A stretch of 64,000 bases of DNA. It comes from an uncultured Phocaeicola sp. (GTDB lineage: Bacteria > Bacteroidota > Bacteroidia > Bacteroidales > Bacteroidaceae). Positions 1 to 64,000 of this stretch are shown piece by piece; positions within the stretch are counted from its first letter, which is position 1, and the number at the start of each line of letters is the position of its first letter. The position numbers and the translations under genes are program-made. The notes below the pieces were generated by a model, which was given only the letters and a program-made list of their open reading frames with translations, was not told where the DNA came from and did no database searches. The DNA lies in NCBI GenBank assembly GCA_947626525.1, contig CANQSM010000004.1, positions 3,080-67,079 on the forward strand, read 5' to 3'.

Positions 1-98
1 GCGCATCAGGCAAAGCAGTATCACCTTGGATTAGGTCGTGAGCCAATTGTAAAGGCCACGCTTTCATACGCCAACCAGAATCGCGACTATCGGATCTT
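1..98 (+). pseudogene. IS4-family DDE transposase fragment (DUF4372-type N-terminal region), cut by the window edge and truncated at about nt 98
   Basis: Frame 1 reads AHQAKQYHLGLGREPIVKATLSYANQNRDYRIF. This matches the conserved LYHLG..TL..AN..RDWRI(F/Y) block near the N-terminus of Bacteroides IS4/DUF4372 transposases. Similarity stops where the palindromic element begins, and I found no continuation in any frame. Confidence 0.45.
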
Positions 99-99
99 C

Positions 100-186
100 G
101 GGGTCAGCGGATATTTCAGGTTGGTACCCCATAATGTATCAAGCATATTGCGTGGCAAGCCTGAACCTGAAATATCCGCTGACCCC
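100..186. repeat. 87-bp palindromic element: perfect 23-bp inverted repeats (100-122 and 164-186) around a 41-nt spacer
   Basis: ggggtcagcggatatttcaggtt at 100-122 is the exact reverse complement of aacctgaaatatccgctgacccc at 164-186. Confidence 0.9.
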
Positions 187-489
187 TAACAATCAAAAGT
201 CCTTTGAGAGGGCAAAAATGCATAAACGCCCGCTCAACGAACTTTATCTACACTTTTATGATGGATAAAGTCAATCGTGTGGAATCATTCTTATGTCAAC
301 GGTCTGATCCTTTTTGCTCGAATAGTCTGTCAAGCATGCCGATGGCTTCGAGTTTTTATGCATGATGACCGATACATACCATTGACCGTCATTCACGGTT
401 ATATTGCGTCAGCGTAAAGCCGCAATATCGCTAATACGCAAACCGAATAGCAGGCAAACAGAAATCAGTCACAACGGTGATTTTGCATT

Positions 490-1143
490 TCACTTTTTTT
501 CTCCAAAAGCTAAATCTCCCGCATCTCCTAATCCGGGAATTATATAGGAATGTTCATCCAGTTCAGGGTCTACCGCAGCACACCAAATGGTAGTATGCGT
601 ATTGGAAAATACGTCGGATATATAGGATAAGGCTTGTTCACTGGCAATGACCGATGCGATATGTATTTCTGCCGGTGTTCCTTTGGTGAGCATGGCCTGG
701 TAGCTGAGTTCCATGGAGCTTCCGGTTGCCAGCATCGGATCTACTAGGATTAATGTTTTCCCTTCGATGGAAGGAGAAGCTATATATTCAATATGGATAT
801 CGAACTTTAGAGTGTCTTTATACTTGCGATAGGCGGAAACGAAAGCATTCTCAGCCCGGTCGAAATAATTCAGGAAACCTTGATGTAAAGGCAGTCCGGC
901 CCGCAGGATAGTAGCCAGAACAACCTGATTGTCGGGAACATTGGTTGTTGCGGTTCCCAATGGAGTTTTTACTTGTAGAGCAGTGTAATGCAAGGTCTTG
1001 CTGATTTCATAAGCCATGATTTCACCGATACGTTCAATGTTGCGTCGGAAACGCATCCGGTCATGTTGTATATTTATATCTCGAATTTCCGCTACGTACT
1101 GATTTAGGATAGAGTTGGATTCGTTAAAGTTCACAATTTTCAT
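490..1143 (-). CDS. upp: uracil phosphoribosyltransferase
   Basis: 217-aa ORF with the PRPP-binding motif LILVDPMLATGSS and the C-terminal IIPGLGDAGD motif typical of Upp. Confidence 0.9.
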   Translation of the reverse strand: MKIVNFNESNSILNQYVAEIRDINIQHDRMRFRRNIERIGEIMAYEISKTLHYTALQVKTPLGTATTNVPDNQVVLATILRAGLPLHQGFLNYFDRAENAFVSAYRKYKDTLKFDIHIEYIASPSIEGKTLILVDPMLATGSSMELSYQAMLTKGTPAEIHIASVIASEQALSYISDVFSNTHTTIWCAAVDPELDEHSYIIPGLGDAGDLAFGEKK

Positions 1144-1508
1144 TTTTCAATAAGGATTTTAGGTTTCATAAACTGGTAAGTTTCCTGTTACAGCTTTGTT
1201 TGTATAGGTCTAAAAATGTTTATTGTACAAAAGAACAAATTTATTTTCAAGAATAAAAAGAAATACGGAGAAATTTGATGTATGTATTGTAAACTCTATG
1301 TGGCAAATATGTTATACAAGTCTTAATGCTTTAATGATTAAAGAAATATTTCTCTAAATATTTTTTCAAGAAGAAATAATGTAGTATTTTTGTAGCGGAT
1401 GAACAAGGGCATGACAAAAGCAAATAGTATGAATAGCTCATGGAAGAGCTCATTTTTAAGGAATTAGGTGAAAAGATAATCATTAATATTAAATTAAAAA
1501 ATCAAGAA

Positions 1509-3116
1509 ATGGCAAATTTAGATTTAAGCAAGTACGGTATTACCGATGTGAAGGAGATTCTTCACAATCCTTCTTACGATGTACTGTTTGCAGAGGAAAT
1601 TAAACCGGGATTGGAAGGTTATGAGAAAGGTCAGGTAACTGAACTGGGGGCTGTAAATGTAATGACAGGTATTTATACCGGTCGTTCTCCTAAAGATAAA
1701 TTCTTTGTTAAGAATGAAGCCAGCGAGAATACCGTATGGTGGACTTCTGACGAATATAAAAATGATAATAAACCTTGTTCTGAAGCAGCTTGGGCTGATT
1801 TGAAAGCAAAAGCTGTGAAGGAATTGTCCGGCAAACGTCTGTTTGTTGTGGATACATTCTGCGGTGCAAACCCTGCGACTCGTTTGAAAGTTCGTTTCAT
1901 TATGGAAGTTGCATGGCAGGCTCACTTTGTAACGAATATGTTCATTCGTCCGACTGCTGAGGAATTAGCTAACTACGGAGAACCTGATTTCGTGTCATTC
2001 AATGCTTCTAAGGCAAAAGTGGATAACTACAAAGAATTGGGTTTGAACTCTGAAACAGCTACTGTATTCAACCTGAAAACGAACGAGCAGGTTATCTTGA
2101 ATACTTGGTACGGCGGTGAGATGAAGAAAGGCATGTTCTCTATCATGAACTATCTGAATCCGTTGCGTGGTATCGCTTCCATGCACTGTTCGGCTAACAC
2201 CGATAAAGAAGGCAAGAGCACTGCCATCTTCTTCGGTCTGTCAGGTACGGGTAAGACTACTTTGTCAACCGATCCGAAACGTCTGTTGATTGGTGATGAC
2301 GAGCACGGATGGGATGACGAAGGTGTATTTAACTACGAAGGTGGTTGCTACGCTAAGGTTATCAATTTGGATAAAGAAAGCGAACCGGATATTTACAACG
2401 CCATCAAACGCGACGCTCTGTTGGAGAACGTAACGGTTGACGCAGTGGGTAAGATTGACTTTGCTGATAAGAGCGTGACGGAGAATACGCGTGTTTCTTA
2501 TCCTATTTATCATATCGAGAATATCGTTAAACCGGTATCTAAGGGTCCGCACGCAAAGCAGGTAATCTTCTTGTCTGCTGATGCATTCGGTGTGTTGCCT
2601 CCGGTATCTATCTTGAATGCAGAACAGACTAAATATTATTTCTTGTCGGGTTTTACCGCTAAATTGGCAGGTACGGAACGTGGTATCACTGAGCCGACTC
2701 CTACTTTCTCTGCATGCTTCGGCGCTGCTTTCTTGAGCTTGCATCCGACTAAGTATGGTGAAGAATTGGTGAAGAAGATGGAAAAAGTAGGTGCCAAGGC
2801 ATACTTGGTGAACACTGGCTGGAACGGTACAGGGAAACGTATATCTATCCGTGATACGCGCGGTATCATTGATGCGATTCTTGACGGTTCCATCGACAAG
2901 GCTCCGACGAAAGTGATTCCTTACTTCAACTTTGTTGTTCCTACAGAATTGCCGGGTGTAGATTCGAAGATTCTTGATCCTCGTGATACTTACGGGTGCG
3001 CTTGTCAGTGGGAAGAGAAAGCAAAGGACTTGGCAGGACGTTTCATTAAGAATTTTGCGAAGTTCGAAGGGAACGAGGCAGGTAAAGCTTTGGTTGCTGC
3101 TGGTCCGAAACTCTAA
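1509..3116 (+). CDS. pckA: phosphoenolpyruvate carboxykinase (ATP)
   Basis: Carries the kinase-1a motif [13 protein letters not shown] and IGDDEHGW. I placed the start at the internal ATG ([10 protein letters not shown]), giving 535 aa, rather than the upstream ORF-track start. Confidence 0.92.
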
Positions 3117-3143
3117 GAAGACAGAGAACTGAGATAATGCAAC

Positions 3144-3180
3144 GGGGGGCTATCCGATTTCGGGTAGCCCCCTTATTTAT
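3144..3180 (+). terminator. rho-independent terminator after pckA
   Basis: gggggcta (3145-3152) pairs with tagccccc (3165-3172) and is followed by a T-rich run. Confidence 0.7.
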
Positions 3181-3219
3181 TGTCTAGTTTTTTGTTTGCA
3201 TTAACATATTTTAATAGGT

Positions 3220-3228
3220 GGGGGGGGG
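3220..3228. repeat. G9 homopolymer tract
   Basis: Nine consecutive G, counted by hand, lying 21 nt upstream of the TAtcTTTG box at 3250-3257. Confidence 0.9.
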
Positions 3229-3249
3229 TAATCTTTAGATTTATCTATT

Positions 3250-3257
3250 TATCTTTG
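3250..3257 (+). promoter_or_regulatory. Bacteroides -7 promoter box TAtcTTTG upstream of the OMP gene
   Basis: Exact match to the TAnnTTTG consensus. There is no TTTG at the expected -33 position; the G9 tract sits there instead. Confidence 0.45.
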
Positions 3258-3391
3258 CCAAAAATTAAAGAAAAGATATTTCTTGATGAACAATTTGTGA
3301 AGTAGCTTTTGTTTTTGTGAACATTATATCAGGTGAAGTTTAAATGGAAAAGGATTTTTTAATAAATATATTAATTTAAAAGATTTGAATT

Positions 3392-3907
3392 ATGAAAAAG
3401 TTATTTATGATGATGTGTTTATGCGCAATGGCAGTATGCGCCAATGCACAGAAAGTTACTGTATGGTATGGTGCTAATATGGCTAAAGTCTCTGGTGATG
3501 CGGACATTGATTCTGAGTTTAAGTTCTTGAACCTTGGCGTTACTTATACAGCTCCTATTGCCAATCAGTTCGATTGGTCTGTAGGCGCGGCTTATGTAAC
3601 TAAAGGTGGTAAAGAATGGGATCCTTCATTGATTCAGCTTGATGTCAATGCTCATTATAATTTCTTGGCTGATGACGATGTGAAAGTTGGTGTTTTGGCC
3701 GGCCCGTATATCGGTTATACGATTAATGATGATGATATGGAAGATATGAAGAAATTAGACTACGGTATCGGCGTAGGTGTACAGGGTATGTACAAGCAGT
3801 TCTCATTGAAAGTTGGCTATGAATTTGGCTTGGCTAATTTTGTGGATGTAAGTGGTGCATCTGCTAAAATGAACGGTTTATATTTCCGTTTGGGATATAG
3901 CTTCTAA
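3392..3907 (+). CDS. small outer-membrane beta-barrel (porin-family) protein
   Basis: 171 aa with a signal peptide ending ANAQ, alternating beta-strand pattern, and a C-terminal LGYSF ending in Phe, as in OMP beta-signals. Confidence 0.8.
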   Translation: MKKLFMMMCLCAMAVCANAQKVTVWYGANMAKVSGDADIDSEFKFLNLGVTYTAPIANQFDWSVGAAYVTKGGKEWDPSLIQLDVNAHYNFLADDDVKVGVLAGPYIGYTINDDDMEDMKKLDYGIGVGVQGMYKQFSLKVGYEFGLANFVDVSGASAKMNGLYFRLGYSF

Positions 3908-3931
3908 AAGAATAATTCCATATTAATAGGG

Positions 3932-3978
3932 ACAGAGATGTTCACGATTGCAATTCAGTCGGGCATCTCTGTTTTTTA
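3932..3978 (+). terminator. rho-independent terminator after the OMP gene
   Basis: acagagatg (3932-3940) pairs with catctctgt (3964-3972), followed by a T6 run. Confidence 0.7.
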
Positions 3979-4199
3979 TTGTATGGAGTCGGCTGTTTAT
4001 GAGGATTAACTTTGGTATTTCCATCGTTTTGAAAACAGGGCCATTGTTTCGGAAGCAGTAGAATAGGTGAAGAAGCATAAAAGTAAGGTAGAGAAGGGGT
4101 GAAAGCATCTTTTGTTAAGTATTGAAAATAGAAAGGGAAAAAATACGGATAATAAAAAGAAATCTGTATGTTTGTATAAACATTTAATGCAAATCGTCT

Positions 4200-4847
4200 A
4201 TGAAAACTTTAAAGTCAATGATGTTAGGTATCGGTGTGTATGCCTTGTGTAGTTGTGTTCCTTCGCATTCTGAGCAAATATCACAACAGAGCGAACGAAA
4301 ATCAGACAGCGCGGTAGTGGTAGAAACCATCATGTCTCGTCGTAGTATTCGTAAGTATAAGCCGCAACCTGTGGAGCGGGATAAAATGGATGTGATTGTG
4401 AATTGTGGAATCAATGCTCCTAACGGCCAGAACAAACAGTCGTGGGAGGTGCGTGTAGTCAGCAATCCGGAGTTTCTGAACGGTATTACGGAAGTATTCA
4501 AGAAAGAAAATCCCAAAGTTGCGGAGGACCCGACTTTCAAGAATATGTTTCGTAATGCGCCGACAGTCGTATTTATCGCAAATGATCCGGGATACGATCT
4601 TTCGAGGATAGATTGTGGGCTGTTGGGCGAGAATATGATACTTTCTGCTTGGAGTATGGGTGTCGGTTCTGTTTGTCTGGGAAGCCCCGTGCGTTTTATG
4701 AATACGGTTCCTGCGGCTCAAGAATATCTGAAGAAGCTGGGTTTTAGTGAAGGATATGAGTTGCTTTATTGCATAGGTTTTGGTTATCCGGATGAAACGC
4801 CTGCTGCGAAACCCCGTGATATGGAAAAGGTAAAGTTTATGGATTGA
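4200..4847 (+). CDS. nitroreductase-family protein with an N-terminal signal or lipoprotein sequence
   Basis: 215 aa. RRSIRKY and the nitroreductase fold motifs follow a hydrophobic leader ending ALCSC. Confidence 0.8.
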   Translation: MKTLKSMMLGIGVYALCSCVPSHSEQISQQSERKSDSAVVVETIMSRRSIRKYKPQPVERDKMDVIVNCGINAPNGQNKQSWEVRVVSNPEFLNGITEVFKKENPKVAEDPTFKNMFRNAPTVVFIANDPGYDLSRIDCGLLGENMILSAWSMGVGSVCLGSPVRFMNTVPAAQEYLKKLGFSEGYELLYCIGFGYPDETPAAKPRDMEKVKFMD

Positions 4848-4869
4848 CATGCACGATACAAAGGGACGA

Positions 4870-4914
4870 CCGCCTATCTATGTCGCAAGGACAAGGATAG
4901 GCGGTTTCTTTGTT
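4870..4914 (+). terminator. rho-independent terminator after the nitroreductase gene
   Basis: ccgcctatc (4870-4878) pairs with gataggcgg (4896-4904), followed by tttctttgtt. Confidence 0.7.
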
Positions 4915-5264
4915 AACTTTGCTGATGTATATTAACGTGAGTCCGACGAATTTTAATTGTCAACCAGTCGGGGTCTCTATGATTGCTCCCCTTTTTCCTG
5001 CATGGGGATGGCAATACCTGCCAACCTATATGAATCGCCATGGTTACGGATGTGTTTTGTTTGTTCCTTGTATCTCCGTTCACCGTCCAGCGGCCGCTGG
5101 ACGGTCCATGCAGATAGGTGCATCGGCTTTCGCAGCTATCTGACTTCACCGTCCAGCGGACTGTTGGACGGTGAGGGATGCTTCCTTGTTATTACTATGC
5201 AACCGTCTTTTCTATGCCTTTAATATAACGTGAGTCCGAAATGAAATCAGAAAAGAGGAATCTT

Positions 5265-7064
5265 TTAGCTGCGGTTGGCACGCTTGCGTTCATTCTCATC
5301 CAAAATGATTTTGCGCATACGCATGCTCTTCGGGGTAACCTCTACGTATTCGTCCTCTTTGATGTATTCCAAAGCTTCTTCCAAAGAGAAGATGACCGGC
5401 GGAATGATACGTGCTTTGTCATCGGAGCCGGAAGCGCGCATGTTGGTCAGTTTCTTTGATTTGGTGACATTGACAACTAAGTCATTGTCGTGTACATGTT
5501 CACCCACTACTTGGCCGGCGTACACTTCATCCTGCGGATAGATAAAGAACTTACCTCTGTCCTGCAGTTTGTCGATGGCGTATGCAAAGACTGTTCCGCC
5601 TTCCATTGCGATAATGGAACCATTGGTACGTCGTTCTATATCACCTTTGTACGGCTGGTATTCTTTAAAACGATGTGCCATGATGGCTTCTCCTTGCGAA
5701 GCGGTGAGTACATTGGTACGCAGGCCGATGATGCCGCGTGACGGGATGTTGAACTCAATATTTACCCGGTCTCCTTGCGTTTCCATAGAAGTCATCTCTC
5801 CTTTGCGGCGAGTGATCATGTCAATCATCTTGCTGGAGAACTCTTCCGGAACGCTGATGGTTAATTCTTCAATCGGTTCACATTTTACACCATCTATTTC
5901 CTTGAAGATAACCTGGGGTTGCCCTACTTGCAGTTCATATCCTTCACGACGCATGGTCTCAATCAGCACGGAAAGATGCAGCACACCTCGTCCCGATACA
6001 ATCCATTTGCCGTCTTCTTCGCTTTTGCGTACACGCAAGGCCAGATTTTTGTCCAGCTCTTTGGCCAAGCGTTCCTGGATATGGCGTGAGGTAACATATT
6101 TGCCTTCTTTGCCGAAGAATGGAGAGTCGTTGATGGTAAACAGCATGCTCATGGTAGGTTCATCGATGGCGATAGGTGGAAGAGGTTCCGGATTCTCGAA
6201 GTCGCAAATGGTGTCCCCGATTTCGAATCCTTCGATGCCGACAATGGCGCATATATCGCCCGATGAGACGGAATTGGTCTTTTTGCGTTCTAATCCTTCA
6301 AAGGTATGGAGCTCTTTTATTTTGGCTTTTGTCAGACTTCCGTCACGATGGGCTAACGTCACGTTCATGCCTTCGGTCAGCGTGCCGCGGTGTACGCGTC
6401 CCACTGCGATACGTCCGGTGTACGAAGAGAAGTCGAGCGAAGTGATGAGCATTTGCGGAGTTCCTTCCAGCTGTTTAGGTGCTGGGATATATTTCACAAT
6501 GGCGTCTAATAGCGGAGTCAGGCTGTCGGTTGGAGTCTTCCAGTCTTCACCCATCCAGTTGTTTTTGGCCGAACCGTAGAGCACGGGGAAATCTAATTGG
6601 TCTTCTGTGGCGTTGAGGCTGAACATCAGGTCGAATACCATCTCATATACTTCCTCCGGACGGCAATTGGGTTTATCTACCTTATTGACTACTACAATCG
6701 GTTTCAACCCTATTTGCAAAGCTTTCTGGAGTACAAAACGTGTCTGAGGCATGGGGCCTTCGAATGCGTCTACCAGAAGAATGCATCCGTCAGCCATATT
6801 CAGTACACGTTCTACTTCTCCGCCGAAGTCGGCGTGTCCAGGGGTGTCGATGATATTAATTTTTGTATCTTTGTATTGAATGGATACGTTTTTCGAGAGA
6901 ATGGTGATTCCTCGTTCGCGTTCCAAATCGTTGTTATCCAAAATCAATTCTCCGTTTGTCTGATCGTTCCGGAACAGGTGTCCGGCCAGCATCATCTTGT
7001 CAACGAGTGTCGTTTTTCCGTGGTCGACGTGCGCGATGATTGCGATGTTTCTAATATTCTGCAT
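5265..7064 (-). CDS. typA: translational GTPase TypA/BipA
   Basis: [13 protein letters not shown] and DTPGHADF G-motifs with EF-G-like domains. Start set at [10 protein letters not shown] (599 aa) rather than the upstream in-frame ATG. Confidence 0.93.
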
Positions 7065-7085
7065 ACTATACCTATAATTTGGGCG

Positions 7086-7093
7086 CAAAGTTA
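7086..7093 (-). promoter_or_regulatory. -7 box TAacTTTG (minus strand) upstream of typA
   Basis: The plus strand reads caaagtta, the reverse complement of TAnnTTTG, 22 nt upstream of the typA ATG. Confidence 0.4.
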
Positions 7094-7137
7094 CAATAAA
7101 ATATTTGAAAAATCATTGCGCATCAAAAAAGAATCTC

Positions 7138-7145
7138 TATCTTTG
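7138..7145 (+). promoter_or_regulatory. -7 box TAtcTTTG upstream of rpsO
   Basis: Exact TAnnTTTG match about 40 nt upstream of the rpsO ATG. Confidence 0.5.
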
Positions 7146-7186
7146 CAGCCGCTAAAGAAAGTTTATACACAATTAATTAAAAACGT

Positions 7187-7456
7187 ATGTATTTAGATCC
7201 AGCAAAAAAGAAGGAAATCTTTGGACAATACGGAAAGTCTAACACTGATACAGGCTCACCAGAAGCTCAGATAGCATTGTTCTCATACCGTATTTCCCAT
7301 TTGACGGAACATTTGAAAGTGAACCGTAAAGATTATAGCACGGAAAGAGCTTTGACGGCTATGGTAGGTAAACGTCGTGCATTGTTGAACTACCTGAAAA
7401 ACCGTGATATCGAAAGATATCGTGCGATTGTAAAAGCTCTTGGTTTGCGTAAGTAA
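7187..7456 (+). CDS. rpsO: 30S ribosomal protein S15
   Basis: 89 aa with the [21 protein letters not shown]...RRALLNYL pattern characteristic of S15. Confidence 0.95.
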
Positions 7457-7481
7457 TTTACAAAAGCTGAAAGAAATTGAA

Positions 7482-7516
7482 AGCGTCGCCCATTTAGTTG
7501 GTGCGGCGCTTTTTTA
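7482..7516 (+). terminator. rho-independent terminator after rpsO
   Basis: agcgtcgc pairs with gcggcgct (one G-U pair), followed by a T6 run. Confidence 0.65.
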
Positions 7517-7676
7517 TGATAAATCAATAAAAAGTGGACAGATTGTCGGCTTTCGGAGGAAATCTTGCTATCTTTGCCCGGAAAAGTAAGGAAATGTTGT
7601 ATCCGGTTGTTCTTAAAGAATCAGACGGGAATTTTCTGTATGGCTTCGCAAGAATGATAAAATAGATAGAATAAAT

Positions 7677-9152
7677 ATGGAACAGAAACTGATTATTTAC
7701 AATACCTTGTCGCGGAAAAAGGAACCCTTTGTACCTCTGCATGCTCCACATGTGGGAATGTATGTTTGTGGTCCGACGGTGTATGGGGATGCTCATTTGG
7801 GGCATGCCCGTCCGGCCATCACTTTTGATTTGCTCTTCCGTTATCTGACACATATCGGATATAAGGTACGTTATGTGCGTAATATTACCGATGTCGGTCA
7901 TTTGGAACATGATGCCGATGACGGTGAGGATAAAGTAGCCAAGAAAGCTCGTTTGGAGCAATTGGAGCCGATGGAAGTAGTGCAATATTATCTGAATCGT
8001 TATCATAGGGCGATGGAAGCGCTGAATGTGTTGCCTCCTAGTATAGAACCGCATGCTTCCGGACATATTATCGAACAGATTGAACTGGTAAAGGAAATTC
8101 TCGATAACGGCTACGCTTATGTAAGCGAAGGTTCCGTATATTTCGATGTCGCCAAGTACAATGAGGATCACCATTATGGAAAACTTTCCGGACGTAATCT
8201 GGATGATGTGCTGAATACAACCCGCGAGCTGGACGGACAGCAGGAGAAACATAATCCCGCCGACTTCGCTTTGTGGAAATGTGCCCAGCCGGAACATATT
8301 ATGCGCTGGCCGAGTCCGTGGAGCAATGGTTTTCCAGGCTGGCACTGTGAGTGTACGGCAATGGGACGTAAGTATTTGGGCGCTCATTTTGACATTCATG
8401 GAGGTGGAATGGATTTGATCTTTCCGCATCATGAGTGCGAGATAGCCCAGAGCGTAGCCTCACAGGGAGATGATATGGTGCATTATTGGATGCATAACAA
8501 TATGATTACCATTAATGGCACGAAGATGGGGAAGAGCTTGGGGAATTTTATTACGTTGGACGAATTTTTCAATGGGACGCATAAATTGCTTACTCAGGCG
8601 TATAGTCCGATGACTATACGCTTCTTTATTCTTCAGGCGCATTATCGCAGTACGGTAGACTTCAGTAATGAAGCCTTGCAGGCTGCGGAGAAAGGATTGG
8701 AACGGTTGACGGAAGCTGTGAGGAATTTGGATCGCATACAGCCCGCCGCTACTTCTACCGTGGATGTGGGCGGCCTGCGTGCGAAGTGTTATGAGGCGAT
8801 GAATGACGACTTGAACTCTCCGGTCGTGATTGCCCATTTGTTTGACGGATGCCGCATGATTAATACACTGCTCGATAAAAAGGCGACCATTCGTGCTGAA
8901 GATTTGGAAGAACTGAAAGGTGTGTTCCGTTTGTTCATGTTTGAAATTTTGGGCTTGAAAGAAGATCATGTTTCCGATGCCGGACGGGAGGAGGCTTTTG
9001 GCAAAGTTGTGGATATGTTGTTGGAACAACGTATGATTGCTAAAGCAAATAAAGACTGGGCTACCAGTGATAAGATACGTGATGAGTTGACGGCTTTGGG
9101 CTTTGAGATTAAAGATACGAAGGAAGGAGCTACTTGGCGGCTGAATAAGTAA
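7677..9152 (+). CDS. cysS: cysteine--tRNA ligase
   Basis: 491 aa with the class I HIGH-type motif ([10 protein letters not shown]) and the KMSKS-type motif (KMGKSLGN). Confidence 0.93.
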
Positions 9153-9341
9153 AACGGGACTTCGGCAAATTAGGATTGGAAAACGCGGGTACGAAGAGTG
9201 GTGGCAGGTTGCCATTTTTCGTACCTGTTTTTTATAAGCTTCGTGTCCCTTTCCAGCGGTTCTTTACAGTCTTCCGCGTTTATCTTTTGTCCTCTTTTTA
9301 TTAAATACTTCTAAATAATTGTTATTCCGTGACAAATGCCA

Positions 9342-9349
9342 TATCTTTG
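9342..9349 (+). promoter_or_regulatory. -7 box TAtcTTTG upstream of kduI
   Basis: Exact TAnnTTTG match, with a partial -33 element (aTTG) 20 nt upstream. Confidence 0.5.
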
Positions 9350-9393
9350 CTTATCCCATTTAGAAAATTGTATGATTAAATAACGACAAGAGT

Positions 9394-10236
9394 ATGAAAA
9401 CAAATTATGAAATTCGTTATGCTGCGCATCCGGAAGATGCGAAAAGCTACGATACTGCAAGAATCCGTCGGGATTTTTTGATTGAGCGTGTGTTTGCTGC
9501 TGATGAGGTGAATATGGTGTATTCTATGTACGACCGCATGATTGTAGGTGGAGCTATGCCGGTAAAGGAAACTTTGAAACTGGAAGCCATTGATCCGTTG
9601 AAGGCTCCTTATTTTACGACCCGTCGTGAAATAGGTATGTTCAATGTAGGTGGACCGGGTATTGTAAAGGCCGGTGATGCCGTGTTTGAACTGAACTATA
9701 AAGAAGCATTGTATTTGGGTTCAGGTGACAGAGAGATTACCTTTGAAAGCAAGGATGCAGGGAACCCGGCAAAATTCTATTTTAACTCTTGCACTGCACA
9801 CTGTAACTATCCCGACAAGAAAATTACCAAGGCTGATGCCGTGGTGGCTCACATGGGCTCACTTGAAGGATCTAATGAGCGCAACATCAATAAGATGATT
9901 GTCAATCAGGTATTGCCTACTTGTCAGCTTCAGATGGGTATGACTGAATTGAATACAGGTTCTGTATGGAATACGATGCCTGCTCATGTACATAGTCGTC
10001 GTATGGAAGCTTATTTCTATTTTGAAGTCCCGGAAGATCAGGCTGTTTGCCATTTTATGGGTGAAGTGAATGAAACACGTCACTTATGGATGAAAGGCGA
10101 TCAGGCAGTATTGTCTCCCGAATGGTCTATTCATAGCGCGGCCGCTACACATAACTATACTTTTATTTGGGGTATGGGTGGTGAGAACTTGGATTATGGA
10201 GATCAGGACTTCTCGTTGATTACCGACTTGAAATAG
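9394..10236 (+). CDS. kduI: 5-dehydro-4-deoxy-D-glucuronate isomerase
   Basis: 280 aa. The MKTNYEIRYAAHPED start, cupin core and length are typical of KduI. Confidence 0.88.
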   Translation: MKTNYEIRYAAHPEDAKSYDTARIRRDFLIERVFAADEVNMVYSMYDRMIVGGAMPVKETLKLEAIDPLKAPYFTTRREIGMFNVGGPGIVKAGDAVFELNYKEALYLGSGDREITFESKDAGNPAKFYFNSCTAHCNYPDKKITKADAVVAHMGSLEGSNERNINKMIVNQVLPTCQLQMGMTELNTGSVWNTMPAHVHSRRMEAYFYFEVPEDQAVCHFMGEVNETRHLWMKGDQAVLSPEWSIHSAAATHNYTFIWGMGGENLDYGDQDFSLITDLK

Positions 10237-10459
10237 TCTTTTAGTACAGATATTTTTCGGATTAACACGGATAAATTAGGTTTGAAGTGACTCGGTACCA
10301 GTCTCGTTATCATGAAAACGCGATCCGAATGAGGGGTGTCGCATCAGGTGAGAGAAACATACTGTCCGAACTATTGTCGTTGCCTGTGCTAATCCGTAAA
10401 AGTTCAGTATTGGAGAACATTCGAAAAGAAAATGTTGAATTATTATAATACAAAAAATT

Positions 10460-11263
10460 ATGAATCCTTATTTGAATTTTTCATTGGAAGGTAAAGTAGC
10501 TCTTGTTACAGGAGCATCTTACGGTATTGGTTTTGCTATCGCTTCGGCTTTTGCAGAGCAAGGTGCTAAAATTTGTTTTAACGATATCAATCAGGAACTG
10601 GTGGACAAAGGTTTGGCAGCGTATGAGGCTAAAGGTATCAAAGTGCATGGTTATGTATGCGATGTGACAGATGAGTCGGCCGTACAGGCGATGGTTGCAA
10701 CCATTGAAAAAGAAGTAGGTACTATTGATATTCTGGTGAACAATGCCGGAATCATCCGTCGTGTGCCGATGCATGAAATGGAGGCCGCTGATTTCCGTAA
10801 GGTAATTGATATCGACTTGAATGCTCCGTTTATTGTGTCAAAAGCCGTGTTGCCTGCTATGATGAAGAAGGGACATGGAAAAATTATCAATATTTGTTCT
10901 ATGATGTCTGAGTTGGGCCGTGAGACTGTTTCGGCTTATGCGGCGGCAAAAGGTGGTTTGAAAATGCTTACCCGCAATATTTGTTCCGAATATGGCGAAT
11001 ACAACATTCAGTGTAATGGCATTGGCCCGGGATATATTGCTACTCCTCAGACAGCTCCTTTGCGTGAGCCGCAAGCGGATGGTTCTCGTCACCCATTCGA
11101 TTCGTTCATCTGTGCGAAGACTCCAGCCGGACGTTGGTTGCAAGCAGAAGAACTGACAGGGCCTGCTGTATTCTTGGCATCAGAAGCATCGAATGCGGTA
11201 AATGGCCATATTCTTTATGTAGACGGCGGTATTTTGGCTTATATCGGCAAACAACCTAAATAA
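10460..11263 (+). CDS. kduD: SDR-family 2-deoxy-D-gluconate 3-dehydrogenase / gluconate 5-dehydrogenase
   Basis: 267 aa with TGASYGIG cofactor motif, NNAG, and YAAAK catalytic motif. It lies directly after kduI. Confidence 0.8.
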   Translation: MNPYLNFSLEGKVALVTGASYGIGFAIASAFAEQGAKICFNDINQELVDKGLAAYEAKGIKVHGYVCDVTDESAVQAMVATIEKEVGTIDILVNNAGIIRRVPMHEMEAADFRKVIDIDLNAPFIVSKAVLPAMMKKGHGKIINICSMMSELGRETVSAYAAAKGGLKMLTRNICSEYGEYNIQCNGIGPGYIATPQTAPLREPQADGSRHPFDSFICAKTPAGRWLQAEELTGPAVFLASEASNAVNGHILYVDGGILAYIGKQPK

Positions 11264-11271
11264 TAGGAAAG

Positions 11272-12516
11272 ATGAAAAAGTGTTTTATTTGGGTTGCAGC
11301 TTTGTTGATGGTGTGCGCTTGCGGACAAAAACAAGCCGTAACCGTTACGGTTGCCAACTCTACAGATTTGAATAGAGCCGATGAAATGGTAGAAGTCCCG
11401 ATGGATGATTTAAGTCAGAGGCTTCAGTTACCTGATACGGCAGAGGTGGTTGTGCTGGACCGAAATGGCCAGCAAGTTCCTTCCCAGGTTACCAGTGATG
11501 GAAAACTGATCTTTCCTGCTACGGTAGGAGCGAATGATTCGGTGGATTATACAATTCAAGCGGGAACGCCCATGACGGTAGAAACCAGTGCTTGTGGGCG
11601 CCAATATCCTGAGCGTGTGGATGATATTGCCTGGGAGAATGACAAAGTGGCTTTTCGTACTTACGGACCTGCATTGCAGGCTACGGGAGAACGGGCTTTC
11701 GGTTATGATGTATGGGTAAAGAATGTCCCGGAAATGGTCGTGGAAGCTCGTTATGCAAGTGAGTTGAATCCTGAGACAATGGCTAAAATCGCGGAGCTGA
11801 GAAAGACCGATCCGAAAGCGGCTGATGAATTGTATGAGTCGGTAAGTTATCACGTAGACCATGGAAACGGATTGGATTGTTATAAGGTAGGCCCTACATT
11901 AGGTGGTGGAACCGCGGCATTATTGGATCATGACGCTGCTATTGTTTATCCTTACTGTTACAAGGATTTTGAAATACTGGATAATGGACCGCTTCGTTTT
12001 AAGGTGAAACTGGTATATAATCCGTTGGTAGTGAATGGAGACTCGGATGTAGTGGAAACGCGTATTCTCTCACTGGATAAAGGTTCTCACCTGAATAAAA
12101 CGGTTGTATCTTATCAGAATCTGAATAATGCGACTCCTGTTGTGACAGGGCTGGTTATTCATCCGGAAAATCCGGAGGCTTATAAGGCTGAAGCGGAAAA
12201 AGGATACATTGCCTATCAGGATTTGACAGACAATGTAAATAATAACAACGGTGAAATCTATGTTGGTGCCGTCTTTCCGGCATTGGTGAAAGAGGCAAAG
12301 GCCGTATTGTTCTCCGAAAAAGAAAGCAAAGACGAACGTGGGGGAGCCACAGGTCATGTTTTAGCTGTTAGTGATTACAATCCTGATTCTGAGTATGTTT
12401 ATTATTGGGGATCGGGTTGGAGCAAAGCCGGTATGGACTCTATGGATAAGTGGACTGACTATTTGAATGAGTATGCTCAGAAAGTACGCCATCCATTGAC
12501 TGTGACATTAAAATAA
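11272..12516 (+). CDS. lipoprotein, probably DUF4861 family (pectin/uronate-cluster associated)
   Basis: 414 aa with lipobox LMVCAC. It is tightly linked to kduI/kduD and followed by a pectate lyase. The family name comes from memory of gene context and was not searched. Confidence 0.6.
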   Translation: MKKCFIWVAALLMVCACGQKQAVTVTVANSTDLNRADEMVEVPMDDLSQRLQLPDTAEVVVLDRNGQQVPSQVTSDGKLIFPATVGANDSVDYTIQAGTPMTVETSACGRQYPERVDDIAWENDKVAFRTYGPALQATGERAFGYDVWVKNVPEMVVEARYASELNPETMAKIAELRKTDPKAADELYESVSYHVDHGNGLDCYKVGPTLGGGTAALLDHDAAIVYPYCYKDFEILDNGPLRFKVKLVYNPLVVNGDSDVVETRILSLDKGSHLNKTVVSYQNLNNATPVVTGLVIHPENPEAYKAEAEKGYIAYQDLTDNVNNNNGEIYVGAVFPALVKEAKAVLFSEKESKDERGGATGHVLAVSDYNPDSEYVYYWGSGWSKAGMDSMDKWTDYLNEYAQKVRHPLTVTLK

Positions 12517-12574
12517 TGAAGTGATACATGAGGATAGCCGGCTCTTGTTTTGGCGAGGCTATCTTATATAAAGG

Positions 12575-12630
12575 ATTAACGCGGATTAGGCAATCTATTT
12601 GGTTGCAGAATCTGCGTTAATTTCTTTTTC
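12575..12630 (+). terminator. hairpin terminator after the DUF4861-like gene
   Basis: attaacgcggatt (12575-12587) pairs with aatctgcgttaat (12609-12621) with one G-U pair, followed by a T-rich run. Confidence 0.6.
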
Positions 12631-12811
12631 CGAATGGGTTTATTGCTTTCCAGGGAATTTTTGCTCCCCCCCTCTTATTTATGTTTTGTGGAGCAGCCGC
12701 GTCCGGACGAGAAAGAAGTCAGTTTTTGGAGATGTTCTCACATATATTTAGTAACTTGCGGCGTTTTCTGATGATTCATTCAGTGTGGTTGCATAGAAGA
12801 AAAGCAAATAA

Positions 12812-14233
12812 ATGATAAGGATGAAACAGATCTTGTTAGGTATCTTTTGCTGGTGCGGCCTTCAAGTCGCCGCCCGGCTTCCGGCTTTTCCCGGTGCGGA
12901 AGGGTATGGCAAGTACACCTCCGGCGGAAGAGGAGGTAAAGTGGTGGTGGTCACCAATCTGAACGACTCTGGCGAGGGAAGCCTCCGTTGGGCGTTGGGT
13001 AAGAATGAGCCCCGTGTGATTGTTTTCGCTGTAAGCGGATACATTGATTTGGAACGTTCGCTCGACATCAATAAAGGCAATGTGACGATTGCCGGACAGA
13101 CGGCTCCCGGGATGGGTATTTGTCTGCGCAACTATGGCCTGAAAGTCAAGGCAGATAATGTAATCATCCGTTATCTGAGAGTACGCCCGGGCGACAAGGT
13201 GGCGGGGGAGCAGGATGCTTTTACCTGTATCGGGCGCAAGGACGTTATCGTGGATCATTGCAGTTTCAGCTGGAGTAACGATGAGACGGCGACGGCTTAC
13301 GATAATGAGCGCTTTACCATGCAGTGGTGTCTCGTTTCCGAGAGTCTGAACTACTCCACACATTCTAAAGGCAGGCATGGCTTCGGGGGAATTTGGGGCG
13401 GCCGGGGCGCTTCGTTCCATCATAATCTGATGGCCAATCACGGCAGCCGTACCCCTCGTCTTTGCGGAAGCCGTTTTTCGGGCATGCCGGAGAAGGAGCG
13501 GGTGGACATCCGTAACAACGTGTTCTATAATTGGGGGCCGACGAATGGCATGTATGCCGGAGAGGGCGGAGTCTACAATATTGTGGACAACTATTTCAAA
13601 CCGGGGCCTTCCACGGCCACGAAGAAGCAGTTGGTTAACCGTATCTGCAATCCGAATTCCGATGACGGGAGCTTGAAGAATGCAAAGGGTACGTGGGGCC
13701 GTTTCTATATTGCAGGCAATTTCTTTGATGCGTCTTCGCCTCATCTTACCGAGGAGCATAAAGCGTTGATAGAGCTTGTCAATCAGGATAACTGGCGGGG
13801 AGTGGAGCCTCGTGCGAAAGAGCCCTGTTGGAAAGGAGCGGAAGCCATCCGCTCGGAACGGGAGTTTGAGGTCCCGGCTTATCCGATGGAATCTTCGTCT
13901 CAGGTTTTCGGAGAGGTGCTGGCTCGTGTAGGCGCTTCGTTGGTGCGTGATGCGGTGGACAATCGGGTGATAGCCGATGTGAAACGAGGCACGTTCTCTT
14001 TCCAGGGTTCTAAAGGAAGCATGAACGGACTGATTGACAGCCCGTCCGATGTAGGGGGATACCCGTCTTACCAGAATGTTGCCGCCCTTCCCGATACCGA
14101 CGGTGACGGTATGCCCGATAAGTGGGAGACCGCTCATGGCTTGAATCCGAGCGATGCGTCCGACAGTGCGGCCTGTATATTGGATGAAGGTTACACCAAT
14201 TTGGAAGTCTATTTGAATGGTCTGGTGAAGTGA
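12812..14233 (+). CDS. pectate lyase (PL1-like) with a C-terminal acidic Ca-binding-type repeat
   Basis: 473 aa with a signal peptide, the AFPGAEGYGKYTSGGRGGKVVVVTNLNDSGEGSLRWAL motif typical of Bacteroides pectate lyases, and a C-terminal DTDGDGMPDKWE repeat. Confidence 0.85.
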   Translation: MIRMKQILLGIFCWCGLQVAARLPAFPGAEGYGKYTSGGRGGKVVVVTNLNDSGEGSLRWALGKNEPRVIVFAVSGYIDLERSLDINKGNVTIAGQTAPGMGICLRNYGLKVKADNVIIRYLRVRPGDKVAGEQDAFTCIGRKDVIVDHCSFSWSNDETATAYDNERFTMQWCLVSESLNYSTHSKGRHGFGGIWGGRGASFHHNLMANHGSRTPRLCGSRFSGMPEKERVDIRNNVFYNWGPTNGMYAGEGGVYNIVDNYFKPGPSTATKKQLVNRICNPNSDDGSLKNAKGTWGRFYIAGNFFDASSPHLTEEHKALIELVNQDNWRGVEPRAKEPCWKGAEAIRSEREFEVPAYPMESSSQVFGEVLARVGASLVRDAVDNRVIADVKRGTFSFQGSKGSMNGLIDSPSDVGGYPSYQNVAALPDTDGDGMPDKWETAHGLNPSDASDSAACILDEGYTNLEVYLNGLVK

Positions 14234-14273
14234 TGCAACCGTTGCCGGACAGACAATTCCCGAGGAGGCTCTT

Positions 14274-15326
14274 TCAGTCCCAATCGGTTTTGGGTAGGCC
14301 TTCGGTTTCCAAGGAAGCAGGATTAGGCTTTTTCCGGAGGGCGCGTATATTCCGCATAAGTCCTTCGTATTTGGCGCGTTTCACGGCGGATCCCTTGAAT
14401 AACTCCCGGTAACGCTCTATGGAGAGGGTATTCCACTCCTCCGGCATCATACGCAGAAACGCTTCGGAGGCTTGTAGTTTGGGTTCGGCGGTCGGTCGGA
14501 CGAAGCGGTTCCAAGGACAACCCTGCTGGCAGCGGTCGCAGCCGTACACGCAGTTGCCCATTTGCTCTGCGGCATCTTCCGGAATCTCTCCTCTATGTTC
14601 AATAGTCAGGTAAGAAAGGCAACGGCCGGCATTCAGACGATAGGGGGCTTCCAATGCGTGGGTGGGGCATATCTCCAGACATTTGGAACAGTTCCCGCAG
14701 CGATTGGGGAGAGGCGTGTCGTGGCAAAGTGTGGTGTCTAAGAGTATCTCACCTAAAAAAAAGGTGGAACCGGCTTGTGGAATAATGAGTTGTGTATTTT
14801 TTCCTATCCATCCGAGTCCGGCTTTCCAAGCCCAGTACCGTTCCCATAGCGGTGCCGTATCACAAAATGCCTTTCCGTTTATTCCGGGGGATTGTTGACA
14901 GATACCGGAGAGCAATGCATGGAGCTTCTCTTTCATGATATCATGATAATCTTTACCATACGCGTACCAGGCAAACTGGTACTGTTCCTTTTTTAAGGCA
15001 ATCGGTGGATAATAGTTCAGTGCTACGCAGATGACACTCTGTGCGCCTTCCATCAGCAGACGGGGGTCGAGGCGTTTGTCTATATGGCTTGCCATGTAAG
15101 CCATTCCTGCTTGTTTCCCTTGCATAAGCCACTCCTGCAAAGTTTTTTGTGAGGCAGCGTCCACTTTGTCGGCATGGGCTATGCCACATGCGCCAAAGCC
15201 GAGGCGTAAGGCTTCGGCTTTGATATATTGGGAAAGGTCTTTTTGCATGGTTTCCATGATTACTTTGGCATTAAAATCTCCGGCTTTCTTTGTAGCCGGT
15301 AGGGATTGTTCGAAAGCTCTCTTCAT
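14274..15326 (-). CDS. queG: tRNA epoxyqueuosine(34) reductase
   Basis: Two 4Fe-4S motifs (CGNCSKCLEICP and CVYGCDRCQQGCPWN). The true start may be an internal Met (METMQKD, about 15257 or 15248). Confidence 0.85.
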   Translation of the reverse strand: MKRAFEQSLPATKKAGDFNAKVIMETMQKDLSQYIKAEALRLGFGACGIAHADKVDAASQKTLQEWLMQGKQAGMAYMASHIDKRLDPRLLMEGAQSVICVALNYYPPIALKKEQYQFAWYAYGKDYHDIMKEKLHALLSGICQQSPGINGKAFCDTAPLWERYWAWKAGLGWIGKNTQLIIPQAGSTFFLGEILLDTTLCHDTPLPNRCGNCSKCLEICPTHALEAPYRLNAGRCLSYLTIEHRGEIPEDAAEQMGNCVYGCDRCQQGCPWNRFVRPTAEPKLQASEAFLRMMPEEWNTLSIERYRELFKGSAVKRAKYEGLMRNIRALRKKPNPASLETEGLPKTDWD

Positions 15327-15333
15327 CCCGTGC

Positions 15334-15945
15334 TTAATCGAAAACCTTGAATGTATACCCTTGTCCCGACAACCATTCGATGGAACGAGGAAGAGCGTAT
15401 TTCAGATTCTGTTCGGATTTCAGAGAGTCGTGAAAGGTGATGATGGAGCCGTTGCGGGCGTATTGCTTCACTTTCTCGAACACCTCTTCTCCGTTGAGAT
15501 GCTTGCTGTAATCACGTGTCACCAAATCCCACATGACAATCTTGTATTTCCATTTCAATACTTCATACTGCAGCCAACGCATGTGACCGTGAGGCGGGCG
15601 GAACAAATTCGTTTGAAGTTTCTCATTCGCCTTTTCTGTATTGGTCATGTAGTTCTTGGTCAGGTATTCGAATCCGCGTATGTGATTGTAAGTATGGTTG
15701 CCGAGCCGGTGACCATGTGCTTTGACCATCTCGAATTCAAGGGGGTGTTTGCGTACATTGTCCCCTACCATAAAGAAAGTGGCCTTTATGCTGTATTGGT
15801 CCAATATGTTGAGTACCCAAGGTGTAACGTCTGGTATGGGACCGTCATCGAAGGTCAGGTAAACGGCTTTCTCGTTGGGGTTCATTCTCCATAGTGCGCC
15901 GGGATATAGCCAGCGCACTATTTGGGGTGGTTGTTCAATAAACAT
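15334..15945 (-). CDS. polysaccharide deacetylase-family protein
   Basis: 203 aa with the LTFDDGP and GNHTYNH motifs of NodB-type deacetylases. Confidence 0.85.
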   Translation of the reverse strand: MFIEQPPQIVRWLYPGALWRMNPNEKAVYLTFDDGPIPDVTPWVLNILDQYSIKATFFMVGDNVRKHPLEFEMVKAHGHRLGNHTYNHIRGFEYLTKNYMTNTEKANEKLQTNLFRPPHGHMRWLQYEVLKWKYKIVMWDLVTRDYSKHLNGEEVFEKVKQYARNGSIITFHDSLKSEQNLKYALPRSIEWLSGQGYTFKVFD

Positions 15946-15954
15946 TGTGTTTTT

Positions 15955-18900
15955 CTATTCTTCAGTTACACGTGTTTTGTATAAGGTGTACAGTTCGTTG
16001 AACTTTTTACTGTAATGCTCTGCCATACCCGACTTGCTCTGTCCGGTTGCCAGACTCTTGTTGGTTTCATCCAACAAATAGAGATGATACATACACTCTT
16101 CCAGATTTTCTCTTAGTCTGTTGTCGTTGAGATTCAGATACCAAGTAATGTATTCAACGGATTTATTGGCTATCGCATCCAATATCTTTTCTGCTTTGGC
16201 TGTTTCTCCCAGTTGCATGTAGGCTTTGGCCAATGTCATCGAACCGCTTTGGAAATCATGTGGCACCGTTTCGTTCGGAATCACCTGTTCGCAATAGTCG
16301 AGTGCCTTTAGTGCTTTCTCTTTCTTGCCTTCTTTCAACAGTTGGGTAATCAGCTGGCCAAACATGCGACGATGGGTATAGCACATGCGGGTAATGGTTT
16401 CATCGAGGTAAATATCCGGATTTTCAATGCCGCCGAACTTGAACTTATGCATCATGTTGTCGTACATTTTGTCCGTGTCGATGGCATATCCGTCGCGCAC
16501 ATTCTGCCCGTATCCCAGTTGCTGGAAGTTGAATGGAGTAATGCGGTAAGCCAACCCCTCTTGCAGGAAGAAAGGAGCCAGTCCCAGATGATTGTCTTCA
16601 CCTACTGTGGTAGCCATATAGATAGGACGCTCCCAGTTGGTGTTTGCCAACATCTCAAGCATCATCAGTTCATTTTTGTACAGTGCGCGTTTTTTCAAAG
16701 GAATCACCATCTTGTCGGGGATACTGTCTTTTAATGTGTCGGGAATCATCATGCCCGAACGTTCGATAGCCTCCTTATCCAGCGTGATGTACACCGTATC
16801 GGTAGGGATGAGGTGCAAATCTTCGTTCTTTGCCCGTACCCAATATTTCAGGATGTTCTTCAGTTCGAACGGTTCGTCGCCGAAGCTCTCTTTGGCGGCT
16901 TCCGGATTACGGACATACAGGTTGAGCACCTGTGCTTTGGCTTCTGGACGAATGGGAATGTATTCATTGGTTCCGGCTACGAACTCGATGCGGTCCCAGA
17001 GGATGGGTACTGATGGGGAATCATAGGCCGGACGACGCATTTGGTCGATGTACCAGTCGGTTTGCAGGTAACTGAGATTGCATACGCGTACGTCCGTACG
17101 GAATCCTTCCGTTTCCTGATTATACCAGAGCGGGAACGTGTCATTGTCTCCATTGGTGTAGATAATGGGTTTGCCTTCTTCCTGCACGCTCATCAGATAA
17201 TTTTGTCCAAAATCGCGGCAAGTGTAGCGTCCGCTACGGTCGTGGTCGTCCCACGTTTGGCTGGCCATCTGTATCGGGATACAGAGACAAAGCGCCGTTG
17301 CCAAGGTCGCGGCAGGCATACCGGATATTTTTTTGCGTAACAATTGCACGATGCCGGCCACGCCCATACCTATCCAGATGGCAAAAGCATAGAAGGAACC
17401 AGCATAAGCGTAATCCCGTTCACGTGGCTGCGCCGGTGTCTGGTTCAGATAGAGCACGATGGCGATACCTGTCATGAAGAACAGAAAAAATACTATCCAG
17501 AATTGCTGGATACCTCGGTTCCCCTTGTAGGCTTGCCAAAAGAGCCCGATGAGTCCGAGCAATAAAGGCAGACAGAAAAATACGTTATGCCCTTTGTTGT
17601 TCTTCAGGTCGGACGGGAGAAGTGTCTGGTCTCCCAATATCCGGTTGTCGATAAAAGGAATACCGGTTATCCAGTTGCCTTTCGTTGTTTCTCCATTTCC
17701 TTGTATGTCGTTTTGCCGTCCGGCGAAATTCCACATAAAGTAGCGCCAATACATGTAATTCAGCTGATAAGTGAAGAAGAATTTGATGTTGTCCCATTGG
17801 GTGGGCATTTTCACCATGACGGTGTTGCCACACTCATCGTAAGGTACTTGGTAACCTTCTATGCCTCCCAGCCACTCTTCGTACTGGTTGGCATGCTGGT
17901 CGCTGTGCATACGGGGGAAGAGCATATTTTGTGCGTAAACGTAATCGACTTTATGGCGGACGATTTCATAGCTGTCCTTCTCGTCCGGTGTGGCTTTCTC
18001 CTTGCGTTGGTATACCGGAGCGCCTTCTACCGCTACCGGCACACAATAGTTTCCTTCCGGTTTCAGTTTGATTTTGGAGGAATAGGCTTGTCCGTAGAAA
18101 AGCGGACGGGTACCGTATTGCTCACGTCCCAAATAATCGCCCAGTGTGAAGATGTCCTCCGGAGAGTTCTGATCCATCGGCGTGTTGGCGGTAGAACGGA
18201 TGACGATCAGTGCGTAGGAAGAGTACCCTACCATAATCATCATGATGCAAAGCAAAGAGGTATTCAGCGTACGTGCGCTTACCATGAACTTCTTGCCGAA
18301 TTTGCCGAACAGATAAAGCGACAGGAGGGCCAGTATGATAAGCCCTATGATAATGCTCCCCGTTCCGTGTCCATAGAAGGGGATACCCAGCAAGGCTATC
18401 GTGGCAACGAAAGCGATGTTCATCCGCTTACGGCTTTTTTCGGTATAGCTTTCGTGCACACCCCAGATAATGGAAGCAGTCAGCAGGATGATGTAAACGA
18501 TGACGCCGGTGTTGAACGGCATGCCGAGGCTATTGACAAACAGTAGCTCGAACCATCCGCCCACTTTTACAGCTCCCGGCACAATACCGTAGAGCACGGC
18601 GGCAACCAATATCATGGAACCGAGCAAGGCAAGTAACGAACCTTTCAGATTGGCGTTCGGATTCTTTTTATAGTAGTATACCAATACGATGGCCGGGATA
18701 CACAGCAGGTTGAGCAGATGTACGCCGATAGAGAGCCCTGTCAGGTAAGCAATCAGTACCAGCCAGCGGTCGCTGTGCGGCTCATCGGCTACGTCTTCCC
18801 ATTTAAGAATCAGCCAGAACACGATGGCTGTGAACAGGGAGGAATAGGCGTAGACTTCGCCTTCCACTGCACTGAACCAGAATGTGTCGCTGAATGTGTA

Positions 18901-19290
18901 AGCCAATGCGCCCACCAGCCCGGAGCCCATAATGGTAATCAGCTTGGCGGTGTTCATCCGTTCCATGTCCGGACAAACCAATTTGCGTACCAAATGCGTG
19001 ATGGTCCAAAAGAGGAAAAGGATACATCCTGCGCTCAGCAAGGCCGACATGGTGTTAACCATACGTGCCACTTGGTCCGGGTCGCTGACAAATTGTGAGA
19101 ACAAATTGGCGGTCAGCATGAAGAACGGTGCGCCGGGCGGGTGTCCGACTTCCAATTTATATCCGGTAGTAATAAACTCGGGGCAATCCCAGAAACTTGC
19201 GGTTGGTTCAATGGTCATGCAATAGACTATGGCTGCAATAAGAAAAGTAAACCAACCCATCAGGTTGTTGACTGTTTGGTATGTTTTCAT
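15955..19290 (-). CDS. large multi-pass membrane protein, DUF2723 / glycosyltransferase-like
   Basis: About 1111 aa with many TM helices, the N-terminal motif EPTASFWDCPEF, and C-terminal TPR-like helices. Start chosen at MKTYQTVNNLMGW. Confidence 0.8.
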   Translation of the reverse strand: MKTYQTVNNLMGWFTFLIAAIVYCMTIEPTASFWDCPEFITTGYKLEVGHPPGAPFFMLTANLFSQFVSDPDQVARMVNTMSALLSAGCILFLFWTITHLVRKLVCPDMERMNTAKLITIMGSGLVGALAYTFSDTFWFSAVEGEVYAYSSLFTAIVFWLILKWEDVADEPHSDRWLVLIAYLTGLSIGVHLLNLLCIPAIVLVYYYKKNPNANLKGSLLALLGSMILVAAVLYGIVPGAVKVGGWFELLFVNSLGMPFNTGVIVYIILLTASIIWGVHESYTEKSRKRMNIAFVATIALLGIPFYGHGTGSIIIGLIILALLSLYLFGKFGKKFMVSARTLNTSLLCIMMIMVGYSSYALIVIRSTANTPMDQNSPEDIFTLGDYLGREQYGTRPLFYGQAYSSKIKLKPEGNYCVPVAVEGAPVYQRKEKATPDEKDSYEIVRHKVDYVYAQNMLFPRMHSDQHANQYEEWLGGIEGYQVPYDECGNTVMVKMPTQWDNIKFFFTYQLNYMYWRYFMWNFAGRQNDIQGNGETTKGNWITGIPFIDNRILGDQTLLPSDLKNNKGHNVFFCLPLLLGLIGLFWQAYKGNRGIQQFWIVFFLFFMTGIAIVLYLNQTPAQPRERDYAYAGSFYAFAIWIGMGVAGIVQLLRKKISGMPAATLATALCLCIPIQMASQTWDDHDRSGRYTCRDFGQNYLMSVQEEGKPIIYTNGDNDTFPLWYNQETEGFRTDVRVCNLSYLQTDWYIDQMRRPAYDSPSVPILWDRIEFVAGTNEYIPIRPEAKAQVLNLYVRNPEAAKESFGDEPFELKNILKYWVRAKNEDLHLIPTDTVYITLDKEAIERSGMMIPDTLKDSIPDKMVIPLKKRALYKNELMMLEMLANTNWERPIYMATTVGEDNHLGLAPFFLQEGLAYRITPFNFQQLGYGQNVRDGYAIDTDKMYDNMMHKFKFGGIENPDIYLDETITRMCYTHRRMFGQLITQLLKEGKKEKALKALDYCEQVIPNETVPHDFQSGSMTLAKAYMQLGETAKAEKILDAIANKSVEYITWYLNLNDNRLRENLEECMYHLYLLDETNKSLATGQSKSGMAEHYSKKFNELYTLYKTRVTEE

Positions 19291-19324
19291 GAACGAATAA
19301 AGTTTCATTAACACTAACTAGTCG

Positions 19325-19332
19325 CAAAGATA
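19325..19332 (-). promoter_or_regulatory. -7 box TAtcTTTG (minus strand) upstream of the DUF2723 gene
   Basis: The plus strand reads caaagata, about 35 nt upstream of the chosen ATG at 19290. Confidence 0.45.
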
Positions 19333-19767
19333 CAACAAAGAAACGAAAGTGAGTGCGAAATGGGGAAAGAATGTTGTCTGTTAGCGATTCAACAGTGTTT
19401 GCCAAGATGTTGCGGTGCCATCAAAAGACAACGAAAAGTCAAGAAATGATAGAAATCATGTCATCAGACTATGATGCGATGAAAAGAATAGAGGCAGAGG
19501 GAAAGCTTGACGAATGGGTTGAAATGAGTATGCGGTTGGGCTTGTCGCAATGTAAATTCCTTGTAAAATATCGGCCATACAATAAATCTCTGTAACTTTA
19601 GAACTGAGAAATAGTGATAATCGTTTAAATGTTATAACTTGACATTGTAAATTTAATACTTTTATCACTATGTTTCTATTTAACAGCAGATTCCATCTAT
19701 CCTTATTTCGAACTTACGTTAAACATAAGTCAAAATCCAAACAAAATCATAATGAATAAACAGTTTT

Positions 19768-20979
19768 ATGACATCAATCAAATTAAAATTCAGAGCGCAT
19801 ACGGATAGCAAGAAAGAGGGGGCGTTGTATTTTCGAGTCATACACGACCGGGTAGTCAAGCAGGTTAAGACTGGCTATCGCATATTTGAATATGAGTGGG
19901 ATAAGCAACGTGGCGAGATTGTTAAAGAGTTTCCGCTATCGGCGGCACGAAACGAGGCATTGAAGATTCTCCGCGACAAGGTTTTGTGGGAGCAAAGGAA
20001 GTTGGGACAAATTGTCAAATCTTTTGAGAATATTGGCAAGCCATATACAGCCGGTGACATAATCCACCGCTACAAAGAATCAGCATCGGACAAAACGACC
20101 GTCTTTGAGTATATACATCATCAGTCGGAACGAATGAGGAAACTCGGCAGAGTGCGTACTAGCGAAACTTATCAGCAGACATTGCATAGTTTTATGCGGT
20201 TCCGCAAGGGTGTCGGTTTATATTTCGATATGCTCGATGCCGATATGGTCGAGCAATATGAGAGTTATATGCGGGCGAAGTGTTTGAGCCGTAATACGAC
20301 CTCCTTTTATATGCGGATTCTTCGATGTATTTATAACCGAGCTGTCGAAGATGGCCTTGTCCAGCAAAGCAATCCGTTCAAACGGGTTTATACCGGTGTA
20401 GATAAAACAGCCAAACGGGCCATATCGCTCAAAGAGATTAAGCGGATTAAGGAATTAGACCTTGCGAATAAACCAGATTTAGATTTCGCCCGCGATCTGT
20501 TTTTATTCTCGTTTTATCTTCGCGGCATGTCGTTCATCGACCTTGCCTATCTGCGCAAGAAAGACCTTGCGAACGGTTACGTTAACTATATCCGCAAAAA
20601 GACCGGGCAGCAACTTACGATTCGCTGGGAGCGGTCGATGCAGGAGATTATCGACAAATATCCTGAAAATCCGACACAGTGTCTGCTGCCAATCATCACG
20701 AAGCAGGACGGTATGGAGCGCAGACAGTATTTGAACAAGATTCTGTTTGTCAATCGGAAGTTGAAACTAATCGCCCGACAGGCGAAAATTTTCACGCCGC
20801 TGACGATGTATGTCAGCCGTCATAGTTGGGCAAGCATCGCCAAGTCGAAAAATGTTCCGTTAAGTGTCATCAGCGAGGGCATGGGACACGACAACGAAGA
20901 GACCACGCGCATCTATCTCGCCTCGATACATACCAACCAAATAGACGAAGCCAACAGTCGAATATTGAATGAATTATAG
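19768..20979 (+). CDS. tyrosine-type site-specific recombinase (integrase or DNA invertase)
   Basis: 403 aa. The N-terminal region resembles the arm-binding domain of Bacteroides integrases. The C-terminal catalytic signature is SRHSWAS...GMGHDNEETTRIYL (R, H-x-x-R, H, Y). Confidence 0.9.
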   Translation: MTSIKLKFRAHTDSKKEGALYFRVIHDRVVKQVKTGYRIFEYEWDKQRGEIVKEFPLSAARNEALKILRDKVLWEQRKLGQIVKSFENIGKPYTAGDIIHRYKESASDKTTVFEYIHHQSERMRKLGRVRTSETYQQTLHSFMRFRKGVGLYFDMLDADMVEQYESYMRAKCLSRNTTSFYMRILRCIYNRAVEDGLVQQSNPFKRVYTGVDKTAKRAISLKEIKRIKELDLANKPDLDFARDLFLFSFYLRGMSFIDLAYLRKKDLANGYVNYIRKKTGQQLTIRWERSMQEIIDKYPENPTQCLLPIITKQDGMERRQYLNKILFVNRKLKLIARQAKIFTPLTMYVSRHSWASIAKSKNVPLSVISEGMGHDNEETTRIYLASIHTNQIDEANSRILNEL

Positions 20980-21005
20980 AGGAAAATCTGTTCGGAATAA
21001 TCGCG

Positions 21006-21028
21006 CTATCTCTCCGTAAGAGATAGTC
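21006..21028. repeat. IR-L of the invertible segment (ctatctct-ccgta-agagatag-tc)
   Basis: Exact reverse complement of 21313-21335. It is internally palindromic, with 8-bp arms and a 5-nt asymmetric core. Confidence 0.95.
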
Positions 21029-21040
21029 ATATTGCGTGGG

Positions 21041-21072
21041 CAAATGTAATATGTTTAGTTCAGACCGCCAAA
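21041..21072 (-). promoter_or_regulatory. consensus Bacteroides promoter (TTTG-N20-TAcaTTTG) on the minus strand, firing leftward out of IR-L
   Basis: The minus strand reads gtaTTTGgcggtctgaactaaacatatTAcaTTTGcccacgcaatat, then IR-L. The -33 element is at 21072-21069 and the -7 box at 21048-21041. Confidence 0.65.
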
Positions 21073-21312
21073 TACTTTTTTAATTTTTTTCTCGCTTTTC
21101 TCATTTTTATCTCTGGGCGGGATTTTCCGGCGATTCGACGGTTCGCTATCTTTCCTGAGCAGGAGGCCTTCTTCTGCATAGCTGGCTGGCAACACGAAAG
21201 ACCACGCCGTTGGAAAAACAAGGCCGCATAGGCGAAAAATGATAAAAAAAACGATGCGATGGATTCTTGAATACCATTCAACAATTTGATAATCAATAGT
21301 TTTGAAATTTGC

Positions 21313-21335
21313 GACTATCTCTTACGGAGAGATAG
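21313..21335. repeat. IR-R of the invertible segment (ga-ctatctct-tacgg-agagatag)
   Basis: Exact reverse complement of 21006-21028. Confidence 0.95.
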
Positions 21336-21530
21336 TATATAGTATGTAGAACAACCATGAAAAAAGGAGGTATAAAAGCGTAGAAATGAAATGTACTTTA
21401 ATATAATAATGTATGCGAAAACATCGTCCAGAAATTCTGGAAGGGGCGGAGAGGAGGACGATGGAGTATGGAATCAAAATCAAACCAAATCAATATCAAT
21501 AACAGATACATTTTTTTAATTCTTTCTATT

Positions 21531-24500
21531 ATGTTAAACAAATTTAAAAAGTTTATGGCGATATTCTCTGTATTGGGATTTATCGCATTGGGTGTCGGAT
21601 GCTCGGACTATGACGACGACATCGATGGTTTGCAAACGCAAATAGACGAGTTGAAAACGGGAAGCATTGCGAGCATAGAATCGCAGTTGACTTCTTTGTC
21701 TACAACAGTCGGCAATTTGCAATCTGCGCAGCAAACGCTTCAATCGGGTTTGTCGAACTTGCAGTCGGATTTATCGAGTTTGCAGTCGGACGTGAACAAC
21801 CTTGAAAGCGTGAAAAGCGAAGTAGAGTCTCTTAAGACAAAAATTGAGGAGATAGAGTCTACGTTCGTTTCGAAGGATTTCTTGACGACCACTTTGTCGT
21901 CTTATGCTACGACCGAGTCGGTAGCCGAAACGGCTGAAGAACTGCGGAAAGCCGTGAACGATGCTAAGACGGAGTTGCAGGCAGCGATAGCCGCTGCTCA
22001 GACTGCTGCTGATAAGGTTGCAGAAGAGAAGGTGGCTGAACTTGAAACAAAGATTTCGGAGTTGCAGGCAGCGATAGCCGCTGCTCAGACTGCTGCTGTG
22101 AAATCTGCGGGTGAGGCTTGCGCTGCTGCTTTCCAAGGGAAGTTTGATGCAGCCGTATCGGCGGCCAAACTCGTTGACAATGAGAATCTGTCAAATGCCA
22201 TTAAGGATTACGATGCCAAAATCAAAGAGTACATTACTTCGGCTATTAACGATAACAATGGTGTAATCGACGGGAAGATAAGCGAACAGATTAAGTCCGC
22301 TGTAGGAAGCTTGCAGAAACTGATTGTAGGCCGTCTGACGAGCTTGAAGCTGATTCCCGATGCCTATGAGAACGGTATCGAAACCATTGAGCTGAACGCT
22401 CTAACCTATACGGAATGGAAAAACGTGGCTGCTGCTACGGCAAGGACGGAGACTACCCCGACACAAACAGGAGGCAACCATATAACTTCTGCTGCGGATA
22501 AAGTGAAAACGGTCAAGTATCATGTAAGCCCTGCCAACGTTACGACGGAGGGTATCGGTGCCGTAAAATTCTGGTTGCAGACCGCTTCCGACAAGGATAC
22601 TCGTGCCGCTGCTGTTAAAGCCGAAGACCTGTTTGAGATAACTGGTTTTGCGGTAAACACTACAACAGACGGTCTGAAGACTTTGGATGTCGATTTGAAG
22701 AAAAAGTTGGGAGCCAATTTGTCGGCTGGCGCAGGGAAAATTTACACTGTTGCCTTGGAAGCTACTATCGCCGATGATTTGTGTGTTGATGGAGAGACAG
22801 GAGCCAAGGTTTATTCGGACTATGCCAAATTGAGTGAAAACGTGATTACGCCGGAAATCGCACAATTGACAAAGGATAGCGAAGGCAAATATGCGTTCGG
22901 TTCTGGGCATCTGCATTTCGCAAAAACGTATGACGATGCGAAAATGAGTCCTACCGCTGTAATTCAGGCTCTGTACAACGAACCTCTCGATATGCTTGCT
23001 TTCACCGACGCTTCCTACAACTACGGCGCTCACCCTGGCTGTAAGGAATTCTCGAAAGAGGCTTGCGAGAATGTAGGATTGTATTTCGAATACAATGTGG
23101 TAGGAGAACCGTGGTTAGTAGGTTCTACTAATACAGATCAACAAATGCATGCCAAGGTCAGCGATGGCCATTTCCTGATTGCACAGGCTCCTGCCGCAGG
23201 CGGTACCTTTGCAGAGAGATCCGAAACGGCTATCGGCAAGACCCCGGTAGTTCGTGTATTGCTCCGCGACAGCAGGAATAACAACGCCGTTGTAGATGTC
23301 AAGTATTTCCGCGTTGAGTGGGTATCCAAAGATGTGGAAGATAAGAAATTAGGCGTGGTTAAGACGTTCGATTACACACTTGATTGCGACGGATTCAACA
23401 CTAATAACGTCTTTACGTGGGAGGATATGTCGCGTATGGTACTGACACAAATCGGTGAGAACGGTATTTCAAGAGACGATTTCGTGAATCTCTATAAAGC
23501 CCCGGTTATCGAGACAGAAGATAAGGTACATTACTGGGATAAGGAGGTTGTTTGTCCATTGAATAATGATCGTGTTGTAGGAAGTGTAGGAACTGCATAT
23601 AGAAGCGTAACAGACGATGATGAAGTAGCCGGAACGCAACCTGTAGAATTGGTTTACAATTATGGAGGCGTGTCACCCGAGGATGGCGTATTCACATGGT
23701 ATCTGACAGCTCACCAGATCGGTTCGATTATGCACGAGGCCGAATATACAGACCATGGCATATGGGTATGGCCGGGTACTCCTGTTAAACGTACTGTTAC
23801 TATTACCTGCGAATCAAGGAACAAACATCAGCGCGGTGATGTCACTTTCCAATTCGAAGTACTTATCAAATTGCCGAAAGAGCCGTTCGTATCCCCGATG
23901 GAAGGCCGTTCATGGAAAGATGGTAACAATTTCGATGAAATACGGTTTACGCCGGTTATCCTCGGAACAGTGAACCGCGGGGGTGCAACAGTTGTATCGG
24001 GAGATAGTCCGGTTTACGATTGGGATGTACAGAATTCGTTCAAGGATGTTGATGCTGCAGCAAATGGCGGTCAAATTGTCGGCGATCCGAACAAATACGA
24101 TTGCTTCTGTTGGGATATCCAATTCTGCCACAAGCAGCCGAACGCTTACTATGTATACGCTAATCCTGATAATACTCAACGGTTTGCAGTAGATAATTCG
24201 CAAAAAGGATATGAGTTGTTAACCAAATCAAATGGTAGGGTAGCCGCTAAATTCGATTACGATGCGGCCATGGGCGACCGCTGGTACAGGGCAGATGCCG
24301 ATGCTACAGCTAAGATTCACCTGACGATTGATCATACAGATGAAGGTGTCGCCATGGTTGAAAATGAACATAAGATGAATGTGGACGTTTGGTCGAGAAT
24401 CAACAAGTACAATTACCATCTTGTCAAAGACTTTGCGGTACAGGTTGTGAAACCGTTGACCATCAATCCGGAGACAGTCGACGGATTCGAGGACGGTTAC

Positions 24501-24908
24501 ATGGGAACGCAGACTTTGGAAATTGCCAAGGCTGTAACCATGACGGATTTCATGGGCTGGACTGTTTCCTATTCAGGTATCAGAATTCCGAATAATCCGA
24601 ATTATACACAGGCAGATCTCTTCGAATACTACAAGATCTCATCGATGAAATTCGATTTGGCCAACGCTTATGTAGATATAGCCGGGAGGCCGTCGGTTGA
24701 CGAATACTTCGGTGCCGATGCTCTCCAACTGGTAACGGATAACACAACTGTCAGTGGCTGCACTCTTACGAATCTGACTTACGACAAAAAGAAGAGCGAC
24801 CTGCAGACTACAACGGTTTACATCGTAATCGATGTTACGGTTAAACACTACTGGGGCACGGCAAAGGCAACGGTTCGTATCCCTGTTAACCCAGGACGTG
24901 CTGCATAG
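21531..24908 (+). CDS. large predicted surface lipoprotein: coiled-coil N-terminal stalk plus an uncharacterised C-terminal region
   Basis: Start placed at MLNKFKKFMAIFSVLGFIALGVGC (lipobox), with CSDYDDD after the Cys. Heptad-repeat region spans about residues 30-250. About 850 further residues contain no motif I recognise. 1125 aa in total. Confidence 0.85.
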   Translation: MLNKFKKFMAIFSVLGFIALGVGCSDYDDDIDGLQTQIDELKTGSIASIESQLTSLSTTVGNLQSAQQTLQSGLSNLQSDLSSLQSDVNNLESVKSEVESLKTKIEEIESTFVSKDFLTTTLSSYATTESVAETAEELRKAVNDAKTELQAAIAAAQTAADKVAEEKVAELETKISELQAAIAAAQTAAVKSAGEACAAAFQGKFDAAVSAAKLVDNENLSNAIKDYDAKIKEYITSAINDNNGVIDGKISEQIKSAVGSLQKLIVGRLTSLKLIPDAYENGIETIELNALTYTEWKNVAAATARTETTPTQTGGNHITSAADKVKTVKYHVSPANVTTEGIGAVKFWLQTASDKDTRAAAVKAEDLFEITGFAVNTTTDGLKTLDVDLKKKLGANLSAGAGKIYTVALEATIADDLCVDGETGAKVYSDYAKLSENVITPEIAQLTKDSEGKYAFGSGHLHFAKTYDDAKMSPTAVIQALYNEPLDMLAFTDASYNYGAHPGCKEFSKEACENVGLYFEYNVVGEPWLVGSTNTDQQMHAKVSDGHFLIAQAPAAGGTFAERSETAIGKTPVVRVLLRDSRNNNAVVDVKYFRVEWVSKDVEDKKLGVVKTFDYTLDCDGFNTNNVFTWEDMSRMVLTQIGENGISRDDFVNLYKAPVIETEDKVHYWDKEVVCPLNNDRVVGSVGTAYRSVTDDDEVAGTQPVELVYNYGGVSPEDGVFTWYLTAHQIGSIMHEAEYTDHGIWVWPGTPVKRTVTITCESRNKHQRGDVTFQFEVLIKLPKEPFVSPMEGRSWKDGNNFDEIRFTPVILGTVNRGGATVVSGDSPVYDWDVQNSFKDVDAAANGGQIVGDPNKYDCFCWDIQFCHKQPNAYYVYANPDNTQRFAVDNSQKGYELLTKSNGRVAAKFDYDAAMGDRWYRADADATAKIHLTIDHTDEGVAMVENEHKMNVDVWSRINKYNYHLVKDFAVQVVKPLTINPETVDGFEDGYMGTQTLEIAKAVTMTDFMGWTVSYSGIRIPNNPNYTQADLFEYYKISSMKFDLANAYVDIAGRPSVDEYFGADALQLVTDNTTVSGCTLTNLTYDKKKSDLQTTTVYIVIDVTVKHYWGTAKATVRIPVNPGRAA
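21970..22098 (+). repeat. perfect 42-bp direct repeat (21970-22011 and 22057-22098), 87-bp period, in frame inside the lipoprotein gene
   Basis: cggagttgcaggcagcgatagccgctgctcagactgctgctg occurs twice and encodes ELQAAIAAAQTAA both times. Confidence 0.95.
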
Positions 24909-25059
24909 TGATGAGAAATTCTCTTTCCACTCCGGCATCGTGTAAGCGGTGCCGAAGATTGGAGAGAATAAACGAGGATTCAGTTACACTGATACAGTAT
25001 CCGATTGAGTAACAAACAAATTTTTTCTAGAATCGGGTCGTAAGGTATTTTTGTGAAGT

Positions 25060-25100
25060 ATCACCCCTGTCGAACTTGACTTCGGCAGGGGTGATTTGTA
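25060..25100 (+). terminator. hairpin terminator downstream of the lipoprotein gene
   Basis: atcacccctg (25060-25069) pairs with caggggtgat (25086-25095), followed by ttgt. Confidence 0.5.
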
Positions 25101-25151
25101 TAGTATGTGATCATCCGAAATCGGCCGACCAGGAAAGCTCGTTCATGTGGG

Positions 25152-25415
25152 CTTTTAGGCATCTTCGGGCCATCGCCCGGGCTGAGGGCAAACATGAAGA
25201 ACAGGCTCATGTCCATGTGGAACAGAATCGTGCTCAGGAAGAGGTACATCATTGAGTACATCAACGACCTGCTGAAAAACAAAGCAAACATCATGCATTC
25301 AAGGCACCGATCAATACACAATTTCATCATGCACATTTGCTCCGTACTTACGGCATATTCGTTCTTTGAGAACAAGTCGGAAGCATTGGCCTGTACATGT
25401 GGAAAGACGAAATGA
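25152..25415 (+). pseudogene. IS982-family transposase remnant (C-terminal part only)
   Basis: The translation NMKNRLMSMWNRIVLRKRYIIEYINDLLKNKANIMHSRHRSIHNFIMHICSVLTAYSFF matches the conserved C-terminal block of IS982 transposases (NMKN...LRKR.IIE..N..LKN...IEHSRHRS..NF). The N-terminal two thirds are absent. Confidence 0.65.
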
Positions 25416-25467
25416 TTGACATGATAGATGTAATGAAGGTGAAGGAGAAAAGATGTATGGGTTTTAC

Positions 25468-25599
25468 CTGTTTTTGTTTTTTCTGCTGTTTTCCGCTGTG
25501 GATGGTGGCATAGACACCTAAGGAGACTAACGGGATAACGCAGGGGCCTCCGGCGGGCACCGTGTACGAAAAGGAAGGAAACACCCTACCGGATGCGGG
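25468..25599 (-). pseudogene. remnant of a metal ABC transporter permease (ZnuB/TroC-like), last ~44 codons only
   Basis: The translation ASGRVFPSFSYTVPAGGPCVIPLVSLGVYATIHSGKQQKKQ resembles the C-terminus of ZnuB-type permeases (..F..YDTPAGP.VVL......KKQ). It lies immediately downstream of the ATPase gene. Confidence 0.5.
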
Positions 25600-25604
25600 T
25601 GTGT

Positions 25605-26315
25605 TTATGCGTTGGGGCAGCCGAAATATTCTTCCAGCCATTCGGCAGGTATTTCCGTGCCGGGGTGGTAGTCCAGCGTTTCGTTGACATAGGCGACGGC
25701 TTTCACATATTGGAGTATTGTACCGATGTCGTGGCTTACTAAAATAATGGCCCGCTCATGATTGATTTCCTTTAACAGTTTGTAGAGCTTGGCTTCGAAA
25801 CGCTTATCAATATAAGTGTTCGGCTCATCGAGAATTACCACATCAGGGTCCGAGATAATGGCCCTTCCGAGCAGTGCCCGTTGTAATTGTCCACCGCTTA
25901 ACTGACCGATGGCACGCTTTTCCAGTCCTTCGAGTCCCATTTGTGTGATAACTTCGCTTACTTTGGCGTGCTGCTCCTTGCTGAACCGGTGGAAGAGTGA
26001 TTTCTGTCTGCTGAGTCCGGAAAGGATGACATCGTACACGGAAATGGGAAATTTCTTGTCTATCTGGTTGTATTGTGGCAGATAGCCCATTTTGATTTCA
26101 TGGGTCGGATTGCCGTTGCGGAAGTAATGGACATTTCCCTTATGAGGCTTGACTAAACCTAAGATGACTTTTATCAGGGTTGTTTTGCCTCCTCCGTTTG
26201 GGCCGATGATTCCAAGGAAATCTTTTTGGTGGACAGTCAGGTTAACATCATTCAGTACGACTCTCTCATCGTAAGCAACTTGTATCTGTTCGAGTCGGAT
26301 GATAGGGTTATTCAT
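25605..26315 (-). CDS. metal (Zn/Mn-type) ABC transporter ATP-binding protein
   Basis: 236 aa with Walker A GPNGGGKTT, signature LSGGQLQR and Walker B VVILDEP. It overlaps the upstream binding-protein gene by 8 nt. Confidence 0.88.
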   Translation of the reverse strand: MNNPIIRLEQIQVAYDERVVLNDVNLTVHQKDFLGIIGPNGGGKTTLIKVILGLVKPHKGNVHYFRNGNPTHEIKMGYLPQYNQIDKKFPISVYDVILSGLSRQKSLFHRFSKEQHAKVSEVITQMGLEGLEKRAIGQLSGGQLQRALLGRAIISDPDVVILDEPNTYIDKRFEAKLYKLLKEINHERAIILVSHDIGTILQYVKAVAYVNETLDYHPGTEIPAEWLEEYFGCPNA

Positions 26316-27168
26316 GGCAAAGTGTTTTAGTGGTTTGGATTAATTCTTTTTTCCACTCTTTGTTCAGCGGATTGATGGATACCAAGCGTGCTCCGGTTTC
26401 TTTGGCAATCAGTTCGGCATTGCGGGTGTCGAACTCCTTTTGCACGAAGACGATTCGTATATTTTCCTGTTTGCATAAATCCACCAATTCTTTCAGATGG
26501 GTGGCCGAAGGCTCCTTCCCGTTTTCTTCCATACAAACCTGCCGCATTCCGTAATCTCTTGCATAATAACTCAGTGCCGGATGGTAGATAAGGAAAGCAT
26601 GGTCGTGCTTCCCGTTGAGCAGGGCGCGTATCTCTTTGTCCGTCTCGTTGATTTCCTGGTTTATTTTGTTCAGGTTCTGGGTGTAGAAATCTTTGTTTTC
26701 AGCATCGAGGCGGCAAATAGCTTCGTAAATATTACGGACGATGAGGCGGGCGTTGGCGGGAGAATTCCATATATGCGGTTCCACGCCACCGGCATGAGCA
26801 TGGTCACCGTGAACATGTTTCTTTTCCCGGATGAGGGAAATCCCTTCCGACAAGTCGAAAACTTTCATTTGTGGTGCGTTTTCGGTCAACCGTCGCATCC
26901 AGATTTGTTCGAAGCCAATATATCCGATGCGGAGATAGGCTTCGCTACTGGAAAGGTGGACCAGCTGTTGAGAGGTCGGGTCGTAGGTTTCCGGACTGTT
27001 TCCTCCCGGTACCATGCTTACCACTTTGAATTTGTCTCCGGCAATCTGCTCGGTAAAATAGCGTATCGGTTCTATGGTGACGGTAATAATTCGTTCGGTT
27101 GTTTGTGGCGGCCTGCCGGAACATGCCGCCATGAGCAAAGTCATAAGGATGAGTAAAGTTTGTTTCAT
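26308..27168 (-). CDS. metal ABC transporter substrate-binding lipoprotein (ZnuA/TroA family)
   Basis: Lipobox LLMAACSG, a His-rich segment (HVHGDHAHAGGVEPH) and the cluster-9 binding-protein pattern. Start set at MKQTLLIL. Confidence 0.85.
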   Translation of the reverse strand: MKQTLLILMTLLMAACSGRPPQTTERIITVTIEPIRYFTEQIAGDKFKVVSMVPGGNSPETYDPTSQQLVHLSSSEAYLRIGYIGFEQIWMRRLTENAPQMKVFDLSEGISLIREKKHVHGDHAHAGGVEPHIWNSPANARLIVRNIYEAICRLDAENKDFYTQNLNKINQEINETDKEIRALLNGKHDHAFLIYHPALSYYARDYGMRQVCMEENGKEPSATHLKELVDLCKQENIRIVFVQKEFDTRNAELIAKETGARLVSINPLNKEWKKELIQTTKTLCHE

Positions 27169-27224
27169 ATTTCGTTCTTTTATAAGTTTCAGTGCATGAG
27201 GAACATGTGTTTTGACGCGGATTA

Positions 27225-27485
27225 TCATGGATGATTCACCTCCTTGCTTCCCCTGAGGATTTCCCGTTTCAGTCGTTCACTGGCTAACAAAGTCAGGAAT
27301 GCGTTCATACCTGTTCCGAAACCTATCTCCAATACGTTGGGTGAAGGGACGCGGCTGTGTTCCAATCCCATTCGGATGAATATGTGCCGGGATTCCGTGA
27401 CAGTTCCCTTTATGGAATGATAATGTTCGTCCAGTTCGGGAACGAAGGGCGTGAAACTTCCGTCTTGAATCTGTTCTATTTCCAT
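27225..27485 (-). pseudogene. mnmD: 5' fragment of tRNA (mnm5s2U34) methyltransferase gene mnmD
   Basis: MEIEQIQDGSFTPFVPELDEHYHSIKGTVTESRHIFIRMGL...VLEIGFGTGMNAFLTLL matches the first ~75 residues of MnmD, including SAM motif I. The frame then ends after 86 codons. Full-length proteins are about 220-230 aa. Confidence 0.6.
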
Positions 27486-27952
27486 ATCGTATAAAATAAA
27501 GAGATTAAACCTTCCGTGGCCAGAATACAGGTCGTATAACGTATCAGTTTGCCTATTGTGACAGCGGTTATCGTAATCCATATATTGGCACGCATCAGTC
27601 CCAGTACGATAGTGATGGCATCTCCTACGATGGGCAGGAATGAGAAGAACCCCATCCATGCGCCCCGTCCCTTTACAAAGCGTTCGGCACGTTGCATTGT
27701 CGACGGTTTTACTTTCAGATACTTTTCAATCCACTGCATATTGCCCAAATGCCCTATCCAGTAACAGGTCATGCTACCTGCCGCATTGCCGGCCGTGGCA
27801 CATAAAGTAGTGAGGTAGGGTTCCAATCCCATTTTGATAAGGGCTATCAACACTGCTTCGGAGGCAAACGGAACGATGGTTCCTGCCAGGAAAGCGGCAA
27901 TGAACATGCCGAGGTAACCGTAGTCTAATAGATATTGTGCGAATGCGTCCAT
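27476..27952 (-). CDS. YqaA/DedA-family membrane protein
   Basis: 158 aa with four hydrophobic segments and the DedA/SNARE-associated pattern (GYLGMF..AFLAGTIVPF.SE). Confidence 0.75.
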   Translation of the reverse strand: MDAFAQYLLDYGYLGMFIAAFLAGTIVPFASEAVLIALIKMGLEPYLTTLCATAGNAAGSMTCYWIGHLGNMQWIEKYLKVKPSTMQRAERFVKGRGAWMGFFSFLPIVGDAITIVLGLMRANIWITITAVTIGKLIRYTTCILATEGLISLFYTIWK

Positions 27953-28926
27953 ATATTATACAGTATGATGGCGATAAATAGTATAACACAGAGGAGGAAA
28001 AATAAGTTGCAGGCTTTCGAGCGACTGAGTGCGAACAGATGGCCTCCCACAATACTGCTTCCGGTGATTAGAACGGGAAACAGGGTAGAAAAATTTTGTG
28101 GTTGGAGCAATAGGAATAAAAGTGTCCAGACTTGTAGCGCAATGAAATAAGAGAGCAAGGAACGCGTCTTTATTTTATCTTCATAATTGTTGATCAGGCA
28201 ATGTAAACTTCCTGCCAAGGTGATAAGCAGAATATAGCTCAGGGAAAAAAGATTAGAGAGTGTCCATTTATCGTAGCTCACCTGAAGTTTCGGAATCAGT
28301 TTCAGAAATAATTCATCAAACAGATTCATCTCTCCTGTAAACAGGGCAAAAGCCAATAGTCCCCAGTAAGGCAGGCAGAGGCCGGCGATTCCGGCAAAGA
28401 AAGTCCGCCAAGTCAGTGCCTTGAAGTTTGCCAGGCTTCCGTATAAGAACGGCAGATAATAGAGTAGGGGTGGGAACAGCATACTACCCAGCCCGATAAA
28501 TAAGAATCCCTGAAAAACGTAACCTACCGGTTGTTGTAACTGGTAGGTCTTGAATAAGTTATGGGTGGACAAAAGGAGGCAGGGAATGATCAAACTAGCT
28601 ATATCAAGTGTTTGTGGACGAAGCAGGCCGGCAAATAAAACGAAGAGAGTAAGGTAAAAATTGGAATGGACGCGGATGAGTGCAAAAGTGTTGTGGAGTA
28701 TCAGAAGCTGGACTCCGGCCACTCCGAGCAAGAGATATCCGGTGAAACTCTTTAAAAGAGACCCTTGCAGGATTTCCTGCAGCTTGTTCCAGAAGATGTT
28801 GCTGTCCACTCCTTTGATAGGAGACAAACTACCTATCAACCAGATGAGGGAGACCATAAATATCACCACAGGAAGTGTGAACTGTCCTGCGGTGATTTTT
28901 TCCTGGATATATCGTCTTTTTGTCAT
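27925..28926 (-). CDS. multi-pass integral membrane protein of unknown function
   Basis: 333 aa with about 9-10 hydrophobic helices. It overlaps the purD stop by 1 nt and the downstream gene by 28 nt. Confidence 0.7.
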   Translation of the reverse strand: MTKRRYIQEKITAGQFTLPVVIFMVSLIWLIGSLSPIKGVDSNIFWNKLQEILQGSLLKSFTGYLLLGVAGVQLLILHNTFALIRVHSNFYLTLFVLFAGLLRPQTLDIASLIIPCLLLSTHNLFKTYQLQQPVGYVFQGFLFIGLGSMLFPPLLYYLPFLYGSLANFKALTWRTFFAGIAGLCLPYWGLLAFALFTGEMNLFDELFLKLIPKLQVSYDKWTLSNLFSLSYILLITLAGSLHCLINNYEDKIKTRSLLSYFIALQVWTLLFLLLQPQNFSTLFPVLITGSSIVGGHLFALSRSKACNLFFLLCVILFIAIILYNIWTHSHNIY

Positions 28927-30197
28927 TAGAGATCAAAACCGATATCTGAACGGAAATATTTTTTCTCATAGTCAATCAGCTGGGCATTGGCAAAAGATTT
29001 GGCAAGAGCCTCTTCTTTGTTGTTACCGTACGAACTGACAGCTATTACCCGTCCGCCATGGGTTACTACCTGTCCATTCTTCACAGCCGTACCGGCGTGG
29101 AATACGATGCTGTCCTGTATGCTGTCCAGTCCGTGAATCGGATATCCTTTTTGGTAGGCTCCGGGATATCCGCCGGACACCAACATGACACATACGGCCG
29201 TGCGAGGGTCTATTTCCAATGCTTTTTGGTCGAGTGTACCGGTAACAGCGCCTTCGAACAGCTCTATCAAATCACTCTGGATACGCAACATGACACTTTC
29301 CGTTTCCGGGTCGCCCATACGTACATTGTATTCGATAACCATCGGTTCGCCTTGTACATTGATTAAACCGAAGAAAATGAATCCTTTGTAATCGATATGT
29401 TCTTCGGCCAATCCTTCTATGGTTGGGCGGATAATGCGGTCTTCCACCTTTTTCATCCATTGGCTGTCAGCGAACGGAACCGGTGACACCGAACCCATTC
29501 CTCCGGTATTCAGTCCTTTGTCTCCTTCACCTATGCGTTTGTAATCTTTTGCTTCAGGAAGGATTTTATAATGCGTACCATCTGTCAGCACAAAAACAGA
29601 ACATTCTATGCCGCTCAGGAACTCTTCGATGACTACTGTAGCCGATGCATCACCGAACATACCGCCCAACATTTCTTTTAATTCTTTTTGGGCTTTTTCC
29701 AGTGTAGGGAGAATCAAGACTCCCTTTCCTGCACAAAGGCCGTCAGCTTTCAGCACATAAGGCGCCTTCAAGGTTTGCAGAAAAGCCAGTCCCTCCTCCA
29801 GATTGTCGGTCGTAATGCTCTTATAAGCTGCTGTGGGGATGTGATGCCGTTGCATAAAGCCTTTGGCGAACTCTTTGCTTCCTTCCAGTACGGCTCCTGC
29901 TTTGGATGGTCCAATGACTGGGATGGAACGCAACTGCTCATCTTCTTGGAAGAAATCGTAGATCCCTCTTACAAGAGGTTCTTCCGGACCTACTACGACC
30001 ATGTCGATTTGGTGATTGAGCACAAACTCTTTTACACCTGTGAACGAGTCACTCATGGGAATGTCTACATTGGTACCGATTGCGCTTGTTCCGGCATTTC
30101 CCGGGGCAATGTACAGCTTTTCTAATTTGGGACTTTGAGCAATTTTCCAGGCTAAGGCATGTTCACGTCCGCCTGAACCTAATAGTAATATCTTCAT
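28926..30197 (-). CDS. purD: phosphoribosylamine--glycine ligase
   Basis: 423 aa with the [18 protein letters not shown] start and the ATP-grasp core typical of PurD. Confidence 0.93.
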
Positions 30198-30270
30198 CTT
30201 TTTCTGTTTTTAATGTTCGAATTCGTCTTTTTGCTTATACAGGTGGTCGAGATAATCAGTGTTGTTTTGC

Positions 30271-32568
30271 TTATTTAAGGTGATCCTTGAAATATTGCGT
30301 AATATGCTCGTGCAAGTGTACTCGGTCTTTGCCCATCACGTTGTGTCCATGCCCCGGGTAAACAAATAAATCAGGATGTGTTCCTTTTTCTATGCAGCTT
30401 TGGATAAACGAGAGGCTATGTTGCGGTACGCAGGTAGGATCATTGCCTCCGTAGATAATCTCGAGACGACCTTTCAGGTTACCGGCCTTTTCGTTTAAGT
30501 TAGAACCTTTATATCCTTCTGGATTTGTTTGAGGGGTGTCCATATAACGTTCACCATACATTATTTCGTAATATTTCCAGTCGATGACAGGCCCTCCGGC
30601 TACTCCCACCTTGAATACATCTGGATAAGAAAGCATTAGATTGGTGGTCATGAAACCTCCAAAGCTCCATCCGTGTACGCCCAACCGGTCGTGATCTATA
30701 AACGGGAGCGATTTTAAATATTCCACTCCCTTTATCTGGTCTTTCATTTCTTCTGTTCCCAAATGACGGAACGTACAATTTTCGAATTCAAGTCCTCTGT
30801 TTTCACTGCCCCGGTTATCTATAGTAAACATCACATATCCTTCTTGTGCCATATACATGTCCCATCCGCGTACGCCATAGTGATAAGAAGCATTGATCAT
30901 CTGTGCATGCGGACCTCCATATACATAGACCACCGCCGGATATTTCTTGTTCGGATCAAAATCCACAGGTTTTATCATCCGGTAATATAAGTCTGTTTTA
31001 CCGTTAGCCGCTTTAATCGTTCCTACTTCTACTTCCGGTACATGATACTCTTTCCACGGATTGGGGGAGGCGAACACATTTCGTACGGTTGGGCCGGTTG
31101 TACTGACTAAGTCGATGTTTCGCGGAATAGTTGGAGTGGTGTAGCTGTCAATCAGATAATTGCCACTGTATGAAAGTTGTACTTGGTGTACCCCTTCACT
31201 GTTGCCTACGGCACGTCGTTTCCCATTATCGATGCGTATGGCATAAACATTTGATTGTAAAGGTGAGATTTCTGTGCTTTGAATCAATATTTCCTTCTTT
31301 TTTACATTGAATCCAATAATGTTTTGTACCAACCAGTCGCCTTGTGTCAAAGGTGTTACTTTTACGGTCTCACAATATTGTCCGCCTGCCTTGCCTTGCT
31401 TGAAAATGTTTTTTTTCTCCGGCATTTCTGTGTCGAACAGATAGAGATGGTTGAAACCATCCCGTTGGCTTTGGTAAATGAATTTTGATGCATCCCATGG
31501 CAAAAAAGTGATAGGATGAAGCGGTTCCACATATTTGGGGTGCTTTTCTTCGTAAACGATTGCTTCTTTTTCTCCTGTGGCCGCATCGTATCGAACCAAT
31601 TGTGCGTAATTTTGCTCACGGTTCAGTTCTATCATATAAACCTTGGTTTCGTCAGGACTCCAGCTGATATTAGTGAAATACCGGTCGGTCGGGTCGCCTG
31701 TTTTCAGGTAGATAGTTTGCCCGTTTTGCGGACAATAGATACCTACGGTTACTTTGTGGCTGGTCATGCCTGCCATCGGGTACTTGTCAGGCACCAGTGT
31801 AGCGATGCGTGTACTGATATCCACTTGCGGATAATCTGTTACCATACTTTGGTCCATACGGTAAAAAGCCAGGTATTTTCCTTTCGGGCTCCAGAATGTA
31901 CCTTTCATGATACCGAATTCGTTACGGTGTACTGCCTGTCCGTATACAATGTCTTTTTCAGCGTCAGGACCATTGTCTTCTCCTACAAGTGACGGATTAA
32001 TCATTGTACTGAAATCACCTTCGTGCGCTACAAACAAATTGTTTCCTGAGGTATAGGCCGCGTATCCGTTGGCGGGACAAAAGTCTATGTTCGCGGGAGT
32101 TTGTCCTTTGCTACATTCAAGCCGGAAAAGGTGAGTGACTTTTTTCTGGACGAAGTCATAGAACAATATGTATTGTCCTGTTCCGTCTTGTGATCTGGTT
32201 TGGCATACCATCAGATTCCGGTCGGCCCATGGGTAAGAACCTTTCATTAAATGGGATAATGGTTTCAGAGGATGAACCAGTTTATAAGGAAGTACACCGT
32301 GTTCGATAGCATCATTCACTTCCTCCAGAGTGAACAGTGTGGTTTCCTTGCCGTTTTTCGGATGAATGGTTTTTACTTCTTCTACATCGGGCTTGACGCA
32401 TACATCTCCCCACCATTGTACTCCATACAGATTTTTAGGGGAACAATCGTAATAGTTACTTCCTCCTGGAATCAGGTCATCCAAGGTGAAGCTCTTTTTT
32501 TCCTGTGCCGTGATTATCGTCATAGATAAAATGAATAGTAACAAGAGTGAATAAGTTCTCTTTTTCAT
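30271..32568 (-). CDS. S9-family serine peptidase (DPP IV / prolyl tripeptidyl peptidase-like)
   Basis: 765 aa with a signal peptide, a beta-propeller N-terminal region and the catalytic GWSFGG motif. Confidence 0.85.
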   Translation of the reverse strand: MKKRTYSLLLLFILSMTIITAQEKKSFTLDDLIPGGSNYYDCSPKNLYGVQWWGDVCVKPDVEEVKTIHPKNGKETTLFTLEEVNDAIEHGVLPYKLVHPLKPLSHLMKGSYPWADRNLMVCQTRSQDGTGQYILFYDFVQKKVTHLFRLECSKGQTPANIDFCPANGYAAYTSGNNLFVAHEGDFSTMINPSLVGEDNGPDAEKDIVYGQAVHRNEFGIMKGTFWSPKGKYLAFYRMDQSMVTDYPQVDISTRIATLVPDKYPMAGMTSHKVTVGIYCPQNGQTIYLKTGDPTDRYFTNISWSPDETKVYMIELNREQNYAQLVRYDAATGEKEAIVYEEKHPKYVEPLHPITFLPWDASKFIYQSQRDGFNHLYLFDTEMPEKKNIFKQGKAGGQYCETVKVTPLTQGDWLVQNIIGFNVKKKEILIQSTEISPLQSNVYAIRIDNGKRRAVGNSEGVHQVQLSYSGNYLIDSYTTPTIPRNIDLVSTTGPTVRNVFASPNPWKEYHVPEVEVGTIKAANGKTDLYYRMIKPVDFDPNKKYPAVVYVYGGPHAQMINASYHYGVRGWDMYMAQEGYVMFTIDNRGSENRGLEFENCTFRHLGTEEMKDQIKGVEYLKSLPFIDHDRLGVHGWSFGGFMTTNLMLSYPDVFKVGVAGGPVIDWKYYEIMYGERYMDTPQTNPEGYKGSNLNEKAGNLKGRLEIIYGGNDPTCVPQHSLSFIQSCIEKGTHPDLFVYPGHGHNVMGKDRVHLHEHITQYFKDHLK

Positions 32569-32583
32569 AGTGTTAGATTTATT

Positions 32584-34035
32584 TTAATCGTGAGTATTCT
32601 TGCCATTAATTTTGCGAGGAATTCTGTTTCGTTTGCTGGAAGAAGATTTCTCGAATGAATGCCTACGTTTTTCATACTTACGCTCTCTTTCTTTAAAGGA
32701 GCGTTCTTTTTTGTCGGAGTTCCATTCTTTCCGATTGAACTTAGACTCTTTTCCCTTTTCACGGTATGAATTTTTTTGTGCGGGACGGTAGCCACATTCT
32801 TTTTTAGGATTCGTACGGCTCTCTGTGTTCCGGTTGCGGTTGAAAGAGCGTTCCTCCGTCCAACGAGGTTTGAATTCTCTTTCGCTGTTTTGAAGGAATT
32901 CCTTGTATTTTCCACTGAATATCTGATATTTTCGGAATTCGCATTCCAGTGCTCCGTTGAAAAGAGGAATCTTGACTGAAGGCTTCAGGCCGATTTGGTC
33001 GAAACATTCTGTTCGGTAACTTAATATCCAAGCATCATTGTCTGTGAACGCATGTTTCAGCCTTTCGCCAATCATTTGATACAGCCCAAGCAGGTCGCTG
33101 GTAGAAATACGCTCTCCATACGGTGGATTTGTGATGAGGATGGATTTCTCTTTTGGGGCTTCGAATTGCTGGAAAGGCTGTAACTTCAAGACAATGTCTT
33201 TTGTTACACCTGCGGCTTTGACGTTGTGGGTAGCTATCTTGTTAGCTTGAGGATTATTGTCATAGCCATAGATTTTGTGGGTGAACTCGCGTTCCTGTGA
33301 ATCGTCATTGTATACCTTATCGAACAATTCCTGGTCGAAATCATTCCATTTTTCAAAGGCAAATTCTTTGCGGAATACACCCGGAGCAATGTTGCGGGCT
33401 ATCAGGGCTGCTTCAATAGGAATGGTTCCCGAGCCGCACATAGGATCTATTAAATCACATTCTCCCTGCCATCCGGTCAATAAAATCATGCCGGCAGCCA
33501 GCACCTCGTTCAAAGGCGCCTCTACGGCTTCCTGTCGATATCCTCTGCGATGCAACGACTCGCCGGAACTGTCGAGGGACAGCGTACACTTATTTTGGGC
33601 AATATGAATATTTAAAGCTACATCCGGATGGTTGATACGGACAGAGGGGCGTTCGCTGGTTTTATCTCTGAAATAATCAACGATGGCATCTTTTACTTTA
33701 TAAGATACAAATTTGGAATGGCGGAATTCCTCGGAGAAGACCACCGCATCCACAGCAAAGCTCATTTTATTGTTCAGATACTGTTCCCATTCGATAGCTT
33801 TCACCTCTTCGTACACCTCATCGGCACTGTTGGCAGTGAAGTGCTTGATGGGTTTCAGAATCCGGATAGCTGTACGTAGGTTGAAATTTGCCCGGTACAT
33901 GAATTCTTTATCTCCAGTGAAAGATACCATGCGGCGGCCTATCTCAATATTATTTGCTCCCAGTATGGTTAACTCTTTGGCTAGCACTTCTTCCAGTCCC
34001 TGAAAAGTCTTGGCGATTAACTCAAATTCTTCCAT
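32584..34035 (-). CDS. THUMP-domain class I SAM-dependent RNA methyltransferase with a ~100-aa basic C-terminal tail
   Basis: N-terminal THUMP-like region, SAM motif DPMCGSGTI and catalytic NPPYG. The last ~100 residues are rich in K, R, E and S. Confidence 0.85.
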   Translation of the reverse strand: MEEFELIAKTFQGLEEVLAKELTILGANNIEIGRRMVSFTGDKEFMYRANFNLRTAIRILKPIKHFTANSADEVYEEVKAIEWEQYLNNKMSFAVDAVVFSEEFRHSKFVSYKVKDAIVDYFRDKTSERPSVRINHPDVALNIHIAQNKCTLSLDSSGESLHRRGYRQEAVEAPLNEVLAAGMILLTGWQGECDLIDPMCGSGTIPIEAALIARNIAPGVFRKEFAFEKWNDFDQELFDKVYNDDSQEREFTHKIYGYDNNPQANKIATHNVKAAGVTKDIVLKLQPFQQFEAPKEKSILITNPPYGERISTSDLLGLYQMIGERLKHAFTDNDAWILSYRTECFDQIGLKPSVKIPLFNGALECEFRKYQIFSGKYKEFLQNSEREFKPRWTEERSFNRNRNTESRTNPKKECGYRPAQKNSYREKGKESKFNRKEWNSDKKERSFKERERKYEKRRHSFEKSSSSKRNRIPRKINGKNTHD

Positions 34036-34132
34036 ATATTTTATCGCAGGTTTATGCGGATTTCCGCAATTATATTTTCTTTTGTCTTACTTTTACTTGC
34101 TTTGTGCTCTTCTTTCATTTGTCTATCATACT

Positions 34133-35023
34133 TTACTTTTTCTGTACGATTTTGGCTCCGGCCGGTACATCTTCCGTAACCCATATATTTCCTCCGATGG
34201 TTGCGCCTTTTCCGATGGTGATACGTCCTAAAATGGTCGCATTGGAATAAACGATTACTTCATCCTCAAGAATGGGGTGTCGTGGATTGCCTTTGATTGG
34301 GGTCCCATTGGCGTCTAGCGGAAAGCTTTTAGCTCCTAAAGTGACTCCTTGGTATAGCTTTACATGGTTCCCTATAATGGCTGTGGCACCGATAACCACT
34401 CCCGTACCGTGGTCGATGGTGAAATGGTGCCCTATTTTTGCTCCAGGATGGATGTCTATGCCAGTTTCTGAATGGGCCATTTCCGTAATAATACGGGGAA
34501 TAAGCGGTACACCTAATTTCAATAATTCATGTGCCATACGGTAATTACTAAGAGCCTTAATGACTGGATAACAACTGATAACTTCTCCAGAATCTGTGGC
34601 AGCCGGGTCACCGTTGTAGGCAGCTTCCACGTCCGTGGCCAGTATGCGTCGCATTTCAGGTAATTTGCTAATGAACCTTGCTGCCAGATTGGCCGCTTCT
34701 TCCCTGATTTCACATTGCGTCGCTTCGTTTTTTTCTTCACAGGCAAAACAGAGCCCGGCTTGAATCTGCTCCGTCAGCAGATTAAATAAGTTTTCAATAT
34801 TTACACCGATATGATAATTGACAGTGCGGCTGTTTACAGTGGAGTTTCCGTAATATCCTGGGAAAAGGATTGAACGGGTCAGTTCGATTATTTTACGTAG
34901 AATTTTGGCAGAAGGCAACGGGTCACCATCTTTATGCTGGTGGAACAGACCTTGATAGGATGCACTTTCCGAAAGTTCATCTACTGCTTGAGTCAGGATG
35001 TGCGTGAAGTTCAAAGGGCTCAT
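34133..35023 (-). CDS. cysE: serine O-acetyltransferase
   Basis: 296 aa with a hexapeptide-repeat left-handed beta-helix C-terminus (IDIHPGAKIG..FTIDHGTGVVIG) and a SAT N-terminal domain. Confidence 0.85.
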   Translation of the reverse strand: MSPLNFTHILTQAVDELSESASYQGLFHQHKDGDPLPSAKILRKIIELTRSILFPGYYGNSTVNSRTVNYHIGVNIENLFNLLTEQIQAGLCFACEEKNEATQCEIREEAANLAARFISKLPEMRRILATDVEAAYNGDPAATDSGEVISCYPVIKALSNYRMAHELLKLGVPLIPRIITEMAHSETGIDIHPGAKIGHHFTIDHGTGVVIGATAIIGNHVKLYQGVTLGAKSFPLDANGTPIKGNPRHPILEDEVIVYSNATILGRITIGKGATIGGNIWVTEDVPAGAKIVQKK

Positions 35024-35171
35024 TTCTGTGCGCTAAGTAAAGTTATATTAGGCAAGTACTCCTCATTTGCTTGTCGGAGTTCCTGCGGAACTTAAGTTCT
35101 TTTCTTTTTGCAAAGAAACGGAAAAAAAGCAGGTTAATCAAAAAAAAGACCGATTATTAGGTTTAAAAAGC

Positions 35172-35179
35172 TACTTTTG
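35172..35179 (+). promoter_or_regulatory. -7 box TActTTTG upstream of the lytic transglycosylase gene
   Basis: Exact TAnnTTTG match about 120 nt upstream of the ATG. Confidence 0.35.
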
Positions 35180-35300
35180 CATAAAATGAAATGTAGAAAC
35201 GGAACGATTGTTTCTTGGAATGGTTCCGTTCGGATGGAATCGAAAAAACATTTTCATGTGTTTTGAAGGGCAGTGTAATTTAATTTTTAAAGAATAGAAG

Positions 35301-36281
35301 ATGAAGATCTCATTTAATTTCAGACGTGTTTTATCGTATTTGGCGCTTGTTTCCATTTGTATTTGCGTGCCGTTCTGTATGTCGTATGAAATGCAGGATG
35401 AAGCTCACTTCCCTAAGTCGGAAGTACCCTATTGTGTCGCTTCTCCTTCCGTGCCGAGTCAAACTGATTTTGCAGGAGAAACCATTTCGTTGACTCGCGC
35501 GGATATGCGCGAACGAATGGATAGGGAGCTTTCTGCGTTTACCTATATGCATTCGACCACTATGCTGACAATCAAACGAGCAAACCGTTTTTTTCCGGTG
35601 GTAGAACCGATATTGAAAGAGGAAGGAGTGCCGGATGATTTTAAGTATTTGATGGCGATAGAAAGTAATCTGGACATACTGGCTCGTTCTCCGGCAAGGG
35701 CTGCAGGATTATGGCAGTTTGTGGAAGGGACGGGACGCGACTACGGATTGGAAGTGAATGCGAATGTAGATGAGCGTTATCATGTGGAAAAAGCTACTCG
35801 TGCGGCTTGCAGATATTTGAAAGATGCTTATGGAAAGTATGGCGACTGGCTGACTGTAGCTGCTAGCTATAACGCAGGACAAGGGCGGATTTCTCAGGAG
35901 TTGAGACGCCAACAGGCAGAGAGGGCGACCGATTTGTGGCTGGTTCCTGAAACTTCCCGTTATATATTTCGTATTTTGGCTGTGAAAGAAGTATTTAAAA
36001 ATCCTTCTCGATATGGTTTCCTTTTAAGAAGAGAAAATCTTTACCCAATGATTCCTTGCAAGGAGGTAAAAGTAGACTCTACTATTACGAATATAGCTTC
36101 GTTTGCTAAACAGTATGGATTGACCGCTTCTCAATTGAAAGAAGCAAACCCATGGTTGCGCGAATATTCTTTACATAATAAAGGAAGAAAAGTGTATATT
36201 ATTTCTGTTCCTGATTCAGCGGCTTTGCACTACAATCCGAAGCAAACGTTTGTACACCGGAAAGAGTGGGTGATTGATTGA
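35301..36281 (+). CDS. lytic transglycosylase (SLT-domain) protein
   Basis: 326 aa with the SLT catalytic region AIESNLD...AAGLWQF...SYNAG. Confidence 0.85.
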   Translation: MKISFNFRRVLSYLALVSICICVPFCMSYEMQDEAHFPKSEVPYCVASPSVPSQTDFAGETISLTRADMRERMDRELSAFTYMHSTTMLTIKRANRFFPVVEPILKEEGVPDDFKYLMAIESNLDILARSPARAAGLWQFVEGTGRDYGLEVNANVDERYHVEKATRAACRYLKDAYGKYGDWLTVAASYNAGQGRISQELRRQQAERATDLWLVPETSRYIFRILAVKEVFKNPSRYGFLLRRENLYPMIPCKEVKVDSTITNIASFAKQYGLTASQLKEANPWLREYSLHNKGRKVYIISVPDSAALHYNPKQTFVHRKEWVID

Positions 36282-36298
36282 AAGCTTTATTTGAATGT

Positions 36299-36607
36299 TC
36301 AATTACGGTGCACCGGCATTTTAGAAAGTTCTTCTACAAGAATCCTCCAATCGTCCGGGTCTAGCTGGAAATAAGGCATAGCTTCGGATTGTCCTTTCAT
36401 CCGGACGAATAAATGGCGTAAAGTATTCGATGGCCCGTATTCGAAGAATTCCAGCGATTCAATGGCAAGCCCTTTTTGATGGAGCGCAGCTATCAATTGT
36501 TGCATTTGACGTGTGGAAAGGGATTGCCCTATTTCGTAAAGCGAATAGAGTTGATCACCGTACCGATAGATGCGAGCATGGAGTGAAGGAAAGTTCATCC
36601 GAAACAT
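36299..36607 (-). CDS. hypothetical 102-aa protein, start overlapping the pfkA stop
   Basis: ORF with a balanced, non-repetitive composition on the same strand as pfkA, overlapping it by 13 nt. I recognise no family. Confidence 0.4.
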   Translation of the reverse strand: MFRMNFPSLHARIYRYGDQLYSLYEIGQSLSTRQMQQLIAALHQKGLAIESLEFFEYGPSNTLRHLFVRMKGQSEAMPYFQLDPDDWRILVEELSKMPVHRN

Positions 36608-37614
36608 ATTCCCATTTTACGTCCTTCCACAATCAGGTCGTGGTTTTCGGGAACCAGTTTCAGTTTGCCTCCCACCTCTTCCAGCGGAACTGATGCGATG
36701 GTATCTCCCTGTAAAGAGACCATTCGTCCGAATTGGCCCGTGGCAACCAGCTCTGTGGCATGACCACCCATGCGTGTTGCCAGATTGCGGTCGAAAGAGG
36801 TCGGTGTTCCTCCCCGTTGGATATACCCTAATACCGTTTCTCGTGTTTCAAAACCGGTTTCATATTCGATTTCTTGGGCAATATATTCTCCTGCTCGTTT
36901 TTTTCTCTCCGGGTCAGTGGCTATGCCTTCTCCCACCACCACGATACTGTAAGGCTTTCCCTTTTTTAATCGGTTGATGATTGTGTTTCCGATGTTGTGG
37001 ATATTGTAAGGAAGTTCCGGTAACAAAATAACATCTCCTCCTCCCGCCATACCGCTATATAAGGCAATCCATCCGGCTTTGTGTCCCATTACTTCGATAA
37101 CCATCACTCGCTTGTGGGCGCTGGCTGTTGAATGGAGCCGGTCGATAGCGTCCGTGGCAATGCTGACGGCTGTGTCGAAACCAAAAGATAAATCAGTACC
37201 CCACACATCGTTGTCGATGGTTTTAGGAACAGAAACCACGTTGATTCCCATGGCAGCCATTTTTGCCGCCGATTTTTGAGTTCCGTTACCTCCAATGCAT
37301 ACCACGCAATCCAGTTGCATACGGCGTATGTTTTGAGCAATGAGTGCCGGCTTGTCTTCGGAAGTGGAAGAAGCCGGACGCTTTTTGAATGGCTTTTCGC
37401 GAGAGGTACCTAAGATAGTCCCTCCAAGATTAAGAAGTCCTGACATGGATTTTTCTGTTAGAGGTTCCATATCGTTATCTATCAGTCCTTGAAAACCACT
37501 GTGTATACCATATACTTCCATTCCGTAATAATTGATGGCTGTTTTGCATACACCACGGATCGTTGCGTTGATTCCGGGACAATCGCCTCCTGAAGTTAAA
37601 ATTCCGATTCTCAT
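36595..37614 (-). CDS. pfkA: ATP-dependent 6-phosphofructokinase
   Basis: 339 aa with the MRIGILTSGGDCPGINA start and the IGGNGT and PKTIDND motifs. Confidence 0.92.
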   Translation of the reverse strand: MRIGILTSGGDCPGINATIRGVCKTAINYYGMEVYGIHSGFQGLIDNDMEPLTEKSMSGLLNLGGTILGTSREKPFKKRPASSTSEDKPALIAQNIRRMQLDCVVCIGGNGTQKSAAKMAAMGINVVSVPKTIDNDVWGTDLSFGFDTAVSIATDAIDRLHSTASAHKRVMVIEVMGHKAGWIALYSGMAGGGDVILLPELPYNIHNIGNTIINRLKKGKPYSIVVVGEGIATDPERKKRAGEYIAQEIEYETGFETRETVLGYIQRGGTPTSFDRNLATRMGGHATELVATGQFGRMVSLQGDTIASVPLEEVGGKLKLVPENHDLIVEGRKMGICFG

Positions 37615-37683
37615 GCTTTTAGTGTATTTCTTATGTGTACGTTAAAACTTGGCGTAAAGATAGGTATTTTCAAAACTTTGCGC

Positions 37684-37691
37684 TACTTTTG
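37684..37691 (+). promoter_or_regulatory. -7 box TActTTTG upstream of the GH3-family gene
   Basis: Exact TAnnTTTG match about 40 nt upstream of the ATG. Confidence 0.45.
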
Positions 37692-37729
37692 CCCCATAAA
37701 AGAATATTTGGAATTACGATAAAATTAAG

Positions 37730-39238
37730 ATGAATTCTACCCAATTAATAGGAAAACTATTCGTCCCTCGCCAGAAAGCTATTGATTCCTATGCGGTTAA
37801 GCCTGTGGAAATTCAGGATAAAGTGTTGCGTCACCTTCTTTCCAAAGCCGCAGATACCGAGTGGGGAGTGCAACATGGTTACAGACAGATACGAAATTAT
37901 GAGAATTATCAACAGCAGGTGCCTGTTCAGACGTATGAGGAGATAAAACCTTATGTGGAACGTATGCGACAAGGGGAGAGTAACGTGCTGTGGCCCGGAA
38001 AAGTACGCTGGTTCGCCAAGTCGTCCGGGACTACGAATGATAAGAGCAAGTTCATTCCTGTCAGTAAGGAGGGGTTGCATGATGTACATTATGCCGGAGG
38101 GGTCGATTGTGTGGCTTCCTATTTGCATAATAATCCGCAGAGCCGTTTCTTTTCCGGAAAAGGTTTGATTTTGGGTGGAAGTCATGCGTCTAATTACAAT
38201 TTGAAAAACAGTCTGGTGGGAGATTTGTCAGCGATCCTGATTCAGAATGTCAATCCGTTGGTCAATTTCATTCGTGTACCGAGTAAACAGATTGCTTTGC
38301 TAAGTGATTTTGAAGAAAAAGTAGAAAAGATAGCGTATAGCACTATAAAGGCGAATGTGACGAACCTTTCCGGTGTACCTTCCTGGATGCTGGTCGTATT
38401 GAAACGAATTTTGGAAATAACAGGTAAGATCGGACTGGAAGAGGTTTGGCCGAATCTGGAGGTCTTTTTTCATGGAGGTATTAATTTCACTCCTTATCGA
38501 GATTTATATAAACAGCTGATTCGTAGTGAACTTATGCATTATGTGGAGACTTATAATGCCAGTGAAGGCTTTTTTGGAATACAAACAGATCCGATGAGTT
38601 CCTCTATGACATTAATGATTGATTATGGAGTCTTTTATGAGTTCATGCCGATGAATGAGTTCGGAAAGGAAAATCCGGAAGTTGTGCCGTTGGAAGGGGT
38701 GGAACTGAATAAGAACTACGCCATGTTGATTAGTACCACTTGCGGATTATGGCGTTATATGATTGGAGATACGGTGAAGTTCACCAACAAAACACCTCAT
38801 CAATTTGTTATCACTGGACGAACCAAGCATTTTATCAATGCTTTCGGGGAAGAACTGATTGTGGATAATGCGGAGAAAGGTTTGGCGTATGCCTGTGATG
38901 AAACGGGTGCACGGATATTGGATTACACCGCTGCCCCTGTATTCATGGATGCGAATGCCAAGTGTCGGCATCAGTGGCTGGTAGAGTTTGAAAAGAAACC
39001 CGATTCTCTGTCCCGTTTTGCAGAAGTGCTTGACAAGGTTTTGCAGGAAATTAATTCTGATTATGAGGCGAAACGTTATAAGAACATTACTTTGCAACCG
39101 TTGGAAATAATTCCGGCCCGAAAAGGATTGTTCCACGATTGGTTGAAGAATAAAGGTAAACTGGGTGGTCAGCATAAAGTGCCACGTTTAAGTAATACAC
39201 GTGAATATATGGATGAATTGCTCCTTTTGAATAAATAG
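37730..39238 (+). CDS. GH3 (auxin-responsive promoter) family acyl-adenylate-forming protein
   Basis: 502 aa with the SSGTTNDKSKFIP motif and overall GH3-family pattern, as seen widely in Bacteroidetes. Confidence 0.8.
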   Translation: MNSTQLIGKLFVPRQKAIDSYAVKPVEIQDKVLRHLLSKAADTEWGVQHGYRQIRNYENYQQQVPVQTYEEIKPYVERMRQGESNVLWPGKVRWFAKSSGTTNDKSKFIPVSKEGLHDVHYAGGVDCVASYLHNNPQSRFFSGKGLILGGSHASNYNLKNSLVGDLSAILIQNVNPLVNFIRVPSKQIALLSDFEEKVEKIAYSTIKANVTNLSGVPSWMLVVLKRILEITGKIGLEEVWPNLEVFFHGGINFTPYRDLYKQLIRSELMHYVETYNASEGFFGIQTDPMSSSMTLMIDYGVFYEFMPMNEFGKENPEVVPLEGVELNKNYAMLISTTCGLWRYMIGDTVKFTNKTPHQFVITGRTKHFINAFGEELIVDNAEKGLAYACDETGARILDYTAAPVFMDANAKCRHQWLVEFEKKPDSLSRFAEVLDKVLQEINSDYEAKRYKNITLQPLEIIPARKGLFHDWLKNKGKLGGQHKVPRLSNTREYMDELLLLNK

Positions 39239-39245
39239 ACAAATT

Positions 39246-41153
39246 ATGAATAGAAAGTATCTTTTTCTGTTTCTCATCGTGCTCTACTCTTGTGCCAGCA
39301 TTGGTACACCGGATGGGGGTATGTATGATGAAACACCTCCTAAAGTACTGAAAACCTCTCCGGCTTCCTATGCGCTTAATAATAAGGAGAAGAAGATTTC
39401 TATTGAATTTGACGAATATATCAAGCTGGAAAAGGCTAATGAGAAAGTGGTTGTATCACCTCCTCAATTGGAAGCTCCGGAAATAAAGGTGAATGGGAAA
39501 AAAGTAGTTGTGGAATTGATGGATTCTTTGAGAGCCAATACTACTTATACGATAGATTTCTCGGATGCCATTGTAGATAACAATGAAGGAAATCCGTTGG
39601 GAGATTTTGCTTTCGCTTTTTCTACAGGCTCTGAAATTGATACATTGCAAGTGTCGGGGACGGTATTGGATGCTTCGAACCTGGAGCCGGTAAAAGGGAT
39701 GCTGGTAGGACTCTATTCGAATCTGGCTGACTCTGCTTTTGTAACCTTGCCTTTTGAGAGAGTCGCTCGCACGGACAGCAGGGGGCGATTTACCATCCGT
39801 GGTATAGCGCCGGGTAATTACCATATTTATGGATTGATGGACGTAAACCAAAATTTTGTTTTCGATCAGAAAACGGAAATGATTGCATTTACGGATGAAA
39901 TGATTGTCCCTTCTTCCAAACTAGAAATGAGACCAGATACGATATGGAAAGATACATTGACCATCGATACGGTGAGACAGGTGCAATATACTCACTTTAT
40001 GCCTGACAATATTGTATTGAGGGCTTTTAAGGAGGATCCGGTTACTCAGTATATGGTAAAGAACGAACGTTTGTTACCACCTAAATTCTCGTTATATTTT
40101 TCTGTTCCGGCAGATACGTTGCCTACAGTGGAGGGATTGAATTTCGATGAGAAAGATGCTTTTGTGATAGAACATACGTTGCATAATGATACCGTTCACT
40201 ATTGGATAAAGGATTCGTTGGTTTATAATCTGGATACGTTGGCAATGAGGGTTTCTTACCTTTATACCGATACGTTGGGAAAGTTGGTTCCACGTACCGA
40301 TACACTGGAACTGGCTGCCAAGACTAATCGTGCCAAACTGCGGAAAGAAGCGGAACAGAAGCTGGAAGACTGGAAAAAAGAGTTGAAAAAGAAAAAAAAA
40401 CAGGGAGAAGTAAATGATACGTTGCCTCCTGTAGAGTTTCTGAAAGTAAAAGTCGATGCTCCGTCAGCATTTGACTTGACAAAGAACGTAACCATTGATT
40501 TTGAGGAACCGCTGGACCGTTTCGATACGGATGCTGTTCACTTGATGCAGAAAGTAGACACGCTTTGGCAGGAAATTCCTTATGAAATAGAAGAAAACAA
40601 ACTTACGAACCGTAGCTATACGTTGTTTGCCGAATGGCGTCCTGAACAGGAGTATAAACTGACTATCGATTCATTGGCTTTCACCGGATTATATGGCGCT
40701 TTCTCCGATAGGATAGAACAAACCATGAAGGTGCGTTCGTTGGATGAGTACAGTTCTTTGTTTCTGAATATTCCGAAGGCTGATTCGTCTGCGGTGGTAG
40801 AGGTACTTAACGGGCAGGATGTTCCGATACGGCAGGTAAAAGTGGTAAATGGAAGAGCGGATATTTATTTTTTGCAACCGGGAAAATATTACTTGCGTTT
40901 ATTTAATGACCACAACGGAAATGGAGTTTGGAATACCGGGCTATATGGTGACAAACGTCAGGCGGAAGAATTGTTTTATTATCCCCAACCTCTGGATTTG
41001 AAAGCTATGTGGGAAGTGGAGCAGGACTGGGATTTGGATGCCGTACCTGTAGAAAAGCAGAAACCGATAGAGATAACCAAGCAGAAACCCGATGTGGAGA
41101 AGAAAACGGCCAAAAGCCGAAATGAAGAGCGTATGAGGGATAAAAATCGATAG
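39246..41153 (+). CDS. Ig-like (SbsA/Big_5-type) domain lipoprotein
   Basis: 635 aa with lipobox LYSCAS, an N-terminal Ig-like segment (PPKVLKTSPA...) and a Lys-rich linker containing an A9 run at 40392-40400. Confidence 0.75.
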   Translation: MNRKYLFLFLIVLYSCASIGTPDGGMYDETPPKVLKTSPASYALNNKEKKISIEFDEYIKLEKANEKVVVSPPQLEAPEIKVNGKKVVVELMDSLRANTTYTIDFSDAIVDNNEGNPLGDFAFAFSTGSEIDTLQVSGTVLDASNLEPVKGMLVGLYSNLADSAFVTLPFERVARTDSRGRFTIRGIAPGNYHIYGLMDVNQNFVFDQKTEMIAFTDEMIVPSSKLEMRPDTIWKDTLTIDTVRQVQYTHFMPDNIVLRAFKEDPVTQYMVKNERLLPPKFSLYFSVPADTLPTVEGLNFDEKDAFVIEHTLHNDTVHYWIKDSLVYNLDTLAMRVSYLYTDTLGKLVPRTDTLELAAKTNRAKLRKEAEQKLEDWKKELKKKKKQGEVNDTLPPVEFLKVKVDAPSAFDLTKNVTIDFEEPLDRFDTDAVHLMQKVDTLWQEIPYEIEENKLTNRSYTLFAEWRPEQEYKLTIDSLAFTGLYGAFSDRIEQTMKVRSLDEYSSLFLNIPKADSSAVVEVLNGQDVPIRQVKVVNGRADIYFLQPGKYYLRLFNDHNGNGVWNTGLYGDKRQAEELFYYPQPLDLKAMWEVEQDWDLDAVPVEKQKPIEITKQKPDVEKKTAKSRNEERMRDKNR

Positions 41154-41245
41154 GAATGGTTTTCTTGGGAAATAAACAAGGTGTTTCCTATTGAAGAAAA
41201 GTGAGATGGATGGTGAAAATAGGTATGTATAAATATAGAAGCGGA

Positions 41246-42061
41246 ATGAAAATATTCTGGGTTATATGGTTATGTGTTTTTTGCGGTACATACTCCTTTG
41301 CACAATGTGCCACGGAGAATATGGCCATGAAAGCTGGTGAGAAGCTGACGTATGACCTTCATTTTAATTGGAAATTTGTTTGGGTGAAAGCGGGTACGGC
41401 ACGTATGCAGACTACATCTACTACATATGACTCCAAGCCTGCGTTGAAAACATTCTTGCAGACAAAAGGGAATAGAAGAGCCGATTTCTTTTTTACTATG
41501 CGCGATACGTTGGTCGCCATCATGTCGGAAGATTTGGTTCCTTATTATTTTCGTAAAGGAGCTGAAGAGGGGAAACGTTATACGTTGGATGAGATTACGT
41601 TTTCTTACTCCGATGGTATGAGCCATATCAAACAGAGTCGTCACCGACGTGGAAAGGAACCCGTTTTTTCGGAGTACACAGATAGCCGTTGTATATATGA
41701 TATGTTGAGCTTGTTGGCAAGGGCTAGGTCGTTTGATGTCTCACATCTGGAAATCGGGCAAAAACTGATTTTTCCTATGGCTACTGGTACGGAGGTAGAA
41801 AACCAGACGCTTATTTATAGAGGAAAGGAAAACTTCAAAGCGGATAACGGTACGGTTTATCGCTGTCTGGTGTTTTCTTTGGTAGAATATAAGGGTGAAA
41901 AAAGGAAGGAAAAAGAAGTTATTACATTTTATGTAACGGATGATGCCAATCATCTTCCTGTCCGTTTGGATATGTATCTGAATTTTGGGAGTGCCAAAGC
42001 CTTTCTGACACATGTCTCGGGCAATCGTCATCCGCTTACTTCTATTGTTGAGAAAAAATAG
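41246..42061 (+). CDS. DUF3108-like secreted protein
   Basis: Start chosen at MKIFWVIWLCVF (signal peptide). The family name is from memory of the pattern and the conserved neighbourhood. Confidence 0.6.
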   Translation: MKIFWVIWLCVFCGTYSFAQCATENMAMKAGEKLTYDLHFNWKFVWVKAGTARMQTTSTTYDSKPALKTFLQTKGNRRADFFFTMRDTLVAIMSEDLVPYYFRKGAEEGKRYTLDEITFSYSDGMSHIKQSRHRRGKEPVFSEYTDSRCIYDMLSLLARARSFDVSHLEIGQKLIFPMATGTEVENQTLIYRGKENFKADNGTVYRCLVFSLVEYKGEKRKEKEVITFYVTDDANHLPVRLDMYLNFGSAKAFLTHVSGNRHPLTSIVEKK

Positions 42062-42131
42062 GATTATGGTCCATCATCTTCACGTGCATCTTATTTTTTA
42101 GGAACATTTACTGAATATCCCTAAGGATTTC

Positions 42132-42632
42132 CTATAGCTCTTCCGTGTCCAGTTCTCCGGTGAACGAGATGGAGTCTTTGTTGTCGGGGCGTACATCTAT
42201 GTTTGCCGCTCCGTCTGAGTACAGGGTGATGTGATAAGTATAGCTGTCCTCCTCGTTGTGTACGTCGAGCCTGATGCGGTTTCTTCCCTTTTTATCTTTC
42301 TTGCTTTCGTAACGGCTTATCGGAGCGTCGAATATCAGTCTTTTGCCGCCTCCGTAAGGCATGCGGTAGGCGACACCGAAATAGGGCAAGTACGAAAAGA
42401 GGGAATCATTCCGCACTTCGATGGAGTAGTCGGAGAGGACGGAACGTCCGTTCCCGCGTTGAGGCAGGACGTGAATGATCCTTATTTTGTACTGTTTGGT
42501 GTCGATGGCTTCCTGTACTTTGCGTTCCATGCGCGCTTCTTTTTCTTTGTTCTTCTGTGCGGAAGCCGGCAGTGTGGCGCAGCATGCGGACAGGCAGACG
42601 AATATTGCCTGGAAGATTCGGTTCGTTTTCAT
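42132..42632 (-). CDS. small secreted protein, DUF4251-like
   Basis: Start chosen at MKTNRIFQAIFVCLSACCATLPASAQ (signal peptide). This start avoids overlap with the ispG 3' end. Confidence 0.6.
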   Translation of the reverse strand: MKTNRIFQAIFVCLSACCATLPASAQKNKEKEARMERKVQEAIDTKQYKIRIIHVLPQRGNGRSVLSDYSIEVRNDSLFSYLPYFGVAYRMPYGGGKRLIFDAPISRYESKKDKKGRNRIRLDVHNEEDSYTYHITLYSDGAANIDVRPDNKDSISFTGELDTEEL

Positions 42633-42654
42633 GTGCTTGTTGTTTTGGGGTCTA

Positions 42655-44544
42655 TCATGTTTTTGGGTATGGCGGTTTTTGCCGTTCCTGACGGTCCGGC
42701 TCATGGGCTTGGATAAATGCGAGCAACCGGTCCACCGCCTCTTCGGCAGGGATGTTTTTTTCGATGCACTCTTTCTTCTTGTACAGGCTTACCTTGCCGC
42801 GTCCGGCCCCTACATAACCGTAGTCGGCGTCGGCCATTTCGCCCGGACCGTTTACGATGCATCCCATCACTCCGATTTTCAACCCTTTCAGATGGGCGGT
42901 GGCTTGTTTGATGCGGGCCAGTGTGGTCTGCAAGTCGAACAGGGTGCGGCCGCATCCTGGGCAGGCGATGTATTCTGTTTTGGAGATACGCGTACGGGCG
43001 GCTTGTAGGATACTGAATGTTGTGGCTTCTACCACTGTGGAAGGAATGTTTCCGTTATTGAAAAGGAAGAGCCCGTCGCAAAGTCCATCGAAAAGCAGTA
43101 CGCCTGTGTCGGCTGCGGCTTTCAGTTGTAAGTCTTCCTTTTCATTCTCTGCATAATGTTGGCATATCACTACCGGATTCCGAATACCTTCGTTCATCAG
43201 TTGATGTACCAATGCGCGGAACTCCCCGATTCGGTTCGGATGATTGCTTTGCGCGATGATGACAATCTCCGGATGATGACGGAGCATGGCAACGATTTCA
43301 TCGTTACAGGCCAGATAGGTGAGAAACAGGAACTTGATGGGGCTGGCATTCATCGCTATTTGGATGAACAGCGGTATGCCGTGCTCCTTGTCCGAAGGCA
43401 TGAAAGCCGGATATGTTCCCTCTTCTCCTGTCCACACGTCGGCATCGATGATGTAGCCGCACGCTTCCCGGTGCTCCGGCATTTGTCTTCCCACATAGAT
43501 GTAGTCAGGTTGGAATGAGGGGTCGGAAGCCTCCCGGGGGTGATGCCCGTCGGCGATGACTACCGGTACATACTCTCCGCCGATGTTTCCTACTGCATGC
43601 GTCGTGCGGCGCTGCGGTGAAAGGTAGTTGAATGTGGCGGCTTCCTGTCCCGGGATATAAGGATGTCCGGCATGTGCGGTGACGTAGTCCACTAATTTGC
43701 GTGCCACCGGTATCTCTGCCTCGGGTGCTTCGCTCAATGACACGCGGATGGTGTCGCCCAGTCCGTCGGCCAGCAGGGCACCGATGCCTACGGCCGATTT
43801 GATGCGTCCGTCTTCACCGTCTCCCGCTTCGGTTACTCCCAAATGCAACGGAAAAGCCATTCCCTCTTTTTCCATCACTGAGACCAGCAGGCGTACCGTC
43901 TTGACCATCACTACCGTGTTGCTGGCCTTGATGGAGATTACTACGTCCGTGAATGCTTCGGCCACGCAGATACGGAGAAATTCCATACATGATTCCACCA
44001 TGCCTTCCGGCGTATCGCCATAGCGTGACATGATGCGGTCGGACAGTGAACCATGGTTTACTCCGATGCGTATGGCCGTATGGTTGGCCTTGCAAATGTT
44101 CAGGAACGGGACGAAACGGTCACGAATCTTCTGGAGTTCCTGCCGGTATTCCTCGTCCGTGTAGTCAAGGTGTTTGAAAGTGCGGGCCGCATCCACGTAA
44201 TTACCCGGATTGATGCGCACTTTCTCTGCATACAGGGCTGCCACTTCGGCCACTTTCGGGTTGAAGTGCACGTCGGCTACCAATGGCGTCATGTAGCCTT
44301 GCGAGCGCAAGGTCATGTTGATATGCCTCAGGTTTTCGGCTTCCGCGATACCTTGAGTGGTGAGCCGCACATATTCGCCTCCTGCGTCCACGATGCGGCG
44401 GGTCTGCTCCACACAGGCTTCCGTATCCCGGGTGACAGTGTTTGTCATAGACTGGATGCGGACAGGATTGTTTCCTCCGAGAGGTATTCCGCCGATATGC
44501 ACTTCGGTGGTCCGGCGGCGGGTATAATTAAATAGATCTATCAT
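42655..44544 (-). CDS. ispG: 4-hydroxy-3-methylbut-2-enyl diphosphate synthase, long (insert-domain) form
   Basis: 629 aa with a TIM-barrel N-terminus (VRIQSMTNT), a C-terminal 4Fe-4S domain (ACPGCGRT...GCIVNGPGE) and a large central insert, as in Bacteroidetes and plant-type IspG. Confidence 0.92.
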   Translation of the reverse strand: MIDLFNYTRRRTTEVHIGGIPLGGNNPVRIQSMTNTVTRDTEACVEQTRRIVDAGGEYVRLTTQGIAEAENLRHINMTLRSQGYMTPLVADVHFNPKVAEVAALYAEKVRINPGNYVDAARTFKHLDYTDEEYRQELQKIRDRFVPFLNICKANHTAIRIGVNHGSLSDRIMSRYGDTPEGMVESCMEFLRICVAEAFTDVVISIKASNTVVMVKTVRLLVSVMEKEGMAFPLHLGVTEAGDGEDGRIKSAVGIGALLADGLGDTIRVSLSEAPEAEIPVARKLVDYVTAHAGHPYIPGQEAATFNYLSPQRRTTHAVGNIGGEYVPVVIADGHHPREASDPSFQPDYIYVGRQMPEHREACGYIIDADVWTGEEGTYPAFMPSDKEHGIPLFIQIAMNASPIKFLFLTYLACNDEIVAMLRHHPEIVIIAQSNHPNRIGEFRALVHQLMNEGIRNPVVICQHYAENEKEDLQLKAAADTGVLLFDGLCDGLFLFNNGNIPSTVVEATTFSILQAARTRISKTEYIACPGCGRTLFDLQTTLARIKQATAHLKGLKIGVMGCIVNGPGEMADADYGYVGAGRGKVSLYKKKECIEKNIPAEEAVDRLLAFIQAHEPDRQERQKPPYPKT

Positions 44545-44707
44545 GATGTTGTAAAGACTAAATGAAAAAACATCCGCTTTTACCTTCCCTCAAAGGCGGG
44601 GGGACTGTTGAGGTGGGGAAGTTCGGACGACCGGTTTGATGGAACGGGTCTCTTCCGGAAAAAGATACGTTGGAAGAGGCTTCGGTGAAAGGCCGTTCGG
44701 ACAGTTG

Positions 44708-45217
44708 TCAGTTGGTCTTATATTCGAATTTTATTTCACTGAGTTCTTTGTTTGCTTTTTCTATTTTCTTTTTCAGGTTCTCTTTATAGGCGGCAAACTG
44801 GGAAGCTAACTCCTCATCGCTCAATGAAAGCATTTGTATAGCCAGGATGGCGGCGTTCACGGCCCCGTTGATGGCGACCGTGGCTACCGGTATGCCAGGA
44901 GGCATTTGGATAATGGAATAAAGCGCATCCATTCCGTCGAGAACCTGACCTTTTATCGGTACGCCGATGACCGGAAGAGTCGTGTTGGCTGCGATGATAC
45001 CGGGGAGAGCCGCTGCCATGCCGGCCGCCGCGATAATCACTTTAATCCCGCGTTGCTTGGCTCCTTTGGCGAAAGCCTCTACGGCTTCCGGAGTACGATG
45101 AGCCGACAAGGCGTTCATTTCGAAAGGCACATGCAGCTCGTCCAGCAGTTTGGCTGCTTTCTCCATGACGGGAAGATCGGAAGTGCTCCCCATGATAATA
45201 CTGACAATTGGTTTCAT
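44708..45217 (-). CDS. purE: 5-(carboxyamino)imidazole ribonucleotide mutase
   Basis: 169 aa with the IIMGSTSDLPVM, SAHRTP and AAGMAAALPG motifs. Confidence 0.93.
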   Translation of the reverse strand: MKPIVSIIMGSTSDLPVMEKAAKLLDELHVPFEMNALSAHRTPEAVEAFAKGAKQRGIKVIIAAAGMAAALPGIIAANTTLPVIGVPIKGQVLDGMDALYSIIQMPPGIPVATVAINGAVNAAILAIQMLSLSDEELASQFAAYKENLKKKIEKANKELSEIKFEYKTN

Positions 45218-45229
45218 GCTATATGTGAT

Positions 45230-45847
45230 TTAGATAAATAATATTCCTAATATACCGCATACAAAACCGACCAGGAACCCTACCAATACTTGCGGAAGGG
45301 TATGCTGGCGGAGAATCATGCGGGATGTCCCCAATGCACCGGACAGCAGGATGACAAAACAAAACCATCCCAACGGGTTGTAATAAAAGACAAAGCTGAA
45401 GGACACCAGTCCGCCTACGAATTCGCCGATGGCTGCCATGTGGGCGCTGATTTTCCACCATACGTTGATGATGGCACAGATAATCATGGCCATCAGTGAG
45501 GCAACGATTATGCCTGAAAGACACCGCGGGATAGTTAACCGATACATGAGCAGCAGGCAGCATACATAGGACAGAATCGTCATGGCGTAGGGTACGATAC
45601 GCTTCTCCTTATGTCCCAGGTGACGGAGGCTCCAACCGTTTATTTTCTGGTAAATATAGATTCCCAGCATGGGCAGGAGTACGGTAAAAGCATATACGAT
45701 GCCCAATACTACAGCTTGATAGGAGAGAGGCAGCATACGCAGGTAGGTAAACAGGAACAATGCCAGAAAACCTACCGTAGGGACATAAAACGGAGTGAAT
45801 AGGGCTGATAGCACTCTCGCTGAAATCCGTAAATACTTTTCTTTCAT
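45230..45847 (-). CDS. PAP2-like membrane phosphatase-family protein
   Basis: 205 aa with six hydrophobic helices and the SAHM and SRMILRQHTLPQV motifs, which resemble PAP2 motifs 2 and 3. Confidence 0.65.
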   Translation of the reverse strand: MKEKYLRISARVLSALFTPFYVPTVGFLALFLFTYLRMLPLSYQAVVLGIVYAFTVLLPMLGIYIYQKINGWSLRHLGHKEKRIVPYAMTILSYVCCLLLMYRLTIPRCLSGIIVASLMAMIICAIINVWWKISAHMAAIGEFVGGLVSFSFVFYYNPLGWFCFVILLSGALGTSRMILRQHTLPQVLVGFLVGFVCGILGILFI

Positions 45848-45851
45848 AGAT

Positions 45852-47321
45852 TTATTTTCTTAATCTTGCAACGGGAATGCCTGACTGTTCCCGATATTTT
45901 GCGACCGTACGGCGTGCAATGGGGAATCCTTTTTCTTTCAGGATCTTTGCCAACTCGTCGTCAGTAAGCGGATGGTTTTTGTCTTCTTTATCCACGCACT
46001 CTTTCAGTACCCGGCGTATTTCCCTCACAGACAGTTCTTCTCCTTCATCCGTCGTGTATCCGTCACTGAAAAAGTATTTCAACGGATAAATCCCATAATT
46101 GGTCTGTACGTACTTGCTGTTGCTTACCCGTGAAATGGTGGAGATATCGAGCCCCGTGCGTTCCGCCACATCTTTCAGAATCATGGGCTTGAGCAAGGAT
46201 TCGTCCCCATCTTCAAAGAAAGGACGTTGCAAGTCGATAATGGCCTGCATGGTTTTGTGCATGGTCTGTTGCCGTTGTTTCACCGCGTCAATGAATCCTT
46301 GGGCTGCGTCCATCTTCTGTTTCAGGAACATCATGGCATCTTTGGATTCCTTGCTCTGGTTGGCCTTGTTTTTGGTATGTTCTTCCAGCATGTCCATAAA
46401 CGATCGGCTGATACGCAATTCGGGAACTCCTCTGTCGTTCAGGTTCAGTACGATGGAGCCGTCATCAAGCGTCTCTACCAGAAAATCCGGAATGATTTGC
46501 TGATAGCTTCGGCCTACGGATTCTCCTAACGAACTTCCGGGACGAGGGTTGAGGTGGGTCAGCTCTTTTTTGGCTTCTTCAAACTGCTCGGGGGTAAGCG
46601 ACAGGCGTTGCAGGATTTTGTCCCAATGTTTGCGTGTGAATTCGTCGTAGCATTTGGTCAGGATATTCAGTTCCGTCTGCTTTAACGGAGAATCTTCTTT
46701 ACGATTGAGTTGGATAAGAAGGCACTCTTGCAAGTTACGTGCTCCGATACCGGCGGGATCGAAATCCTGAAGGATTTTCAGTGCTTCTTCCAGTTCCTTT
46801 TCGGATGTCTCCAGATTGTAATTGAAATAGAGCTCGTCGACGATGGATGAAAGGTCTTTTCGCAGTAGCCCGTCGTCATCTAAGGAACCGATCAGGTACT
46901 CCACCAGAATACGTTGATGTGCTGTCAAATCCCTTTCGCCTGACTGCTCTTTCAAAATTTCGTAGAAAGAAATGGCGTCTGAGAAAGGAATCTCTTCGGC
47001 CTGTGCTTCCGGAGATGAACTCTGTTGTTTCAATTTGTAATCCGGAATATCGTCTTCCGTTCGGTAGTCTCCCAGTGAGAGATCTTCGTTTGTACCTTCC
47101 GGCATTTCATTCTCGGCGGCGTTCCCTTCGTTAAAGCCTTCTTCATCAGGCTCGCTTTCGGCATGTCCTTCTTCCAAGGCCGGATTGTCGAGCACTTCGG
47201 CCCGGACACGTTCTTCCAGTTCTACGGTCGGAAGTTCCAGCATCTTTACAACCAGCACCTGTTGAGGCGAAAGTGTCTGAACTTGTTGCTGTTTTTGTAT
47301 TTGATAATTCCCTTGTTGCAT
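45852..47321 (-). CDS. rpoN: RNA polymerase sigma-54 factor
   Basis: 489 aa with a Gln-rich N-terminus, an acidic region and a C-terminal RpoN box (ARRTVAKYRE). Confidence 0.92.
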   Translation of the reverse strand: MQQGNYQIQKQQQVQTLSPQQVLVVKMLELPTVELEERVRAEVLDNPALEEGHAESEPDEEGFNEGNAAENEMPEGTNEDLSLGDYRTEDDIPDYKLKQQSSSPEAQAEEIPFSDAISFYEILKEQSGERDLTAHQRILVEYLIGSLDDDGLLRKDLSSIVDELYFNYNLETSEKELEEALKILQDFDPAGIGARNLQECLLIQLNRKEDSPLKQTELNILTKCYDEFTRKHWDKILQRLSLTPEQFEEAKKELTHLNPRPGSSLGESVGRSYQQIIPDFLVETLDDGSIVLNLNDRGVPELRISRSFMDMLEEHTKNKANQSKESKDAMMFLKQKMDAAQGFIDAVKQRQQTMHKTMQAIIDLQRPFFEDGDESLLKPMILKDVAERTGLDISTISRVSNSKYVQTNYGIYPLKYFFSDGYTTDEGEELSVREIRRVLKECVDKEDKNHPLTDDELAKILKEKGFPIARRTVAKYREQSGIPVARLRK

Positions 47322-47357
47322 AGAATATATTTTGCCAGTGCAAAGGTAATCAATTTA

Positions 47358-49010
47358 TTAATATTTGAAACTGCTTCCTCCCAAAAACTCTCGAAGGAGT
47401 GAGGTCGGTGGCAAGTCTCTGTCATGAACCGGTAAAAAGTATTGCAGGAACTTCCGCAGGCGGTAAGCCTCAGAGTATGCTGGAGAGCATTGTGGCACTT
47501 GATTCAGAATGGGTTCCGCATAGCTTTTCAATACAGAAAGCTCGAACAACAGGGCGGAGTTGAACATGGCGTCGGCATTTTCCTGATAAGGAAATATCCA
47601 TTTGTCTTCTCCGGTGCGTACGCTTGGCCAGCGGCGTATGGTGTCTTCCGCTGAGTAGCTCCGATATTTGTAGTCGCGGATGATACGCCGTAACAGGCGG
47701 TTGTCCGTAGTGGGAATATAATTATGGTTGTCCAGCATGATGGTCGTCAGGGCCGATACATATACTTTGTATTTGTTCTCGGCCGGGATGTGTGGCGTTA
47801 ATTCGGGATTCAAGGCATGGATTCCTTCTAAGATAAGCACCATATTGTTGTCGATACGCAGGTAATCTCCTTTGAATTCTCTTTTTCCGGTATTGAAATT
47901 GAAGCGCGGAAGCTCTACTGTCTCCCCTTTCAGTAGGGCAGCAAGCTGCTGGTTGAAGAAATCCAGATCGAGCGCATACAAGGATTCATAGTCATACTCT
48001 CCCTTCTCGTCGAGCGGAGTATGCTCTCTGTCTACGAAATAGTTGTCCAGCGATATCGGATACGGGTGTAGGCCGTTTGTCATCAGTTGGATGGAAAGCC
48101 GTTTGCTGAAGGTCGTTTTTCCTGAAGAGGACGGGCCGGAGATAAGAATCAGCTTAACGTTGCCACGGTCATGTATTTCATCGGCTATCCGGGCTATCTT
48201 TTTTTCCTGAAGAGCCTCTGAGACATTGATCAGGTCGGTGGCATGCCCATGTTGTATCACTTCATTGAAATCGCCTACCGTACTTACTCTCATGATTTCC
48301 TGCCAATGGAGATGTTCTTTGAAAACATCCAACATTTTCTCCTGTTTCACCATCTCTTCCAAAGTCTCGGGATGTTCACGGTTGGGGATACGCAACAGGA
48401 TACCGTCGTAGTATTTGACAATGTCGAACAGTTTCACATATCCGGTGCTGGGCAGGAGACTTCCGTAATAATAATCTATGGAATCGCCCAGTGTATAATA
48501 AAAGGTATAAATGTTCCCGGTGGTTTGAAGCAGTTTTACCTTGTCATGCATCCCTTTCCGGTTGAACAGTTTCACGGCTTCTTCCGTATGGCATTCCACC
48601 CGATGGAAGGGAAGATCCTCTTCTACGATCTCTTTCATGCGTTGCCTTATCTGCGCTACGTCGTCCAGCGTTACCGGACGACCGATACGGAGGCTGCAAT
48701 AATATCCTTTAGAAACCGGATGTTGCAATAATATCTCTCCTTTAGGATACAGCTCTTCGACAACCTTGCATAAGATGAAGCAGAGAGAGCGTACATACGT
48801 GCGCATGCCGGAGGGGGAGAGGATATCGAGAAACTCTACGTCTTTATTGCTAAAGGCCTTGTAAGTGAGGCCTTCTACTTTATTGTTTACTTTGGCGCTT
48901 ACTGGACCGTAGGGCATTTCTAATTTAAAACCTTTATAAATATCCAAAAGAGAACTTCCTTCGGGAAATTCCTTTGATAGATTCATATTTTTACAATATA
49001 TTTGTAGCAT
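47358..49010 (-). CDS. nucleoside kinase (TGS-like N-terminal domain plus uridine kinase/PRK-type domain)
   Basis: 550 aa with P-loop ISGPSSSGKTT in the C-terminal half. Confidence 0.8.
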   Translation of the reverse strand: MLQIYCKNMNLSKEFPEGSSLLDIYKGFKLEMPYGPVSAKVNNKVEGLTYKAFSNKDVEFLDILSPSGMRTYVRSLCFILCKVVEELYPKGEILLQHPVSKGYYCSLRIGRPVTLDDVAQIRQRMKEIVEEDLPFHRVECHTEEAVKLFNRKGMHDKVKLLQTTGNIYTFYYTLGDSIDYYYGSLLPSTGYVKLFDIVKYYDGILLRIPNREHPETLEEMVKQEKMLDVFKEHLHWQEIMRVSTVGDFNEVIQHGHATDLINVSEALQEKKIARIADEIHDRGNVKLILISGPSSSGKTTFSKRLSIQLMTNGLHPYPISLDNYFVDREHTPLDEKGEYDYESLYALDLDFFNQQLAALLKGETVELPRFNFNTGKREFKGDYLRIDNNMVLILEGIHALNPELTPHIPAENKYKVYVSALTTIMLDNHNYIPTTDNRLLRRIIRDYKYRSYSAEDTIRRWPSVRTGEDKWIFPYQENADAMFNSALLFELSVLKSYAEPILNQVPQCSPAYSEAYRLRKFLQYFLPVHDRDLPPTSLLREFLGGSSFKY

Positions 49011-49103
49011 TTTTAAGTATATATTAAAATAAGACGTCTTATTCGGGCTGGTAATTTACATGATAAATGGTTAGCTGCCAATAAACGACAAAACTAATTA
49101 AAG

Positions 49104-50792
49104 ATGGAATATTCTTTTTATGATTTTTTAAAGTTACTTGGTTCCTTGGCGCTTTTCCTGTATGGGATGAAGATAATGAGTGAAGGACTTCAAAAGTTTG
49201 CCGGTGACAGATTGAGGAAGATCCTGACAGCCATGACGACCAATCGGATTACCGGAGTTCTGACAGGTGTACTTATCACGGCTTTAATCCAGTCCTCTTC
49301 CGCCACGACTGTCATGGTTGTCAGTTTTGTCAATGCCGGGCTCTTGACTTTGTCGCAGTCTATCGGAGTGATTATGGGAGCCAATATCGGTACGACGGTC
49401 ACAGCCTGGATTATATCGGCCCTCGGCTTTCAAGTGGACATCGCTACTTTTGCTCTTCCTCTTCTTGCCTTCGGCATTCCTCTCTTGTTCTCCCGAAAAA
49501 GTTTCCGTAAATCCATCGGTGAGTTCATATTTGGTTTTTCTTTCCTGTTCATGGGACTTTCGTTATTGAAAGCCAATGCGCCGGATTTGGGTGAGAACCC
49601 GGAGATGCTCTCTTTTGTCCAGAATTATACGGACATGGGGTATCTTTCCATCCTGTTGTTTGTTGCCATCGGTACGGTTTTGACTATGATTGTGCAGGCG
49701 TCGGCGGCTACTATGGCCATTACTTTGATAATGTGTGCCAATGGGTGGATCAGTTTCGAATTGGGGGCGGCTTTGGTGTTGGGCGAGAATATCGGGACGA
49801 CTATTACAGCCAATTTTGCGGCTCTGACTGGAAATGCGCAATCGAAGCGGGCGGCTTTGGCGCATCTGGTATTCAATGTGTTCGGAGTGATTTGGGTGCT
49901 GTGCCTGTTTACCCCTTTTACGGAAGGCATCTCTTGGTTTGTGGAGAACGTGATGAAGCCCGAGAGCGAAGATGTTTCGGTCCCGTATAAGTTATCGGCT
50001 TTCCATACGACTTTCAATATTTGTAATGTACTTATTCTTATTTGGTTTGTGCCGTTTATAGAAAAGACGGTTTGTGCCTTGATTCCTCAAAAGGAACAGG
50101 ATGAGGAGTATCGGTTGCGTTTTATCTCAGGCGGATTGTTGTCGACGGCCGAGCTTTCCATCGTACAAGCCCGTAAGGAAATCAATCTGTTTGCGAAGCG
50201 TAGCCACAAGATGTTTCATCTTGTGGATGAGCTGCTTCATACTAAAAATGAGAATGACTTTGCCAAGCTGTTCAGCCGCATAGAGAAATACGAGAACATC
50301 AGCGACAGCATGGAGGTGGAGATTGCCAATTATCTGAATATGGTATCTGATGGCCGTTTGAGCTCGGAGAGTAAGTTGCAGATTCGTTCCATGTTGCGTG
50401 AAGTGACCGAGATAGAGAGTATAGGGGACAGTTGCTATAATCTGGCTCGTACGATTAACCGGAAATTTAAGGGGAATATGGATTTTACCGGGAAGCAGTA
50501 TGAGCGTATTCGCCAGATGTTCCAATTTATAGATGACGCTTTCATACAGATGATAAAGGTGCTGGAAGATGACCGGCATAGCGTGGATGTGAACCAAACG
50601 TTCAATATTGAAAATGAAATCAACAACTACCGTAACCAGTTGAAGAATCAGAATATACTGGATGTGAACAATAAAGAATATGATTATCAAATGGGTGTAC
50701 ACTACATGGATATTATCGGCGAGTGCGAGAAACTGGGCGATTATGTGGTGAATGTGGTGGAAGCCTGTGCGGATATCAAAGAGAAGAAATAA
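49104..50792 (+). CDS. Na+/phosphate cotransporter family protein with a PhoU-like C-terminal domain
   Basis: 562 aa with duplicated Na_Pi_cotrans repeats (QSSSATT and GANIGTT-type motifs) and a helical cytoplasmic tail. Confidence 0.88.
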   Translation: MEYSFYDFLKLLGSLALFLYGMKIMSEGLQKFAGDRLRKILTAMTTNRITGVLTGVLITALIQSSSATTVMVVSFVNAGLLTLSQSIGVIMGANIGTTVTAWIISALGFQVDIATFALPLLAFGIPLLFSRKSFRKSIGEFIFGFSFLFMGLSLLKANAPDLGENPEMLSFVQNYTDMGYLSILLFVAIGTVLTMIVQASAATMAITLIMCANGWISFELGAALVLGENIGTTITANFAALTGNAQSKRAALAHLVFNVFGVIWVLCLFTPFTEGISWFVENVMKPESEDVSVPYKLSAFHTTFNICNVLILIWFVPFIEKTVCALIPQKEQDEEYRLRFISGGLLSTAELSIVQARKEINLFAKRSHKMFHLVDELLHTKNENDFAKLFSRIEKYENISDSMEVEIANYLNMVSDGRLSSESKLQIRSMLREVTEIESIGDSCYNLARTINRKFKGNMDFTGKQYERIRQMFQFIDDAFIQMIKVLEDDRHSVDVNQTFNIENEINNYRNQLKNQNILDVNNKEYDYQMGVHYMDIIGECEKLGDYVVNVVEACADIKEKK

Positions 50793-51039
50793 ATATAGTC
50801 TGTATATAAAATCAGCCGGCCGATTCATACTCAAGGCATTATGAATCAGCCGGTTTCTTGTATCTTCAGGCATCCCCCCCCCCTCACGTTTTCACGTTGC
50901 CCCTTGATAAGATTTACCTACTTGTCTGGCTCCTTGGATCACAAGTAGCTTGCGGTACGGACTGTTTTACCAACGCTTTAAATCATTGAGGAAAGTTCTC
51001 AGAAGTGAGCTCTCAAAGGAGAAAGCCGCCAGACTTGAT

Positions 51040-51204
51040 TTATTCTTTTACTTCCTCGAAATCTTCTTTTCCGACTCCACAAAGAGGACAAACCCAGTCT
51101 TCGGGAAGATCTTCAAATGCTGTGCCTGCCGGAATACCGCCATCCGGATCGCCTACGGCAGGGTCGTAAATCCAGTCGCATACTGTGCAAACATACTTTT
51201 TCAT
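51040..51204 (-). CDS. rubredoxin
   Basis: Hand translation gives [54 protein letters not shown] (54 aa), with the two CxxC pairs and the DWVCP motif. It is absent from the ORF track because it is shorter than 60 aa. Confidence 0.9.
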
Positions 51205-51319
51205 AATCTAATCGTTTTTTTTATTGTTAGTGGTTATTGATATATAACAATCCTCTTTTCGGATTGTTCTGCAAAAATGCTGTTTTTTGTTATATGACAA
51301 TGGCTTACTGCCATTGCTC

Positions 51320-52033
51320 TCACTTTTCTCCTGCTTCCTTTATTATAAGCTCTTTCAAGATTTCCATTCCTTCCGAAGCTCCTTTTTGAATGACGTGTAC
51401 CGGATGGGCGGAATTGACTCGCACTTCTTTCGGGTCGATGAGGTAGACGGCCGCTTCTTGAGGCGCATAGTGCAATAAGCCTGCTGCGGGATATACGTTC
51501 AGGGATGTTCCTATGATGACGAAGATATCGGCCTGTTGCACGTATTGGATGGCTGTTTCGATTTCGGGAACGGCTTCTCCGAACCAGACGATAAACGGAC
51601 GAAGCTGTGAGCCGTCCTGAGCTTTATCGCCTATTTTCACTTCGAAATCTTCCGGCTTCAGCTCTTTGATGTATTTCGGGTTGTTCGGATCGTAACTGGA
51701 GGTTACTTTGGTCAGTTCTCCGTGCAGGTGGATGATGTGTTTGCTTCCTGCCCGCTCGTGCAGGTTATCTACATTCTGGGTGACAACCGTCACGTCGAAG
51801 TATTGTTCCAGCTCCGCTACTATTTCATGGGCCCTGTTGGGTCGCACCGTGAGAAGCTTTTTGCGAAGCCCGTTGTAAAAGCGGGTTACCAGTTCCGGAT
51901 TGGCCGCATACCCTTCCGGAGTAGCCACTTGTTCTACCGGATATTTGTCCCACAAACCTCCCGCGTCGCGAAAAGTACTGATTCCACTTTCGGCACTGAT
52001 ACCGGCACCGGATAAAACAACTAATTTTTTCAT
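51320..52033 (-). CDS. cobB: NAD-dependent protein deacylase (Sir2 family)
   Basis: Start at MKKLVVLSGAGISAESGISTFRD, with the QNVDNLHE and HGEL motifs. The upstream in-frame extension in the ORF track is unlikely to be translated. Confidence 0.88.
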   Translation of the reverse strand: MKKLVVLSGAGISAESGISTFRDAGGLWDKYPVEQVATPEGYAANPELVTRFYNGLRKKLLTVRPNRAHEIVAELEQYFDVTVVTQNVDNLHERAGSKHIIHLHGELTKVTSSYDPNNPKYIKELKPEDFEVKIGDKAQDGSQLRPFIVWFGEAVPEIETAIQYVQQADIFVIIGTSLNVYPAAGLLHYAPQEAAVYLIDPKEVRVNSAHPVHVIQKGASEGMEILKELIIKEAGEK

Positions 52034-52203
52034 ATACCTTTTTAATTTCAACTTTGTCCTTATGTCTTCTTTTTGGCCGCGACGGTCTCTTTGCGGCAAA
52101 CGTCATGGCGGAAAAACAAGCATAAAAGGCAACACATTAGTTTTTGAATTACAAAATTAATAAAAAATAAATGGTTTGAAACTATTTATCTCAATAAAAA
52201 ACT

Positions 52204-52211
52204 TACCTTTG
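52204..52211 (+). promoter_or_regulatory. -7 box TAccTTTG upstream of the FKBP gene pair
   Basis: Exact TAnnTTTG match about 90 nt upstream of the ATG. Confidence 0.4.
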
Positions 52212-52298
52212 CAGCGCTTTTGTAAAGACCTGAATCTGAAAGATTAAACAAAAGCGGTAAAATAACAGTTGTATGACTGTCTAACTATAGTAATTTGA

Positions 52299-52889
52299 AT
52301 GAGCATGGATAAATTCAGTTATTCTATTGGCTTGGGAATAGGTCAGAACTTGTTGGGTATGGGTGCCCGTCATTTGAATGTGGAGGATTTCGCGCAGGCC
52401 ATTAAAGATGTGTTGGAGGGAAATCCCACAGTCCTGTCACACACTGAAGCCCGGGGAATTGTGAATGAATATTTCGAGAAGCTGGAAGCCCGGGTGAATG
52501 CCGAGAATATGGAAAAAGGCAAAAGATTCCTGGAAGAAAACAAAGGAAAGGAAAATATCGTGACGCTTCCCAGCGGATTACAATATGAGGTGATAAAAGA
52601 GGGCAATGGCAAAAAACCGAAAGCTACCGATCGTGTGAAGTGCCATTATGAGGGCACGTTGATTGACGGGACCCTGTTCGACAGCTCGGTGAAACGTGGC
52701 GAGCCGGCTGTATTCGGGGTGAATCAGGTGATTGCCGGATGGGTGGAAGCCTTGCAGCTGATGAGTGAAGGCGCTAAATGGAGATTGTTTGTTCCATCGG
52801 ACTTGGCTTATGGCGCCAATGGGGCCGGAGAGATGATTCCGCCTCACAGCACGCTGATTTTTGAAGTGGAATTGATTGAAGTTTTATAA
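52299..52889 (+). CDS. FKBP-type peptidyl-prolyl cis-trans isomerase
   Basis: 196 aa with a Mip-type N-terminal helix and the FKBP core (HYEGTLIDGTLFDSS...VIAGWVEAL). Confidence 0.88.
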   Translation: MSMDKFSYSIGLGIGQNLLGMGARHLNVEDFAQAIKDVLEGNPTVLSHTEARGIVNEYFEKLEARVNAENMEKGKRFLEENKGKENIVTLPSGLQYEVIKEGNGKKPKATDRVKCHYEGTLIDGTLFDSSVKRGEPAVFGVNQVIAGWVEALQLMSEGAKWRLFVPSDLAYGANGAGEMIPPHSTLIFEVELIEVL

Positions 52890-52908
52890 AATATAATTTT
52901 AATTGCAA

Positions 52909-53805
52909 ATGAAAAAGTTTAGTATTTTTATGATGATTGCTGCGGCTGCGGGAGTCGTATCTTGTACAGCCCAGTCTCCTAAGGCGGATTTGAAGACCGA
53001 CTTGGATTCATTGTCTTATGCGTTGGGTATGACTCAGACTGACGGTCTGAGACCGTATTTGGTAAACAGGGTAGGAATGGATACTACCTATATGGCCGAT
53101 TTCATTAGAGGTTTGAACGAAGGCGCTCAGGCTGGAGACAATAAGAAAAAAGCGGCTTACTATGCGGGTATTCAGATTGGCCAGCAAGTGGCTAACCAAA
53201 TGCTGAAAGGCATTAACTATGAACTTTTCGGTCAGGATTCTACCAAGACGATTGATTTTGACAACTATTTGGCCGGTTTTATTGCCGGAACCTTGGAGAA
53301 AGGTGGCTTGATGGGCGCTACGGAAGCGCGGACTTATGCTAACGTCCATATGGAAGCTATGAAGGAAAAGATGCTGGAAGAGAAATATGCGGATAACAAG
53401 GCGGCCGGAGAAAAGTTCCTTGCTGAAAACAAGACAAAGGAGGGTGTGAAGACTACGCCGAGCGGTTTGCAGTACAAGGTGTTGGTAGAGGGGACAGGTG
53501 CCATACCTGCCGATTCGTCCAGAGTGCAGGTGAATTATACCGGAAAGTTGATTGACGGTACGAAGTTTGGCAGCTCGTATGACCGGAAAGACAAAGATGG
53601 CAAGTCTCAGCCGGCTACTTTTGGTGTAAAGCAGGTGATTAAGGGATGGACGGAAGCGCTTACCATGATGCCTGTCGGTTCAAAATGGGAAATTTATATT
53701 CCGCAGGATTTGGCTTACGGCTCAAAGGAAGCCGGAAAGATTAAACCTTTCTCTGCCTTGGTATTTGAAGTGGAACTGGTAGGAATAGAAGAGAAGAAGA
53801 AATAG
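52909..53805 (+). CDS. FKBP-type peptidyl-prolyl cis-trans isomerase, lipoprotein (Mip-like)
   Basis: Start at MKKFSIFMM with lipobox VVSC and the FKBP core (NYTGKLIDGTKFGSS...VIKGWTEAL). Confidence 0.88.
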   Translation: MKKFSIFMMIAAAAGVVSCTAQSPKADLKTDLDSLSYALGMTQTDGLRPYLVNRVGMDTTYMADFIRGLNEGAQAGDNKKKAAYYAGIQIGQQVANQMLKGINYELFGQDSTKTIDFDNYLAGFIAGTLEKGGLMGATEARTYANVHMEAMKEKMLEEKYADNKAAGEKFLAENKTKEGVKTTPSGLQYKVLVEGTGAIPADSSRVQVNYTGKLIDGTKFGSSYDRKDKDGKSQPATFGVKQVIKGWTEALTMMPVGSKWEIYIPQDLAYGSKEAGKIKPFSALVFEVELVGIEEKKK

Positions 53806-54018
53806 TTCCGATTATCGGCTTGTTACAAATTCACGCGGCATGACGCAGATGAAATCTCTCGTTATTCTGCGTGAATTTGTGTTTTTCTGACATTTAGATA
53901 AAGAATACCGGACTTCTCTGTGCCTCTTTTTTATTTAAATAACCTTAACTTGCCAACACGGATTGTAGTTTTGCCCTAATTTAATGAACAAAAAATTAGG
54001 AAAAGATAAAATAATGCC

Positions 54019-54026
54019 TATCTTTG
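54019..54026 (+). promoter_or_regulatory. -7 box TAtcTTTG upstream of the Lrp/AsnC gene
   Basis: Exact TAnnTTTG match about 40 nt upstream of the ATG. Confidence 0.5.
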
Positions 54027-54067
54027 CCTGACAAAATGATAAAATTTAATCTAATATCATTCAGCAA

Positions 54068-54529
54068 ATGGAAAAGATAGACAACTTAGACAAAAAGATT
54101 CTGGAGATTATCTCACAGAATGCACGTATTCCCTTTAAAGATGTAGCGGCAGAATGCGGAGTTTCCCGCGCGGCTATCCATCAGCGTGTCCAACGCCTTA
54201 TCGATATGGGTGTGATTGTGGGTTCAGGGTATCATGTCAATCCGAAAAGTTTGGGTTACAGTACTTGTACGTATGTGGGGATTAAGCTTGAGAAGGGATC
54301 TATGTATAAAAATGCGGTGAAAGAACTGATGAAGATTCCTGAAATTATCGAATGTCACTTTACTACAGGCCCGTACACGATGCTTACTAAATTGTATGCG
54401 CGTGACAATGAGCATTTGATGGAGCTTTTGAACAGTAAAATGCAGGAAATTCCCGGTGTAACGGCTACCGAAACCTTGATTTCTCTGGAACAAAGTATAA
54501 AGAAAGAGATTCCTATCAGTAATAAATAA
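54068..54529 (+). CDS. Lrp/AsnC-family transcriptional regulator
   Basis: 153 aa with an N-terminal HTH (LDKKILEIISQNARIPFKDVAAECGVSRAAIHQRVQRL) and a RAM-type C-terminal domain. Confidence 0.9.
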   Translation: MEKIDNLDKKILEIISQNARIPFKDVAAECGVSRAAIHQRVQRLIDMGVIVGSGYHVNPKSLGYSTCTYVGIKLEKGSMYKNAVKELMKIPEIIECHFTTGPYTMLTKLYARDNEHLMELLNSKMQEIPGVTATETLISLEQSIKKEIPISNK

Positions 54530-54537
54530 GGTATACG

Positions 54538-54849
54538 ATGGATTTTTTCAACGGACTTTATTGCTCCGGACTGATTATCGGCATTTGTACCTTTTTGATT
54601 ATCGGATTGTTTCATCCGGTAGTGGTGAAATGTGAATATTATTTCGGAACGGGATGCTGGTGGATTTTTTTGTTGTTGGGCATCATAGCCGCGGGTTGTT
54701 CCCTGTTGGTCAGTCATGTCCTGTGGTCGTCTTTATTGGGAGTATTCGCGTTCTCTTCCTTTTGGACTATCAAGGAACTTTTTGAACAGGAGGAACGCGT
54801 GCGTAAAGGCTGGTTCCCTAAGAATCCCAGGCGTACATATAAGTTTTGA
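54538..54849 (+). CDS. small three-helix membrane protein (DUF4491-like)
   Basis: 103 aa and hydrophobic, 8 nt after the Lrp gene. The family name is from memory. Confidence 0.6.
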   Translation: MDFFNGLYCSGLIIGICTFLIIGLFHPVVVKCEYYFGTGCWWIFLLLGIIAAGCSLLVSHVLWSSLLGVFAFSSFWTIKELFEQEERVRKGWFPKNPRRTYKF

Positions 54850-54861
54850 TGAGACATACTT

Positions 54862-56646
54862 ATGTTGAGAAATTCCTATTTTGATATACAGAAAGGATAT
54901 GAGGAGATAAATGACTCTTATCCCGGATATAAAAAACAGCCCGTCATTGGAGTGACTGCCAACTTCAGTGACGGGAATTCTTGTTTGGCCGACGGCTATT
55001 GTGCCTCTGTCCTGAAAGCGGGCGGGGTGCCGTTCATCATTCCTCCTTATGAAGAGAGGGACGCTTTGCTTAATACATTGGACCATTTGGATGGAATCCT
55101 TTTGACGGGTGGGGGAGACATCAATCCGCTGTTTATGGGGGAGGAGCCGGTGAATGAGCTTCATTCCATCAATTATCGCCGTGACAGGCAGGAGCTGCTG
55201 CTTACCCGTTTGGCGGCGGACAGGCAAATTCCGGTTCTGGGAATCTGCCGGGGCATTCAAATCATGATGGCGGCATTGGGCGGTACGCTTTATCAGGATA
55301 TATATTCCCAGGTGGAAACCAAGTTGATAAAACATGACCAGGATTTGGACAGGAGCTTTCCTTCCCATACGGTTACCCTCGGGACCGATTCTCTCTTATA
55401 CAAGATCTTCAAGTCAGAACGGTTCGTGGTTAACTCCTTTCACCACCAGGCTGTCAGGGAACCTGCTCCCGGTTTCCGGGTTTGCGCGCGGGCGGCGGAT
55501 GGCATAGTGGAAGCGGTGGAATCTGTGGAATACAAATCCATGATAGGGGTACAGTGGCATCCCGAATGCATGATATTGCGGGGCGATGAAAGCATGTTGC
55601 CCCTTTTTTCGTGGCTTGTTCGTGAGGCGGAGTCATTTGCGGAAGCCAAGGCGTTGCATGAACGTGTCCTGACGTTGGATTCCCATTGTGATACGCCGAT
55701 GTTTTTCGACCAGTCTATCCGGTTCCATACACGTGACCCGAAAATCCTGGTGGACCTTCATAAAATGCGGGAAGGCCGGTTGGACGCTACGGTTATGGTG
55801 GCTTATCTGAAGCAGCAGGAACGGACGGAAGATGCTTTGTTGGCTGCGACGGCCAAGGCGGATCGTTTGTTGAATGAGATAGAGGAGATGGTGTGTGCCA
55901 ACTGCCCGTATGTGGATATAGCTTATACGCCGGGAGATTTGTTGAAGCTGAAAGGAGAAGGAAAGAAGGCTGTCATGCTGGGTATTGAGAACGGCTATGC
56001 CATAGGCCGGGATATAGGAAATGTGGAACGCTTTCGGCGTAGGGGAGTCGTGTATATGACGCTTTGCCATAATGGCGATAATGATATTTGCGATTCGGCC
56101 CGTGGTGAGAGTGAACACGGCGGGTTGAGCGATTTCGGCAGGGAGGTGGTAAGAGAGATGAACCGTACAGGAATGATTGTGGATTTGTCCCATGCCTCTG
56201 AAAAAACCTTTTATGATACCTTGGAAGAAAGTGCTGTTCCGGTTGTATGCTCTCATTCGTCTTGCAGGGCACTGTGTGATCATCCCCGTAATCTGACAGA
56301 CGAACAGATGAAGGAGCTGGCTCGTCGGGGTGGAGTGATGCAGGTCTGTCTGTACGGTGGCTTTCTCAGGAAGGATGCCCCGGCGACGATTCTGGATGCG
56401 GTGGAGCATTTGAACCACATGGTCAACATGATGGGAATCGATCACGTGGGCATCGGTACGGACTTTGATGGAGATGGGGGCATTTGCGGATGTGCCTCCG
56501 CTTCCGAACTTATAAACTTTACCCGCCGTTTATTGTCCGAACGCTATTCGGAGTCGGATATTCGGAAAATCTGGGGCAGGAACTTCCTTCGTGTGATGGA
56601 AGAAGTACAGAAAAGGGGAGACGTGAGGTTTGCGGAAAGAGTATGA
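54862..56646 (+). CDS. fusion protein: class I glutamine amidotransferase / peptidase C26 (gamma-glutamyl hydrolase-like) plus M19 membrane-type dipeptidase
   Basis: The N-terminal half has GICRGIQ (nucleophile elbow) and WHPE. The C-terminal half has the renal-dipeptidase-type motifs HCDTP, DLSH, CSHSS and GTDFDG. Confidence 0.85.
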   Translation: MLRNSYFDIQKGYEEINDSYPGYKKQPVIGVTANFSDGNSCLADGYCASVLKAGGVPFIIPPYEERDALLNTLDHLDGILLTGGGDINPLFMGEEPVNELHSINYRRDRQELLLTRLAADRQIPVLGICRGIQIMMAALGGTLYQDIYSQVETKLIKHDQDLDRSFPSHTVTLGTDSLLYKIFKSERFVVNSFHHQAVREPAPGFRVCARAADGIVEAVESVEYKSMIGVQWHPECMILRGDESMLPLFSWLVREAESFAEAKALHERVLTLDSHCDTPMFFDQSIRFHTRDPKILVDLHKMREGRLDATVMVAYLKQQERTEDALLAATAKADRLLNEIEEMVCANCPYVDIAYTPGDLLKLKGEGKKAVMLGIENGYAIGRDIGNVERFRRRGVVYMTLCHNGDNDICDSARGESEHGGLSDFGREVVREMNRTGMIVDLSHASEKTFYDTLEESAVPVVCSHSSCRALCDHPRNLTDEQMKELARRGGVMQVCLYGGFLRKDAPATILDAVEHLNHMVNMMGIDHVGIGTDFDGDGGICGCASASELINFTRRLLSERYSESDIRKIWGRNFLRVMEEVQKRGDVRFAERV

Positions 56647-56714
56647 CACAGGGGGATGCGATCCGGACATCGCCGGTCGGCGGGATACGGAAGCGAATGA
56701 ATAAATAAAGGAGA

Positions 56715-57719
56715 ATGGAGATGGAAATAAGATATCATATCGGTTTATGCGTGGCTGCGGTCACTTTGCTTTTGGGCTCATGCGGAAGCGGTAAAAGGGA
56801 GAATCAGGCGGAAGAGAAGGCCACCGTTGTGAAAGCTCCTGATTTTAACGCGGACAGTGCATATCTGTATGTAAAGCGGCAGGTTGATTTCGGCCCTCGG
56901 TTGTTGGATACGAAGGCTCATAAGGAGTGTGGCGACTTTTTGAGTGCCAAGTTGGCTTCCTTCGGGGCAAAGGTATATCAGCAGGAGTTTGATGCGACGG
57001 TTTATGACGGGACCACTTATAAAGCTCGTAATATTATCGGGGCTTTCAACCTGGAGGCACGGAAGAGGGTAATGCTTTGCTCCCATTGGGATAGCCGGCC
57101 GTGGGCGGACAATGATCCGGATGAAAAAAATCATCATGTTCCTGTTTTGGGAGCGAATGACGGGGCCAGTGGAGTCGGCGTGTTGTTGGAAATTGCCCGT
57201 CAGATACGGATGAAGGCACCGGAAATAGGCATAGATCTCATGTTTTTCGATGCGGAGGATTACGGGACTCCCCAGTTCCACGAAGGAGCACATGATGAAG
57301 ATTCCTGGTGCTTGGGGTCTCAATACTGGTCGCGTCGTCCGCATGTTGCCCGTTACAATGCCCGTTTTGCCATTTTGCTGGATATGGTGGGTGGAAAGGA
57401 CGCTGTTTTTTTGCAGGAGGGCTATTCGAGGGACTATGCCTCATCGGTAGTAAGGAAAATATGGAACAAAGCCCATGATATCGGTTGGGGGCGTTATTTT
57501 CCGAAGCGTGCCGGAGGGTATGTGACGGATGACCATGTGCCGGTAAACCGGATTGCGAAAATTCCGTGTGTGGATATCATTCCATGTGATGAGGGGTGCG
57601 AGCTTTCCAGTTTCGGGCCTTTCTGGCATACAGTAGGCGATAACATGGAGGTGATTGACAAGAATACGCTTCAGGCTGTGGGGCAGACCGTGATGGAAGT
57701 GATATACAATGAAAAATGA
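56715..57719 (+). CDS. M28-family peptidase fold, glutaminyl-peptide cyclotransferase-like lipoprotein
   Basis: 334 aa with lipobox LLGSCGS. M28 metal-ligand pattern (HWDS, GANDGASG, FFDAEDYG) of the animal-type QC found in Bacteroidetes. Confidence 0.75.
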   Translation: MEMEIRYHIGLCVAAVTLLLGSCGSGKRENQAEEKATVVKAPDFNADSAYLYVKRQVDFGPRLLDTKAHKECGDFLSAKLASFGAKVYQQEFDATVYDGTTYKARNIIGAFNLEARKRVMLCSHWDSRPWADNDPDEKNHHVPVLGANDGASGVGVLLEIARQIRMKAPEIGIDLMFFDAEDYGTPQFHEGAHDEDSWCLGSQYWSRRPHVARYNARFAILLDMVGGKDAVFLQEGYSRDYASSVVRKIWNKAHDIGWGRYFPKRAGGYVTDDHVPVNRIAKIPCVDIIPCDEGCELSSFGPFWHTVGDNMEVIDKNTLQAVGQTVMEVIYNEK

Positions 57720-57745
57720 AAGGATAACGTATATATATAATATGT

Positions 57746-58177
57746 ATGGCGACAATTAATGCATTGCAGGATGAAGTGATTGAAGAGTTCAGTGACTTTG
57801 ATGATTGGATGGACAGATACCAGTTGCTCATTGATTTAGGGAATGGGCAGGAACCTTTAGATGAAAAGTATAAGACAGATCAGAATCTGATAGAAGGATG
57901 CCAAAGCCGTGTATGGTTGCAGGCTGATTTGGCGGAAGGGAAAGTGCATTTCCAGGCGGAGAGTGACGCGTTGATTGTGAAAGGGATTATAGCCTTGCTG
58001 ATAAAGGTGCTTTCCGGCCATACTCCCGATGAGATCCTGAACGCGGACCTTTACTTTATCGAAAGGATCGGATTGAAAGAACATCTTTCGCCTACCCGCA
58101 GCAACGGCTTGCTGTCCATGGTGAAACAGATGCGTATGTATGCCTTGGCTTTCAAGGCGAAAGGACAGCATGCTTGA
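57746..58177 (+). CDS. sufE: SufE-family cysteine desulfuration protein
   Basis: 143 aa with the GCQSRVW motif containing the conserved Cys. Confidence 0.88.
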   Translation: MATINALQDEVIEEFSDFDDWMDRYQLLIDLGNGQEPLDEKYKTDQNLIEGCQSRVWLQADLAEGKVHFQAESDALIVKGIIALLIKVLSGHTPDEILNADLYFIERIGLKEHLSPTRSNGLLSMVKQMRMYALAFKAKGQHA

Positions 58178-58188
58178 AGCCGTGGGGA

Positions 58189-60333
58189 CTATTTCTCCGC
58201 CAATGTGAAATCGAGTTGCTTCTTTTCCAAGTTAGCGTGTGCCACCTGAATCCTTACCGGGTCGCCCAAGCTGTATCTCTTGTGGTGTCTGCGGCCAATC
58301 AGGCAATAGTTCTTCTCATCGAATTCGAAGTAGTCTTCACCCAAATCACGCGTCGGAACCATTCCCTCGCATTTGTTCTCATTGAGTTCTACGTAGATTC
58401 CCCATTCCGTGACACCACTGATTACTCCTTCGAATGTCTGACCGACATAGTCGGCCATAAATTCCACTTGTTTGTATTTGACACTGGCGCGTTCGGCGCT
58501 TGCCGCCGTTTGCTCCATGGCGGAACAGTGCTCGCAAAGATCCTCGTATTTGGCCTGTTGTACGGTTCTTCCGCCAGACAAATAGCGGGTGAGTAATCGG
58601 TGTACCATCATGTCGGGGTAACGTCGGATGGGAGAGGTGAAATGAGTGTAATAGTCGAAAGCCAGACCGTAATGGCCGATGTTGCAGGTGCTGTAGCGTG
58701 CTTTCTGCATGGCGCGCAGGGAGACCGTTTCAATCAGGTTTTGTTCTTTTTTGCCCTGAATGTCATCCAGCAGATGGTTAATGGATTTGGAAACCTCTGT
58801 TTTGGTACCTGTCGTACGCAGCTTATAACCGAACCGCGCGATGAAAGCTTTCAGGTTCTCCAGTTTGTCCGGGTCCGGCAAGTCATGGATGCGGTACGGG
58901 AATACCTTCGCTTTGGCGTTGTGTGCCACCTTGCCTATTTTCTCCGCCACGGTACGGTTTGCCAGCAGCATGAATTCTTCAATGAGCTTGTTGGCTTCTT
59001 TGGCTTCTTTGAAATAAACACTCAAAGGTTTGCCTTTTTCGTCTGTTTCAAACTTTACTTCGCAACGGTCGAAATTGATGGCGCCTGCCGCGAAACGTTT
59101 TTTTCTCAATATCTGTGCCATCCGGTTGAGGGTAAGGATTTCCTCGTTATATTCGCCCTTTCCGGTTTCAATGATTTCCTGCGCTTCTTCGTAGGCGAAG
59201 CGTCGGTTGCTCCTGATAATGGTATGGGCGATGCGTGCCTCTCTTACTTCCGCTTGCTCGTTCAGCGTGAAGATGACGGAGTAAGTCAGCTTTTCTTCAT
59301 CGGGCCGCAGGGAGCAAATGAAGTCGCATAGCCTTTCGGGAAGCATCGGGACGGTACGGTCGACCAGATAGACGGAAGTGGCCCGTTTCTGTGCCTCCTT
59401 GTCGATAATGCCCCCTTCTTTTACGTAATGCGTCACATCGGCGATGTGTACGCCTACTTCCCACACTCCTTCCTTTAATTTCCGTATGGAAAGGGCGTCA
59501 TCAAAGTCTTTGGCGTCTTTCGGGTCGATGGTGAACGTCACGACGTCTCGGAAATCTTCCCGTCCGGCCAGGTCTTCGTTGGTAAACCCGGCCGGAATTT
59601 TGTCGGCTGCCGTTTCCACATTTTTGGGATAGGTGTAAGGCAGGCCGTATTCAGCCAGAATGGCGTGCATTTCCGTTGTGTTCTCCCCCGCTTTTCCAAG
59701 GATGTCTATGACTTGTCCTATCGGATTTTTGGCGTCCTCGGGCCATTCGATTACCTTTACTACCGCCTTGTCCCCTGTTTTCCCGTTTTTCAGTTTCTCT
59801 TTCGGGATGAATATGTCGTTGGCCAATGCGCGGTTTTCGGTCAGCAGGAAAGCGTAATGCTTGTCCACTTTCAGCGTTCCCACAAAGGTGTCGTTCGCCC
59901 TTTCCAGTATCTCTATCACTTCTCCTTCCCGCACATGGCGTTTCCTTTTGGCGAAAAGGGCCAGCCGTACTTTGTCGTTGTTCATGGCGTGGGCGGAATT
60001 GCGTTCGGCCACCAGAACCGCTTCTCCGCCATCCTCAGGGATGAACGAATTCTTGCCGTTGTTTTTTCTCAGGAAGACCCCTGTCACGATTTGTCCGTGA
60101 TCGTTGTATTTATAGTGTCCTTTTTCCGGTTCGCTCAGATAGCCGTCTTCTACCATATCGCTGAGGATATCCATGCAGAGCATTTTCAATGGATACGTGT
60201 CAAGGTGAAGCGTCGAAAAAATTTGCCTGGTTCCTAAGATACGGTTTGTTTTCTGTCGGAACAGGTCTGTAAGTTTTTCAACCAATATTTTTTTTGTCAT
60301 GCGTTTGCCGCCTTTTTTACCCGGTTTACCCAT
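58189..60333 (-). CDS. rnr: ribonuclease R
   Basis: 714 aa with the RNB catalytic region (DPKDAKDFDDALS), cold-shock-like domains and a C-terminal S1 domain. Confidence 0.92.
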   Translation of the reverse strand: MGKPGKKGGKRMTKKILVEKLTDLFRQKTNRILGTRQIFSTLHLDTYPLKMLCMDILSDMVEDGYLSEPEKGHYKYNDHGQIVTGVFLRKNNGKNSFIPEDGGEAVLVAERNSAHAMNNDKVRLALFAKRKRHVREGEVIEILERANDTFVGTLKVDKHYAFLLTENRALANDIFIPKEKLKNGKTGDKAVVKVIEWPEDAKNPIGQVIDILGKAGENTTEMHAILAEYGLPYTYPKNVETAADKIPAGFTNEDLAGREDFRDVVTFTIDPKDAKDFDDALSIRKLKEGVWEVGVHIADVTHYVKEGGIIDKEAQKRATSVYLVDRTVPMLPERLCDFICSLRPDEEKLTYSVIFTLNEQAEVREARIAHTIIRSNRRFAYEEAQEIIETGKGEYNEEILTLNRMAQILRKKRFAAGAINFDRCEVKFETDEKGKPLSVYFKEAKEANKLIEEFMLLANRTVAEKIGKVAHNAKAKVFPYRIHDLPDPDKLENLKAFIARFGYKLRTTGTKTEVSKSINHLLDDIQGKKEQNLIETVSLRAMQKARYSTCNIGHYGLAFDYYTHFTSPIRRYPDMMVHRLLTRYLSGGRTVQQAKYEDLCEHCSAMEQTAASAERASVKYKQVEFMADYVGQTFEGVISGVTEWGIYVELNENKCEGMVPTRDLGEDYFEFDEKNYCLIGRRHHKRYSLGDPVRIQVAHANLEKKQLDFTLAEK

Positions 60334-60427
60334 AATGATATGTTTTTATATAATGATTGATGTTACAAAGAAAGCAAATTTATTGGATACTCCGGTACAA
60401 TAAGTTCTTTTATTTCATGGGAAGTCG

Positions 60428-60435
60428 TATCTTTG
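60428..60435 (+). promoter_or_regulatory. -7 box TAtcTTTG upstream of the CDF transporter gene
   Basis: Exact TAnnTTTG match about 20 nt upstream of the ATG. Confidence 0.45.
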
Positions 60436-60453
60436 CGCCAAATTATGTGACAA

Positions 60454-61347
60454 ATGGAGCCGAAAGAAAGAGCCTGCGGTATATATAAGGTGACGGTTGC
60501 GGGCAGTATCGTTAATTTTTTATTGGTCGCGTTTAAGTTCCTTGCCGGAATCTTCGGGCATAGTGCCGCCATGGTGGCTGATGCCGTGCACTCGCTGTCC
60601 GATTTGATAACGGATGCCATTGTGGTGGTGTTTGTCTACATATCTAATCGTCCGGAAGATAAGGATTATGATTACGGTCATGGCAAATATGAGACTTTGG
60701 CTGCGGCGCTTGTCGGTGTCATCCTGCTGCTGGTCGGATTGGGGGTTCTCTGGGACGGAGCGGGCCGAATCCTGTTGGTGGCAAGAGGGGGTGTGCTGGA
60801 AAGTCCGGGTCTGATCGCTCTTTGGGCCGCGTTGTTTTCTATCGCGTCCAAGGAACTGGTCTTCCGCTATACCATATATAAAGGGCGCCGGCTCGGTTCA
60901 CAGGCTGTTGTCGCGAATGCCTGGCATCATCGGAGCGATGCGCTTTCATCCGTTGGCACGGCCGCGGGCATAGGCGGAGCCATCCTGCTGGGCAAGTCCT
61001 GGACAGTGCTCGACCCGGTTGCGGCGGTCATCGTCAGCCTGTTTATTATCAAGATGGCGTTCCAGTCGCTTGTCCCTTGCATCGGGGAACTGCTGGAGAA
61101 ATCCCTTCCCGAGGAAACGGAAAAAGAGATTGAGGGGATCGTCCTGTCTGTGGATGGAGTCAGCGAACCCCACCATTTGCGTACACGCCGCATCGGCAAT
61201 CATTATGCCATAGAGATACATGTCCGGATGGATGGCCGCATCCCTCTTTTTCAGGCGCATCAGACGGCTACCGACATTGAGCGGAAGCTGAAGGGGCTGT
61301 ATGGGGAGGACACCCATGTGGGAATTCATGTGGAACCGATGAAGTGA
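60454..61347 (+). CDS. cation diffusion facilitator family transporter
   Basis: 297 aa with six TM helices, the HSLSDLITD and HHRSDALSS metal-site motifs, and a C-terminal cytoplasmic domain. Confidence 0.9.
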   Translation: MEPKERACGIYKVTVAGSIVNFLLVAFKFLAGIFGHSAAMVADAVHSLSDLITDAIVVVFVYISNRPEDKDYDYGHGKYETLAAALVGVILLLVGLGVLWDGAGRILLVARGGVLESPGLIALWAALFSIASKELVFRYTIYKGRRLGSQAVVANAWHHRSDALSSVGTAAGIGGAILLGKSWTVLDPVAAVIVSLFIIKMAFQSLVPCIGELLEKSLPEETEKEIEGIVLSVDGVSEPHHLRTRRIGNHYAIEIHVRMDGRIPLFQAHQTATDIERKLKGLYGEDTHVGIHVEPMK

Positions 61348-61366
61348 AAAAAGAAGTGTTTAAACG

Positions 61367-62371
61367 ATGAAGATACTTGTAACAGGAGCCAGTGGTTTCA
61401 TTGGCAGCTTTTTGGTGGAAGAGGGACTCCGCCGGGGAGATGAGGTTTGGGCGGGTGTACGCTCCGGCAGCTCGCGCCGCTACTTGCGGGATAGGCGCAT
61501 ACGGTTTGTGGAACTGGATTTCGCTCATCCGGAGATTTTGTCGGAACAGCTTGTTGCCTGGAAACAGGAATATGGCAGGTGGGATGCGGTGATTCATTGC
61601 GCCGGTGTAACCAAGTGCCCGCGTAAGGAGGAGTTCATGCGGGGCAACTATGTCTATACACGCCGTTTGGTAGAAACGCTCCAGGCATTGGAGATGGTTC
61701 CGGAACAATTCATATATATCAGCTCGCTGAGCGTGTTCGGCCCTGTCCGGGAGAAGGAATATACTCCGATAGAGGAAAAAGACACGCCGCTTCCCGATAC
61801 GGCTTACGGGATGAGCAAACTGGAGTCGGAGCGCTATTTGCAAGGCCTCAGTCACTTCCCGTACGTCATCTTCCGGCCGACGGGAGTCTACGGACCGCGG
61901 GAGAAGGATTATTTTCTCATGGCGAAGTCCATTAGGCGGCATGTTGACTTTTCTGTTGGCTATAAGCGGCAGGACCTGACCTTCGTGTATGTGAAGGACC
62001 TGGTGAAAGCCGTGTATCTGGCGCTCGACAGGCAGGTGCTTCGCCGCGCATATTTCGTAAGCGACGGAAAGGTCTATGCGAGCCGCGCGTTCTCGGATCT
62101 CATACGGAAAGAGTTGGGCAATCCGTATGTTATTCACCTCAAATGTCCGCTGTTTGTCTTAAAAGTTGTATCTTTGCTGGCCGAGAAAGTGGCGGCTCTG
62201 TTCGGAAAGAGCTGCACGCTTAATGGAGACAAATATAAGATAATGAGACAACGCAATTGGCAGTGTGATATTTTCCCGCTCGTCAGTGAACTGGGGTATC
62301 GTCCGGATTACGATCTGGAGAGAGGCGTGAAAGAAATCATTGCATGGTATAGGAAAGAAAAATGGCTTTAG
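61367..62371 (+). CDS. NAD-dependent epimerase/dehydratase (extended SDR) family protein
   Basis: 334 aa with the cofactor motif VTGASGFIGS and the catalytic motif YGMSK. Confidence 0.88.
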   Translation: MKILVTGASGFIGSFLVEEGLRRGDEVWAGVRSGSSRRYLRDRRIRFVELDFAHPEILSEQLVAWKQEYGRWDAVIHCAGVTKCPRKEEFMRGNYVYTRRLVETLQALEMVPEQFIYISSLSVFGPVREKEYTPIEEKDTPLPDTAYGMSKLESERYLQGLSHFPYVIFRPTGVYGPREKDYFLMAKSIRRHVDFSVGYKRQDLTFVYVKDLVKAVYLALDRQVLRRAYFVSDGKVYASRAFSDLIRKELGNPYVIHLKCPLFVLKVVSLLAEKVAALFGKSCTLNGDKYKIMRQRNWQCDIFPLVSELGYRPDYDLERGVKEIIAWYRKEKWL

Positions 62372-63342
62372 GACTACTTAAGAAGACAAGCGCGCGAAAG
62401 GGGCTGCTTGCGATTGAAAAAATAGGGTTGATCTACAACTTGATTACTACCTGCCTCATCGCTTTTCTTTTTCCGCGGATGAGCTGTCCCGGAGAGATGT
62501 TGCTTGGCCGGGCGGCCATTGTCGGGGGGATGGGGGCGCTGTATCTGATATATAGGGCCTATTCCTGCAAATTGACCTCTTTCCTGCGTACCGCTTTCCA
62601 GTTGGGATTGCTGGCCTATTGGTATCCGGACACGTACGAGTTCAACCGCCTCTTCCCCAATCTCGACCATCTGTTCGCTTCGTGGGAACAGGCGCTGTTC
62701 CATAGCCAGCCGGCCATCACTTTTGCCGAGCGTTTCTCTTCCGTATGGTTCAGTGAGGCGTTTAATCTGGGCTACTTTTCTTATTATCCCATGATTTTCA
62801 GCGTAGCCGTTTTTTATTTCCTTTTCCGCTATAAGGCTTTCGATAAGGCGGCCTTTATACTGGTGGCCTCCTTTTTCATCTATTACCTGATTTATATCTT
62901 TGTGCCGGTAGCCGGACCGCAATATTATTTCCCGGCCATCGGTGCCGAGGAAGTGGCGGCCGCGCGCTTTCCGGCGGTAGGCGACTACTTCAACCATCAT
63001 ACCGGGCTTCAGCCTTCTCCCGGGCAGGAGTGGGGACTGTTCTATCGCCTGGTCGACGCGTCGCAGCAGGCCGGGGAGCGTCCCACGGCCGCTTTCCCCA
63101 GTTCACACGTCGGCATTTCCACCATATTGCTCATTTTGGCCTATCAGGCCAAGAAGGCGCTTTTCCTCGTGTTGCTGCCTTTCTACGTGCTGCTGTGCTG
63201 CGCCACCGTCTACATTCAGGCGCACTATCTGATTGACGCCATGGCCGGCTTCGTTTCCGCTTTCCTTATCTACGGGATTTCCGTGTGGATGTACACCCGT
63301 TGGTTCGTTCCGGTGGATGAATGGAGGAAACCCTCTTTCTGA
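62362..63342 (+). CDS. PAP2-superfamily integral membrane protein (PAP2_C / lipid phosphotransferase-like)
   Basis: 326 aa, multi-pass, with FPSSHV and AHYLIDAMAG motifs. The start overlaps the epimerase stop by 10 nt. Confidence 0.75.
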   Translation: MALGLLKKTSARKGLLAIEKIGLIYNLITTCLIAFLFPRMSCPGEMLLGRAAIVGGMGALYLIYRAYSCKLTSFLRTAFQLGLLAYWYPDTYEFNRLFPNLDHLFASWEQALFHSQPAITFAERFSSVWFSEAFNLGYFSYYPMIFSVAVFYFLFRYKAFDKAAFILVASFFIYYLIYIFVPVAGPQYYFPAIGAEEVAAARFPAVGDYFNHHTGLQPSPGQEWGLFYRLVDASQQAGERPTAAFPSSHVGISTILLILAYQAKKALFLVLLPFYVLLCCATVYIQAHYLIDAMAGFVSAFLIYGISVWMYTRWFVPVDEWRKPSF

Positions 63343-63377
63343 GAAGGAATGGAAACAAGCCTGGCTTTTGTCGTTTT

Positions 63378-64000
63378 TTAGATGAATTCTAGATCCGTGA
63401 TAGGTCCGAAACCGCAATGTACCTGTATGGAAGGATATTTGGCTCCCTCTTCCAGAATGCCTCCGTTTGTGCTCAATTGCAGTACCACCACTTCGCCTGT
63501 TCCGTCAGGCATGTTGACGGCCACACCCAGGCAACGGTTGTAAGGAACGCCGTACTCTTCTGTTCCGACTTCATCCGAGTCATCGCTGAAGCTGTATCCT
63601 TCGCAGGCCATCTTCACTTTGACGATTTGGGCGGAAGGCTCTTCGTGCTGGTAGATTAATGTGTTTTTGCCTGTCGCCGCGTCCAGACGATAAACTTTAT
63701 TGCCTGCCGCGTAGAACAGAATGTTGTTGAAGCTGTTGCCGGAGGTCATGGAAGTATGCTCGTTCACTCCGTCGGGTGTCGCGAACTCGTAGCGCGCTAC
63801 CGAGGAGGGATCACCCGGTGAGGTCAGGCCACGGCCTTGGAAAACATAAACATAAGAGTTGCCGCCTTTGATGGTGTACGCGTATACCGTGTAACGCTGC
63901 CAGGGAGCGATGCCGCTTTTCCCGTAATGATAACCGCTGACCATGGCTACGATTTTCTCGTTGGGGTCGATGGAATTGGGATTAAAGGCATTGTTCTCGT
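63378..64000 (-). CDS. C-terminal part of a hypothetical secreted or beta-rich protein (5' end outside the window)
   Basis: The frame stays open on the minus strand to the window edge, with a beta-strand-rich composition. The function is not recognisable from this fragment. Confidence 0.6.
   Translation of the reverse strand, partial: ENNAFNPNSIDPNEKIVAMVSGYHYGKSGIAPWQRYTVYAYTIKGGNSYVYVFQGRGLTSPGDPSSVARYEFATPDGVNEHTSMTSGNSFNNILFYAAGNKVYRLDAATGKNTLIYQHEEPSAQIVKVKMACEGYSFSDDSDEVGTEEYGVPYNRCLGVAVNMPDGTGEVVVLQLSTNGGILEEGAKYPSIQVHCGFGPITDLEFI

Follow-up and report, generated by a model that had tools for sequence, protein, structure and literature searches.

RESULTS

Organization of the locus

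The 64-kb window, by which we mean the whole stretch of DNA that was analyzed, harbors a gene encoding a tyrosine recombinase, followed on the same strand by a short segment bounded by inverted repeats and by a gene for a large lipoprotein (Table 1). The product of the first gene consists of N-terminal arm-type DNA-binding, SAM-like core-binding, and catalytic domains, in this order, and matches the Pfam families Arm-DNA-bind_5 (PF17293; amino acids 10 to 97, 32 bits versus a cutoff of 22.6), Phage_int_SAM_5 (78.9 bits), and Phage_integrase (30.4 bits). Residues R252, K278, Y348-x-x-R351, H374, and Y383 are invariant in the recombinase alignment, and the catalytic residues are common to the 312-aa recombinases of loci with GTTAC-N7-GTAAC repeats, including the Bacteroides thetaiotaomicron MAG locus L066. 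The 403-aa ORF, its domains, and these residues confirm the recombinase gene put forward in the original prediction, and no second tyrosine recombinase homolog was detected in the 64-kb window.

Table 1. Features of the recombinase-lipoprotein locus; positions refer to the window
Feature	Position	Strand	Basis
Tyrosine recombinase (invertase), 403 aa	19768-20979	+	ORF and Pfam matches
IR-L, CTATCTCTCCGTAAGAGATAGTC	21006-21028		Repeat search
Invertible interior, 284 nt	21029-21312		Reversed in L095-L097; forward in window, L099, L100, L101
Canonical Bacteroides-type promoter (predicted), TTTG-N20-TACATTTG	21041-21072	-	Motif match
Second -7-like box, TAGTTTTG	21297-21304	+	Motif match; faces lipoprotein gene
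IR-R, GACTATCTCTTACGGAGAGATAG, center TACGG (reverse complement of CCGTA)	21313-21335		Repeat search
Fixed leader, 195 nt, IR-R to start codon	21336-21530	+	Sequence
Surface-layer-type lipoprotein, 1125 aa	21531-24908	+	ORF, signal peptide, profile comparison
Possible terminator, 8-bp hairpin, 25 nt past stop codon	24933-24954	+	Read from sequence
15-bp hairpin, 93% complementary, 3' of lipoprotein gene	25060-25095		Repeat search

The predicted inverted repeats were also found, forming a perfect 23-nt inverted pair, with IR-L beginning 26 nt past the recombinase stop codon. IR-L is itself a near-palindrome, in which 8-nt half-sites flank the asymmetric center CCGTA. When the window was searched for TATCTCT-N5-AGAGATA with up to two mismatches, just two sites, IR-L and IR-R, were recovered in 64 kb (chance expectation, 0.17). 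A degenerate third half-site, CGCTATCTTTCC, is located within the interior at 21144-21155. The interior is ~110 to 150 nt longer than that of other class-B invertons (~130 to 165 nt), with the exception of L024 (~345 nt). GTTAC-N7-GTAAC sites are absent from the window, the repeat of which reads CTATCTCT-CCGTA-AGAGATAG, and the only direct repeats found were weak and short. A 78-aa ORF on the minus strand of the segment (21060-21296) lacked a family match and was treated as spurious.

A recombinase gene, inverted palindromic cores, and an outward promoter box recur beside homologous recombinases in many Bacteroidales loci, and across more than 15 of them the repeat class tracks the recombinase clade. 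Cores of the ATCTCT-N5-AGAGAT type go with recombinases 42 to 100% identical to that of the window (L024, L030, L039, L052, L056, L079, and L102-L110), and GTTAC-N7-GTAAC cores go with the 312-aa clade, ~31% identical (L037, L066, L085, and L089). Each full-length homolog of the 403-aa recombinase, at 70 to 88% identity, is followed downstream by an inverted core pair, and the distance from stop codon to core is a constant 25 to 30 nt in the window and in L102-L110. This conserved association suggests that the repeats at 21006-21028 and 21313-21335 are acted on by the product of the neighboring recombinase gene.

The lipoprotein gene was confirmed as predicted, its product starting with the signal peptide MLNKFKKFMAIFSVLGFIALGVGC, whose Cys is invariant in 41 homologs; an alternative upstream ATG is present at 21468. 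The N terminus reads CSDYDDDI, residues 26 to 267 are helical and form a coiled-coil-like stalk, and residues 270 to 1125 make up a chain of beta-sandwich domains. Sequence searches of Pfam, NCBIfam, and PDB returned coiled-coil noise alone, and fold matches to S-layer proteins had TM-scores of 0.10 to 0.23 (0.10 to 0.15 for Sap and SbsB), which represents generic similarity. The original prediction regarded this cargo as uncharacterized and advised a comparison with phase-variable Bacteroides lipoproteins, which instead placed it in a known group. BLASTP related it (E value of 5e-22) to the lipoprotein of L066, a locus taken to be of the S-layer/OmpA kind from its layout and repeat sequence rather than from an accession match, and the two proteins share the N-terminal motif CxDYDDDIxGLQxQID. 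An hhalign comparison with the CKDYDDDI lipoproteins that are linked to recombinases in Bacteroides and Prevotella gave a probability of 100% and an E value of 1e-115 over 963 columns, that is, over the full length. Judged from these profiles, the protein is a member of the CKDYDDDI S-layer-type superfamily, and it is predicted to be surface exposed. An eight-sequence alignment of its close relatives served as the query of our genome scan. The lipoprotein is 92% identical between strains, with mosaic blocks of 80 to 100%; the flanks are 99.7% identical. Such divergence is in line with that of a surface antigen.

Neither an OmpA-like beta-barrel gene nor a small ORF was found downstream of the lipoprotein gene. 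A gap of ~700 nt, which contains an IS982-type transposase remnant 200 nt downstream, separates the lipoprotein gene from ABC and ZnuA genes encoded on the opposite strand. The original prediction of a dedicated terminator held in part: two hairpins are present (24933-24954 and 25060-25095), but a T-run is lacking after each of them, and the terminator scan made no call there. The IspG of this lineage is ~75% identical to IspG of Bacteroides and Mediterranea.

Inversion of the segment

Public assemblies of a sister strain, which carries recombinase variant P0083 (99% identical), contain the segment in both orientations. The 285-nt interior runs in the reverse direction in L095, L096, and L097 and in the forward direction in L099 and L100. 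These orientations were read from metagenome assemblies, corresponding to three independent samples with the reversed and two with the forward form. Among the five contigs, the left flank shows 0 differences in 1238 nt, the right flank 0 to 1 differences in 769 to 900 nt, and the interior, after reverse-complementing, 0 differences; the repeats are identical, and the orientation breakpoints fall within them. A sixth contig of this strain, L098, terminates precisely at the final base of IR-L. Judged from other contig names (k87 and k141), the k-mers of the assembler probably exceeded the 23-nt repeats in length, and contigs spanning both junctions therefore require real reads. Thus, the segment inverts in nature. 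The original prediction had called for a search of reads for both orientations of 21029-21312; in assemblies, both were present in the sister strain, and the window's own strain showed the forward form alone: all assemblies with the exact recombinase (L001, L093, and L094) match the orientation of the window.

Predicted promoters and the assembled orientation

The segment does contain the predicted consensus Bacteroides promoter motif, but this motif lies on the minus strand and is aimed away from the lipoprotein gene. Its -33 TTTG (21072-21069) is separated by a 20-nt spacer from the -7 box TACATTTG (21048-21041), which is 12 nt from the segment end, so that the predicted promoter points leftward through IR-L. 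In L095-L097, the same motif faces the lipoprotein gene. Eleven other class-B invertons were examined; 10 of them have a TAnnTTTG box 11 to 17 nt from a core, and five of these 10 have a -33 TTTG at 19 to 20 nt. Given the direction of the canonical promoter motif, OFF is the most likely state of the lipoprotein gene in the window as assembled.

The second box, TAGTTTTG, lies 8 nt ahead of IR-R and 12 nt from its 17-nt core. A -33 TTTG at 17 to 23 nt from this box is absent, the only one lying at 8 nt, and the box could be a weak second promoter. Because it faces the lipoprotein gene as assembled, "OFF" may mean "low" and could even be wrong. We considered TAGTTTTG as the main promoter, in which case the window would be in the ON state, and rejected this option on the promoter geometry across 12 related invertons. 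Exact TAnnTTTG boxes were not found in the GTTAC-class loci, which therefore provide no cross-check of orientation, and the sigma-70-type promoter scan is uninformative for promoters of the Bacteroidota type. The leader shows no significant RNA structure (z = -0.54), and its poly-T tract, located ~13 nt 5' of the start codon, is T7 or T8 depending on the assembly. No Rfam family matched positions 19000 to 26000.

DISCUSSION

We conclude that the locus is very probably a phase-variation switch, in which a recombinase inverts a promoter segment controlling an S-layer-type lipoprotein. The occurrence of both orientations, the recurrent arrangement, and the lipoprotein homology support the original proposal that a recombinase drives an invertible-promoter switch resembling those of BT1927-type loci in Bacteroides. 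The 403-aa recombinase would bind two palindromic cores of 21 to 23 bp, CTATCTCT-N5-AGAGATAG, whose sole asymmetry is the central CCGTA/TACGG. Since the two cores are oppositely oriented, strand exchange within them would invert the 284-bp segment. As assembled here, transcription from the promoter would cross IR-L and enter the recombinase gene at its 3' end, leaving the lipoprotein gene OFF. In the inverted orientation, which we take to be the ON state from the direction of the promoter motif, it would cross IR-R and the 195-nt leader to reach the lipoprotein gene, and the lipoprotein might then be displayed on the surface by a subpopulation of cells. By analogy with what has been published for BT1927, the selective benefit may be evasion of phage, complement, or immunity.

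The direction of transcription leaves some room for a different view, in which inversion swaps two outward promoters, TACATTTG on the left and TAGTTTTG on the right, so that the lipoprotein gene is transcribed in both orientations with unequal strength and the recombinase gene receives antisense transcription from the other promoter. Both boxes lie 12 to 16 nt from a core, as is usual for invertons of this class, and L031 likewise has a box at each end; in addition, the long interior and the degenerate third half-site suggest a composite origin. However, the TAGTTTTG box lacks its -33 element, most homologous invertons have a single box, and TAnnTTTG occurs at 0.37 per kb per strand in the window, so that in AT-rich DNA the match may have arisen by chance. 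We regard a two-promoter arrangement as unlikely.

It is considerably less probable still that the segment is inverted in trans by a recombinase encoded elsewhere, the adjacent gene being inactive or serving another site. Redundant Tsr enzymes acting in trans are on record in B. fragilis (BF2766) and in P. vulgatus, the latter having two such enzymes (PMC12940148). Furthermore, in L003 a pair of inverted class-B cores precedes the gene for a 78%-identical lipoprotein, and the 565 nt available upstream before the contig end hold a tRNA-Arg gene and no recombinase gene. Against this stand the correspondence between repeat class and adjacent recombinase clade, the constant spacing between stop codon and core, the intact catalytic residues, and the lack of any other homolog in the 64 kb, all of which favor the neighboring gene. 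That the enzyme is instead the integrase of a mobile element, the repeats being element ends or attachment-site remnants and the two orientations assembly artifacts, is hardly credible: its arm-type domain is typical of element integrases, an 82 to 83%-identical homolog adjoins Mob_Pre, primase, and AAA_25 genes in Alistipes (L102-L104), and a transposase remnant lies past the lipoprotein gene, but mobilization and transfer genes are absent from the window, the nearly identical flanks hold housekeeping genes, and the orientations come from independent samples with exact breakpoints.

With the switch as the preferred reading, the locus is an ordinary example of a type already known in gut Bacteroidales, and it leaves the current understanding of such switches unchanged. 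One could speculate, though we consider the combined proposal rather doubtful, that 403-aa arm-domain recombinases with (A/T)(A/T)CTCT-N5-AGAG(A/T)T cores define a distinct, undescribed inverton family. In that case, they would form a portable promoter-switch cassette, 70 to 88% identical across Prevotella, Alistipes, Odoribacter, and Bacteroidaceae-like genomes, which would have been grafted here onto a stand-alone S-layer-type lipoprotein gene that does not need OmpA and, in Alistipes, is not under inversion control. The cassette may also have two outward promoters, in which case its OFF state would fire antisense into its own recombinase gene. The ATCTCT/AGAGAT core was not found in the texts that we searched, figures excluded, which is no proof that it is undescribed, and near-identical copies of ICE-borne Bacteroidales invertases across Bacteroidales hosts have already been reported (PMC8748976). 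The combination of one strain, two orientations, and exact breakpoints makes the locus a clear natural example, against which inverton callers can be benchmarked and which can aid annotation of the ATCTCT-N5-AGAGAT class.

Comparison with known systems

The nearest named relatives of the cargo are orthologous lipoproteins of Alistipes (L004, L012, L013, L015, and L018), which are 33 to 37% identical to it from end to end. Their architecture of stalk and beta-domains is the same, and they likewise have no OmpA partner. In contrast to the window, L004 and L012 have no upstream recombinase or inverted repeat, the gene lying between cvpA and ispG, and in L013, L015, and L018 neither a recombinase homolog within 6 kb nor a class-A or class-B core site was detected. 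These Alistipes genes are presumably not controlled by inversion.

Recombinases of the 403-aa clade (L102-L110), from Alistipes, Odoribacter lunatus, and a Bacteroidales lineage, are 77 to 82% identical to that of the window over the full length. As in the window, a core pair lies ~25 to 30 nt past the stop codon, and the interior has an outward promoter box, except in L105. Their cores, however, are mostly AACTCT-N5-AGAGTT, and the cargo genes differ, encoding MORN-trypsin and TPR/CHAT proteins, CsgG-like and radical SAM proteins, or DUF5683 and BACON proteins.

Invertons from Prevotella and Bacteroidaceae MAGs (L024, L030, L031, L046, L052, and L056) resemble the window in repeat core class, in lipoprotein superfamily, and in having a TAnnTTTG box 11 to 17 nt from one core; in several of them, a -33 TTTG is present at 19 to 20 nt. 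Their recombinases are 42 to 55% identical to that of the window. Unlike the window, recombinases of this type for which the full ORF was read (L052, L022, L039, and L079) comprise 313 to 358 aa and are devoid of the long arm-type domain; some of the recombinase genes are located downstream or on the opposite strand, and an OmpA-like gene usually follows the lipoprotein gene.

Phase-variable S-layer lipoprotein/OmpA loci of the BT1927 type are known from B. thetaiotaomicron, with the layout recombinase, GTTAC repeat, lipoprotein, OmpA; eight such S-layer proteins have been published, and these lipoproteins change resistance to phage and complement (Taketani 2015, PMC4611039; Porter 2020, bioRxiv 10.1101/521070; PMC12118408). 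L066 carries this layout, including the OmpA gene, and its lipoprotein is probably one of the eight. The original prediction of a BT1927-type layout is borne out in gene order and lipoprotein homology but not in repeat class, OmpA partner, or recombinase length. The core of the window is ATCTCT-N5-AGAGAT instead of GTTAC-N7-GTAAC or CCGTTACCTABVRAGTAAC, the OmpA partner gene and the downstream small ORF are missing, and the 403-aa recombinase belongs to another clade and has an extra N-terminal arm-type domain of ~100 aa, compared with ~312 aa for the BT1928/Tsr26 type. Moreover, the lipoprotein is ~25% identical and falls into a subfamily otherwise found in Alistipes. Both kinds of loci nevertheless have a tyrosine recombinase gene upstream on the same strand, a promoter segment of ~260 to 290 bp, short palindromic repeats, and a lipoprotein of ~1000 aa. 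Full-length homology links the lipoproteins, which share the CxDYDDDI N terminus, and the recombinases are homologous over the catalytic and SAM-like domains, with 31% identity and the same invariant residues. Thus, the S-layer strategy of B. thetaiotaomicron appears to recur in an uncultured Bacteroidales lineage with another repeat class, another recombinase clade, and no OmpA.

Inversion in natural assemblies

Both orientations of the segment, sought in view of the original prediction of an invertible promoter, are present in assemblies of one sister strain. A recombinase variant 99% identical to that of the window (P0083) is carried by six ENA metagenome contigs (L095 to L100), which we compared with the recombinase set to the plus strand. 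L095, L096, and L097 carry the interior reversed, L099 and L100 carry it forward, and the L098 contig ends exactly at the last base of the left repeat, IR-L. Reversed and forward contigs show no differences over 1,238 nt of recombinase gene and left flank, none in the interior (283 to 285 nt) after reverse-complementing, and 0 to 1 differences in 769 to 900 nt of right flank; both repeats are identical. Thus, the segment inverts in nature, and these contigs show a single strain in both states, the breakpoints falling within the repeats. Assembler k-mers probably exceed the 23-nt repeat in length, so contigs spanning both junctions reflect real reads. The window orientation is common to L001, L093, and L094, which encode the exact window recombinase, and to L002, whose lipoprotein is 92% identical. 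At the junction of IR-L and the reversed interior in L096 (4461-4465), the dinucleotide GC is missing beside IR-L, so that GATAGTC is followed by AAATTTC and not by GCAAATTTC; the difference is either genuine variation where the repeat ends or an error of assembly.

Features of the recombinase-lipoprotein locus (window positions)
Feature	Position	Strand	Details
TMEM260-like protein O-mannosyltransferase	15955-19314	-	1119 aa, C-terminal TPR repeats; PF11028, E 6e-80
Tyrosine recombinase	19768-20979	+	403-aa ORF; Pfam matches
IR-L and IR-R	21006-21028 and 21313-21335		Perfect 23-nt inverted pair around 284 nt; repeat search
Consensus promoter	TTTG 21072-21069; TACATTTG 21048-21041	-	20-nt spacer; 12 nt from IR-L; motif match
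Degenerate third half-site CGCTATCTTTCC	21144-21155		Within interior; direct orientation to IR-L start (CGCTATCTCTCC)
Second -7-like box TAGTTTTG	21297-21304		Facing lipoprotein gene; 8 nt before IR-R, 12 nt from right 17-nt core
Lipoprotein	21531-24908		N-terminus MLNKFKKFMAIFSVLGFIALGVGC then SDYDDD; Cys invariant in 41 homologues
Hairpins	24933-24954 and 25060-25095		Downstream of lipoprotein gene; no T-run on either
IS982-type DDE transposase remnant, C-terminal	25107-25412	+	PF13612, E 7e-15, profile positions 111-155 of 155

Core sites and the adjacent recombinase

All the elements originally described lie at the coordinates given for them, the perfect repeats among them, with IR-L starting 26 nt past the recombinase stop codon. 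Their arms are near-palindromes, CTATCTCT-CCGTA-AGAGATAG, in which the central CCGTA (TACGG in the other arm) is the sole asymmetric part. They show the lox/FRT-like layout of tyrosine-recombinase core sites, two of them in inverted orientation, and ATCTC-(T-N5-A)-GAGAT would have the 5-7-5 geometry of the published 17-nt GTTAC-N7-GTAAC palindrome. No further site matched the core pattern with up to 2 mismatches in the 64-kb window (0.17 expected by chance). The ATCTCT-N5-AGAGAT class was not found in the running text of the papers searched.

The recombinase gene likewise stands as predicted, with Pfam matches to Arm-DNA-bind_5 (aa 10 to 97), Phage_int_SAM_5 (aa 111 to 202), and Phage_integrase (aa 250 to 386); NCBIfam matches to Xer and integron-integrase models were sub-threshold only. 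R252, K278, Y348-x-x-R351, H374, and Y383 are invariant in an alignment with nine relatives. Replacement of the usual first His by Tyr is unlikely to be inactivating, because it is common to the 312-aa recombinases of GTTAC-N7-GTAAC loci, including the Bacteroides thetaiotaomicron MAG locus L066. The arm-type domain (N-terminal ~100 aa) is confined to the 403-aa clade, a large and highly conserved group with 70 to 88% identity over the full length that includes named site-specific integrases of Prevotella sp., uncultured Alistipes sp., and Odoribacter lunatus. In all three contexts of this clade examined, inverted (A/T)(A/T)CTCT-N5-AGAG(A/T)T cores lie ~25 to 30 nt past the stop codon and enclose 148 to 165 nt; two of the three contexts have a -7 box pointing outward, and the downstream cargo, secreted proteins or lipoproteins, varies. 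ATCTCT-type cores go with recombinases at least 42% identical to the window enzyme and GTTAC-N7-GTAAC cores with the 312-aa clade, ~31% identical to it. The case for the adjacent enzyme as the probable cognate invertase relies mainly, and indirectly, on this tracking of repeat class with recombinase clade.

In L102 to L104, from uncultured Alistipes sp., a 398-aa recombinase (82 to 83% identical) and its inverton lie at the end of a block resembling a mobilizable element, with HTH_17, AAA_25, primase, and Mob_Pre genes; a MORN-trypsin protein and then TPR/CHAT proteins are encoded downstream. This looks like phase-variable cargo borne by a mobile element.

Promoter orientation and proposed mechanism

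The Bacteroides promoter consensus consists of a -33 TTTG and a -7 TAnnTTTG (as cited in PMC8748976), and the predicted promoter of this type is present in the segment as a motif match. Among invertons of the same core class (L003, L024, L030, L031, L046, two in L052, L056, L102, L105, and L108), a TAnnTTTG box lies 11 to 17 nt from one core in every case but L105, and five additionally have a -33 TTTG 19 to 20 nt upstream of it; in most of these assemblies, the -7 box is directed away from the cargo gene. L095 to L097 have the window-type promoter directed at the lipoprotein gene. Since the canonical promoter of the window is on the minus strand and is aimed at the lipoprotein gene only in that reversed orientation, the window was most likely assembled in the OFF state.

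A two-promoter element, instead of a single-promoter flip, is retained as a rival explanation because of the second -7-like box near IR-R, aimed at the lipoprotein gene, and the long interior with its third half-site; however, this box has no properly spaced -33 element. The interior is GC-rich and ~110 to 150 nt longer than in most related invertons; with the half-site, it could have arisen as a composite of two ancestral elements or offer the arm-type domain an accessory binding site.

The standard flip by the recombinase is the best-supported mechanism. The enzyme would synapse both inverted cores, and strand exchange in the asymmetric core center would flip the promoter, which in one orientation would drive the lipoprotein gene and in the other would read antisense into the recombinase gene. 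Any feedback from such antisense transcription would be speculative.

The lipoprotein cargo

The original prediction called the cargo uncharacterized. This holds for domain libraries and PDB sequences, which returned coiled-coil noise only (aa 30 to 230), but not for homology. BLASTP aligned the cargo to the L066 lipoprotein (E 5e-22, aa 244 to 655, plus the N-terminal motif), and profile-profile comparison of the window/Alistipes-like group with ten homologues from Bacteroides and Prevotella, mostly recombinase-linked ones, gave a probability of 100% (E 1e-115, 963 aligned columns across both full lengths). By homology, the cargo therefore belongs, as a remote member, to the S-layer-type lipoprotein superfamily already known and does not represent a novel protein type. 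A set of 5.8 billion proteins yielded 81 matches, all unnamed, and a scan of species-representative genomes yielded 279 relatives in Alistipes, Prevotella, Muribaculaceae, Bacteroides, Phocaeicola, and Barnesiella, all sharing the N-terminus ...C(K/S)DYDDDI.... Bacteroidota lipoproteins are expected to be exported to the cell surface when acidic residues follow the Cys, and the window lipoprotein is predicted to be surface directed on this basis.

In an AlphaFold2 model (mean pLDDT 69.6), aa 26 to 267 form a long helical stalk predicted with low confidence, which is unsurprising when an oligomeric coiled coil is treated as a monomer, and aa 270 to 1125 form beta-rich domains, mostly at pLDDT 70 to 90. 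The best Foldseek PDB matches were the S-layer proteins Sap of Bacillus anthracis and SbsB of Geobacillus, cadherin ectodomains, and alpha-2-macroglobulins, with TM-scores of only 0.10 to 0.23. The model thus points to Ig-like domains strung together in a generic manner, which would fit an S-layer role but is not specific evidence for it. Comparison of the window with L095 gives 99.7% identity for flanking DNA and 92% for the lipoprotein, and divergent blocks (80 to 100% identity) differ from strain to strain, a mosaic pattern that would be expected of an exposed, selected surface antigen. The 90%-identity cluster of P0007, the Alistipes-like orthologue encoded by L012, has 1,435 members, far above any other match, which suggests extensive micro-variation of the surface protein in populations.

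Surroundings and related loci

Of the terminator originally assigned to the lipoprotein gene, the hairpins were found and the T-run was not. The ~700-nt gap past this gene holds the IS982-type remnant, and beyond it ABC and ZnuA genes lie on the other strand; the OmpA partner may be missing because of an earlier insertion or rearrangement at this place. The O-mannosyltransferase gene is the divergent upstream neighbor, a pairing kept in sister strains. A poly-T tract (21515-21521), ~13 nt before the lipoprotein ATG, varies: it is T8 in L001 and L093 but T7 in the window, L094, L095, L099, and L101. The difference could reflect sequencing noise in a homopolymer or slipped-strand variation as a second layer. 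The A-rich leaders of the recombinase (19730-19760, TCAAAATCCAAACAAAATCA...) and lipoprotein (21474-21503, TCAAAATCAAACCAAATCAA...) starts are ~80% alike over ~30 nt, by chance or as what may be a trace of cassette insertion.

The host IspG shares ~75% identity with its counterparts in Bacteroides nordii and Mediterranea massiliensis and 53% with that of Alistipes, so the host is not Alistipes; the lineage is uncultured, its G+C content is 46%, and no close relative was found in the scan of species-representative genomes. The Alistipes orthologues of the lipoprotein in L004 and L012 are flanked by cvpA and ispG and lack an upstream recombinase or inverted repeat, and in the Alistipes loci L013, L015, and L018 no recombinase homologue or core site was found near the lipoprotein gene. 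L003, encoding a 78%-identical lipoprotein, has an inverted pair (TATCTCT-TAACA-AGAGAA and ...TTCT-TGTTA-AGAGAT) 136 nt apart and a promoter directed away from the lipoprotein gene; the 565 nt available upstream before the contig end contain a tRNA-Arg gene and no recombinase.

Two Prevotella MAG loci have exactly complementary ATCTCT-type cores 7.2 to 7.4 kb apart (L039, 5937 and 13180; L079, 5937 and 13325), with lipoprotein, OmpA, and recombinase genes between. These cores could belong to two tandem modules, as the right repeat of the first and the left repeat of the second, or could serve a large inversion or shufflon that recombines paralogous modules. A Bacteroides MAG locus, L052, has a second inverton of this class (9549-9752), 750 nt downstream of the first lipoprotein gene, with its box towards the next ORFs (ON) and the first inverton OFF; since the cores are near-identical, one recombinase may serve both.

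Comparison with known switches

Tyrosine-recombinase invertons governing S-layer lipoproteins are already documented (PMC4611039; bioRxiv 10.1101/521070). BT1927-type loci are described as combining recombinases with palindromes of 17 to 22 nt that contain GTTAC-N7-GTAAC (consensus CCGTTACCTABVRAGTAAC), an element of ~256 bp, ~48 conserved residues at the N-terminus, and an adjoining beta-barrel gene (PMC4611039; bioRxiv 10.1101/521070; PMC12118408). L066 contains a 312-aa recombinase, the repeats CCGTTACTTATTAGGTAACGG and CCGTTACCTAATAAGTAACGG 262 nt apart, a 1043-aa lipoprotein, a 149-aa ORF, an OmpA-family protein, and a second recombinase with a further GTTAC pair, which is the published layout of BT1927 and its seven paralogous S-layer/OmpA loci. 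The originally proposed match to BT1927 holds for layout and lipoprotein homology. In contrast to these loci, the window has a core of the ATCTCT-N5-AGAGAT and not the GTTAC-N7-GTAAC class, a recombinase with an extra arm-type domain, and no OmpA gene or small ORF after the lipoprotein, whose nearest named relatives are Alistipes genes (33 to 37% identity). Other repeat classes, such as TACTTNNNANGTAANNGAA, are documented (PMC12940148), and near-identical invertases are spread over Bacteroidales on conjugative elements (PMC8748976). The locus thus falls into an already-known type of switch: it is well evidenced, yet as a specialist would expect.

Follow-up and report, generated by a model that had tools for sequence, protein, structure and literature searches.

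Nested palindromes bounding a naturally inverting segment as the probable core sites of a promoter switch in an uncultured gut Bacteroidales species

In a 64-kb stretch of DNA from an uncultured gut Bacteroidales species (hereafter the window), the gene for a tyrosine recombinase ends with a stop codon 26 nt before the first of two short inverted repeats, which raises the question of what these repeats do and which of their bases matter for it. Both a repeat finder and reading of the sequence place the left repeat, IR-L (CTATCTCTCCGTAAGAGATAGTC), at 21006–21028 and the right repeat, IR-R (GACTATCTCTTACGGAGAGATAG), at 21313–21335, neither being assigned to a strand; the repeat finder reports 23 nt each, 100% complementary, inverted, with 284 nt between them. 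The initial annotation had read each repeat as a nested palindrome with 8-nt arms and a 5-nt spacer, and both approaches confirm this. IR-L is composed of the outer arm CTATCTCT (21006–21013), the spacer CCGTA (21014–21018), the inner arm AGAGATAG (21019–21026) and the dinucleotide TC (21027–21028), and IR-R of the dinucleotide GA (21313–21314), the inner arm CTATCTCT (21315–21322), the spacer TACGG (21323–21327) and the outer arm AGAGATAG (21328–21335). The two arm sequences are exact reverse complements of each other, and the extra TC/GA sits, as first described, on the segment-facing side of both sites. We consider it very probable that both 23-bp repeats serve as core recombination sites and that the upstream tyrosine recombinase uses them to run a promoter inversion switch.

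A single palindrome of the 8-N5-8 form is expected about once by chance per 64 kb (4^-8 per position), and a pair of them 309 nt apart with reverse-complemented spacers would not be expected by chance. Indeed, when up to three mismatches were allowed, CTATCTCT-N5-AGAGATAG was found in the 64 kb only at IR-L and IR-R (0.17 expected from shuffles), and all four occurrences of the half-site 8-mer CTATCTCT in the window lie within these two repeats. The earlier statement that the motif is absent elsewhere and dedicated to this switch is borne out for the 64-kb window.

The segment between IR-L and IR-R (284 nt, 21029–21312, no strand) inverts in nature, and both orientations are present. The window's species was absent from our scans of genome contigs and metagenome contigs; the other state of the switch was found through exact-protein look-ups for a 99%-identical recombinase, which gave six contigs from other samples. 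In three of these (L163, L164 and L165) the segment is 98% identical to that of the window as the reverse complement and 62% identical in the forward direction, so that the inversion predicted from the inverted orientation of the sites is seen directly. The segment is oriented as in the window in two further contigs with the 99%-identical recombinase (L167 and L168) and in two with a recombinase identical to the window's (L001 and L002). The tally is thus five orientations of the window type, the window included, and three inverted, a comparison of assemblies from different samples rather than of reads within one sample. When the junctions of all these contigs were tabulated, the sequence outside the repeats was the same in every one, the 23-nt repeats themselves did not differ, and only the sequences just inside them had changed places between the two orientations; IR-L is accordingly the left and IR-R the right breakpoint of the inversion seen in nature. 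This puts the crossover within the 23-bp repeats, as had been anticipated; since the repeats are perfect, its position is given to the resolution of the whole repeat.

The gene preceding IR-L (19768–20979, + strand) encodes a tyrosine recombinase (invertase) of 403 aa, as judged from its Pfam domains, its catalytic residues and its homology to published invertases of the IP-ARG type. According to Pfam it has three domains: an N-terminal arm-binding domain (Arm-DNA-bind_5, 32 bits, cutoff 22.6), a SAM-like core-binding domain (Phage_int_SAM_5, PF13102, 78.9 bits) and a catalytic domain (Phage_integrase, PF00589, 30.4 bits, cutoff 27.1). Residues 210–395 align with XerA (4a8e), and K278, R351, H374 and Y383 match the catalytic residues of XerA and are invariant in our alignment of relatives (A1). 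At the position of the first catalytic arginine the XerA alignment places S255, with R252 three residues before it, and at the position of the first histidine Y348; both depart from the canonical Arg-Lys-His-Arg-His/Trp-Tyr set. With a serine at the first arginine position the enzyme may resemble IntDOT. An NCBIfam search of the protein returned Xer matches that were all below threshold, and the recombinase therefore carries no curated invertase name.

BLASTP aligned the recombinase over its full length (~400 aa) with the published IP-ARG invertases at 45–47% identity (E 2e-129 to 4e-126). Jiang et al. reportedly described in 2019, as PhaseFinder invertons, invertible promoters of Bacteroidales with an adjacent tyrosine invertase. 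Read mapping has shown that the sites of IP-ARG-1, -2 and -3, which are promoters of this kind as well, invert (Yan, Hall and Jiang 2022, PMC8748976). The IR motifs in Supplementary Data 2 of that report include TCTCT-CTTTA-AGAGA, ATCTCT-CTTTA-AGAGAT-GT, ATCTCT-CCGTA-AGAGAT-GT and TCTCC-TTCTA-GGAGA, all of them dyads around a 5-nt spacer, and the central 17 nt of the third (IP-ARG-2 IR 2) equal those of the window's site. The promoters listed with them have the form TTTG-N20-TAnnTTTGC, which is shared by the window. At the window we likewise found a homologous invertase, (A/T)CTCT-N5-AGAG(A/T) repeats directly downstream of it, a Bacteroidota promoter (TAnnTTTG with a −33 TTTG) inside the segment and both orientations in nature. 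The window's switch belongs to this already described CTCT-N5-AGAG promoter-inverton family (PMC8748976). Compared with the IP-ARG switches it has a single large lipoprotein gene as cargo in place of resistance or capsule genes, a longer segment (284 nt), a second −7 box and arms that are perfectly symmetric over 8 nt; its host belongs to an uncultured lineage of Bacteroidales, and the window showed no ICE context. Nested-palindrome sites beside tyrosine recombinases are already described in Bacteroides; the available sections of the 2019 and 2022 papers list the motifs, and we found in them no discussion of arms, overlap or crossover.

To see which bases of the sites are constrained, we compared ~160–162 loci with related recombinases, drawn from both reference genomes and metagenomes. 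A motif-blind repeat search found, in most relatives, an inverted repeat ~30 nt past the recombinase stop, centred on (A/T)CTCT-N5-AGAG(A/T), and a motif-guided search found paired sites at 112 of 162 loci, amounting to 88 distinct pairs. The corresponding family core of IR-L, CTCT-CCGTA-AGAG, occupies 21010–21022. Outside the core the half-site depends on the clade: it is GACTAACTCT in the clade of the window (at least 65% recombinase identity; GACTATCTCT in the window itself; clade consensus GACTAWCTCT), cgTCTCT in the group of 52–64% identity and TCTCT further out. This comparison modifies the proposal that both the spacer and the TC/GA dinucleotides give the sites their polarity. The asymmetric spacer would do so; TC/GA is the end of the clade-wide 10-nt half-site GACTAWCTCT.

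The same comparison bears on which enzyme uses the sites. A recombinase encoded elsewhere, a master invertase, could serve them and the neighbouring gene be a bystander, and distant, redundant action of this kind is documented for Tsr19/BF2766 and BVU2677/BVU2684; related systems also include recombinases that act across loci (PMC12940148). The distance between gene and site is, however, nearly fixed (the left core starts 26–39 nt after the last recombinase codon in 72 of the 112 loci), the half-site sequence follows the recombinase clade, and the published homologues are arranged alike, all of which speaks for the local enzyme and leaves the master invertase very unlikely. We infer that operation of the switch depends on the neighbouring recombinase.

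Across the 88 distinct pairs CTCT/AGAG is essentially invariant. This observation also bears on an explanation in which the palindrome is mainly a hairpin (a stem-loop of the 5′ leader, a cruciform or a terminator) rather than a pair of protein half-sites. The site does fold into a hairpin whose stem has 8 bp and whose loop has 5 nt (−8.6 kcal/mol, z = −4.1), and the transcript of the ON state would begin a few nucleotides upstream and include it. The four core positions of each arm, however, do not vary with compensatory changes, which indicates recognition by a protein; moreover, there is no U-run after the site, a scan for sigma-70 style promoters and terminators called nothing at the repeats, an Rfam search gave no credible family match, and the breakpoints of inversion coincide with the sites. 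We give the hairpin explanation hardly any credence. For an inverted repeat it suffices that outer arm pairs with outer arm and inner with inner; likeness between the arms within a site is not needed. Beyond CTCT, such likeness nevertheless exceeds that in shuffles (2.06 versus 1.54, sd 0.11, at the left site; 2.48 versus 1.60, sd 0.12, at the right site), which may indicate that the arms co-vary more than an inverted repeat requires, although these statistics ignore phylogenetic relatedness and, the compared loci being related, overstate independence. Together with the invariant CTCT/AGAG, the partner-matched spacers and the change of half-site with clade, this backs the proposal of two arms around an asymmetric exchange region.

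The spacer behaves differently from the arms. Its three central positions have an entropy of ~1.8 bits across loci, and its first and fifth positions of ~1.0–1.2 bits; position 1 is T in 69 of the 88 pairs and the last position is A in 63. Within a pair, the spacers of the partners are exact reverse complements in 88 of 88 cases, a figure that is only weakly independent evidence because selection of the pairs permitted at most one mismatch in the 13-mer. Partners differing within the 13-mer were found at L035, L106, L109 and L113, each of these loci being seen in one state only. Six partner mismatches were seen, all at the arm positions C1, C3, G2′ and G4′, and none of the six in T2, T4, the spacer, A1′ or A3′ (P ~0.05). 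Identity between partners falls to background ~2 nt beyond the 13-mer on the outside and ~5–6 nt beyond it on the inside. In two loci from human gut metagenomes (L133 and L134) the flanks are 100% identical, whereas the segments reach 100% identity only as reverse complements, which confines the exchange to tCTCTCTATAAGAGaa; opposite states were also found in a Prevotella-type clade (L028 versus L032, L033 and L038) and between L110 and L132. The resulting rule for the family (an invariant CTCT-N5-AGAG, a free spacer matched between partners, clade-specific outer arm bases, and a −7 box 14–15 nt from the core) could be applied to sequence alone to annotate the switches of this very large Bacteroidales family, and could help to predict which pairs of sites recombine and to choose orthogonal site/enzyme pairs for Bacteroides genetic tools. 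The current understanding of tyrosine recombinase action is unchanged by these findings, whose by-products are this sequence rule and the question of a double-promoter segment.

In the mechanism that we propose, two recombinase monomers would bind the half-sites of each dyad (CTATCTCT here, with CTCT being the family-invariant part), the two sites would synapse with the 284-bp segment looped out, and strands would be cleaved and exchanged at the borders of the central region. Because the asymmetric CCGTA has its exact reverse complement as the spacer of the partner, only the inversion alignment would provide matched exchange regions. Known tyrosine recombinases cut 6–8 bp apart, and a 5-nt spacer is, to our knowledge, shorter than any known overlap (6–8 bp), so the cuts would have to fall inside the conserved arms. 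Given this rule, and partner mismatches that occur at C3 and G2′ and never at T4, in the spacer or at A1′, we infer that the overlap is probably 6–7 bp, T-CCGTA-A at the window and T-N5-A in the family. A sequence that is free to vary and yet obligatorily identical between partners is a textbook property of the overlap region of tyrosine recombinases, and the 7-bp overlap of IntDOT, the integrase of CTnDOT, consists of conserved bases and a 5-bp segment that varies between sites (PMC2817482), an arrangement resembling the T-N5-A suggested here.

The likeness to IntDOT extends to the protein, as IntDOT and lambda Int also have three domains with an N-terminal arm-binding domain, and it raises the possibility that the dyads are necessary and not sufficient. 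The window enzyme would then be heterobivalent, as lambda Int and IntDOT are, and would require extra arm-type sites, bound by its N-terminal domain within or close to the segment, and a DNA-bending host factor that assists synapsis; recombination of a synthetic site of 21–23 bp would then not be expected. Because the enzyme carries the arm-binding domain, the 23-bp site may indeed be insufficient alone, and the word 'minimal' in the initial annotation may not hold. The Pfam match of this domain is above the cutoff, and AlphaFold models residues 3–89 confidently as a three-stranded sheet and a long helix (pLDDT ~90), in a model that is mediocre overall (pLDDT 71, pTM 0.40). The best structural matches to this model, the Tn1549 and lambda integrases, speak for such a mechanism, but they are weak, as the fold search with the pTM 0.40 model gave no significant match (best E 7.7e-3). 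IntDOT-type enzymes with an arm-binding domain use arm-type sites and IHF, yet the order of strand exchange by IntDOT depends little on its arm sites (PMC2817482). In the family, roughly one segment in three has a conserved motif, GCTAAACA or CCAAACA, at a distance of 50–63 nt from the promoter-distal core, and segment length is tightly conserved at 150–200 nt, which would fit an additional contact; no repeated arm-type motif was found at the family position in the segment of the window. We regard a need for such further sites as a real possibility, and lean slightly against it. IntDOT and lambda Int integrate and excise mobile elements with the help of arm-type sites, IHF and Xis-like factors, whereas the window enzyme inverts a chromosomal promoter between near-identical core sites.

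The initial annotation had likened the geometry of the sites to lox and FRT, which have 13-bp arms and an 8-bp spacer and are used by Cre and Flp, enzymes without an arm-binding domain. The comparison holds for the two inverted arms and for the asymmetric spacer, identical in partners, which in Cre/loxP and Flp/FRT also sets polarity, with inverted sites leading to inversion. It does not extend to the lengths, since the window has arms of 8–10 nt and a spacer of 5 nt, or to the enzyme, since Arm-DNA-bind_5 is present where the simple-core class has an autonomous two-domain recombinase; no sequence relationship of the window enzyme to Cre or Flp was detected beyond the shared catalytic fold. 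The site of the window is thus analogous to lox/FRT in geometry and not a member of that class.

Recombination between sites of the lox/FRT type requires matching spacers, and a difference in spacer insulates one site from another. We tentatively suggest, in a joint reading that we think somewhat more apt to fail than to hold, that the 5-nt spacer is a freely evolvable address and that the segment of the window toggles two promoters. If this is true, one recombinase or several paralogues of the same genome could run independent switches without cross-recombination, including tandem ones with shared arms, and the spacer address, in an overlap that is probably the 7-bp T-N5-A, would be nature's equivalent of heterospecific lox sites. 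We found nine distinct cases in which two switches follow a single recombinase gene in tandem; their arms are shared and the spacers differ in nine of nine cases. This would be compatible with the spacer choosing the partner and is no test of it, as random spacers of the family differ in ~95% of cases. Two adjacent invertible regions behind one invertase are also described in the IP-ARG report, where the IP-ARG-2 class has shared arms and different spacers (PMC8748976).

Other phase switches share the layout of the locus in part. In the FimB/FimE-fimS system of E. coli, as in the window, locally encoded tyrosine recombinases act on a promoter segment of ~300 bp, and half-sites lie on either side of a short repeat. 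This repeat measures 9 bp in fim, its flanking half-sites are non-identical and give a directional bias, and the two-domain fim recombinases rely on IHF and Lrp. The switches of the BT1927 type in B. thetaiotaomicron and B. fragilis (Tsr26, BT1928, BT1929) resemble the window in having a recombinase next to an invertible promoter of ~256–300 bp and a large surface lipoprotein. Their sites are nested palindromes as well, GTTAC-N7-GTAAC in the S-layer switch (PMC4611039), with 5-nt arms, a 7-nt spacer and a sequence other than that of the window; eight B. thetaiotaomicron loci have been described as having '17-nucleotide imperfect palindromes' beside tyrosine recombinases (bioRxiv 10.1101/521070). 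Mutation of one half-site locks a switch of this type (PMC4611039; bioRxiv 10.1101/521070). Neither GTTAC-N7-GTAAC nor an OmpA-like partner gene following the lipoprotein gene was found at the window.

What the inversion would move is a promoter. The only match in the switch region to the Bacteroidota-type promoter TTTG-N20-TACATTTG(C), which we call P_L, lies on the − strand at 21041–21072, adjoining IR-L inside the segment; read from 21072 to 21041 it is TTTG-N20-TACATTTGC and agrees in its 33-nt format with the promoters listed in Supplementary Data 2 of PMC8748976. In the state of the window P_L points to the 3′ end of the recombinase gene and in the inverted state to the lipoprotein gene. 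Inversion would re-orient it from the recombinase-facing (probably OFF) to the lipoprotein-facing (probably ON) direction, so that, with P_L as the promoter, the window is probably in the OFF state and L163–L165 probably in the ON state. This assignment is ambiguous because both ends of the segment carry a −7 box. The second one, P_R (TAGTTTTG, 21297–21304, + strand), adjoins IR-R and faces the lipoprotein gene in the window. In ~90% of family loci the −7 box ends 14–15 nt from the core, and it faces the recombinase gene (the OFF state) at 90 loci and is in the ON state at 5 among the family assemblies; at the window, P_R ends 14 nt from the right core, which is the family-typical distance, and the −7 box of P_L ends 18 nt from the family core.

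The two boxes allow for a promoter swap rather than an ON/OFF switch, with P_L and P_R alternating before the lipoprotein gene and the other one firing antisense into the recombinase gene. At 284 nt the segment is about twice the usual length (mode 150–170 nt) and is the only one in the family with −7 boxes at both ends, both at near-canonical distances; P_R is also preceded, at ~78 nt, by an AAACAA element that its clade relatives share, neither state is rare among the assemblies (five versus three), and switches with two different promoters are described for IP-ARG-2 (PMC8748976). P_R, however, has no −33 element (TTTG) at consensus spacing and lacks the conserved upstream sequence of the clade, and a stray TAnnTTTG has a ~25% chance of occurring in an AT-rich segment of 284 nt. 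A swap is thus rather unlikely in our judgement. When the segment was aligned directly with those of relatives, all matches were short and low-scoring whichever orientation was used, which makes segment homology unusable as evidence.

Two observations concern the interior of the segment. A degenerate third site near its middle (21146, CTATCTTTCCTGAGCAGGAGG) was considered and rejected, as it has 6 mismatches in 16 arm positions and 87 equally good matches in the window. The segment also has an imperfect internal inverted symmetry, which is marginal, since 7 shuffles out of 300 score as high.

The gene that the switch would control (21531–24908, + strand) encodes a predicted lipoprotein of 1125 aa with a signal peptide ending in LGVGC and a coiled coil in its N-terminal region; no match was found to any Pfam, NCBIfam or PDB family, a possible further difference from the lipoproteins of the BT1927 type. 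The repeats can be identified, with the confidence given above, as the recombination sites of a phase-variation switch through which this uncultured gut species would control a large surface lipoprotein. The genes downstream of the switches elsewhere in the family are very diverse and include a fimbrial operon, UpxY/capsule genes, methyltransferases, helicases, radical-SAM proteins and lipoproteins. At this locus the lipoprotein gene is called at the same place in one contig of the window's orientation (L001) and in one with the inverted segment (L163), and the genes after it lie on the opposite strand.

The recombinase gene (19768-20979, plus strand) and its paired sites belong to a family in which one recombinase and site module drives cargo of very different kinds. 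Downstream of the switches in the related loci L003-L162 we found radical-SAM genes, fimbrial operons and UpxY/capsule loci, as well as putative defence genes encoding DNA methyltransferases and large helicase/PLD-like proteins. It looks like a cassette for phase variation that can be carried from one setting to another. Several loci carry tandem double switches, that is, two successive invertible regions following a single recombinase gene (L097, L114, L123, L130/L133, L135, L138, L140, L155 and L156). In every tandem pair the arms were common to both switches and the 5-nt spacers were different; in L135, the two spacers were alike except at positions 2 and 3. At L129 there are three sites, all sharing one spacer; two of them are in direct orientation and the third is inverted.

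At 284 nt, the invertible segment of the window (21029-21312) has roughly double the modal length in the family (150-170 nt), and no other segment in the set of 112 loci carries -7 boxes at both ends. The box at the left end, P_L (TACATTTG, 21048-21041, minus strand), is accompanied by a perfect -33 element; the box at the right end, P_R (TAGTTTTG), lies at 21297-21304 on the plus strand. The window switch may swap promoters instead of turning one ON and OFF. The segment itself may have arisen from an ancestral module of ~160 nt by insertion of the left ~125 nt.

About 30 of the 88 distinct segments contain a conserved motif, (A)TTTGCTAAACA(A), which is located 49-63 nt from the promoter-distal core (the 13-mer CTCT-N5-AGAG) and is always on the promoter strand (L028, L032, L037, L041, L043, L053 and L061, among others). 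A weaker version, CCAAACA, is found in the window's clade (L003, L004, L083, L012 and L015), and the window has CTAAACA instead, read on the minus strand at 21053-21059 and adjoining the P_L -7 box. The motif may function as a binding site, either accessory or of the arm type.

Across the family, the L-outer half-site (the arm of IR-L facing the recombinase gene) differs systematically from the other three: in the window's clade, for instance, it reads cgCTAACTCT versus GACTAACTCT for the others, and in the Prevotella-type clade aatCTCT versus cgtCTCT. The window itself has cg at 21004-21005 versus tc/ga at 21027-21028 and 21313-21314. Weakness of just one half-site could, as at fimS, favour a particular direction or order of strand exchange. 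At the inner edge of IR-L, the inverted-state contig L164 lacks two nucleotides, 'gc', at ~3762 (junction AGAGATAGTC|aaattt versus AGAGATAGTC|gcaaattt); since coverage of the contig is low (3.8x), either a polymorphism between strains or an error in assembly could account for the difference.

Aligned with XerA, the recombinase has S255 at the position of the first catalytic arginine, with R252 three residues upstream, and Y348 at that of the first histidine. All three residues are invariant across the family alignment, and the arrangement presumably resembles the non-canonical active site of IntDOT.

Upstream of the recombinase gene and divergent from it is a gene for a TMEM260-like protein O-mannosyltransferase (15955-19314, minus strand; 1119 aa; Pfam PF11028, E 6e-80), and this synteny is kept in L001 (window orientation) and L163-L166. 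Downstream of the switch, the lipoprotein gene (21531-24908) contains, within the stretch that encodes the coiled coil, a 59-nt direct repeat (21970-22028 and 22057-22115; 86% identity, 87-nt period), which codes for a repeated TELQAAIAAAQTAA… unit.
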